Shown one piece after another: positions 1-64,000 of a stretch of 64,000 nt of DNA. The notes beneath the pieces were generated by a model, which had not been told where the DNA came from, did no database searches, and saw only the letters and a program-made list of their open reading frames with translations. Both the position numbers and the translations under genes were made by a program. Every line of letters begins with the position of its first letter. Position 1 is the stretch's first letter. This DNA comes from Octopus sinensis (lineage: Eukaryota). Where the stretch lies: positions 27,838,001 to 27,902,000 of the forward strand of contig NC_043003.1 of NCBI RefSeq assembly GCF_006345805.1, in the 5' to 3' direction.

Positions 1-12462: not shown

Positions 12463-12770
12463 CAGAAGCACGACAAAGTGACATTACTTCCACTGATTCA
12501 AAAATACATCAAACCTGGCCTAGTGATTCTTGGGCGGCTTACAAAGATATACAAACATTAAGTTATCAATATTACATGATAAACCATAAAGAAAATTTTG
12601 TTGACACCGCACATACACACACAAAATATCGAACGTTTTTGGCAAGATTTAAAAGAATGGAATTTACTGATTATATGTATGAGGCCAAAAAAGACTACTG
12701 CAACGAAAAACAAAAAACGCGTGAGACGGTATCGGGAAGGGGAATTTCCGAGGTTTTTGGGGAAGGTGCC
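12463..12770 (+). mobile_element. Merlin (IS1595/ISXO2-like) transposase remnant with probable right TIR
   Basis: Across frameshifts: DKVTLLPLIQKYIKPG / SDSWAAYKDI / INHKENFVD / HTQNIERFWQDLK. Ends ...ggggaaggtgcc (GGC terminus). Confidence 0.8.
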
Positions 12771-12910
12771 AGTCGATTAGATCGACTCCAGTACGCAACT
12801 GATACTTAATTTATCGACCCCGAAAGGATGAAAGGCAAAGTTGACCTCGGCTGAATTTGGACTCAGAATGTAAAGACAGACGAAATACCGCTAAACATCT
12901 CGCCCGGCGC
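12771..12910 (-). mobile_element. SINE family B fragment
   Basis: Reverse complement of the ...gtcgactttgcctttcatcctttcggggtcgataaattaagtacc domain seen at 18885-19110. Confidence 0.75.
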
Positions 12911-13000
12911 TCTGTGTTGGATGTTGCAAGTGCGATTGGATGCTTAACCACAACGGATCATCACAGAGGACTTAATTGATTTACGTTTCAGATAACCACC

Positions 13001-13276
13001 GGCATTCCTTCGATATAACTCGACAAAATCAAAACATTTCACTTCGGGTATTTCCATGGGTTGTGGAGTATAGATATAACGAAAATATGCCAGCAATGTC
13101 TCATTTTAAACTTGAACAAAAAAAAAAGACTTGCATATTTGTTCTTACCTGTTTCGTGTATGTATGTAAAATCCGCAAATTTCCAAGCAGAAAACAGAAT
13201 CGAACTGTCATTTGCTTCCACAGAAATACCCGAAGTGAACTGTTTTGATTTTGTCGAGTTATATCGAAAGAATGCC
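13001..13276. mobile_element. Merlin-type MITE (276 bp)
   Basis: About 53-bp TIRs starting GGCATT, with a degenerate 8-bp TSD taaccacc / taatcact. Confidence 0.8.
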
Positions 13277-13744
13277 TAATCACTCCACTATTATGGCTAC
13301 AGTTAGAAGCCATTGCTAATTAGGCATGTCTCTGGCAAATAAATTCGCAATTACTTGATAGTTTTAACTGACTTTCTCATAAACATGGAGTTGTGGTTTC
13401 TCTGATGAGAGGCACCTCTGTTTTCTATCACAGGGGTAGAGTGTTCAACTATATTATACCAGGAGAGATAGTCCCAACGTCGACTGCATTAGTACCTCCT
13501 CATAAATATTTGTGTGTATGTATGTATGTATGTATGTATGTATGTATGCATGCATTCAGTTTATTTTGAGATTTCTTGTCAATAGAGAAAGAACCGGTTT
13601 CCAATCTAGATCCAAGGCTCCTTCATAGGAATTTCAACATCAACAACAGGGTATTTTTGTTTGTATGTATGTATTTATGTATGTATGTATGTATGTAGTA
13701 TGTATGTATGTATGTATGTATCATCATCATCATCGTCATCATCG

Positions 13745-14340
13745 TCGTCGTTTAACGTCCGCTTTCCATGCTAGCATGGGTTGGACGGTTTGACTGTGGG
13801 CTGGCGAACCAGATGGCAGCACCAAGCTCCAGTCTTGATCTGGCAGAATTTCTACAGCTGGATGCCCTTCCTAACGCCAACCACTCTGAGAGTGTAGTGG
13901 GTGCTTTTACATGCCACCGGCACGGGGGCCAGTCAGGCGGTACTGGCAACGACCTCGCTCGAATTTATACACATGGGCCAGTCAGGCAGTACTGGCGACG
14001 ACCTCGCTCGAAATTCTTTACACATGGGCCAGTCAGGCGGTACTGGCGACGACCTTGCTCGAATTTTTTTACACATGCCAACGGCACAGGTGCCAGTAAG
14101 GCGATGCTGGTAACGATCCCGCTCGAATGGTGCCTCCTACATGCCACCGGCACGGAAGCCAGTTAGTCGCTCTGGCAACTATCACGCTCAAATGGTGCTC
14201 TTAGCACCCTACAAGTACGGGGCACAAGTGCCAGTAATGCGAGGCTGGCAACGATCATGCTCGTATGGTGCTTGTGCCCGTCATCAAATTTCACTTTGTT
14301 TTGATTTCGGTTTCGATACCACTTGCCTCAACAGGTCGGA
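13745..14340 (-). mobile_element. RTE 3'-UTR-derived repeat with an internal short tandem array
   Basis: Family C sequence with about three ~44-bp units (gggccagtcaggcggtactggcgacgacctcgctcgaa). Confidence 0.75.
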
Positions 14341-14519
14341 TGCACGTATGTATGCATGCATGCATGTATGTGCAGATTTTTATGCTTTATGCATGTATTC
14401 TCATGCACATAGTTGCATATCTAGACATGCTCATATATATTTAAATGATAAACTTGTGGAAACACATATATATATATATATACATATATACATACATATA
14501 TGTATATATATACATATAT

Positions 14520-14553
<34 letters not shown>

Positions 14554-14692
14554 GCATATATATATATATATATATAATATATATATATATATAATATATA
14601 TATATGTATGTATATATATATATATATATACATACATATATATACATATATATATATATACATATATATACATACATATATACATACATATA

Positions 14693-14739
<47 letters not shown>

Positions 14740-15554
14740 CATACATACATATATACATACATATATATATATATACATGAATCAAAAATTTCGCCGGCAC
14801 TCACGCACGCGCACACACATATACATATATGCAGAATGAGAGAGAGGAGGAGAAGGAGACAGACACGGTTATACACACATATACACACATGCATGCATAC
14901 ATGCATGCATACATACATACATACATACATACATACATACATACATACATACATACATACATACATACATACATACATACATACATACATACTTACATAC
15001 ATACATAAACATGATTTTTAACTTTGGACCTAATTTCTTTATCAGTTCTTATCTTTAATTTTTTTTTCAGAATATGTTAGGAAATATAAAAATATTTCCT
15101 TTCGTTTTAAATTCGAAGAAAATAATATGATATTGTTATGTGTGTGTGTAATTCCTTTCTAGATCGTATGATTTTCATTGAAAAATTGCTTTTACTTTCA
15201 CTTTCATTTCTAAGAAAGGAACCCATCCTACACAACTCCGCCTACAGCCGATTAAACAAGCTCAAGACACCACGAAACACTTGTCAATGCGACCACATTT
15301 CAATCCCGCTAGATTTCAAAAATTGCCTTTTCAAAATTTCAATGACACACCCACTTCATCTTTCACTTGTTCGGGAATTTAAAAAAAAAAAATTTTTAAG
15401 CGAAATATACATAGAAAAATACGAAGATTACGATCTGAAAAAAATTAGTTTGTAAAATTTCAATTTTTCAAAAAGAATTTTTAAATATATACAAAAATTT
15501 TAAATATATACATATTTTAAATATATACATAAATATATAAATATATATATATAA

Positions 15555-15952
15555 GGCGCAGGAGTGGCTGTGTGGTAAGTAGCTTGCTAACCAACCACAT
15601 GGTTCCGGGTTCACTCCCACTGCGTGGCATCTTGGGCAAGTGTCTTCTGCTATAGCCCCGGGCCGACCAATGCCTTGTGAGTGGATTTGGTAGACGGAAA
15701 CTGAAAGAAGCCTGTCGTATATATGTATATATATGTATGTGTGTGTGTTTGTGTGTCTGTGTTTGTCCCCCTAGCATTGCTTGACAACCGATGCTTGTGT
15801 GTTTACGTTCCCGTCACTTAGCGGTTCGGCAAAAGATCCCGATAGAATAAGTACTGGGCTTACAAAGAATAAGTCCCGGGGTCGATTTGCTCGACTAAAG
15901 GCGGTGCTCCAGCATGGCCACAGTCAAATGACTGAAACATGTAAAAGAGAGT
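15555..15952 (+). mobile_element. SINE family A
   Basis: Full head, microsatellite and tail, as at 3737. Confidence 0.85.
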
Positions 15953-16340
15953 ATATGCCCCCCCCCCATCATTTCGAAGACTGTAGTGAAATAAATAATA
16001 GGAAAATCCCCATCAAAACGGAGTAGTTTCAACTTATTTGGTCTTCCTGATCCGAAACAATGTTTTTTTTCGAAACTCCTCTCCTTGTAAAAAATTTTCT
16101 CTACAAATTTTCCCTACAAATTTCTTAATAAGCGTATTCTATGCCGTTTGAAAATTCCATTAAAAGATATCCATTTTCCCGAAAGTTATGAGGGAAAAAA
16201 TTTGAATCGTGTGAATTTTCGGAAATTATTCTCCCCACCCACTCAGAAAAATTCTTTCCCCGAAATCCACAGCATCCAAGTGGTCTTTCTTGAAAATTTC
16301 GTTAAAAAGTGTTTATTTTTCTGGAAATCATGAGGCAAGA

Positions 16341-16406
16341 AAGTCGGTGGGGTACACATCTGTAGATATGCCATGGCATATCTACAGATTTGTACCCCAC
16401 TGACTT
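16341..16406. repeat. Near-perfect palindrome (33-bp arms) centred on CCATGG
   Basis: aagtcggtggggtacacatctgtagatatgcca|tggcatatctacagatttgtaccccactgactt. Confidence 0.9.
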
Positions 16407-16690
16407 AGTGTTTATAAAGAAATTTGTGGGGAAATTTTTTGTAAGACTTCCTTTTGTATCCCCCCCCCCCTCCAAAACCCTCCTGTTTTATTTAATTTTT
16501 TTTCTACACAAACCCCCGTTTTCGGCTACGAAGAATATGAATCTGCAAAAAAATTGGCAAAATTCGGCATTTTGAAATTACCCCTCCCCTACTTGATTTC
16601 TAAAATTTTAACTTTTTTCAGAATTTTTTTTTTTTTAATTTACAGAAAAATACAGAGATTATGATTCTGAAAAAAATTTCCCAAAATTTG

Positions 16691-16805
16691 TATGGTTAGA
16701 GTCAGGGTTAGGGTTAGGGTTGGGGTTTTAGGGTTACGGTTACGGTTACAGTTGGGGTTTTAGGGTTTTAGGGTTAGGGTTGGAGTTTTAGGGTTAGGGT
16801 TAGGG
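16691..16805 (+). repeat. Degenerate interstitial telomere-like (TTAGGG)n tract
   Basis: gggttagggttagggttggggttttagggttacggttac...ttagggttaggg. Confidence 0.7.
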
Positions 16806-17562
16806 AAAAAAGTGAAAAATAAAGAAATTGGAGTGGGCGAAATTTCAAAATGTCGATTTTTGGCAATTTTCCGGAATCTCCGTATCCGAAAACGGGTGTT
16901 TTCGGCAATATATATATATATATATATTGGAAGAAAATGGGTGGGAGGAAGAAGTCTTTCCAAATTTTTTCCATGTGGTGGGGAGAGGAGTTTCGGATCA
17001 GGAAAACTAAGTAAGTTGGAACCACTCAGTTTTAGACGCAGAAAATAATTTTAGCTCAATAGAGGCAATCGATTGGTTAAAATTCGAAAAATTAAACTAC
17101 GTTAAAGTTACAAATTGCAATTTTCTCAAGAAAGCCAAGAGAAAAAAATGTTTTATTTTGACACATTCTACCAGTCTATGAAGTTTTAAAGTGTTTAGTT
17201 AACTAGAAATTGTGTTGAAAACTGTCGTTCAAAAGGAAAAGATCCACGAGCGCATATATTGAATCCTATTTTGTTTTAAGTCTAATTTTGATTCAACATC
17301 TTTTTCTCCTCACGATCGTCAGCTCTAACCACTGAGCCATGCACCTTCACACACATATGTTTGTGTGTGTGTGTATGTGTGTGTGTGTGTACATAAAACC
17401 ATCCACAAGTATAACAGCGTGTGTGTATGTGGCTCTGTGCGTGTGTGTATACGCTTGTCTCTCTCTCCAACGCTTGACAATCAGTGTTGGATGGATTCGT
17501 TCGGCAAAATTTCGACGGCCAATCAAAATTAACTCTAAATAAAGAGAGAGAAAAGAATCGTG

Positions 17563-17606
<44 letters not shown>

Positions 17607-17946
17607 AAGATAATGCAATATTTTAATGGAATTAAATCAGACTGTTTCGGTTGCAGTCACACTACGCGGCATCATGGTTAACGGTCTTATTTTATAACTC
17701 CAAGCTGACCAATGCCTAGTGAGTGAATTTCATTGAAGGAAACTGTACGGAAGCCTGCCATGCACATACATATATACTTATACATACATACATAGACACA
17801 CACTCTTACAAACTCACGCACACACAAACACACACACACACACACATAAAATAGAAATATTAAATTTCTAAATATCTCAGAAATATAAGCGGTGGTGGTA
17901 CGATAGAGCAGTTGTATACTGTCAACTTAACTAGTACTATTGCTTT

Positions 17947-18745
17947 ATGTATGTATGTATGTATGTATGTATGTATGTATGTATGTATGTATGTATGTAT
18001 GCATGTATGTATGTATGCATGCATGTATGTATGTATGTATGTATGTATGTATGTATGTATGCATGTATGCATGCATGTATGCATGCATGTATGTATGTTT
18101 GCATGTATGTATGTATGTATGTATGTATGTATGTATGTATGCATGCATGTATGTATGTATGTATGTATGTATGTATGTATGTATGTATGTATGTATGTAT
18201 GCATGTATGCATGCATGTATGCATGCATGTATGTATGTATGCATGCATGTATGTATGTATGTATGTATGTATGTATGTATGTATGTATGTATGCATGTAT
18301 GCATGCATGTATGCATGCATGTATGTATGTTTGCATGTATGTATGTATGTATGCATGCATGTATGTATGTATGCATGCATGTATGTATGTTTGCATGTAT
18401 GTATGCATGTATGTATGTATGTATGTATGTATGTATGCATGCATGTATGTATGTATGTATGTATGTATGCATGCATGTATGCATGCATGTATGTATGTAT
18501 GTATGTATGCATGCATGTATGTATGTATGTATGCATGTATGTATGTATGTATGTATGTATGTATGTATGTATGCATGCATGTATGTATGTATGTATGTAT
18601 GTATGCATGCATGTATGCATGCATGTATGTATGCATGCATGCATGCATGTATGTATGCATGTATGTATGTATGTATGCATGTATGTATGTATGTATGTAT
18701 GTATGTATGCATGTATGTATGTATGCATGCATGTATGTATGTAAG
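17947..18745. repeat. About 800-bp (TATG/CATG)n tetranucleotide array
   Basis: Seen directly; source of the six long MYVC/HTYI ORFs. Confidence 0.95.
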
Positions 18746-18884
18746 TACGTACGTACGCACACTGAAGCTTGAAGCATAAAGCGATAGTAACAAATACAAG
18801 TATGTGTATACAAGCTACAAGTATTTCGGATATCATGGACAATAAAAATCTTCATGTCATGCTCAGGTATAATAAACAAAACTA

Positions 18885-19110
18885 AGGCGGCGAGCTGGCA
18901 GAAACGTTAGCACGTCGGGCGAAATGCTTAGCGGTATTTCGTCTGCCGTTACGTTGTGAGTTCAAATTCCGCCGAGGTCGACTTTGCCTTTCATCCTTTT
19001 GGGGTCGATAAATTAAGTACCAGTTACGCACTGGGATCGATGTAATCCCTTTGTCTGTCCTTGTTTGTTTCCTCTATGTTTAGCCCCCTGTGGGTAATAA
19101 AGAAATATAT
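18885..19110 (+). mobile_element. tRNA-derived SINE family B
   Basis: ggcggcgagctggcagaaacgttagc...gagttcaaattcc (B-box-like)...gcctttcatccttttggggtcgataaattaagtacc. Relatives at about 21720, 37110, 49380, 61730 and 62070. Confidence 0.8.
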
Positions 19111-19498
19111 AATAAACGAAACCTTGTTACCATGTAGATGGCCAATCAAAATTAACTCTTAAATAAAGTGAGAATAAAGAAACACAGGAGCGCGCACGCA
19201 CACACAAATGCGTGTGTGTTTGTGTGTGCAATGGAAGTGGTATGGTGAAATTCGAACGAAGAAAAGAAAAATCAACCATTTCAACTCTGTGTGAGTGTAC
19301 GTGTGTATGTGTGTGCGTGTACAGGGACAGTATGATTTTGATTTTTCCAGTTGACAACCACTAGATAACCTTGACAAGTGTATAAATTTGTTTTACCATC
19401 CATACTTATATATAAAATACTACAATTAGCCGTCAGTTTTGACAGGCACGGGATCAGCTAGTAATATGATATAATATAATATAACATAATAAAATATA

Positions 19499-19895
19499 AT
19501 CTATATATATATATAAAGCTGAAGTTGTCTGTGTGTGGTAGGTTTGGTAGCCTTCAACTAACACTATCTCCTCCGAGACCCTGCGGCGCAAGTTGACCAA
19601 AATTGAGAGTATGATAGAAGAAGACTTGCTCTTCATTCCGTAGAAGATAAAATTCAAATTGGACCACGTTAAGACCAAAAATTATTTACATCAAAAAGGT
19701 GCTTTTTTTCTATGAAAAACCCTATTTTTTACGATTTTGTGACTGCTGTGTCACCATTTTCCGGTGTATTTCAACCAGAAAAATGTTCACCTAAAGAGAA
19801 TAACAAGCTACATAATGCAAAATTTTTACTTTTCAAAAATTCCAATTCTAAAGGGTCGAAACAAACCCGAGCAACGCCGGGTGATACTGCTAGTA
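19499..19895 (-). mobile_element. Non-autonomous Helitron-like element
   Basis: Reverse complement of 4697-5093. Confidence 0.7.
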
Positions 19896-20134
19896 TAATA
19901 TAATATGTGTGTGTGTGTGTGTACATAAACCATCCACAAGTATAACAATGTGTATGTGTGTGCGTGCGTGTGTATCTGCGTCTGTGTGTGCATGCGTGTA
20001 TGTATATACTTGTCACTTGGCAACGCTTGACAGTCGGTGTTGGGTGGATTCGTTCGGCAAAATTTCGACGGCCAATCAAAATAAAGAGACAAAAAAGAAT
20101 TGCGCACGCGCGCACGCACACACACACATTACAC

Positions 20135-20165
<31 letters not shown>

Positions 20166-21059
20166 AAGATGATGCAATATTTTAATGGAATTAAGTCACG
20201 CTGTTTCGGTTGCTGTCCCACTTCGCAACACTAGTAAGTGAATTTCACTAGTGAGTGAATTTCATTCAAGGAAACTGTACGGAAGCTTGCCATGTACATA
20301 CATATATACATATACATTTTTATAAACAATATTATGAAATGTCGGAGTCAACAGTGGGAACGATAAAAAATTGTCATATTTGCATATTGTAGGATGGTGA
20401 AAGATGAACACTGCTTGATGTTTTAAGAAAATATTTATTTACCGTTACGTTACAATACCTTGCCTCGACGAGCAGGTTATGATAAATCCAAAAGCATGCG
20501 AAGTAAAGTTTGAGTTTGTGTCCTCTTCATTGTTTTGTAGTAATCCACAGATAGCGATAGAATGATGTTGTAAGAGAACAGAATTAGAGCTAGTAAGAGT
20601 TGTAGGGTGTGGGATGTTGTCTCACAGTTGCTGACAGTAAACGTCATTTCTCCCTCTGACAAAGGTTCTAGCTGGTCAGCCAGACTTCGTCGTCACCGGA
20701 GTGTCTAACTGTTTTTTGCTTGGGGTGTTTTTGCTTTTTATAACTATCCAGAAGGATAGACATATCATTGAGAACAATAGATTTAGTTGGTGGTCTTGTT
20801 ATCTCTATTCTAGCTTTTGGTGAAGTAGAAGAGGTTAGAAAGGGTCAAGTGGTGAAGACATTATTTCGGCCTAGCTAAAGGCATCTGGAAAATGTAAAAC
20901 TGTTGTCAGAGGAAAACCATTGTTCCACTGTGGGAAAAGTTCTGTTGCAGTGTTAATTTAAAATATGGCTATGGTGGATCGAATCCACTTCATGCAAGCA
21001 AGATCCACTACATACATACATACATAACTATATATAATATATATATATATAATATATAT

Positions 21060-21093
<34 letters not shown>

Positions 21094-21127
21094 CATACAT
21101 GCATATATATATATATGTTATATACAC

Positions 21128-21236
<109 letters not shown>

Positions 21237-22727
21237 ATCTAGTTTGTCTCATTCACAAAATCTGCATTTTTAAAGGGAAGTAAAAAATCTGAAAATCGGT
21301 TATATTGATGCAGTTTCCCACGCTTATTCCTGTGAATACATGAACTTGTTTAGGAAAAAAAATTGATTACAGATGTTTTAAAATTGAAAATGTGTGTATT
21401 TTTAACCAATAGTGAAATTTTCTGCGTTGTAGCATTGTCAACTTAGTGGTGTCAGCTTTAAGGTTGTATCATGTGAAATTTATAGTTTAGCGTCTGTGAA
21501 ACAGTTGAAACTTTGGTTATGCAGATTCTATCCTAGAATTACATTTTAGGCTACATATATCTATGGAATACTCAGCCAAATTACACTGTAATTAAAAGGC
21601 CTAGCCATGTCACACTGGGTTGTACTGATTCTGCTTATGGCTTATGTTGTGGATATATGTGTGCTGTGATATATTCAACCAGTTATATGGTAATATAATG
21701 TGTAACCATAAGACTACAAGCTGACAGAATCATTAGCACACTGAGTAAAATGCCTTACATTCTGAGTTCCACCTAGGTTGACTTTGCCGTTCATACTTTG
21801 AGGGTTGATAAAGTAAGCACCAGTTGAATGTGTAACCAGTTCAGTTAATCATACAACTGGAATGATCATCCTAGAAACTGATGAAGATCCATTTCCTTTA
21901 GCTTTTGTTTACATATACACATCAGCAAATGAACCAATGAGTTAATCTCTGTGTGGTTGTTCAATTTGCTAGAAACAACAGCCAAATCTCCCTCACACTA
22001 AACTTTAACATTTCAAAAATGAAGGACACATTAAATAATGTTGTCCTACATCTTCAATAAAAATACAGAATGGCTCATTCTGGCCTGATCTGGGTTTAAA
22101 CTGACAGGCATTCGTTGCAACCATTACGAGTGTTCCGCTAGCACAAATTCCTACGAACCAATTTCTTACTCATGTTGTGCCAAGATTTACTGCACCTCTC
22201 TTTTTTACTGCATCCATCTCTGTTTTCAAAATCTCCTTCAGAGTGGTACAAATAAATGGCTTGAATGTGGATGCGGCCATTCGAAGCAACAGTAAAACCA
22301 GAAAAACACAGAAAAAATAAACACAGAAAAACTTCTCAAAATATATGCAAAATTAAAGGGGACTGATTTTGTAAATGAAACTAACTAGATCCCATATTTT
22401 GGATAAATTGCCGCGCAGAGCACTCAATATAGGTACTGCTCACTATGGACAAACAATTCCTGGGCATTTCACTCAAGGATATACTCGAGATCTTTGTCTT
22501 GCCTTAGCGTTTGTTGTCTTCTTTAACAAATATATATATGCTCTATGTCGGAAATCTACAATGGTTCCATAACTCACATCTCGGCTATGAGCTTGGAGCT
22601 CTGGAAATCCGTTACAACATTTACCCGCATACCTAGTCATTTTGATCACTGGTGAACTAAGCAACCATATTTTGTGTGTGCATGTGTGTGTGTGTATGTG
22701 TATAAGTGTGTGTGTATGTGTGTGTGT

Positions 22728-22766
<39 letters not shown>

Positions 22767-23032
22767 CCATTGATATTTTAATATTTAAGCGGGTCTTGCA
22801 GATTTTTATTGACCTTGATATCGTGACCATTTGTAGCTTGAATACATGTATATGTATTTAGTACTGCTGCTTTATCTACTAAATATCTATCTGTGGGTGT
22901 GTTTGTGGATATGTTAGCTAAGTCTTCCTACATCGTTTTATCGATTTTGATGAAACTTGACACGCGAGCAGAACTCATGTCTGGAAACCTCATGGCATCC
23001 TCAGATTGTTGAAAAAAAAAAATCGATAATAG

Positions 23033-23490
23033 TGTAACGACTAGTGAATATCTTCTCTGGACCTTTTGGGGGTGCGAGAAGATATTCACTAGTCGTTACA
23101 CTGGTGACCCCGGCGTGATTCTGGTTTAAAACCAGAGATCACTTAACAACAAAGAAATCCAGTTTTTCTGCCAGGTCGGAACACGATTTAACTCTACGCA
23201 GACCACATCATCTTCCTCTTTCCGGACGCCATCTTTGAGCAGTGTCGTTAGCATTTGAACACTGTAGATTCTACAGCGATATAGTTCAGCTCTGACACAT
23301 CTATACCAAAGGGATACCCAGATATACCACTTATTTGTTACTGTCATAAGAGAATAAAGTAGATATATATTATTTACGTCTGCGTCTTGTTGTTTCTGAC
23401 TGGTAGAATCTGGATTATTAAGGCAACGGAAAGTGATTGCTTCTCGCACCCCCAAAAGGTCCAGAGAAGCCGTTTCACACTGTCGTTACA
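23033..23490. mobile_element. 458-bp TGT...ACA element with 4-bp TSD and long imperfect TIRs (Ginger-like MITE or solo LTR)
   Basis: atag|TGTAACGA...TCGTTACA|atag, plus a 30-bp perfect subterminal IR cttctctggaccttttgggggtgcgagaag. Confidence 0.7.
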
Positions 23491-23714
23491 ATAGGGACTC
23501 TGGAAGAGATCCTTACATATCTTATATATTTCACTTTAAAAGCCAAGGGAAATAACCCATTCATTTTCTTAAATTATTTGGTATTATAGTATATGATAAA
23601 TCAAATTGAGTCTGCTTATTTCTTAGTATTTGAACTGTTAGTGTTATTTTCGCAGTTTATACAGTACAACCATTAAACAAGTAGATAGTATTTTCCTAAA
23701 CAATAGGTCCACTT

Positions 23715-24196
23715 ATTTCGGTTAGTGACTTATTCACAAATATACCAAAACTAGCGCTGCTGAGGGTAATATTCTCAGGGAACACACAAAGGCTCTTATT
23801 TACTTTAAATTGTTATTATCTCTTATTTGATTAGGTTGTTATTACGTAACATGCTTCTCGATTTTAGTATACATACCTCATTAGTATTTCCTCCTAAGTT
23901 CGATATACTCTGGGAATGCATTAAAGTCCTTTACCGGGATACTTTATTTGAATTCTTATTATCGGGTAACTAATTTCATGTTATTACATAACTGGCTTCA
24001 CAATTTGGATATTCATAACTTATTCCTAAAAACAAGATCTTGTGTAAGACACTTGGGTATTCTCTGGAAAGGCACAAGAACCGTTTTAAGGGCTACATTT
24101 TTTGCACTGTCGTTATTGGATTAGCGAAACAATTATGAGAACGTAACCAAGGGATAAGCTTTGCTTTCACGAGAATTACCGAGTACGTCAGCTAGT
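23715..24196 (-). mobile_element. Second Helitron-like non-autonomous family
   Basis: Diverged reverse complement of 44298-44790, with an actagctgac terminus. Confidence 0.55.
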
Positions 24197-24989
24197 GTTT
24201 CAATACATATGTATGTATGTATGTACGCACACTGAAGTTTGACACATAAAGCGATAGTAATAATTACAAGTATATTCTTTTATTCTTTTACTTATTTCAG
24301 TAATCTGACTGTGGCCATGCTGGTGCACCGCCTTTAGTCGAGAAAATCGATCCCAGTACTTATTTTTTGTAAGCCTATCACTTATTCTATCGGTCTCTTT
24401 TGCCGAACCGCTAAATTACGAGGAGGTAAACAAACCAGCATCGGTTGTCAGGCGATGTTGGGAGGACAAAGCACACACGTGCGCGCGCACGCATATACAC
24501 ACATACACTCACACGTACAAACACACACACATGTAATGGTAGAAATTTATTTTGTATACAGTATGGGTTGATTTGTAAACAACAAAATGGTAAACGATAG
24601 TTGATACACAGCAGGATGGATGCAATCTGTTTGTAAGGATTGTTTCTTCGTTGATTGCCATTATGTAAAGATGAAAGAACCAGTGATTGAAGTCGCAAAG
24701 AAAATATTTATTTTACCGTTACATTATACAATACCTTACCTCAATGGGCAGGTGATGAAATCGTAGAGCATGTGAAGTAAAAAAAAGTTGATTTCGACCT
24801 GTATGTTCTTATTGTTGTAGTAAACCATAGAGAGAGATATGGAAATGTGCAGAAAAGAGATAGTGAGTTAGTGAAAGTGAGAGAGTGTGGGAGGAAACAA
24901 CTGCTCCATAGTGCTTCAGGTGTCTTGGGGGAAATTTCTGGGTTCTCATTCCTAAGGTACTTTTCGATGTTGTTGTTGTTGTTGTTGCT

Positions 24990-25021
<32 letters not shown>

Positions 25022-25065
25022 TGTTGTTGTTGTTGTTGTTGTTGCTGTTGTTGTTGCTGCTGCTG

Positions 25066-25120
<55 letters not shown>

Positions 25121-25124
<4 letters not shown>

Positions 25125-26530
25125 TAGTTTTATTTTTATAGCGTGCTTTCACTTCACTACCGAGCGCAGCTCTGTGTGCCTTGGGTATGTGCTGTGATTT
25201 GTTGTGATGCTCTGATGGTTATTGTATGGAAAGTGTTCTGCGTAGGATGTGTGCAGTGCCTAGTAGTGCAATTTTCTGTATGTTATATGTGTTTGTAAGT
25301 CCTGGTGTTTTTGTTATGTATTTGTCTGAATATTTTTTTATCATGCCTAATGCACCTACTATGATAGGAATTGTTTCTGTTTTTAGATTCCACATTCTGG
25401 TTACCTCCATTTCCGGGTCTTTGTGTTTTGAAAGTTTCTCCCTTTCTTTTAGAGACACGTTGTCATCTGCCGGTATTGATACTTCAATTAGAAAGCATTT
25501 TTTTCTTCATGATCTCTGACAACTATATCTGGTCTGTTGGCCTTAATTTCTCTATCTGTGTGATCGGCATATCCCAAAGTATGGTTGCTTTTTCGTTTTC
25601 TGTGACCTTTTCTGGTGTGTGCCTATACCATCTTTTTTCTGTTGTTATTCCATAATGTTGGCATAGCTTCCAGTTTATGTAGGTTCCAACTCTGTCATGT
25701 CTGTGAATATATTCCTTCTTAGCCAGGACTGGGCAGCCAGAGATAATATGATTTATTGTTTCTTGTCCATCTCCACATATTCTGCAGTTACTTGTTATAT
25801 TTCTTTTCATTACATGTTTTTGGTAATTTCTGGTGGGGAGGCTTTGGTCTTGTGCTGCAATTAAAAATCCCTCTGTGTCTGCTTTGAGTCCTGAGCTTCT
25901 CAACCATTGCTGGGATTTTTCTTTGTCTATTTCTTTTGTATTTAGTTTAGTCCAGTATTTACCGTGAAGGGGTTTTTCTTGCCATCGTTTTATCATGGTT
26001 CTTTGCTGTTCTAGTTTTAGTTTGGATTTCATTTGTTTTATAGCTTCTGTTGTTTCTTCTTCTTCTTTTCTTCTTCTTCTTCTTCTTCTTCTTCTTTTCT
26101 TCTTCTTCTCTTCTTCTTCTTCTTCTTCTTCTTCTTTATATTTGTTAGGTGGTATGATTTCTTGTTTGTATTTGTCAGCTTCCTTAAATACTGAGAACAG
26201 TTTTTGTTTTGCTCGTGTTTTGCCGCTATTTGTATCAGTTTTCCTTCCTTCTGAAGTAGATATTTTTGCAGTCCTATGGTGGTTATTTTATAGTAGTTTT
26301 CCAGCTGTATAAGGCCTCTACCACGTTCTATACGTTGTATATATAGTCTTTCTATGTCAGATTTTGAGTGATGCATCCTAGACCCTGTCATTATTTTTCT
26401 TGTTTTCCTATCTATTTTGGTCAGTTCATTTAGTGTCCAGTTAAGGATATTGTAGCTGTAACTTATAACTGGGACAGCTAAAGTGTTAATACCTATTATC
26501 TTGTTTTTAGCATTGAGCTCTGTTTTTAGT
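25121..26530 (-). mobile_element. R4/Dong-clade non-LTR retrotransposon, 5'-truncated (RT C-terminus, CCHC knuckle, RLE endonuclease)
   Basis: CRICGDGQETINHIISGC; ILWDMPI; KLSKHKD...IPIIVGALG; GTAHILRRTLSI*. Flanked on both sides by (TAA)n. Confidence 0.85.
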
Positions 26531-26537
26531 ATTATTA

Positions 26538-26581
<44 letters not shown>

Positions 26582-26584
26582 TTA

Positions 26585-26865
26585 TGTTTGACTTTTGCTT
26601 TATATTTGTACAAGTTCGCTCCAAGTCTCACCCAGAGACCTCAAGAGACAACAGGTTGGAAGTCCATGTTGTTGTTATACCTAGTGTGCCATATATTTGT
26701 TTTTGGTGTTGTACTAGTGAATGTCCCCAAAAAAAAAACCATAATTATGTTTGTTTTAAACCCTGAGATTACATAGAAAGTATTTTGCGTAGGATATGAG
26801 CAGTTCCCATGAGCACTATCTTTTGAATTTCTGCCATTTTTGGGTTTCCTGGTATCTGAGTTAGG
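26585..26865 (-). mobile_element. Second R4/Dong-family 3' end
   Basis: Minus strand reads IPGNPKMAEIQKIVLMGTAHILRKILSM*, followed by a different 3' UTR; bounded by (TAA)n. Confidence 0.75.
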
Positions 26866-26931
26866 TAATTATTATTATTATTAGTTATTATTATTATTAT
26901 TATTATATTATTATTATTATTATTATTATTA

Positions 26932-26975
<44 letters not shown>

Positions 26976-27065
26976 TCAGTCACTGTCTGGAATCGAATTT
27001 GGAATCTTGGGGTTGGAAGCCTGCACTCTTAAACTCAAGATTCTAAGTTCGATTCCAGGCAGTGA

Positions 27066-27129
<64 letters not shown>

Positions 27130-27532
27130 TCGTTCGTTTACTGGCCACAAGGGCTAACAAAAATCAATTAAAACATAAAGGGACAAAACACAGGACGAAA
27201 GTTACAAAGGGTTTTGTCCATTTGAAAAAGTCCGTGTACAAAAGCAGAATAACAACGAAATATAAGTAACAATTAAAACCCCCAATAGGGGGAGGCGCTC
27301 CGAAAGGCTACTCGTGGAAAACCCATAAAAGCCACAGGAGCCTGGTCAAAAGTGGGGTAGCGAACCCTTTTCTCCTTGTATATTTCCTTTTAATTTTTCA
27401 CAGGTGTATCCTCAGAATTGGTACGTTCATACTAGCCATTCTTGCGACATTCACCCACCTTTCAATAAACTTGCTACCAATAACATGGAAAAATACCTTA
27501 GGAATGAGAACCCAGGTTCAAAATTTCCCCAA

Positions 27533-27576
27533 GACACCTGGTGAAGGCTGGAGGGTATATCAGCAGAAACGTTGTG
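27533..27576 (+). ncRNA. Decayed minimal hammerhead ribozyme in a Penelope pLTR fragment (27480-27620)
   Basis: gacac CTGGTGA a ggctg-loop-cagca GAAACGTT gtg. Same family as 58021; the A6G core change is probably inactivating. Confidence 0.55.
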
Positions 27577-27690
27577 AAAACAACAAACAAGATGACAAAT
27601 ATCTGTCGAATGTAAAAAACATAAACGAAACCTTGTTACCAAATAGATGGCCAATCAAAATTAACTCCAAATAAAGAGAGAAAAAGAAGT

Positions 27691-27725
<35 letters not shown>

Positions 27726-27903
27726 GTATGAAAGCCTAATCATATACATACATATATACATACATGTATGGATATCTATATCTATATCTCACACCTTTTT
27801 ACCATAAGAGAGATTTTTTCTCCGAGGTAACTGTAGTGTATTTGCCTTTAGCAGTTGAAATATGTGACAAAATTATTTCATATAGCCTAAATTGTGATTA
27901 TAT

Positions 27904-27936
<33 letters not shown>

Positions 27937-29880
27937 CGTTTTTGGATTTGGTTTGCAAGATTCTTTATTTCAGTTCGTGTGTTGAAGCATATGCTGTTGT
28001 ATCTAGAGAGAGTCATTATCTTTTTGTGCCTTATAATGTAACACACGCACCTGTAAAATTTCCACTTATTTATTATTTTTATTTTCCTAAAATTTTCGTT
28101 GCATCTTGCAACCTTTTCAATAGTCTTGACTCTGTCCGTTAATTACTCTGCGTTCCTTTTTGTTTGTTTGTGCGCATGTGTGTGGGTCAGTGTGTGTGTG
28201 TGTGTGCCTATGCATGCAGGCATGTACTATGTATGTATGTATGTATGTAGTATGTATGTATGTATGTATGTATGTATATGTATGTATGTATGTATATTTG
28301 TGTATGTATGCATCTGTATGTATGTATCCTGCATATTCATGTGCTTGCATGTCCGTGCTTGTGTATTTTCTATGTATGTGTGTGTGTGAGCGTGTGTTTG
28401 TATATATATATATATATATTATATATATATATATATATAATATATATATATACCCCTTTCTCCTTGTGTGTGCATGTCTGTGTATGTGTGTGTTATACAA
28501 CTATGTACCATGTTTGTATGTATCGATGTGCATCTCTATACGTGTTTCCATATGTGCTCTTGTGTGGAGTAAAGTGTGTGTATATATGGTCATGTGTTTC
28601 AGTCTCCATTTGCGTATGTGTGCTTGTCTGTTCTTATAACCTATGTATCTATCCGTTTGTATGTTGATCAACATACAGACATATTTTAAGGACTCCACAT
28701 CACCACTCCACCATTTGGGCTATCAGGGCCTCAAGGCTGGAGTTCCTTGCAAGGGCAAGAAAATTCTATGACCCTAATTGTCGGGGTGGTGTGCATAGGT
28801 GTGTGCACGTACGTGTTTACGTATGTGTGTATGTATATGTGAGTGTTGGTTATGGTTGCTAGAATCGTATTGCAAGTTTATATATGTATGTGTTTTTTCT
28901 TGGAATGTGTGTGGGCTAGTGCTCTAGTGTGGGAATATTGTGTTTGTGCGCGTGTGTATATATATGTGTGTGTGTTTGCGTTGGAGGTTTGCATTGTATT
29001 TGTGTGTGTGTGCGTGATTTTGTACATCTGTATGTGTTTCTGTGTGTGTTTGTTTTGGGTGTGTACCTGGGGAGATATGTTAGAGTATGTTGAGTTGTAG
29101 TCTGTATTTTTGAATAAGATTATTTTCCCTATTTATTCGTGTTGGGTTGCGAGTACTTTCTTTAGACATGGGTCTTGACTCAGCTGTGGGATGTTCTTGT
29201 ATATAATTGTGTAAGCTTCTGAATTTATTGGATTGTGTGTTTAGAGATATGGGAAACTATTTAATGTATCGTGAGTGTGTCTCGGTTTTCGTAAGTCTTG
29301 GGTAGCAATTGTCTTGGCCCGTTCTATTTCATTGTCAAATGATGCTGGGTAATATCTTTCGGAGAAGAATTGACTTTAGTTCTTGCAGTCTTTTATTTCG
29401 TGTTCTTTAATTTCAGACAATTGTACATTCTTCTCGCTAGGTTGAATGGGGTATTTGTATTCGTGTGCGTTGGGTGCTTGGAGGTGAACAGAAGGTATTG
29501 TTTGGAATCAGTTGGCTTGTAGTGGATATCAGTTTCAATGTTGGTGCCCTTTTTTATTATAAGAAAGTGACGAATAGGAAGTTGGTCTTGACTATATTCC
29601 ATTATAAATTGGATATGGTTGTTGAAACTGTTGATTAAGTTTTTGAAATCAATGAGTTAGTCGAGTGTGTGGGATCATAGGATGAGGCAATCATCAAGTA
29701 GCGTTTCCAATTCTCCAACAGGTATTTGTGGAAAGACAGGCCGTATTTAGATTTGGATTCTTCATAAATTTGTAATTCTAGGTAGGCCATCACCAGGTTT
29801 GCATAAGTAGGGGCGACTTTAGTATCCATTGCAGTCCCTGATACTTATCTGTAGGTGTTATTATTTAAATTCAAAAATTG
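27937..29880 (-). mobile_element. Penelope-like element(s): degenerate RT, GIY-YIG tail and pLTR
   Basis: GTAMDTKVAPTYANLVM...WKRYL; TDIHYKPTDSKQYLLFTSKHP; ENNLIQKYRLQLNIL*. pLTR 27937-28670 is homologous to 42258-42920. Confidence 0.8.
28087..28123 (-). ncRNA. Candidate minimal type I hammerhead with U3-A8 variant core
   Basis: CUA UUGAAAA G GUUGC-AAGAU-GCAAC GAA AAUU U UAG; identical copy at 42411-42447. Confidence 0.5.
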
Positions 29881-29885
29881 TTATA

Positions 29886-31569
29886 TCATCTTCATCGTTT
29901 AACGTCTGCTTTCCATGCTAGCATGGGTTGGACGATTTGACTGAGGACTGGCGAACCAGATGGCTGCACCAGGCTCCAATCTTGATCTGGCAGAGTTTCA
30001 ACAGCTGGATGCCCTTTCTAATGCCAACCACTCCGGGAGTGTAGTGGGTGCTTTTACGTACCACCGGCACGAGTGTCAGTCAGGCGGTACTGGCAGCAGC
30101 CTCGCCCAAATGGTGTTATTTTTACGTCCCACCTGCACACCGACACAAGTGCCAGTAAGGTGACGCTGGTAACGATCATGCTCATATGGTGCTTTTTACG
30201 TGTCACCGGCACAGATGCCAGTCATCGAATTTGATTTTGATTTTACTTGCCTCACAGGTCTTCGCAAGCAGTGACCAATGAAAGGAAGGTATGCATAAGT
30301 GGGCTAGTTACACCCCTGGGATACACCAAACGTTTATGGTCTCATTTGGCTTGCTGGGTCTTCTCACTAGTCATTGCCTCAGTGAGGCCTAATGTTCGAA
30401 GGTCGTGCTTCACCACTTCATCCCAGGTCTTCCTGGGTCTACCTCTTCCACAGGTTCCCTCAACTACTAGGGTGTGGCACTTTTTCACACAGCTATCTTC
30501 ATCCATTCTCGCCACATGACCATATGAGCGCAGTCGTCTCTCTTGCACACTACATCTAATGCTTCTTAGGTCCAACTTTTCTCTCAAGGTACTTACATTC
30601 TGTTCAGTATGCACACTGACATTACACATCCATCGGATCATACTGGCTTCATTCCTTACGAGCTTACACATATCCTCAGCAGTCACGGCCCATGTTTCAC
30701 TGCCATCTAGCATGGCTGTTCGCAAACATGCGTCATACAGCCTACCTTTTACTCTGAGCGAGAGGCCTTTTGTCACCAGCAGAGGTAAGAGCTCTCTGAA
30801 CTTTGCCCAGGCTATTCTTATTCTAGCAGTTACACTTTCAGTGCACCCACCCCCACTACTGACTTGGTCACCTAGGTAATGGAAGCTATCAACTACTTCT
30901 AGTTTTTCTCCCTGGAATGTGACGGAAGCTGTTCTCTGCACATTTTCAGTGTTTATTGCTCCTGAGCATCTGCCACATACAAAAACTATCTTCCCAGTTA
31001 GCCTTCCTTTGATATTGCTGCACCTCTTATGTATCCATAGCTTACAATGGGTACATCTTATAGAGTTTTTACATATGCCTTTTCTACAGATCGAGCAGGG
31101 CCATCTACCTGAAGGGATTTGTGGTTTGCCTGCCTTTCTACTTATTAGGACTTTGGTTTTAGCTAGGTTGACTCTAAGGCCCTTCGATTCTAATCCTTGT
31201 TTCCACATCTGAAACTTCTCCTCTAGTTCTGATAGTGACTCAGCAATTAGAGCAAGGTCGTCAGTATAGAGGAGCTCCCAGGGGCATCCTGTCTTGAATT
31301 CCTCTGTTATTGCCTGGAGGACTATGATAAATAGGAGAGGGGCTAAGGACTGAACCTTGGTGCACTTCTACCTCCGCCCAGAAATCTTCACCGTACTCGT
31401 TGCCAACCCTCACCTTACTGACAGCGTCCCTGTACATGGCTTGCACAGCTCTCACTAACCATTCATCTATCCCTAATTTCCTCATTGACCACCAGATAAG
31501 GGATCGGGGGACCCTGTCAAAGGCTTTCTCCGTGTCAACAAAAGCCAAGTACAAAGGTTTAACTTGGCC

Positions 31570-31570
<1 letters not shown>
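29886..31570 (-). mobile_element. RTE-clade LINE, 3' part (RT C-terminus, Cys-rich region, 3' UTR)
   Basis: LAFVDTEKAFDRVP; HQGSVLS; YTDDLAL region; WKQGLESKGLRVNLAKTK; GRGRPRKTWDE. Frameshifted. Confidence 0.9.
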
Positions 31571-31626
<56 letters not shown>

Positions 31627-31649
31627 CATCATCATCATCATCATCATCA

Positions 31650-33645
31650 TCATCATTTAGCGTCCGTTCTTCATGCTAGCATGGGTTGGACGGTTCAACT
31701 GGGGTCTGTGAAGCTGGAAGGCTTCATCAGGCCCAGTCAGATCTGGCAGTGTTTCTACGGCTGGATGCCCTTCCTAACGCCAACCACTCCGTGAGTGTAG
31801 TGGGTGCTTTTTACGTGCCACCTGCACAGGTGCCAGACAGAGCTGGCAAACGGCCACGAACGGATGGTGCTTTTACGTGTCACCGGCACGGGGCCAGGCG
31901 AGGCTGGCAACGGACACGAACGGATGGTGCTTTTACGTGCCACCAACACGGGGGCCAGACAGAGCTGGCAAACGGCCACGAACGGATGGTGCTTTTACGT
32001 GTCACCGGCACGGGGCCAGGCGAGGCTGGCAACGGGCACGAACGGATGGTGCTTTTACATGCCACCGACATGGGGGCCAGACAGGGCTGGCAAACGGCCA
32101 CGAACGGATGGTGCTTTTACGTGTCACCGGCACGGGGACCAGGCGAGGCTGGCAACGGACACGAACGGATGGTGCTTTTACATGTCACCGACATGGGGGC
32201 CAGACAGGGCTGGCAAACGGCCACGAACGGATGGTGCTTTTACGTGTCACCAGCACGGGGGCCAGACAGAGCTGGCAAACGGCCACGAACGGATGGCTTT
32301 TACGTGTCACCGGCACGGGGGCCAGACAGAGCTGGCAAACGGCCACAAACGGATGGTACTTTTACGTGTCACTGGCACGGGGGCCAGGCCAGGCTGGCAA
32401 CGAACACGAACGGATGGTGCTTTACGTGCCACCTACACGGGGGCCAGACAGGGCTGGCGAACGGCTACGAACGGATGGTACTTTTACGTGTCACCTGCAC
32501 GGGGGCCCTGATGTTGATCGACCTCAATTTGGTTTGATCTTGATTTTGACTGTTCTCACTGGTCTTGCCGGGTTTTCTCACGCACAGCATACCTCCAAAG
32601 GTCTCGGTCACTGGTCATTTCCTTGGTGAGACCTAAAGTTCGAAGGTCGTGCTTCACCGCCTCGACCCAGGTTTTCCTGGGTCTACCTCTTCCACAGGTC
32701 CCCTCAACTGCCAGGGTGTGGCACTTTCGCACACAACAACTATCTTCAGCCATTCTCATCACATGACCATACCAGCACATACGTCTCTCTTGCACACAAC
32801 AACTGATACTTCTTAGGTTCAACTTTTCTCTCAAGGTACTTACACTCTGTCGATTATGAACACTGACGTTACACATCCATCGGAGCATACTAGCTTCATT
32901 TCTTGCGAGCTTACGCAAATCCTCAGCAGTCACAGCCCAAGTTTCACTACCATGTAGCATGCTGTACGTACACATGCATCATACAGTCTGCCTTTTACTT
33001 TGAGCGAGAGGCCTTTGTCACCAGCAGAGGTAAGAGCTCTCTAAACTTTGCCCAGGCCATTCTTACTCTAGCAGTTATACTCTCAGCGCACCCGCCCCCG
33101 CTACTGACTTGGTCACCTAGGTAACGGAAACTATCAACTACTTCTAGCTTTTCTCCTGGAAAGTGACGGAAGTTGGTCTCAGAGCATCTTCAGTGTTAAT
33201 TGTTCCTGAGCATCTGCCACATACAAAAACCATCTTCCTAGTTAGCCTTCCTTGACATTGCTGCACCTCTTATGTGTCCATAGCTTACACTTGGTGCATC
33301 TTATAGAGTTTCTACCTACACCTTTTCTACAGATCGAGCAGGGCCATCTACCTGAAGGCGTTTGTGATTGGTCTACCTTCCTACTTATTAGGACTTTGGT
33401 TTTGGCTAGGTTGATTTTAAGGCCCTTCGATTCTAAACCTTGTTTCCATACCTGAAACTTCTCCTCTAGTTCTGATAGAGACTCAGCAATTAGAGCAAGG
33501 TCATCAGCATAGAGGAGCTCCCGGGGCATCCTGTCTTGAATTCCTCCGTTATTGCCTGGAGGACTATGATAAATAGGAGGGGACTGAGGACTGAACTGAA
33601 CCTTGGTGGACCCCAACCTCTACCCTGAATTCTTCACTGTACTCG

Positions 33646-33650
<5 letters not shown>
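31650..33650 (-). mobile_element. RTE-clade LINE, 3' part, with expanded VNTR in the 3' UTR
   Basis: ELLYADDLALIAES; GSETWAVT; GRGRPRKTW. Internal deletions. Confidence 0.9.
31830..32510. repeat. GC-rich minisatellite, about 11 copies of ~61 bp
   Basis: Unit ...ggcaa(a)cggccacgaacggatggtgcttttacgtgtcaccggcacggggcc..., with two alternating variants. Confidence 0.9.
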
Positions 33651-33704
<54 letters not shown>

Positions 33705-33723
33705 CATATATATATATATATAC

Positions 33724-33813
<90 letters not shown>

Positions 33814-33814
<1 letters not shown>

Positions 33815-33971
33815 TTTATTTTAAGCAGCAGAAAATTCAACAAAATCTGTTACTCTGAGTTTCTCGTTGCCGTTCATCAGACAGTTTTTGCTAGAAAAAA
33901 CTGTCTGATGAACGGTAACGAGAAACTCAGAGTAACAGATTTTGTTGAATTTTCTGCTGCTTAAAATAAAG
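33814..33971. repeat. Fold-back (~76-bp arms) of a Penelope pLTR tail
   Basis: ctttattttaagcagcagaaaattc...acagttttt gctag aaaaaactgt...gaattttctgctgcttaaaataaag; about one substitution between arms. Confidence 0.9.
33901..33938 (+). ncRNA. Minimal type I hammerhead ribozyme (mirror copy on the minus strand at 33847-33884)
   Basis: CUGU CUGAUGA A CG-GUAA-CG A GAA ACUC-A-GAGU A ACAG: stem I CUGU/ACAG, near-palindromic stem III, GUA cleavage triplet. Confidence 0.65.
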
Positions 33972-34040
33972 CATATTACTCTACCACTGGTATTTGAGTA
34001 CTCTTTTTTCCACCTTGTTTCACATTTATGTGTTTACTCC

Positions 34041-34125
<85 letters not shown>

Positions 34126-34127
<2 letters not shown>

Positions 34128-34430
34128 AGGCGCAATGGCCCAGTGGTTAGGGCAGCGGACTCGCAGTCGTAGGATCGCGGTTTCGATTCCCAGACCGGGC
34201 GTTGTGTGTGTTTCTTGAGCGAAAATACCTAAAAGCTCCACGAGGCTCCGGCAGTGGGTGGTGATCCCTGCTGTACTCTTTCATCACTCTTTCTCTCTTT
34301 CTTCTGTTGGCCTGCTCGATTAGCCAGCGGGGTGGCGTCGTTCGAAGGCTAAAATAATGCGAACGCATTGTGACCAGCGATGTGTAGCAACATCTGATGG
34401 TCTGGTCGGTCACGTGATCACGTGATATAT
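34126..34430 (+). mobile_element. tRNA-derived SINE (family D)
   Basis: A-box-like tggcccagtggtt and B-box-like ggtttcgattccc. Relatives near 51040-51190, 57845-57960 and 60360-60480. Confidence 0.8.
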
Positions 34431-34719
34431 ATATATACATACACATATATATGCATCTATATATATACATATATATACACACATACATATATGTGTGTAT
34501 ATGTATATATGTTTGTATATATGTATATATATATGTGTGTATATATATATATTTTTATAAATATATGTATGTATGTATATATATGTATATATATATATAT
34601 ATATGTATGTATAAATGTATATATATGTATGTATATATGTATATTCAGCCCACTTATGCATGCCTTTCATCCCTTGGACACACGAAGACCTGTTGAGGCA
34701 AGCAAGTCGAAATTGAACC

Positions 34720-35262
34720 TCATCCGATGACAGGCACCCATGCCAACCTCCCTTCATTGGACACTAAACTCTGCTTGCGAAGACCTGTTGGGGCAAGTGA
34801 AATCGGAATCGAAATTGAACCAATCCTATGACTGGCACCCGGCAGTTGCCAGGTCCGCTGGACTGACTCCTGTGCAGGTGGCAAGTGAAGAACCACCATT
34901 TCGACCCTGTGCTTGAGGAAATCCATTGAGTCAAGTACACCAACATCAAAATCAATGGAGACTGCAGTTGTGATGCCTGTGCCGGTGGCACATAAAAAGC
35001 ACCATCTAAACGTGGCCGATGCCAGCGCCGCCTCGACTGGCTTCCGTGCCGGTGGCACGTAAAATGCACCAATCCGATCGTGGCCATTACCAGCCTCGCC
35101 TGGCACTTGTGCCGGTGGCACGTAAAAAGCACCCACTACACTCACGGAGTGGTTGTCATTAGGAAGGGCATCCAGTTGTAGAAACACTGCCAGATCAGAC
35201 TGTGCCTGGTGCAGCCTTCTGGCTTCCCAGATCCCCGGTCGAACTGTCCAACCCATGCTAGC
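34720..35262 (+). mobile_element. RTE 3'-UTR-derived repeat
   Basis: Family C in the opposite orientation. Confidence 0.75.
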
Positions 35263-35270
35263 AGAGTAAA

Positions 35271-36026
35271 TTTATTTTATAGAAGGAGCTTCTACAGGAC
35301 TAGAACTGTTTCATTCAAATGAAATCGTCAGGAAGCTTGCTGTCAAAATGAGTTCAGGTATTTATACATTTAGGCAGATTTAATGGGGTGGTGGTGGGGG
35401 ACGTTTTTTGGGTAAGCAGGGCACAAACTGTCGTTCTTAGGGGAGTGGTCAAAAGAATCAGTGATAAAGTAAATAAATGAATAAATAGAATAATTGAATA
35501 GAGTTTTAGGTAAATTAGAAGACTATTGCTTTTAGTCAGTTTGTTGTTGTTGTTATTAAGTGGAGGGAAGAAGTAGATAAATATACATGAAAGAACATAT
35601 AAAATGAATATACATACAAACCCACATATGTATATGTATATGTATATGTATGGATATTCGCATGTGTATGTATGTGGGTTTGTATGTATATTTATTTTGT
35701 ATGTTCTTTCATGTATATTTATCTACTTCTTCCCTCCACTTAATAACAACAACAACAAACTGACTAAAAGCAATAGTCTTCTAACTTACCTAAAACTCTA
35801 TTCAATTATTCTATTTATTCATTTATTTACTTTATCACTGATTCTTTTGACCACTCCCCTAAGAACGACAGTTTGTGCCCTGCTTACCCAAAAAACGTCC
35901 CCCACCACCACCCCATTAAATCTGCCTAAATGTATAAATACCAGAACTCATTTTGACAGCAAGCTTCCTGATGATTTCATTTGAATGAAACAGTTCTAGT
36001 CCTGTAGAAGCTCCTTCTATAAAATA

Positions 36027-36030
<4 letters not shown>
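35271..36030. repeat. 760-bp fold-back (~350-bp near-identical arms), Penelope pLTR-derived
   Basis: 35271 to about 35628 is the reverse complement of about 35678-36030; each arm ends in a hammerhead. Confidence 0.9.
35962..36012 (+). ncRNA. Type I hammerhead ribozyme (mirror copy on the minus strand at 35287-35337)
   Basis: AGCUUC CUGAUGA U UUC-AUUU-GAA U GAA ACAG-uucuaguc-CUGU A GAAGCU: 6-bp stem I, 4-bp stem III, GUA site. The minus copy has core CUGACGA. Confidence 0.75.
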
Positions 36031-36058
<28 letters not shown>

Positions 36059-36075
36059 AATATATATATTTATAT

Positions 36076-36106
<31 letters not shown>

Positions 36107-36198
36107 CACACACACATACACATACACATTCATGTGTTTGTTGTTTGTTAGAGCCTCGTTGTGACAAAACCCATGTGCTCATTTTTCTCTCATTCAAC

Positions 36199-36246
36199 AT
36201 GGCAGATGTTAACATTGATTCTCTGAAGATTTGTGCTCAACAGGCG
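36199..36246 (+). CDS. RARS1: RARS1 coding exon 1 (MADVNIDSLKICAQQA)
   Basis: caacATGG start context and phase-0 donor GCG|gtaaat. Joins in frame to exon 2 to give QQA-ENEI, compared with human LQQ-EEEI. Confidence 0.7.
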
Positions 36247-37879
36247 GTAAATAACAACAGTTTTCTCCTTTAATTCAGTCATCTTAGTCATTCATATATT
36301 TATCTACCTATTTTAAAGCATCATCATTTACTTTATGTATCTTTCTAAAACAAATATATCCCCTTTCCATTAATGATTAGTTTTACTTATACAACCTTAT
36401 CGTTTCGTTTACAAATTTAATTCCGCATCTTAGAATGTTTCTTTTAACTTTGTTTATAATCGTTTACTTGTGTTGTTATAAGAAAATAAATATTAATGCA
36501 AAATCATTGTTAAAATATAATAAGGAAGCAATTGAAATATATTTACGAATTATTTATTCATATGGACATAATTAAAACGTTTGGCGATATTTACCTTCAG
36601 TTTTGAACCTTTATTCTATTTCCTACATGTATGTCGAAACGAAACGAAACGAAATATCGTAGACTTTTTTTTTTGCATCCTTTTTGTTTTTCGCCGGTTC
36701 TGTTGACACGTTCTTCGCAGAGATTTTCTGGTTTTCGTGTAAGAATAGAAGTAATCTTTTCTGACAGATATAGGATCTTATATTTTTGCAGAACGATAAG
36801 AGTGATTTAAATCATTGGAGAGTAGAATAAAAAAAAAATATGCTTCGCTGTATTTAGTTAACCACCAATTTACTTTCCGGGTTCAAATCCTGCCAAGGCG
36901 AACTTGCAAAATCGTAATATTTGATGTTTTAAAATAGAAATCCGAATATATATATATATATATAAAAAATTCGCAAAATTTTGCTTTTCATTCTTCTTGG
37001 TATTGGAAGTGATTTATTTTTGTGATGCATCCTAGATACGAATAGAAGATGATTAAACTCCAGTGTTATCGTATTCTTCCTTGTAGTTATACTACTTTCA
37101 GAACACGTTCATGCTTTTCATCTTTTCGAGACCGATAAAATAAGTAGCAGTAGAGCACTGGAGTCGATGTAATTAACTAAACATCTACCGTAAATTTGCT
37201 GGCTTTTTGCCAAAATTCGCATCAAATATATGTATATAAAACAAGGATCTATATACCATAGGTTTATTTAATATCCACTAAGTAAATTTTCTTGTTGAGC
37301 CCTGAGTCACTCGTAATTCAGCTGTCCTATAACCAAAGTCGTTCCTGCTCTGATCATTTCATTTTCTTGTGTTTCTTGAACCACCTTACAGTGCTTAATA
37401 TGTTTCCTTTTATAAGTGAATAGGGTGTAAGTTGAGGAAGATTTGACTGTTATTTCTTGGAGCGTGATCGGCTGCATAGGGGATTCTTCTTAAGTTAATA
37501 ATAAATTCTATCACCTTTTATAAGGTCCAAATGCTGCCTTTCTTTAACGTCTATGTGTAAACATTATCGCACATATGTTATACAGAAGGGTGTCTTTTAT
37601 AACAAACTGACATAACTACAGATGTATCTCCCCTAACTTTGTTTCCTCATAACTTCCAGAAAAATGGATACTTTTTAACGAACGTTTCAACAAATAATTA
37701 CTTAGATCTTGTTGACTGAATGTATGTAAAGATTTGCTGGAAAAAATTGATTCCGGGTGTTTGAGGAGAGGAGTTTCGGACAATTCACACGACCTGACAT
37801 TTTCCCCCTCATAACTTTCAGGAAAATGGGTATTTTTTAATGAAATTTTATGCAAATACCTTTCAAACGGTGTAGATTA

Positions 37880-38620
37880 CGATTACAAAGGAATCTGTAG
37901 GCAAAATCAAGGGAGATTTTTCATTGGTACGGCAGATACAGTAAAGAAATCTGTTTGTGTCTGATTGAACTGGTATTGAGTGAGCCACAGATGAGCACTG
38001 GAGTTTTCTTTTATTCTTAGCATGTGGCACCCATATACTGAGTTTTTGAATCTTATCCATCAAGTGAAAGGGATGGGTGATAGTATCATGAGAACATTCC
38101 CTTTGCTGGGCCAAAACCCTAGTGGACTGGCAAGGGTCTTCATTAGTGAACTCGATTAATTTATCTTCATCAAACTGAACAGGTTGGCTAGAACATGGAG
38201 AATTTGCAATGCTGAATTTCTCCTTGAACCTGGAAAACCATTTCCATGCACTTTTTTCTATAATAGCTGCTTCTCCAAAAATCATTTTTGTGCAGCTCTT
38301 TCAGTAGTAGTTGCTTCTCCTAAAACCCATTTTCTACAGTTCCTTCAGTAATGTCTGCTTCTCCCAAACCTATCTTTGTGCAGTTCTTTTAATAATAGAT
38401 GCATCTTCAAAAAACATTTTTGTGCAGTTCTTTCAATTCTAGCTGCTTCTTGAAAAGCCGTTTTTGTGCATTTCTTTCAATAATAGTAACTTCTTGAAAA
38501 ACCATTTTTGTGCATTTTTTTCAATAACAGTAGCTTCTCCCAAAACCATTTTTATGCATTTTTTTCAGTAATAGCAGGTTCTCCATACACTGCACAACAT
38601 CTGAAGCAACTTTGGTACCT
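37880..38620 (-). mobile_element. Degenerate mariner transposase N-terminus with an internal tandem array
   Basis: AVYGEPAITEK...GEAAIIEKSAWKWFSRFKE...VQFDEDKL...KLSIWVPHA. Confidence 0.8.
38232..38585. repeat. About 8 copies of a ~44-bp minisatellite derived from mariner HTH-coding sequence
   Basis: Approximate unit gcttctcccaaaaccatttttgtgcagttctttcaataatagta. Confidence 0.8.
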
Positions 38621-39336
38621 TGACTGAAAGCAAAGAGAAGCAAGTTTTGAAAATATTAATTAATTTTTCTATCTGACACTTCATCAAAAAACATTTGAGC
38701 GAGGTCGTTGCCAGTGTCACTGGACTGGCTCCTGTGCAGGTGGCACGTAAAAAACACCATTTGAGCATGGCTGTTGCCAGTACCGCCTGACTGGCCCTCG
38801 TGCAAGTGGCACGTAAAAGCATCCACTACACTCCTGGAGTGGTTGGCGCTAGGAAGGGCATCGAGCTGTAGAAACTCTGCCAGATCAAGATTGGAGCCTG
38901 GTGCAGCCATCTGGTTCGCCAGTCCTCAGTCAAATCGTCCAACCCATGCTAGCATGGAAAGCGGATATTAAATGATGATGATGATGATGTCTGATAAGAG
39001 ATAAATTTTATTCAAATTTCAGAAACAATAAGCAGCAGTTGCAAAGGAAGAATAGAGCCACTAACAAAATACCCTGAAACAGTATGATAAAAATATTTTG
39101 CATGTTAACCCTTTTGATACCACCAGTGTACCCAAAACTGCCTATGGTTTTTATGATACAAATTTCATGTTAATTTATCTTTCAAAGACTTCATTAATAA
39201 TGGCAAAGTTATTTTACGTCTTTACTTTCAAAATTAATTGAAGTAAACTCAGTATATTCCAACTAAATATAGTATCAAAATGTTAATTCAAATAATATTG
39301 GAAAGAATCAAATGAATTTATCTGTTAATTCCATAT

Positions 39337-39368
<32 letters not shown>

Positions 39369-39807
39369 TCAGGAGGTTATTATGTCACTAATAATCATAT
39401 GCACAGGTTCCAGGTTCAATTTCATTTATCTTTTAACTGTTTTAGTCATTAGACTGTGGCCATGCTAGGGCACCATCTTGAAGACCTTTTGGTTGAATCA
39501 TACTTATTTTTGTTTTTAAACCTGGCACTTTATTGGTCTTGTTTTGCTCAATTGCTAAGTTACAATCCAGCACCAGTTGCCAAGTGGTGGTGGGCAACAT
39601 GGACACAAAGACACGCATGCACACACACACACACAATGAGCTTCTTTCAGTTTCTGTCTGTTAAATCTACTCACAAGGCTGTAGTAGAAGGCACTTGTCC
39701 AAGGTACCATGCAATAGGGCTAAACCTGGAACTATGTGGTTGGGAAGCCAACTTCTTACCACACAGCCACTCTTGCACCTATTTCTTTCTTATTTGTCTA
39801 TTAGTTA

Positions 39808-39990
39808 GCTACTTAATCAACTAATTGATTGCGTCATTGATCATTCAACTAATTAATCAATTTAAGAAGAGAGGGCATGTCATTGAAGAAGTCGTGAATA
39901 GTGATGAAAGGACTATTGGTAGACACAACTGATTGATTGATTAACTGAATGATTTATCAAACATTCTTTTAATTAGTTGGTTAAATAGCT
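39808..39990. repeat. Imperfect AT-rich inverted-repeat element
   Basis: agctacttaatcaactaatt ... aattagttggttaaatagct. Confidence 0.5.
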
Positions 39991-40162
39991 ACTCAAGTGA
40001 CACATAATGAAGAAATGAAATTGAATTGGGGTTTGTGCTTATTATTGGTGTAATGACCCTCCTGAAATATAGCAAAATCTGTTCCAACATGCATTCACTT
40101 AAAAAATGCTGGAAACCATATATATGTGTGTATGTATGTATATATATATAATATATATATAT

Positions 40163-40693
40163 ACTTATTAATCCGAGGGGAGGCAGTGTGAGCAGCAACT
40201 AAAGGAATATTACAAAATCCACAGAAAGATCAAACACATACATATATTCATTTATAACTACATAACAGATATAAAGTTTGACATGTAAAAATATAATAAT
40301 ACATGATGTATTATCTATTGTGTGTAAAAAACATCCTGATGTATTATTTGTTGTGTGTAAAAAACATCCTGATGAGGGGAGTGTCAATTTCAAATATTTG
40401 ATATGTTTCGTATTTTTGTATATTTATTCTGGAATTTTAATATGTCATTGTATGTTTTATTACCCCAAATTTTTAATGTAACAAATTTTTACCAAATGTT
40501 TTATGATTTTAAGCGTAAATTCAATGTGTTATATATGCAACACTGATTCTTATATATTTATATATTTTTAAACGCCAGACTTTATATCTGTTATGTAGAT
40601 ATAAATGAATATATGTATGTGTTTGATCTTCCTGTGGATTTTGTAATGTTCCTTCAGTTGCTGCTCACATTGCCTCCCCTCAGATTAATAAGT
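40163..40693. mobile_element. MITE-like element with ~130-bp TIRs
   Basis: acttattaatccgaggggaggcagtgtgagcagcaact... pairs with ...agttgctgctcacattgcctcccctcagattaataagt. Confidence 0.75.
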
Positions 40694-40729
40694 GGAATAT
40701 AGCTCATTTGGAGCACTACAATTCCAGTC

Positions 40730-42130
40730 TGTTATATATTTTGAGTGTTTTTGTCACTAGCGATCTCAAGATATAACTTTGTATTTTGTAGGAAATTCCT
40801 ACGGGACAGCTTGCTGAGTGCCACAGACCAAGTCTGTGGATGGTGCAAAGTCCCTTCCAGACCTAGAGTTATGTGGTGGTGGAATAGTGCAGTAGACAAA
40901 GCCATTAGTGCAAAGAAACAGGCCTGGAAAGCCTGGAGGGATGGGGGTAGCAGGGAACTGTACCAGGTAGCCAAAAGGGAGGCTGGGCGGCAGGTATACA
41001 TAGCCAAAGATGTAGCAGAAAAGAAGAAGTTTGCCAATGTCCAGCAACGTGAGGACCAAAGAACTGAGGTATTTCGGATTGCTAGACTGTGTGTGAGAGA
41101 AAATAGTGATGTTACAGGAGAGAAATGAGGCCCGCATGGATGATGGGGCACTTGCTTTTAATGTTGGTGAAAAGAAAGAGGCTTGGAGAAGCCATTATGA
41201 AAGACTGCTGAATGTGGAGAATGAATGGGAGGAGGAGAGCCTGCCAAATGTTGACCCAGTAGAGGGACCAGCTATCCGAATAGACAGCTCCCTTGTAGTT
41301 AAGGCAATTAAGGGTATGAAACCAGGTAAAGCCCCCGGCCCATCAAGAATCACTGCTGAGATGCTTAAAACAGCTGGTTATGTGGGCTATGGTCTAGTCA
41401 CCCGCATTGTAAACCAGGTAGTTCATAATGGAGTCATACCCAATGACTGGCGTAACAGCACCATAGTCAACTGCTACAAGGGTAAGGGTGATGATCTAGA
41501 TAGAAATAATTACAGGGGTATTAAACTGTTGGATCAGGTGATGAAGGTCACAGAGAGGGTCATAACCCATCTCATTAGGGAGAGAACTTGCTTAGATGAG
41601 ATGCAGTTCGGTTTTGTGCCAGGTAGAAGCACCACTGATGCTATATTCCTGATCCGACAACTGCAGGAGAAGTACCTAGCTAAAGATAAACCCCTCTACA
41701 TAGCTTTTGTGGATTTGGAGAAAGCCTTTGACAGGGTCCCCCGATCCCTTATCTGGTGGTCGATGCGGAAACTGGAGATTGACGAATGGCTAATAAGGGC
41801 TGTACAGGCCCTATACAGAGAGGCTGTCAGCAAGGTTAGGATTGGCAACGAATATAGTGAAGAATTCCGGGTAGAAGTAGGTGTACACCAAGGCTCAGCC
41901 CTCTGTCTCCTTTTATTCATCATAGTCCTCCAGGCAATAACAGAGGAATTCAAAACAGGTTGCTCCTGGGAGCTCCTCTATGCTGATGACCTGGCTCTCA
42001 TAGCAGAATCACTACCAGAACTAGAAAAGAAATTTCCGGTGTGGAAGCAAGGGTTAGAATCAAAGGGCCTTAGAGTAAATGTAGCAAAGACCAAAATTAT
42101 AGTAAGCAGAAAGGCGAACTCAGCACCCCC
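40730..42130 (+). mobile_element. RTE-clade LINE fragment (linker and RT)
   Basis: ORF 41106-42194: KAPGPS, NYRGIKLL, QFGFVPGRSTTD, DLEKAFDRVP, HQGS, YADDL. Confidence 0.92.
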
Positions 42131-42257
42131 CCCCCCCTCTATATATATAGGTGGTACTATTGAGTTAGTCATGACCTGGGCTGATGATGGCTGAAACCAA
42201 TCTAAGTTATATATAGCTCCTACCTTTTTGGTGATAAGGGCCTATATATATATATAT

Positions 42258-43170
42258 TTCGTTTTTGGATTTGGTTTGCAAGATTCTTTATGTGAATTTG
42301 TGTGTTGAAGCATATTCTGTTGTGTCTGGGGAGAGTCATTTTCTTTTCCTGCTTTATAATTTAACACACTCACCGGTAAAATTTCCACTTATTTCTTATT
42401 TCTTATTTTCCTAAAATTTTCGTTGCATCTTGCAACCTTTTCAATAGTCTTGACTCTGTCCGCTATTTATACTGCGTTCCTTTTTGTTTGTTTGTGCGCA
42501 TGTGTCTGGGTCAGTGTGTGTGTGTGCCTATGTATGCATGCATACACGTGTGTATGTTTGCATGTGTGTATGCATATGTATGTGTGTGCATCTGTATGTG
42601 TGTATTCTGCATATTTGTGCTTTCATGTCCGTGTTTCTGTATTGTTTATATATGTGTGTGTGAGCATGTGTTTGTATATATATATGCACCTCTGTCTCCT
42701 TGTGTGTGCATGTCTGTGTGTGTGTGTGTATTTTGCAACTTTGTATTATGTTTGTATGTATGGCTGTGCATCTCTATATGTGTGGATATGTGTCTCCATA
42801 TATGTCCTTGTGTGGAGCAAAGTGTGTATGTATATATGGTCATGTGTTTCAGTCTCCATTTCATTTACATATGTGTGCTTGTCTGTTCATATAACCTATG
42901 TACCTATCTGTCTGTAGATCTGTTTATTTTCATATCCATATGCTTACACACACATACACACACCCATACACATACATACATCTATCTACATAACAGCCCA
43001 CTAACTATTCTACTCTACCTGTGTAAACTGTGGGCATGGAGGTATGATATCTACTATCTATATTTCCTCTTTAGTATTGGGGAAGTTTCATTTATAAGGA
43101 CATACTCCCGTATTTGTCTGAGTGTTGAGTCTTTTGGGTGTTTGTATAAGATGTGGATGTCAAGTTGACC
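42258..43170 (-). mobile_element. Penelope pLTR with GIY-YIG C-terminal remnant
   Basis: Homologous to 27937-28670. Minus strand near 43050-43170 reads ...DSTLRQIREYVLINETSPILKRKYR*. Confidence 0.7.
42411..42447 (-). ncRNA. Candidate minimal hammerhead, U3-A8 variant core
   Basis: Identical to 28087-28123. Confidence 0.5.
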
Positions 43171-43179
43171 CATACATAC

Positions 43180-44277
43180 ATCTCTTATTATAAAAGGCAG
43201 ATTTTATCTGCCTCCCTTTATAACTTATAGAAATCTACAATATAGGATTTCTTCAATTACAATTTACCTAGCATTTTTAAGAGTAGAATGCATCGGGTCA
43301 TGCCAGGTCCAGTTTTTAAAATTTAAACTCCAATTAAGCAAAATTTACAGAAAACTCACATTCTGGTGTGTATGTCAAATGCTTTTCTTAATGTGGTTTA
43401 CACCACACGCACACGCACACACACAGTGTGCAACGAATAAAATGAAAGTAAATAGCGACAGAGTGATTTGAGGAAGACTAAACTGAAAGTATTTAAACCA
43501 CTACTCAAAAAATAAAAAAACACAGCAAACAGAAACAAATAAATACATAACGATTTACTCCTCACACAATTTCTTCAATTAGAGTTTACCTAAGATTTTT
43601 CAAAGTACTCCATTCGGTCATGCCATAATATATTTCTTCAATTTCACCCCCAATTAAGACAAAATTCGAGAAAACTCAATATTTTAACATTTCACTCCGA
43701 AAGCATTGATGTACATGTGTGCGTGTGTGAGTGTGTGTGTGTGGTGTGTTTGATGGGTTGTGCGACACAGAAAGTGTGGTGTGTAAGTGAAGTGCTTTTG
43801 TTAGTGTGTGTAAAGAGACAGACAGAGTGAAAGACAGAAATAACTGAACTTTTTTTATTCACTTTTTGTAGTGAGTGACTGAGAGAGAAAAGAGAGAGAG
43901 AGGTTATGTATGTATATATGTATGTATGGCTTCAGTGACACACACACACAAAAACACATACCTACGTACACCTAAAGCACGCGCACGCACACACACACAC
44001 ACAAGCGGAGCGCGAACTTCAAAATTTTGGTAGTATTAATTTGCGAGCGTACTTCTAAGCGCGCGTAATTGAAAGTTTTCACTATGATATCATCACGTGC
44101 GAAAAAATTCAAAGGGTTTTGAACAATTGAGATACAGATGTCACGCCTGTATTGAAGCCATTGCTAAGCTGCCGTAATTGCTTAATTAAGACTTTGTTCA
44201 AATTGAAATTTACTTTTCAAAATTACAATTCCAGCGGGTCGAAACAAACCCGAGCAACGCCGGGCGATACTGCTAGT
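43180..44277 (-). mobile_element. Helitron/Helentron-like non-autonomous element
   Basis: Shares the cgggcgatactgctagt terminus with the 4697 family. The other end is atctcttattataaa with hairpin aggcagattttatctgcct. Confidence 0.55.
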
Positions 44278-44297
44278 ACAGATATATATATATATAT

Positions 44298-44790
44298 ACT
44301 AGCTGACTTACCCAGTACTTCCTGGGAAAGTGGGGCTTATCCCTTGGTTCCGTTCTCATAATTGTTTCGCTAATCCAATAACGACAGTGCAAAAAATGTA
44401 GCCCTTAAAACGTTTTTGTGCATTTCCAGAGAATACCAAACTGTCTTACACAGGATCTTGTTTTTAGGAATCCCCAATAAGTTATGAATACCCAAATTGT
44501 GAAGTTAGTTATGTAATAACATGAAATTAGTTACCTGATAGTAAGAATTCAAATAAAGTATCCCCGTAAAGGGCTTTAATGCATTCCCAGAGTACATCGA
44601 ACTTAGGAGGAAATACTAATGAGGTATGTATACTAAAATTGCGATGCATATTACATAATAACAGGCTAATCAGATACGAGATAATAACAATTCAAATAAC
44701 TCTGAAAAGGGCTTTTGTGTGATCCAAGAGAATATTACCCTCAGTGGCACTAGTGTTGGTATATTTGTAAATAAGTCGCTAACTGAAATA
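44298..44790 (+). mobile_element. Helitron-like family 2 copy
   Basis: Reverse-complement match to 23715-24196. Confidence 0.55.
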
Positions 44791-45279
44791 AATGGATCTA
44801 TTGTACAAACACACACACACATACTTACATACATATATATATATATATACATATGGCCGATGCCAGCGCCGCCTTGACTGGCTTCTATGCCGGTGGTACG
44901 TGAAAAGCACCAACCGATTGTGGCTACTGCCAGCCTCCCCTGGCACGTAAAAAGCACCCACTACACTCACGGAGTGGTTGTCATTAGGAAGGGCATCCAG
45001 CTGTAGAAACACTGTCAGATCAGACTGGAGTCTGGTGCAGCCTCCTGGCTTCCCAGAACCGTCCAACCCGTGCTAGCATGGAAAACGGACGTTAAACAAT
45101 GATGATGATATATATATATATATATGAAACTTGACATGTAAGTAGATATGAGATATCTACTTTTTCCATGTAATCATGAGAATTGGGTGAAGAAACTTGA
45201 AGACCGCTTAGTTTTGGGTTTATTTGTTTCAGATTACTTTAACCTGAAAATCATTATATACGGGGGATGTATGTATATG

Positions 45280-46900
45280 GTTATCAATTTGCGCTGTAAG
45301 GTTTGTGATGTGAAATAATGTGTTGAAACTGATATTGTATTTTGGGATGGTCATTGTTATTTTTTTTGCCAGATAAACACGTACAATATTTATTTTTTCT
45401 TCATTCATTTATTACTGTTCTTATTTTATTATTATAACTCATGTCTGTTTTCTGGAAATCTTTCGTCACACATCTGTGACCTCTTCGGTGACACTTTTCT
45501 TTTTCATGTGTGTTCTTGCTCCACTTACTCCATTCTGTTCTTCTAAGGTGTGTATCCTTATCTGTGCATGTGTTTGTGTCCATTTTTGTGCATGTGTGTG
45601 TGTGCGTACATGCATGCGTGTTCGTGTATGTGTGTGTTTCATAGTTTTTAGCTGCAGTGTCACCTTCCCCTCAGCAACTCCATCCTCTCACCCCATTGTG
45701 CTGCTGCTGTTCTAAGACCCCAAAATATGGTACAGTTCCTGTATTCGTCTGTGTTTGTGTGTTCACCCACAGTGTTACCATCGTGGTAGTTGTTGTTGTT
45801 ATTGCCCCTACTGCTGTCATTGTTTATCATGTTGTTGACATTGTTATGGCCATCTTTGAAATTTCTTGTGTGTGTGTGTATGGGTTCGCTTTGTATATTG
45901 TATGTATCCATGACCTTTATATAAATTTATTTATTTTATCCAACCCATGCTAGCATGGAAAACGGACGTTTAACGATGATGATGATGATATTTTTTTTTT
46001 ATACATCTATATCTCTTTCTCATAAGTATTACAAGTAAGTGCATATATGCCTATTGTGTGTGTATTACCCTGTATATTTCTGTGTTATTTACGATTTTGT
46101 TTTGTTTTTTGTTTGTCCTCTCTCTTCTCATCCCTTCTGTCTTTAGTCATGTGGTGTAGTGTGGTGGTGGGTGTTACTGTTCCATTGGTGTTTTCTATTG
46201 AGGCTCGGTCTGTCTACTGCTATGTGTATTGCTTCTGTGATCTGTCTAAGTGTTGTGTCAGTTCTATGTGTTGATAATACCATTACCTCTATGCTATTAA
46301 TCAAGCCTCTATGTTCTGCCTGTGCATATTGGTAGAGCACTGATGAGCTTTTTCTTTCTTTGAGCTCTCGTCAATATTCACCTGTACGCTCTCCCCTGCT
46401 GTGTGCAGTCTGCCCAATGTAGGTAGTTGTCATGTTTCTACACAGTCCCTCACTACATCCTGATCTATACACTACATTCCTAACCTTACAGTTAACCTGT
46501 TGGTTCCTCCCACATACAACACAACTGTACTCTGTACAGGAGGACTTATTGAAGGGATAGGTATTGCAAATCAGGGATTTTAATGGGGCACCAGGCCTCT
46601 CTACTACTTTAATTTGTAGATTAGCCTTACTTAATGTTTTTCTAAAAAAGTATGCTAGTTCACCGCCAGGGGTAGCATTGACAAACATGACACTTTGGTA
46701 TTTTTTGTCATCATACCAAGTGCTGGCCTTATTTATCTTATCACTGGTCCTTTCTGTGCTGATGGAAGATTTTGAATTGAATCACTTTAAAAGTGATAGT
46801 TTTTGTTATAAGACCAGAGGTAATCTCAGGTGGTCAATGACAAAATGGTCAAGTGTTGCAGTTTGCTTGATGCATTGTAGTACAGAAGTAGAAAAGAAAA
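45280..46900 (-). mobile_element. Penelope-like element fragment (thumb/GIY-YIG and pLTR), split by family C repeats
   Basis: FVNATPGGELA...VVERPG...CVVC...NCKVRNVVY...TYIGQT...RQITEAIHIAVDRPSLN. Decayed hammerhead-like motif at 45452-45492. Confidence 0.75.
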
Positions 46901-47218
46901 GGAAAATAAAGAAAGCCTCTGACAATGCACAAAGTTTTACAATAACCTTTATATTCCAGGCACAAAGGCCCGTCCTCAGAGGAAAGCACTCAGGAATGTT
47001 AGAAGCTTTCTTTAATTTCCTTTTCTTTTCTGCTTGGTTAAAATGAGTTTATGAAGTAGAAGGGTGAAGGTTGAAAATGTTATCTGTGACATCTATATAT
47101 CACCTTACACAAACAAAATGCTCATTTCACTGTGAAAACCAGGCAAGAAAATTGCATTGTTCATTGAACATCTAAAGCACTTTTTATGTAAACTGATGAT
47201 ATAAATTTACAGTATGTA

Positions 47219-48121
47219 TGAGGGGGTGCCCAAACGTAACTGGAGATAGGACAAGCCTGTAGTTTTGGGCTTCTGCTGATAGAAGCCTTTCGATGCAGCC
47301 CTCAGGCATCGGTCTGCTGACCAGCATCGTTGGGAGATGTTGTACTGCCACATGGTGCATCTTTGTTTTGCAGTGCTTCTTCCCTGTTTGTCGATTTTTG
47401 CGATGGCTGAAACGAAGGAACAGTGAACTTTCATGAAATTCTGTTTTCTGCCAAGGAAAATGGCAGCCAAGACAGTTGTCATGCCTCAAACAGTTTACAA
47501 GGATGCTGCCATAAGCAAAATACAAATTTACAAGTGGTTTCCACACTTTAGGAATGGTCACTAGTTGCTTGAAGGTCAACCTTGTTTGGAGCGACCATTG
47601 ACCTCCCAAACAAATGAAAACATAAAAATTCATGAACTGATCTTGGAGGACTGTCACTGGACAATTGATGAACTTGCTGATATGACTGGTGTCTCCTGGA
47701 GCTCCTGCCAACGAATTTTGAATGAAAGGTATTGCCAAGGAATTGTGAATGAAAAGAGCTGCAGTAAAATTTGTGCCCTCACTTCCTCATGAAAGATCGA
47801 AGCAGTCACAACTGAATGTGTGTTGTGAACTGAAAGAACAGTTGGAAGTTGATCTGGACCTTTTTTTTGTAGGTCATCATTGGTGATGAAAGCTGGTGCT
47901 ATGGAATTTGCAGATGTGGAAGAGGTGAAGAAAAAATAATGGAGGTGTTAAAAAGCATCACTTTGCAAGAGTTCCAGCACTGCTTCAAACAGTGGAAAAT
48001 GCATCTGGACTGATGCATTGTTTTAAATGTAGAATACTTTGAAGGCGATAAGTGTGAACATGTAAAACTAAGTGAATAAAATAACATTGCAAAATTCCAG
48101 TTTCTTTTGGGTACTCCCTCA
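47219..48121 (+). mobile_element. Internally deleted mariner element
   Basis: TIRs tgagggggtgcccaaacgtaactgga / tccagtttcttttgggtactccctca with TA on both sides; HTH remnants and IGDESWCY. Confidence 0.85.
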
Positions 48122-50399
48122 TATATATGTATATATATATATATATATAATATCTGAAGTGCAATTCGTAGGATCCTATGGCAATCACAGAAAGCTTCTC
48201 TAGTATTTATACTGGCCATATCTGGCTCAAATATTTTGTCTGTTTGATGTTCAAGCCAGCCAGGTCTGATCTCTCACATCTAACTTGCAATGCTATTCTA
48301 TAAATGCAATAATCACATTATTGAACTCTCAAAGCTACAAGATAATGCATGATTAACTTAAAACAATGTGAATAACCAAGCTTTACATTTGAGAGAAAAA
48401 TCTAAATGCTAAAGTGTTAATGCCTGTTTTCTATGCTGGCTTTATCTGGATGATTCGACAGGATTTGATGAGGTGAAGTGTCTGCTTTGGCATGGTTTCT
48501 ATAGCTAGATGTGTCATCTCTAGTATCATCTACATTACAGAGTGTGCTTGGTGCTTTTCTCATGGCACCAATACTTGTGAGGTTTCCATGTAACTTGCAA
48601 GGCAAAACAGTTCCCTTGATTGAGTGGGAGAGAGCTGTTCAATGCTTAAAGTATGAAAGAAGAGGGACAGGTTTCTTGCTGTAGAGGAGATACATGGTTA
48701 CCTCTTATTATAAAAGGGTGGGTGAGAGTAATTAGGGGTGGTGGTGATGAGCTATTAGTCTACACTCGAAGTGCATAGAAGGGTGTGAAGAGAGGAGTTT
48801 AGGATGGGTGGCTGTCCTTCCTTTTCTTAACTCTCTCACTACCATATTTCCATTGAAATACTCAGTATTTGTTTCAATTAATTTTGGGAATAATGGTGCT
48901 ATGTAAAAAGCACCCAGTACACTCTGTAAAGTGGCTGGTGTTAGGTAGGCATCCAGCTGTAGAAACCATTCCAAAGCAGACTATGGAACCCGGTGTGGCT
49001 CCCGGGTTGAAACCATACCAGTATGAAAAATGGATGTTGCTGCTGCTGCTGCGGATGATGAAGGAATTTATTAAAATTACTTTGCCATTATATGAAGCTA
49101 GGGTATAGAACATAAATTAGTATAAAAATTGATATGGAAAGTCCAGAAGAAAGGATGGTTGATATCTAAAGTGTTTAAGATGGTCAATGTGATTTGGAGA
49201 TTTCGCTGCTACTTCTACCTGGATGAAAGACTCTGTAGAGGCTTCCTTGGTTCAGTATTAAGTAGTAGACTGATTAGGATGGTTGACACTTCTTAACTGA
49301 AAAAAAAAAAAACTTTGCATTTGTATTCTTAACCATTCCTAAATAAACGGTGGAAATTAAGAGATCATTCTTAGGAATGTAGCAAGTTAAGAGTGTCTGA
49401 ATGTTCTGGATTCAAACCACATTGCAATCAACTTTGCCTTTCATCTTTTTTGAGGTTGAAAATAAATACCAATCAATTACCAGAGTTGACGATATCAACT
49501 ACCCCCCCCCCGCCTCCCCTCTCAAAATTGTAGCCATATGCCTATGTTGTAAACAGTTGGTAGGAATGTGGTACATCGTCATCACTTAATGTCCATTTTC
49601 TATGCTAGTATGGGTTGGATGGTTTGGCAGGAGCTGGCAAGCCAAAGGGCTACGCCAGGCTTTGCTGTCAGTTTTGGCATTGCTTCTGTGGCCAGATGCC
49701 CTTCTTAATGCCAACCACTTTCCAGAGTGTTACTGGGTGCTTTTTATGGAGCACTAGCACTGATTAAGTAACTGGAAGACGAGACCTTCAACTGAGTGGG
49801 TGGTGGCTTTGTGCCAAGTGATGAGAAGTTAAGCTATGGTAGAAGGACAGAAACAGGTATCTTACTGTAGGGGAGATACATGGTTACCTTAGTTGGGGAG
49901 AGAGAGAATACAAAGACCCCGATCGTCATGATACAGTGATTATAAATAATTGAATTTAGCACACAGTTAATGTAGAGTGAAGTGGTCAGATCGTCAAAGA
50001 AATGCTTGACTAACAACTGTATCTCGACCACGTGGTTCTGGGTTCAGTCCCACTGCTTGGTATCTGGGGCAGGTTCCTTCTACTGACCAAAGCTTTGTGA
50101 GTGGATTTGGTAGATGGAAACTGAAAGAATCTCATTGTATATATGTGTGTGTTTTTGTTTTCCCCCCTCCCCACTTGACAACTGATGTTGATGTGATTAT
50201 GTCCTCATAACTTAGTGGTTCGCCAAAAGAGACTGATAGAATAAGTATTAGGCTTAAAAAAGATCAGTCTGGGTTCGATTTGTTTGACTAAAACCCTTTG
50301 AAGGTGGTGCTCCAGCATGGCTGCAGTCAAATGACTGAAACAAGTAAAAAAATAAAAATTTAACCAAACAATTATTCTCTCTGACACTGGCCATGAGCA

Positions 50400-50632
50400 C
50401 TACATTTTTTTATACACTGTAGAAAGTATGCCATCAATACTGTACAAATAATGACGGCATCACATTCACAAGTTACCCTAAGGCTTGACCACAGGGCCAT
50501 AAGCCCTCTACAAAAGTCAGACTTACATAACAATGTTGCAAAAACGGTTTTTACCTCAACTGGTCCAGCATTATTCAATGTTATGGCAAAAGAAAAAGAC
50601 CTCATGACATTCAGACGTTTCTTGGATATATG
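50400..50632 (+). mobile_element. Probable CR1/L2-type LINE 3' fragment
   Basis: ...VFTSTGPALFNVMAKEKDLMTFRRFLD resembles the CR1-group C-terminus. Confidence 0.4.
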
Positions 50633-53331
50633 CCAGCACCGCCTTGACTGGCTTCCGTGCCAGTGGCACGTAAAAAGCACCAATCCGATCTTGGTCATAG
50701 CCAGCCTCGCCTGGCACCTGTGCGGGTGGCACGTAAAAAGCAGCCACTACACTCACAGAGTGGTTGGCGTTAGGAAGGACATCCAGCTGTAGAAACACTG
50801 CCAGATCAGACTGGAACCTGGTGCAGCCTTCTGGTTTCCCAGATCCCCGGTTGAACCGTCCAACCCATGCTAGCATGGAGAACGGACGTTAAATGATGAT
50901 GATGATTCCTAGAAGAAAACCCGGACAAACTAGTGAAACTTAGATATATTTCTGCAAGCAACCTCCTACGTGAATGGGCTGTGTTGTCCTGAAGGTAAAA
51001 TTCTTTTCTGAATCATAGACTCCTAAGGCCAGTTTCCCAGTCTCTGTGGCATATATATATATATTCCCCACCTGGACGGGATGCCAGACTGAAGCAATGT
51101 AAAATGAAGTGTTTTGCTCAAGAACACTACGTGTCGCTCGGTCCAGGAATCGAAACCACCCTAACCAGTAAGCTACGCGTCTCCACAGGATGTTCTAGAA
51201 TATGATTTTAAAAAACCAGCCTTGAAATAGAAATAACTTCAAATGACCAAAGCCGCATTTACGTTTAAGGGGAAGCTACTCTTTCGACAAGTCTTGTAGT
51301 TATCTCGCTTATATTTCTTTCTATAAGCTTCTATTGTAATTTCGTTTTTTTTTCTTCTTTTGTTTGTGGTTTCATCTTTTGAAAAATAAGAACAAAATTT
51401 TTTGTAAGACTTTCTCAGATCATAATTATATAAATAGATAAATAAATAAATAAATTATTCACGACAATTTATTTAATAATTGTGGCTAATGCAGTTTCAC
51501 GCCTCTCCTTCAAGAATGCATAAAAAACATTTTTTCCCCTGATTCCTACGTTTTAAATGTCAGACAAATCGAAATTTAATATAGACAAAAAACATTGAAG
51601 TGAAAGGAATTTGCGTTTTACTTGTATTTGCATTAAACAATCGTAAAACTTTTTCCAGCCATTTGTTTATTTGTCTATCTAGTTATTTCCATCCGTTTCT
51701 CTCTATATATCTATCTCTTTTGACACATAACTATATGCTTATTGAATTTAACATTTTCAAAACTTGGTTTCTTGCATATTCGGATTCTCTGTCACCGAAA
51801 ACATAGGAACCAGCTGAAAAAAAAAAAAAAATTAAAAACGGAAACGTCTGTTTTGTGTGTGTGTGTGTGCATGTGATGGGGTGTGTGTGTGTGCATGTGA
51901 TGGGGTGTGTGACTGTGCATGAGGTCCGCCAGAGAGGCGGGTGAAGTTTGTAAAATTCAAAATTTGGAGAAGGGTAGGTTGAGGTGGGCATTTTAAAGTT
52001 GGAAAGGGTGGTTTAAAAAAAATCTTCAGCGGGTGGGGGTGGGGGTCTATGAAATTAAAAAATAATTTTTCTTTGCATATTCGTAAACTCCAACATCTAA
52101 AATGTAGGAATCTGAAAAAATATTTTCAAAAAAATGCATTTTTCAAGGAGCGGTGCGAAACTGCACTAAGCCCTCAATAATTATTACCATTCTCTTTGGT
52201 TTGAATTTGGTAATTGAATACTCAGTTTAAATTCACTTTGTAATGGTATAACCATTGATTGAGACGCATTTTATTTTTCTCCCTATTTTTCTGTCTTCAT
52301 ATGTTTTCACTCCTCATTCCATTCTGCAGAAGAGCTTGGACTCGAAATGTTAAAAACTTCTTGCATTTTTTCCTGAGTATCAAACTAATACACCCTGTTT
52401 GTTGTTCTTCGACATGTCTCTGTTTCTTTTGTAAATTTTTGAACAACACACACAATTCATAGCAACTTTGACTTGGCTCTATATGACTTAGTCTCATGGG
52501 CTTGTACAAGAAACCCATTTTGTCAGATATCCAGGTATGGAGCTGAGTCAAACTGTTATTAGATAATATAAACCCTACCAAATATGTTGAGTGCTACTTC
52601 CCTTAGTTTGTCCACTCCATAGCCAACCCTACTTAGTGCATAATAACATCATCTGTTATTATTCATTTGATTGTGTGTGTGTAAAACAAATAGAAAATTT
52701 TAAAAAAAACATAAGTAACAGAAAATTTGTAGCTAATTCCTCATCAGTCAATGTCTAAAAGATCATTACACTTTCATGCCTTCAATGTTGATATTGTTTA
52801 CCTTTGTGAACAATATCAACATTCCATGTAACTTAGCTGTTTGGCAAAACAGATCGATGGAATGAGTACTAGAGTTTAAAAAAAAAAATACTCCTGGATT
52901 TTATTTGTTTTACTAAAACCCTTCGAGCTGGTGCTCCAGAATGGTTGCAATTCAATGACTGAAATGAAGCAAAAGATGAAAAGTCTAAATTAATTGAATT
53001 AATTAAATTTGATTCTCTTATTCTTTTTACTTGTTTCAGTCAACCTTGAACACAAAGATACGCGAGCGCGCGCACACACACACACACGCAACACGCACAC
53101 ACATGATGGGCTTCTTTCAGTTTCCCTCTACAGATCCACTCAGAGAAGGCTTTAGTTGACCCAAGACTATAGTAGCAGACACTTGCCCAAGGTGCCACAC
53201 AGTGGGACTGAACCCAGAACCATGCGGTTGGGAAGCAAGCTTCTTACCACATAGCCACACTTGTGCCTAATAATAATAATAATGTGTGTGTATGTGTGCC
53301 ATTTTAATTTTTTTTTTTTCAATTAATACAG

Positions 53332-53481
53332 GAAAATGAAATCAACAAAATTGAAACTGAAATTGCAGCGTTGAAGAAGGGAGAGGTCATTGCAGGTGGA
53401 AGCATGGCATTACCACCAGAAGTAGAAGCACTTCAGTCAGAAAATGTTAAACTCCAGTACCAACTTGACCATTTGAAAAGT
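53332..53481 (+). CDS. RARS1: RARS1 coding exon 2 (N-terminal coiled-coil extension)
   Basis: acag|GAAAATGAA...AAAAGT|gtgagt; 150 nt; ENEINKIETEIAALKKG...LQSENVKLQYQLDHLKS. Confidence 0.92.
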
Positions 53482-53529
53482 GTGAGTTTCTTTTTATTTT
53501 CTTTCATCATCATCATCATCATCGTTTAA

Positions 53530-53741
53530 CCCTTTAGTGTTCACATTTTTCTGCCAAAATTAATGCTTTTTAATCCACATTGTTTTGAACTAATTATTCA
53601 TTAATCTTGTAGCTATGAGATTTTGATGAGGTAGCTGTTAATTTTTAAAACGATATTGTAGGGCTGGTGTGAGAGACCATATCTGGCCAGTTTGAACATA
53701 AAACAGGCAGAATACTTTTGGCGGGTTTAAATGCTAAAGGG
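53530..53741. mobile_element. piggyBac-type MITE inserted in a family C repeat
   Basis: TTAA|ccctttag...ctaaaggg|TTAA. Relatives near 48190-48420, 55125-55220 and 62900-63070. Confidence 0.85.
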
Positions 53742-54903
53742 TTAACGTCCGTTTTCCATGCTAGCATGGGTTGGATGGTTCAACTGGGGTCAGGGAAGCC
53801 AGAAGACTGCACCAGGCCCAGTCTGATCTGGCAGTGTTTCTACAGCTGGATGCCCTTCCTAACGCCAACTACTCCGTGAGTGTAGTGGGTACTTTTTATG
53901 TGCCACCTGCACAGGTACCAGACGAGGCTGGCAAACGGCCACGATTGGATGGTGCTTTTTATGTGCCACCGGCACGGGGGCCAGTCGAGGCTGGCAACGG
54001 CCACAATCGGATGGTGCTTTTTACGTGCCACCGGCACGGAGGCCTGTTTATTGATTCGGGTTGGATGAGTGTAACCCCACCCTCTTCATTGCTTTCTGGC
54101 TCCACTTGATCTCCCTCACTCTCTCCTAAAATGTGATTAGTTATGTAGCTCCTCTACAGCATGAAGCTTGTTCTGCTCTGGTCTCTTTTCTCATACGTTT
54201 AACCTATCTTTTGCCCATCATCTCCTAGCATGAAGTTCTCCCACTTGGGAAACTGCACGACAACCTCACTAGTGCTGGTGGTACAGAAAATGCACACAGT
54301 ACATGTCATAAATTGGTTAGTGTCAGGAAAAGCATCCAGCTGTAGAAATATACCAAATCAGACACTGGAATATGATGCAGTCCTTGAGCTCATCAGATCC
54401 TGTCAAATCATCTAACCCATGCCAGCCTGAATATGGATATTAAATAATAATGATGATGATGGTGGTGGCGCCGCCGCTGCTGCTGCTGCTGCATTCTAGA
54501 CTACATTAACCCATATGTTCTTCAATTTTCTTAAGACAATTGCTTGTAGGTATAAGGAAATTTGGCTGTTATTTCTAGCAGTTTGATAGACCACATTCAA
54601 GCTTCTTTGTTGGTTTGGGGGCATTTTATTTTTATTTTTATTTAGTCAGGCAAACTGAAGTAATCAAAGTTGGATGCCTTGGTCAAGAGCATAAATAAGA
54701 CACTGAGATTCTGAGAAAGCCTGCAAATATCAGAGATGCTGTCTTTCAGACGAAAGACATAAAAAAAAGGACGAAAAACAGCAAAACCACAAAAGATTTG
54801 AACTTTAGGCTTCATGATCAGTAATCCAGCACCTTATCCACATAGCTAATTGTACTGATTTTGCATATCTTTAATTTCTCTGCCTCTCTCTCTTTTTGTT
54901 CAG

Positions 54904-55095
54904 AGTTTTGCCAAGGAGCAGATGAAAGAAAGTAACCACATGATATGTCTAAATGTTCTCATGGAGCAGATCTTTGCCCTTGCTATTCAAGATGCTTATC
55001 CTGATCTGGGTTCTGAAGCCCCTGTCATGCTCACTCCTACCAATAAACCCAACTTTGGCGATTACCAATGCAACAGTGCCATGAGTATTTGCCAG
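54904..55095 (+). CDS. RARS1: RARS1 coding exon 3
   Basis: cag|AGTTTT...TGCCAG|gtaagt; 192 nt; ...AIQDAYPDL...FGDYQCNSAMSICQ. Confidence 0.97.
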
Positions 55096-55685
55096 GTAAG
55101 TACCCAGTGTTACTTTTTTTAAACCCTTTAGCATTCGATTTACTGTCAACTGTAATACTTACTTATTCGCATTGTTTTGAATTAATCATGCATTATCTCA
55201 TAGCTTTGAGATTTTGGTGATATGATTATATACATACACTGGTGTAGGTATGGCTGTGTGGTAAGAAGCTTGCTTCCCAACCACATGGTTCTGAGTTCAG
55301 TCCCACTATGTTGTACCTTAGACAAGTTTCTTCTGCTATAGCCTCGAGCTAACCAAAGCCTTGTGGGTGGAATTGGTAGACAGAACTGAAAGACGTCTAT
55401 TGAACACGCACACACACGCATGCACGCATATAACGTGAGTTCATGGCTGTTTCCTGCACCAGTTTTGCATAGCCGCCCCAGCCCATCCAAAGTACCTTGG
55501 ATTGCAGAACGACCTGCTGTGCTTATACGACGGGCTTCTTTCAGTTTCCGTCTACCAAATCCACTCACAAGGCTTTGGTCGGCCCGAGGCTATAGTAGAA
55601 GACACTTGCCCAAGGTACCACGCAGTGGGACTGAACCCGGAACCATGTGGTTGGTAAGCAAGCTACTTACCACACAGCCACTCCT

Positions 55686-55962
55686 ATATATAATATATGT
55701 ATATAATTTAGAGAAAAACCACTATTAAACAATTCAATAAAGATGTTATTCACACCATATAGAAAAAAATATACTATAAAAAAATTTTATTTTTAATCAA
55801 TAAAGTACAACAAATAGCAAACTGTTTACTATTTATTGTACTTTATTGATTTAAAATAAAGTTTTTTTATAGTATGTTTTTTCTATATGGTGTGAATAAC
55901 ATCTTTCTTTATTGAATTGTTTAATAGTGGTTTTTCTCTAAATTTTATACATATATTATATA
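55686..55962. repeat. AT-rich fold-back (~130-bp arms) in RARS1 intron 3
   Basis: tttagagaaaaaccactattaaacaattcaataa... pairs with ...ttattgaattgtttaatagtggtttttctctaaa. Confidence 0.88.
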
Positions 55963-56308
55963 TTGTGAAACTCGATGTAAAATTGTTAAATTGAATTCTT
56001 CCCTGTAAGTTTTGGAATTATATTCCCTACTATTATTATTATTATTATTATTATTATGTATATATATATATATATATCGTTGTGTGTGTTCTTGTCTTTG
56101 TTTGTCCCCTGCCACTGCTTGACAACCCGCGTTTGTGTGTTCTTGTTCTTGTAACTTAGTGGTTCAACAAAAGAATTTAATAGAATAAGTACCAGGCTTA
56201 AGGAAATAAGTCCTGTGGTCAATTCATTTGACTAAAAATTCTTCAAGGCAGTGCCCCAGCATGGCTGCAGTTTAATGACTGAAACAAGTAAAAAATAAAA
56301 GAAAGATA

Positions 56309-57113
56309 TTGGGTTGGCAAGAAAGTAATTTCGTTTTTCACAAATAAAATTACAATTCTCCTGAATGACTTTTGTCAGTGTTATCATTTTTTCCCTTTTG
56401 ACATTTGATAGCCATTACTTTTAGCTTACTTAGCTTACATGCATTGAAGTCTACCTTTTTTTGAAATGAATCATCACTGTTGATGAAAAATGAATTGTCT
56501 ATAATAACATTAATTGAAAACGACCATGGTCCAAGCATAATGAACCAGCATAAACAAATTCAAAAGCTGAATTGCATCAAAAAAAGGTCGTGCTGTCAAT
56601 TTGGTGGGATTACAAAGGTGTTGTGTATTTTGAGCTGCTTCTAAGGAACCAAATGATTAAGTCAGATGCTTACTGTCAACAACTAATGAACTTGGAGGAA
56701 GCAATCAAAGAAAAACAGCAAGAATTGGCAAATTGTGAAGGAATTGTGTTCCATCATGACAACACTAGACCACACACGTCCTTGCTAACTCATGAAAAAT
56801 TATTGTAGCTTGGTTGGGAAGTGATGTCACTGACCTTGCACCATCAGATTACCATTTATTTCGAAGTTTGCAAAATTCTTTGAATGGTAAAACTTTCAAT
56901 AATGATGATGACCTGAAATTGCACTTGCTTCAGTTTTTGGCTGATAAGGACCAGAAGTTCTATGACCATGGAATCATGAAGTTGCCAGAAAGATGGCAAA
57001 AGGTCATGGAACAAAATGGAAAATTTATAATTGATTAAAATTCATTCTTTGTATGAAAAATAATGATGTTTATTTCACACACAAAAATCGAAATTACTTT
57101 CTTGCCAACCCAG
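56309..57113 (+). mobile_element. Internally deleted mariner element (catalytic C-terminal half)
   Basis: TA|ttgggttggcaagaaagtaatttcg...cgaaattactttcttgccaacccag|TA; HDNTRPH, DLAPSDYHLF; internal stop. Confidence 0.92.
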
Positions 57114-57708
57114 TATATGCATAGGCACAAGCATGACTGTGTGGTAAGAAGCTTGCTGCCTTACCACATGGTTCCAGGTTCAGTCCCACTGCATGGCACC
57201 TTGGGCAACTGTCTTCTACTAGAACCACAGGCTGACCAAAGCCTTGTGAGTAGGTTTATTAGACGGAAACTGAAAGAAGCCCATTATATGTGTGCGTGTG
57301 TATATGTATGTACATATCTGCATGTGTGTGTACCTTTGTGTCTGTATTTGACCTCACCCCACCACTGCTTGACAACTAGTGTTGGTGTGTTTATGTCCTT
57401 GTAACTTAGCAGTTCAGCTTAAGAGATCGATAAAATAAGTACTAGGCTTACAAAGAATAAATCAGTTTGTTCGACCAAAACCATTCAAGGCACTGCTCCA
57501 GCCTGGCTGTAATCAAGTAAAAGAATAAAAGAATATATATATGGCAGTGACTAGAACAAGGTTTGAAATTGTGATGTTGTGGTTCTCTAATCCAATATCA
57601 GAACCTTTTGGTGACCACCTCTATCCACGTCTTAGCATTCTAGCTTTATATATATTTTATTGCAAAACTCTCAATCAGTAATATTCTTGTTACATTTTCT
57701 GCTTTCAG

Positions 57709-57798
57709 CTGCTGAAGAGTAAAGGTGTAAAAGTTAATCCAAGGGAAGTGGCCCAAAATATCTTGAACCATCTCCAGAAAACAGAATATATCGAAAAG
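57709..57798 (+). CDS. RARS1: RARS1 coding exon 4
   Basis: ttcag|CTGCTG...GAAAAG|gtcagt; 90 nt; LLKSKGVKVNPREVAQNILNHLQKTEYIEK. Confidence 0.95.
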
Positions 57799-58020
57799 GT
57801 CAGTTTATATCAAATATGGGCATTGAAAATTACAACAGTGGAGGTTGTTGGTATATGGCGTAGTGGTTAAGAGTGCAGGCATATGGCATAGTGGTTAAGA
57901 GCGTGGGCTACAAACCCCAAGATTCTGAGATTGATTCCAGGCAGTGACCTGAATAATAATAATTTTAACAGCATTGAAAAATACCTTAGGAACGAGAACC
58001 CAGGTTCGAAATTTCCCCAA

Positions 58021-58066
58021 GACACCTGATGAAGTCTGGAGGGTATATCAGCTGAAACGTTGTGTT
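58021..58066 (+). ncRNA. Minimal type I hammerhead ribozyme in a Penelope pLTR fragment (57970-58120), RARS1 intron 4
   Basis: GACAC CUGAUGA A GUCUG-loop-CAGCU GAA ACGU U GUGUU; intact core, palindromic ACGU stem III, weakened stem II. Confidence 0.7.
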
Positions 58067-58639
58067 AACAACAAACAAGATGAGGACAAATATCCGTCAA
58101 ATGTAAATAATGAAAATAATGAAGTTGTTGGTAGTTCAGATTTTGTAGTTATGACAATCATAAACTTTTTTGAGACAAAGTATATCTAGGACACTACTGT
58201 GTAATGTGCCATTGACTTTTTCTTTTTAAGATAGTAGAGTATGATTTGAAGAAGATTTGGTTGTTGCTTCTTCCAGTTTGAGTGACAATATAGAGGGGCA
58301 CAAATTAGTTTAAAGATGGTCGTGAACCATCATCATCATCATCATTTAACGTCCGTTCTCCATGCTAGCATGGGTTGGACGGTTCGACTGGGGATCTGGG
58401 AAGCCAGAAGGCTGCACCAGGCTCCAGTCTGATCTGGCAGTGTTTCTACAGCTGGATGCCCTTCCTAATACCAACCATTCCGTGAGTGTAGTGGGTGCTT
58501 TTTACGAATGTTGGGTAATAACCTAAAATGTAAGATTGTAAATACAAACAGCGAAAATGGGGCCCCTCTGAAGGATCTCTGAAGTAATGTTACTTGACAG
58601 TGCAGGGCTTGGAGATCAGGAAGGCTCTCCAGCTCAAAC

Positions 58640-58870
58640 TACTCTGTTGATGTTTCAGCACTACAGACATGTGATTAGAAAGTCGAAAGAAAGAATCACA
58701 AGATGGATTCATCGAGCTAAGCCAATTGGCAGCAGACCTAAGGGTTGACTAAGAATGAGATGGTTGCTTAATATCCATAATCTCACTTTGTCACACTTGG
58801 GAATCCAGCAAGAAAGTCTAATGACTGTTGTTGCTGATAGGACCTTATGGAGGACCCTACTACCATGACC
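58640..58870 (+). mobile_element. Degenerate 3' end of another RTE-like LINE
   Basis: ...RHVIRKSKERITRWIHRAKPIGSRPKG*LRMRW...DRTLWR. Confidence 0.55.
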
Positions 58871-59817
58871 CTTCCAGTAACAGTTGGCAAAGATTGATGG
58901 GTGAATAGATGTTGTTTAGCCCTGGGTTAGCCTTGTTTGGGTAAATGTATGATCAGAAGTCTTCCTCTGTCTTTTATTCTAGCTTTGTGTATCTTAGCCT
59001 ACATTATCTAGTGGCGTACAAACAACAGATTATATCCATCAAAAAACCCTGGCAGGCCTGTTCAGGTTACCAACCACACCATAGCAAAGCACAATAGAAC
59101 TACAAAAAACACAAAACATGGTACTAAACGTCAGAACAGGCTGTACACAGACCACACTTATAGATTGCTTATAGAAGGAAGTACAAATTGGACATATGAC
59201 ACACACACACCAAAGATGACCTGAAGGCAAGGATTATGGCAGCATTCACTAACTTAAACAAGGTGACCATCCAGAAGATTTGCAAGAGATTCCAAAGTCA
59301 TCTGGAGGCCATGCCTAAAGCCAATGGCGATTTTATTGAATAAATTTATTCTTTAGTATTTGTTATTGTTTGGTTTGGGTTTAAAAGTTCAAATATGAAA
59401 TTTTGGTGGAAGGTCTTAATTTAGATCACTATCATCATCATTTAGCATCTGTTTTTCATGCTGGTGTGGGTTGGATGATTTGACAGGAGCTGGCAAGTCA
59501 GAGAGTTGCACCAGACTGTTTGGCATGGTTTCTATAGCTGGATGTTCTTCCTATAGCCAAGCACTTTACAGTGTGTAGTGGGTGCTTTTTTTACATGGCA
59601 CCAGTACGGGTGCTTTTTATGTGGCAATATATCTAAACACACAAGTGTGTACATATTCATTGCTTTTAAAAATATTAATTAAAACTATTACTTTGAAACT
59701 TACTTATACAACAATGAAGTTTAAAATAGGAGATTTGTGGTGGCCATGGTGGGGATTGGCATCAAAAGAGTTAAAGTTACTGAAACCTGTCTTTTGGCAT
59801 TATGTTTGTTTGATTAG

Positions 59818-59996
59818 ACGGACATAGCTGGCCCAGGATTCATCAACATCTTTTTGGCTAAGAATTATGTATCAAAGCAGATCAGCAAACTTTTAAAGAA
59901 TGGAGTCCAGCCGCCTTACATTGCCAAAAAGTGTAATGTTGTCATTGACTTCTCATCTCCAAATATTGCCAAGGAAATGCATGTTGGACATCTCAG
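59818..59996 (+). CDS. RARS1: RARS1 coding exon 5 (class I HIGH motif)
   Basis: ttag|ACGGAC...CTCAG|gtaagt; 179 nt; IAGPGFINI...[19 protein letters not shown]. Confidence 0.97.
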
Positions 59997-60480
59997 GTAA
60001 GTTTATTATTGTTTTTAGTCATGTTTGTTTGTTTGTCTGTCTGTGGGCAAGATATCGCAAGAACCACTGGATGGATTTGCATAAAACTTTCAGGGATGTT
60101 TGGCCTCATGACTGGCATGAACTGATTATATTTTGAGATTTTGGGATTGATCCGGTACCAGACAAAGATTCTGGATTATATTTCCTGCTTTTTCACTTAA
60201 TTTTTGAGAGCGATCAGGTTATTTTTTAGTATTCTTGTTTGTGAGAGCAGTCGAGTTTATTTCAGATTTTTTTCATTTTTAAGATCATCTCTGGCTAATC
60301 GTTGCCTTGGTGGAGGTTTGCGCTCTCTGAGTGCTCTTATTATTATTGTTGTTATAATTAGGACGCATAGCCTAGTGGTTAAGGTTTTGCACTCAGATCA
60401 TGAGATCATGGTTTCAATTCCTGGACCAGGTGATGCACGGTGTTCTTGAGTAAACACTTCATCTCATTGCTCTGCAATTA

Positions 60481-61046
60481 TTGGGTTGCCCGGAAAGCTC
60501 GTGCCGATTTTTAAAGGAAAGAAAAAGGTCAATAAATACTTGCTATTACCCAAGCTTTACCAGGTGCTCATTAACGACGGATTTTGATAGGTTGAGGCTT
60601 TCTGCCAATTCTCGGGCTGTGCAATATGGGTTATTCTCAATTAATGACTTGATTTGGTCATCAGGATGGTCTGCTTGATCGCTCTTTATCAATAAGGCTA
60701 CAATCTCCAGCTCGGAACCTTGCGAACCACTTCCGTACAGTTCTTTTGGATAAAGAAACATCACCATAAACTGCGCATATTTCTTTGGTTGCTTGTGAGG
60801 CATTTTTCCCTTTATGGAAAAAGAAAAGCATCAAGTGCTGAAAATGAACTTTCTTATCTTCCATTTTAAAGGGTTACAGAATTAACACAGGTTATAGGAA
60901 TATAAGCCTTCTTCCACGAAAAGATAGCTTAAACTACGCTCTAAATGAAGGTGTAGTCAAATTCTATTTTATGGACTCAAACATGTTCTAAAATAAGTCG
61001 AAAGGTAAGCTACTATAAATCGGCACAAACTTTCCGGACAACCCAA
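60481..61046 (-). mobile_element. Internally deleted mariner element (HTH half)
   Basis: TA|ttgggttgcccggaaag...ctttccggacaacccaa|TA; MEDKKVHFQHLMLFFF...TVRKWFARFRAGD. Confidence 0.92.
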
Positions 61047-61189
61047 TACTTTGACACTTGATGCCTGGTCCCATTCAGATAATATCAATTTAATGGCGAG
61101 AGTAAGCTAAAGTGTGGCATGAACATTTGATCACTGCGCAGGTTGGTTGTTTGGCAAAAGCTGAATGTTCTAACGTCTTTGACAGGAGA

Positions 61190-61580
61190 GTTCATCATTA
61201 TTATTCAGCTGTCTTATTTTATCATGTACTTCCATTGCACTACTGAGTGCAGCTCTGTGTGCCTTGGGTATGTGCTGTGGTTTGTTGTAATTCTCTCATT
61301 TTGACTGTATTGAAAGTGTTTTACATAGGGTGTGTGCTGTGCCTAGTAATGCTATTTTCTGTATGTTATATTTTAATAAGTCCTGGTATTTTGGTTATGT
61401 ATTTGTCTGTATGTTTTTTAATCATACCTAATGCACCTATTATTATAGGGATTGTTTCTGTCTTTAGGCTCCACATTCAAGTTATTTCTGTTTCCAAATC
61501 TATTTTGAGAGTTTCTCCATTTCTTTTAGAGATACATTATCATCGGTTGGGATTGACACATCAATTAAAAGGCATTATTA
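61190..61580 (-). mobile_element. R4/Dong 3' fragment
   Basis: Homologous to 25121-25500; bounded by short (TAT)n runs. Confidence 0.8.
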
Positions 61581-62629
61581 TTATTCTGCCAGGTTTGACT
61601 TTACCTTTCATCCTTTCGTGGTTGATAAAATAATTACCTGTTGAGAACTGGGGTCGGTGTAATGGACCAATCCTCTCCCCCAAATTTCAAGCCTTGTGCC
61701 TATAGTAGAAAGGATTATTATTATTATTATTAAAGCAGCAAGCTGGTAGAATTGTAAGCACAACAAGCAAAATGTTTAGTGGTATTTTGTCCATCTTTAC
61801 ATTCTGAGTTCAAGTTTTCTGAGGTTGACTTCGCCTTTCATCCTTTTGGGGTCGATAAAATAAGTACCAGTTGATTAGTGGGGTAGATGTAATCAACTAG
61901 TTCCCTACCCCAAAATTACTGGCCTTGTGCCAAAATTTGAAATAATAATAATAATAATAATAATAATAATTATTGTTGTCGTTGTTGTTGTTATTAGTAG
62001 TAGTAGTATCATCATCATCATCATCATCTACTCTGCTGAAAAAATGTTTTGCAGCATTTCTTCTGATTTTCCATTCTGAGTTCAAATGCCACTGAGGTCA
62101 ACTTTGCCTTTCACCCTTTCAGGGTCAATAGAATAAGTACCAGTTGAGCACTGAGGTCGATGTTAAGGTGTGGTATTGTATGGCAGTGAATATATAGTTG
62201 TGAGCTATTGTGTGACAGTAATGTTAGAAGTATGGAATAATATGAAAGTGAAAGTATACTTTCGAGATATTCAATGTCTGAATGTAGAAGTATGGTATTA
62301 TGTGGTAGGGAAGATATTGTTGTCAGTTATTATGTGGTGCTGGAGGTGGTGATATTGTGTGGGAGTGAGGAAATATCATCATCATCATCATCATCATCAT
62401 CAGCAATAGCATTTTTATTGTCACTTTTCCATACTTGGATGGAGTTTATTGAAGCAGATTTTCTATGGCTGGTTGCCCTTTCTATCATCGACTCTCACCC
62501 GTTTCCAAGCAAGGTAATAATTTCCCCATTGCCAGATGTGTTTGCGCAGAGAATGGGAAATCAGTGACACCTTGTGTATGACAGTGACAATCGTTTACGA
62601 CTGTCACATGATGTCAAAACAAGGAGACA

Positions 62630-62669
<40 letters not shown>

Positions 62670-63824
62670 CATGCATGCACATATGTGACGGGCTTCTTTC
62701 AGTTTCTATTTATCAAATCCATTCAAGCAGCTTTGGTTGGTGCTGGCATATAACAGAAGACATTTCCAAAGTACCACGCAGGGGCACTGAACCCTGGGGC
62801 ATATGGTTAGGAAGCAAACATCTTAGCACATAGCCATAATTGCGAGATCTTGTGTTTACTGATAACATGTCCAGCTTCTTTTCTAATCCCAACAAACATT
62901 TTAACCCTTTAGTCTGGTCCTATGTTAAAACCGACAAGATCCAACCTCTCGCACCTATCCTACAATGTCATTCTAAAAATATACAAACACATCGTTGAAA
63001 TCTTGATGCTACAAGCAATTTGAATGAAGAAGCAGTGTATTTGACTAAGAAATCTAAATGCTAAAAGGTTTAATAATATAAAAAAACACAAAAGAGCCTA
63101 AGTATTATACCTGTGCTTAATATTATATTTTTAATATGGTTTACGTGTAGCTGTTTTGTTAAGAAATTAGCTTCCTAACTTAATAATCTTTACTTTAGAC
63201 CTATTGTGAGGTGCCTTGGACTAATGTTTTCTGTAACCTTGGGTTGACCAAAGCTTTGTGAGTGGATTGGGCAGATAGTAACTGAAATAAGCTTGAATTT
63301 GTGTATGTGTGCATGTACCACGTGTATGTTTGTGTGTATGTGTTTTTACATCACTTGGCAGTTGTATGACTGTCAAAAAAGCACTCTTGTTTGTTTCCAG
63401 TTATCATCATCATCATCATCATTTAGCATCTGCTTTCCATTGCTGGCATAGGTTTGACTGAAACTGTTAAGCTGAAGAGCTGCACCTAGATCCAGTCTGA
63501 TTTGGCATGGTTTTTATGACTGGATGCCCTTCCTAGTGCCAACTGCTCCAAGAGTGTAATGGGTGCATTTTATGTGCCATTATTTGTAAAAAAAAAAAAA
63601 AAAAAACCTGTCTGGTCATGGGGGAATATTTACCTTGCTTGGAAATAGGTGAGGGTTTTTAAAGTGGTTGTTAAACTGATGCTGATGATGATAATAATGG
63701 TAATACAAAAATATCAAGACCTTTTTTTAAAACAGTAGCCTCTTGACATTTCTCAATCCTTTGTAAAACCTCTTCACAAGAGGTTGCCACCACTTAGGTT
63801 AAGAGCTATGAGTCAAAATCTTAG

Positions 63825-64000
<176 letters not shown>

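What the first reader, a model, noticed from the sequence alone, without database searches (positions are those of the whole stretch)
35271..36030. 760-bp fold-back with a well-formed hammerhead about 190 nt upstream of the RARS1 start codon
Seen: ~350-bp near-identical arms. The sense-strand hammerhead has an intact core, 6-bp stem I and a true 4-bp looped stem III (predicted cut after A36006), so it may not need dimerisation; its stem II base is irregular. It ends about 170 bp before the ATG of an essential gene. Inference: a recent Penelope insertion at a promoter that could form a cruciform, cut read-through transcripts in either direction as an insulator or terminator, or influence the RARS1 5' end.
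Basis: partly seen in the sequence, partly recalled or inferred. Interest (0 to 1): 0.7.

Follow-up and report, generated by a model that had tools for sequence, protein, structure and literature searches.

The report
Young retroelement fold-back beside octopus RARS1
A 760-bp hairpin-shaped piece of mobile DNA, with a weak hammerhead-ribozyme-like motif at each outer end, sits in a TA-repeat about 170 bp upstream of the octopus arginyl-tRNA synthetase gene. It looks like an ordinary Penelope-type insertion, not a regulatory device.

Summary
The fold-back is real. Its arms are 35267-35628 and 35671-36032 (362 nt, 6 substitutions, no indels), with a 42-nt spacer. Each arm ends, facing outward, in a motif with a complete hammerhead core, a 6-bp stem I and a 4-bp stem III. 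The + copy would cut after A36006, 193 nt before the RARS1 ATG at 36199, which is confirmed as the annotated start.

The motif is not "well-formed". Stem II is 3 bp over a U.U mismatch. A competing hairpin pairs the catalytic GAA. Rfam's hammerhead models give no hit, yet they do detect a neighbouring octopus hammerhead. In a read-through transcript the 362-bp duplex would bury the motif.

The window is Octopus sinensis. The orthologous O. vulgaris site lacks the fold-back and instead holds a different tandem/inverted element with a hammerhead, in the same (TA)n. The flanking SINE has lost its tail only here, so the fold-back is the derived state.

Best reading: a non-coding, 5'-truncated, head-to-head insertion made by Penelope-like-element machinery. 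This is a known architecture, and the insertion is probably neutral. I found no other copies and no parent element, so family membership is inferred. It is a new member of a known kind, of low interest.

The parts
34976..35263 (+). 3' part of a SINE copy that forms the left flank. It is cut right after ...CATGCTAGCA and lacks the family's tail ATGGAGAACGGACGTTAAACGATGATGA.
   Evidence: At least 19 other copies in the window and in L001 keep the tail, as does the O. vulgaris orthologue.
35264..35269 (.). Junction hexamer GAGTAA between the truncated SINE and the fold-back. It may be filler or a remnant.
   Evidence: Identity to O. vulgaris stops at 35263.
35270..35628 (-). Left arm. The element's sense strand is the - strand, with its 3' end at 35270.
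35287..35337 (-). Hammerhead-core motif of the left arm (CUGACGA ... GAAA ... UA).
35629..35670 (.). 42-nt non-palindromic, (TGTATA)n-like spacer where the two 5'-truncated ends meet.
35671..36029 (+). Right arm. The sense strand is the + strand, with its 3' end at 36029.
35962..36012 (+). Hammerhead-core motif of the right arm. The predicted cut is between A36006 and G36007.
36020..36029 (+). 3'-terminal TAAAATAAAT (AATAAA-like), mirrored at 35270-35279. The second fold-back has the same terminus.
36030..36117 (.). Remainder of the (TA)n/(CA)n microsatellite that was the target.
36118..36198 (+). Proximal upstream block of RARS1. It is identical in O. vulgaris and contains Inr-like TCATTT/TCATTC.
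   Evidence: The Inr reading is inference.
36199..36246 (+). RARS1 coding exon 1 (MADVNIDSLKICAQQA, GT donor). Exon 2 is at 53332-53481.
33809..33976 (.). Second, older fold-back with the same layout: 84-nt arms, no spacer, and two outward hammerhead-core motifs at 33901-33938 (+) and 33884-33847 (-).
   Evidence: It is present in O. vulgaris.

Best explanation
The fold-back is a dead-on-arrival, non-coding insertion made by Penelope-like-element (PLE) reverse-transcription machinery in the Octopus sinensis lineage.

Proposed mechanism (inferred): the PLE endonuclease cut both strands in or near the AT-rich microsatellite upstream of RARS1. Each freed DNA end primed copying of the 3' end of an RNA that carried a hammerhead-core motif and ended in ...UAAAAUAAAU. 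That RNA came either from a PLE 3' region or from a non-autonomous, retrozyme-like derivative. The two cDNAs, about 362 and about 404 nt long, ran toward each other and were joined in a TGTATA-rich stretch. The result is two 5'-truncated copies head to head, with their 3' ends and hammerhead motifs facing outward. About 27 nt or more of target DNA (the SINE tail) was lost in the process.

Consequence (inferred): the hammerhead-like motif is a relic of the element's own biology. It is weak or inactive here and does nothing for RARS1. The insertion is probably neutral. Its only likely side effects are those of any long palindrome: instability, or a dsRNA hairpin if it is transcribed through.

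Shown: the structure, the motif, absence in O. vulgaris, the derived state, the target context, and the lack of any ORF.
Inferred: the PLE machinery, priming from both DNA ends, and neutrality.
For: 1. Head-to-head arms with the motif 17 nt from each outer end, sense strand outward.
2. Published PLE features match. Craig et al. 2021 report 5' truncation, an inverted 5'-truncated copy adjacent, HHR near the 3' end, and (TA)n targets that obscure target-site duplications (PMC8557442). Frangieh et al. 2024 show that a PLE protein cleaves and extends both DNA strands at AT-rich DNA (PMC11167929).
3. A complete hammerhead core with stems I and III is expected 0.010 times per shuffled window. Loop 3 has a central CUAG palindrome, a trait of PLE hammerheads.
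4. Two neighbours share the same logic. The second fold-back (33809-33976) has the same order of parts and the same TAAAATAAA terminus. The O. vulgaris orthologous site carries an independent insertion of tandem 536-bp units plus an inverted copy. Its hammerhead hits Rfam RF00163 at 27.4 bits, E 2.7e-5.
5. The fold-back is absent in O. vulgaris, and the SINE tail is missing only here. A target deletion fits retro-insertion or break repair, not cut-and-paste transposition.
6. Penelope families are recently active in Octopus (PMC13282606).
7. The arms have no ORF with any homologue.
Against: - There is no RT/GIY-YIG ORF in the window or in the O. vulgaris locus, and no direct tandem repeat (pLTR).
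- No second copy of the arm was found in 134 kb of Octopus DNA. No family, parent element or covariation could therefore be shown.
- The motif lacks the G10.1-C11.1 pair that PLE hammerheads conserve. It gets no hammerhead hit in Rfam even on an 86-nt slice.
- Its fold is no more stable than shuffled sequences (z -0.57). The hammerhead register of stem II has a pair probability of 0.015 or less.
- TA dinucleotides flank the palindrome, so a TA target-site duplication cannot be excluded.
- The arms differ more (6/362) than expected if they were identical at birth and younger than the species split: 2.8 differences expected, P = 0.066.
Confidence: 0.6

Rival explanations
1. A fold-back or MITE-type DNA transposon (terminal inverted repeats making up almost the whole element) that inserted at a TA. 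The hammerhead-like motif is then a chance match.
For: - The element is almost a pure palindrome.
- TA lies at 35267-35268 and at 36031-36032, which could be a TA duplication.
- The motif fails Rfam and is thermodynamically weak.
- Some chance motifs of this grade are expected genome-wide.
Against: - Loss of the SINE tail at the left junction does not fit cut-and-paste insertion.
- The motif sits at the right place and in the right orientation in both this fold-back and the second one.
- A true hammerhead element used the same microsatellite in the sister species.
- No other copies were found in 134 kb.
- In a (TA)n, TA flanks are expected anyway.
Confidence: 0.18
2. A DNA-level inverted duplication of a single inserted fragment. 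Possible routes are snap-back synthesis, replication template switching, or filler DNA captured during double-strand-break repair. Two separate reverse-transcription events are not required.
For: - The outer ends are exactly symmetric, and a short spacer lies in a low-complexity stretch.
- A target deletion is typical of break repair.
Against: - Snap-back copying gives arms that are identical at birth. The arms differ at 6/362 sites against 0.78% between the species.
- The same head-to-head layout recurs in the second fold-back and in the O. vulgaris element. This points to a systematic insertion mechanism.
Confidence: 0.12
3. A host-relevant element. Candidates are a ribozyme insulator or terminator, an outward-firing promoter from pLTR-like arms, or a hairpin-RNA (siRNA or ADAR substrate) locus that affects RARS1.
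For: - It lies 166 nt from the start codon of an essential gene.
- As RNA it would be a perfect 362-bp duplex.
Against: - It is lineage-specific. The sister species has a different insertion there, and the sequence downstream is identical in both.
- The hammerhead fold is predicted not to form in context.
- No expression data are available.
Confidence: 0.06
4. An assembly artefact of the long-read O. sinensis assembly.
For: Complex PLE insertions are known to cause assembly problems.
Against: - Both flanks are unique and collinear with an independent assembly of the sister species.
- The arms differ by substitutions only, and the spacer is not adapter-like.
Confidence: 0.03

Closest known systems
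Complex tandem/inverted insertions of Penelope-like elements (Penelope/Poseidon, Neptune and others; Craig et al. 2021, PMC8557442)
   Same: 5'-truncated copies, an inverted copy abutting at the 5' ends, a hammerhead motif near the 3' end, insertion into (TA)n, and no clear target-site duplication.
   Different: No RT/GIY-YIG ORF, no direct pLTR, and both copies are short (362 nt). The parent family is unidentified.
Minimal and type I hammerheads of PLEs and metazoan repeats (Cervera & de la Pena 2014, PMC4209133; Rfam RF00163)
   Same: CUGANGA...GAAA...UH core, a 6-bp helix I left open (type I), and a partly palindromic loop 3.
   Different: Helix II is 3 bp over a U.U where G10.1-C11.1 is normally conserved. 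Helix III is 4 bp with an 8-nt loop, instead of 1-2 bp. There is no Rfam hit, and activity is untested.
Non-LTR retrozymes (Cervera & de la Pena 2020, PMC7229834; Li et al. 2026 preprint, 10.64898/2026.07.22.740005)
   Same: Short, non-coding, hammerhead-bearing elements thought to be mobilised by PLEs. The O. vulgaris element at the same site fits this class.
   Different: Retrozymes are direct tandem repeats. This element is an inverted pair with no tandem unit.
Twin priming of LINE-1 (named from general knowledge)
   Same: Both DNA ends of a staggered break prime reverse transcription, and the products are joined internally.
   Different: L1 twin priming gives an inversion within a single copy, not two copies of the same 3' end.
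Foldback elements, palindromic MITEs and hairpin-RNA loci
   Same: Long inverted arms with a short spacer. The RNA would be a long hairpin.
   Different: A target deletion is present instead of a clear target-site duplication. No family copies were seen, and there is no evidence of small RNAs.

Membership tests
Penelope-like element insertion | ORF with PLE-type RT and GIY-YIG endonuclease | tested here: not met
   No ORF with homologues lies in the arms. No GIY-YIG or YxDD motif appears in any frame of the window or L001. At best this is a truncated or non-autonomous copy.
Penelope-like element insertion | 5'-truncated copies with an adjacent inverted 5'-truncated copy | tested here: met
   Head-to-head 362-nt arms with outward 3' ends. 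The feature is described.
Penelope-like element insertion | Direct partial tandem (pseudo-LTR) | tested here: not met
   No direct repeat of the arm was found.
Penelope-like element insertion | Hammerhead motif near the 3' end | tested here: inconclusive
   A core-complete motif lies 17 nt from each 3' end, but it is atypical and Rfam does not detect it.
Penelope-like element insertion | AT-rich or (TA)n target | tested here: met
   The right junction is in the (TA)n. The sister species has the (TA)n intact there.
Penelope-like element insertion | Sequence homology to a known PLE family or pLTR | not testable with these tools
   No repeat library or Octopus genome was searchable. There are no copies in 134 kb, and the DNA scans found nothing.
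Hammerhead ribozyme, type I | Conserved core C3-A9, G12-A14, A15.1-U16.1 and H17 | tested here: met
   All are present in both arms. The arms differ only at N7.
Hammerhead ribozyme, type I | Helix II closed by G10.1-C11.1 | tested here: not met
   U.U mismatch, then U-A, U-A and C-G. The hairpin alone has +0.5 kcal/mol, and its pair probability is 0.015 or less.
Hammerhead ribozyme, type I | Match to the Rfam covariance models | tested here: not met
   No hammerhead hit at the gathering score or at E<=10, even on an 86-nt slice. The control hammerhead in L001 scores 27.4 bits.
Hammerhead ribozyme, type I | Covariation across family members | not testable with these tools
   Only the two arms are available.
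Hammerhead ribozyme, type I | Self-cleavage | not testable with these tools
   Needs an in vitro assay.
Non-LTR retrozyme | Direct tandem units, each with a hammerhead | tested here: not met
   The arrangement is inverted, not tandem. The O. vulgaris element at the same site does meet this feature.
MITE or foldback DNA transposon | Terminal inverted repeats flanked by a target-site duplication | tested here: inconclusive
   TA flanks are possible but uninformative inside a (TA)n. The left junction shows a target deletion.
microRNA or hairpin-RNA gene | Match to a curated family at its threshold | tested here: not met
   Only sub-threshold miRNA-model hits, driven by the palindrome.

The most novel reading that the evidence does not exclude
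The junction of SINE tail and (TA)n just upstream of the RARS1 core promoter is a recurrent landing pad for hammerhead-bearing, PLE-mobilised elements. Two sister octopus species carry independent, different insertions there. The O. sinensis fold-back is not inert. Its outward-facing arms would act as a promoter or give a 362-bp dsRNA hairpin, an siRNA or ADAR substrate in a heavily RNA-editing animal, that changes the RARS1 5' end or its expression. Alternatively its U.U-based hammerhead is an active monomeric variant.
Probability: 0.06. Interest if true: 0.55.

Novelty: new member of a known kind. Interest (0 to 1): 0.22.

Why it matters
This is mainly a clean, dated example of how Penelope-type machinery builds head-to-head insertions. 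Priming from both cut DNA ends was shown in vitro only in 2024 (PMC11167929). It is also an example of an AT-microsatellite being hit independently in two sister species right next to an essential housekeeping gene without disturbing the downstream sequence. It does not bear on a long-standing question. Its value is as an annotation: the locus should be labelled as a TE-derived palindrome, not as a ribozyme or regulatory element. It also serves as a caution that core-complete hammerhead-like motifs in TE relics need not fold.

Tried and rejected
- Rfam at the gathering score and at E<=10 over 1 kb gave only palindrome-driven miRNA-model noise. I first took the lack of hits in a 3-kb scan of L001 to mean that Rfam misses all PLE hammerheads. 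Slice scans corrected this: the O. vulgaris hammerhead is detected, and the fold-back's motif is not.\n- More copies of the arm were sought five ways, all without result. These were blastn and nhmmer against the window and L001, exact-pattern scans of metagenome and viral contigs, and the arm ORF against 1.84 billion representative proteins, which gave one low-complexity hit. Exact look-ups of the two ORFs that overlap the fold-back found nothing on record.\n- An outgroup locus could not be fetched. The O. bimaculoides and O. sinensis RARS1 gene ranges are too long to return DNA, and other gene models are not on record.\n- The last protein search used a LINE RT from the window, hoping to sample more Octopus loci. 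It returned only relatives of 50-63% identity from unnamed ENA assemblies, so I dropped it.\n- The first RARS search returned only short proteins. A padded query was needed to reach the Octopus orthologues.\n- The N-terminal extension of the O. vulgaris gene model comes from an upstream exon with no counterpart in the window. I rejected it as evidence for an upstream TSS.\n- Reading the 100% identity of the 80 nt before the ATG as promoter constraint was dropped, because the identical stretch runs for 547 nt.

Full report
**1. What is in the sequence**

The repeat finder gives one dominant inverted repeat in the region. Its arms are 35267-35628 and 35671-36032, 362 nt each and 98% complementary, with 42 nt between them. 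A base-by-base comparison finds six substitutions and no indels. The spacer is TGTATATGTATATGTATATGTATGGATATTCGCATGTGTATG.

It finds a mirror copy on the - strand at 35337-35287. The descriptor required CUGANGA, helix II, GAAA, helix III, UH, and helix I closing the junction.

The + strand motif reads AGCUUC-CUGAUGA-U-UUC-AUUU-GAA-U-GAAA-CAG-UUCUAGUC-CUG-UA-GAAGCU, so the predicted cut follows A36006. The two copies differ only at core position 7, which is free to vary.

In 300 dinucleotide-preserving shuffles of the window, a motif of this grade (helix I at least 6 bp, II at least 3, III at least 4) appears 0.010 times per window. That is unusual for one window. A 2-3 Gb genome would still hold some hundreds by chance, so the motif alone proves nothing.

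**2. How good is the hammerhead?**

- The core is complete, but helix II is only U-A, U-A, C-G on top of a U.U mismatch. PLE and canonical hammerheads conserve G10.1-C11.1 at that place (PMC4209133).
- That hairpin alone has a free energy of +0.5 kcal/mol. A shifted hairpin, UUUCAU/AUGAAA (-1.5 kcal/mol), pairs the catalytic G12-A13-A14.
- For the isolated 51-mer, the hammerhead fold is 2.1 kcal/mol above the minimum free energy. The hammerhead register of helix II has a pair probability of 0.015, against 0.66 for the competitor.
- The fold is no more stable than shuffled sequences (z = -0.57).
- With 20 nt or more of native flank, helices I and III also vanish from the ensemble.
- The whole fold-back as RNA is a -635 kcal/mol perfect hairpin in which none of the hammerhead helices form.
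- Rfam gives no hammerhead hit at the gathering score, at E<=10 over 1 kb, or on an 86-nt slice.
- As a control, the hammerhead of a neighbouring octopus element hits Hammerhead_1 (RF00163) over the full model on a 106-nt slice. It scores 27.4 bits, E 2.7e-5, against a gathering score of 34.

The motif is therefore core-complete but atypical, not 'well-formed'. Nearest-neighbour folding ignores tertiary contacts, so activity still needs a bench test.

**3. The gene next door and the organism**

- RARS1 exons lie at 54886-55098, 57706-57807, 59821-59997 and 63873-63998. I found them by tblastn with a human sequence recalled from memory, used only as a lead.
- Exon 2 is 53332-53481, with acceptor acag| and donor |gtgagt.
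- The ORF starting at ATG 36199 (MADVNIDSLKICAQQA, then a GT donor) joins exon 2 in phase.
- A 667-aa NCBI model from assembly GCA_006345805.1 begins MADVNIDSLKICAQQAENEINK... and matches the window's exons exactly. From my own knowledge this assembly is Octopus sinensis.
- A more distant cephalopod RARS begins MAAVDVTSLKASAQQAENEISK....

The start codon is therefore confirmed. The fold-back ends 166 nt before it, and the predicted cut site lies 193 nt before it. The TSS is unknown.

The O. vulgaris model adds 25 residues from a far-upstream exon that has no counterpart in the window. I regard that extension as unreliable.

**4. Comparison with the sister species**

The O. vulgaris locus (L001 = GCA_951406725.2, OX597820.1:34186298-34257062) is collinear with the window from 31539 onward. 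Substitutions amount to 0.78% over 29,303 aligned sites. Window 31539-35263 matches L001 18037-21731, and window 36025-40294 matches L001 23104-27357.

The fold-back lies exactly between these blocks and has no match in L001.

O. vulgaris has, in order:
- the intact tail of the flanking SINE;
- a (TA)n;
- a different 1.26-kb insertion;
- more (TA)n.

That insertion consists of two tandem 536-bp units on the - strand plus a 213-nt inverted copy, again head to head. Each unit carries the Rfam-detectable hammerhead CUGACGA-GCUA...UAGC-GAAA-CAAUUG-UC.

Polarity can be set without an outgroup. At least 19 other copies of the SINE in the two loci continue ...CATGCTAGC-ATGGARAACGGACGTTAAAYGATGATGA. 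Only the copy abutting the fold-back stops after GCTAGCA. The fold-back state is therefore derived, and it came with a target deletion of 27 nt or more.

Downstream of the microsatellite the two species are identical for 547 nt (36118-36664).

**5. A second fold-back of the same design**

At 33809-33976 there is a 168-bp palindrome with 84-nt arms and no spacer. It carries two outward hammerhead-core motifs (CUGAUGA-A-CGGUAACG-A-GAAA-CUCAGAG-UA) and the same terminal TAAAATAAA. It lies at the edge of another (TA)n. It is present in O. vulgaris, so it is older.

It shares no other sequence with the first fold-back, and it too gets no Rfam hammerhead hit.

**6. Interpretation**

The features are:
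- two copies of one 3' end, 5'-truncated and joined head to head;
- a hammerhead-core motif close to each 3' end;
- an AT-microsatellite target;
- no clear target-site duplication;
- a target deletion;
- no coding capacity.

This is the published signature of PLE insertions (PMC8557442). It also fits the in vitro finding that a PLE protein cleaves and extends both strands of an AT-rich target (PMC11167929). In that study hammerhead cleavage was dispensable for insertion.

Non-LTR retrozymes are now argued to be non-autonomous derivatives of PLE pLTRs (10.64898/2026.07.22.740005). About 30 Penelope families are recently active in O. vulgaris (PMC13282606).

I therefore read the fold-back as a dead-on-arrival insertion primed from both DNA ends by PLE machinery (confidence 0.6). 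It copied either a PLE 3' end or a non-autonomous relative.

The weak points are:
- no parent element, no RT/EN ORF and no other copy in 134 kb;
- an atypical hammerhead;
- TA flanks that leave a TA-duplicating DNA transposon possible;
- arms that differ at 6/362 sites where 2.8 or fewer differences are expected if they were identical at birth and younger than the species split (P = 0.066).

That last point mildly favours two non-identical RNA templates or an insertion about as old as the split. It counts against a self-templated snap-back.

**7. Function**

Nothing points to a host function.
- The insertion is lineage-specific.
- The sister species tolerates a different and larger insertion at the same point, with identical downstream sequence.
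- The ribozyme fold is predicted not to form in any read-through transcript.
- PLE hammerheads are poor cleavers even when canonical, or need the element's own protein.

What remains possible is generic to any long palindrome: instability or cruciform formation, or a long dsRNA hairpin if the locus is transcribed. Outward transcription from the arms is also conceivable. I give these about 6% together.

**8. Verdict**

The regulatory and ribozyme-function ideas are not supported.

This is a new member of a known kind, of low interest (0.22). The one mildly notable point is the independent capture of two different hammerhead-bearing elements by the same microsatellite upstream of RARS1 in sister species.

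Noticed in passing
window 33809-33976 (L001 20290-20457): A second, older fold-back: 84-nt arms, no spacer, two outward hammerhead-core motifs and the same TAAAATAAA terminus. It sits at the edge of a (TA)n and is conserved in O. vulgaris.
   Followed up: partly
L001 21857-23120 (O. vulgaris site orthologous to window 35264-36029): An independent insertion in the same microsatellite: two tandem 536-bp units plus a 213-nt inverted copy. Each unit has a type I hammerhead that hits Rfam RF00163 (27.4 bits, E 2.7e-5). It is retrozyme-like.
   Followed up: partly
window 31803-32507 and 34976-35263; tails at e.g. 38939, 45940, 50860: An abundant SINE-like family (at least 11 copies in the window). 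It has an internal 62-nt tandem array and a tail ATGGAGAACGGACGTTAAACGATGATGA. A tRNA-like head at about 34128-34200 is not called by ARAGORN.
   Followed up: partly
window 30342-33616 (-) and 41106-42194 (+): LINE reverse-transcriptase fragments (YADDLAL) followed by a PHD-type zinc finger. The closest database relatives are only 50-63% identical and come from unnamed ENA assemblies.
   Followed up: partly
window 1-31538 versus L001 1-18036: Collinearity with O. vulgaris is lost upstream of window 31539, where only repeats match. Large insertions, deletions or a rearrangement separate the two species upstream of RARS1.
   Followed up: no
L001 10001-10028; window about 36150: The O. vulgaris RARS model CAI9725457.1 has a 25-aa N-terminal extension. 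It comes from an upstream exon that has no counterpart in the window, spliced to an acceptor-like ttgtttgttag|AG 48 nt before the true ATG. It is probably a prediction artefact, but the acceptor-like site exists in both species.
   Followed up: partly
window 36118-36664: 547 nt spanning the RARS1 proximal upstream block, exon 1 and the start of intron 1 are identical in O. sinensis and O. vulgaris, against 0.78% substitutions locus-wide. Inr-like TCATTT/TCATTC lie 6-25 nt before the ATG.
   Followed up: partly
window 17860-18879, 6225-8008, 28100-28700: Long compound (CATA/TGTA/CA)n microsatellites give spurious ORFs of 130-340 aa in all frames. Any ORF-based scan of this genome will be swamped by them.
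   Followed up: no
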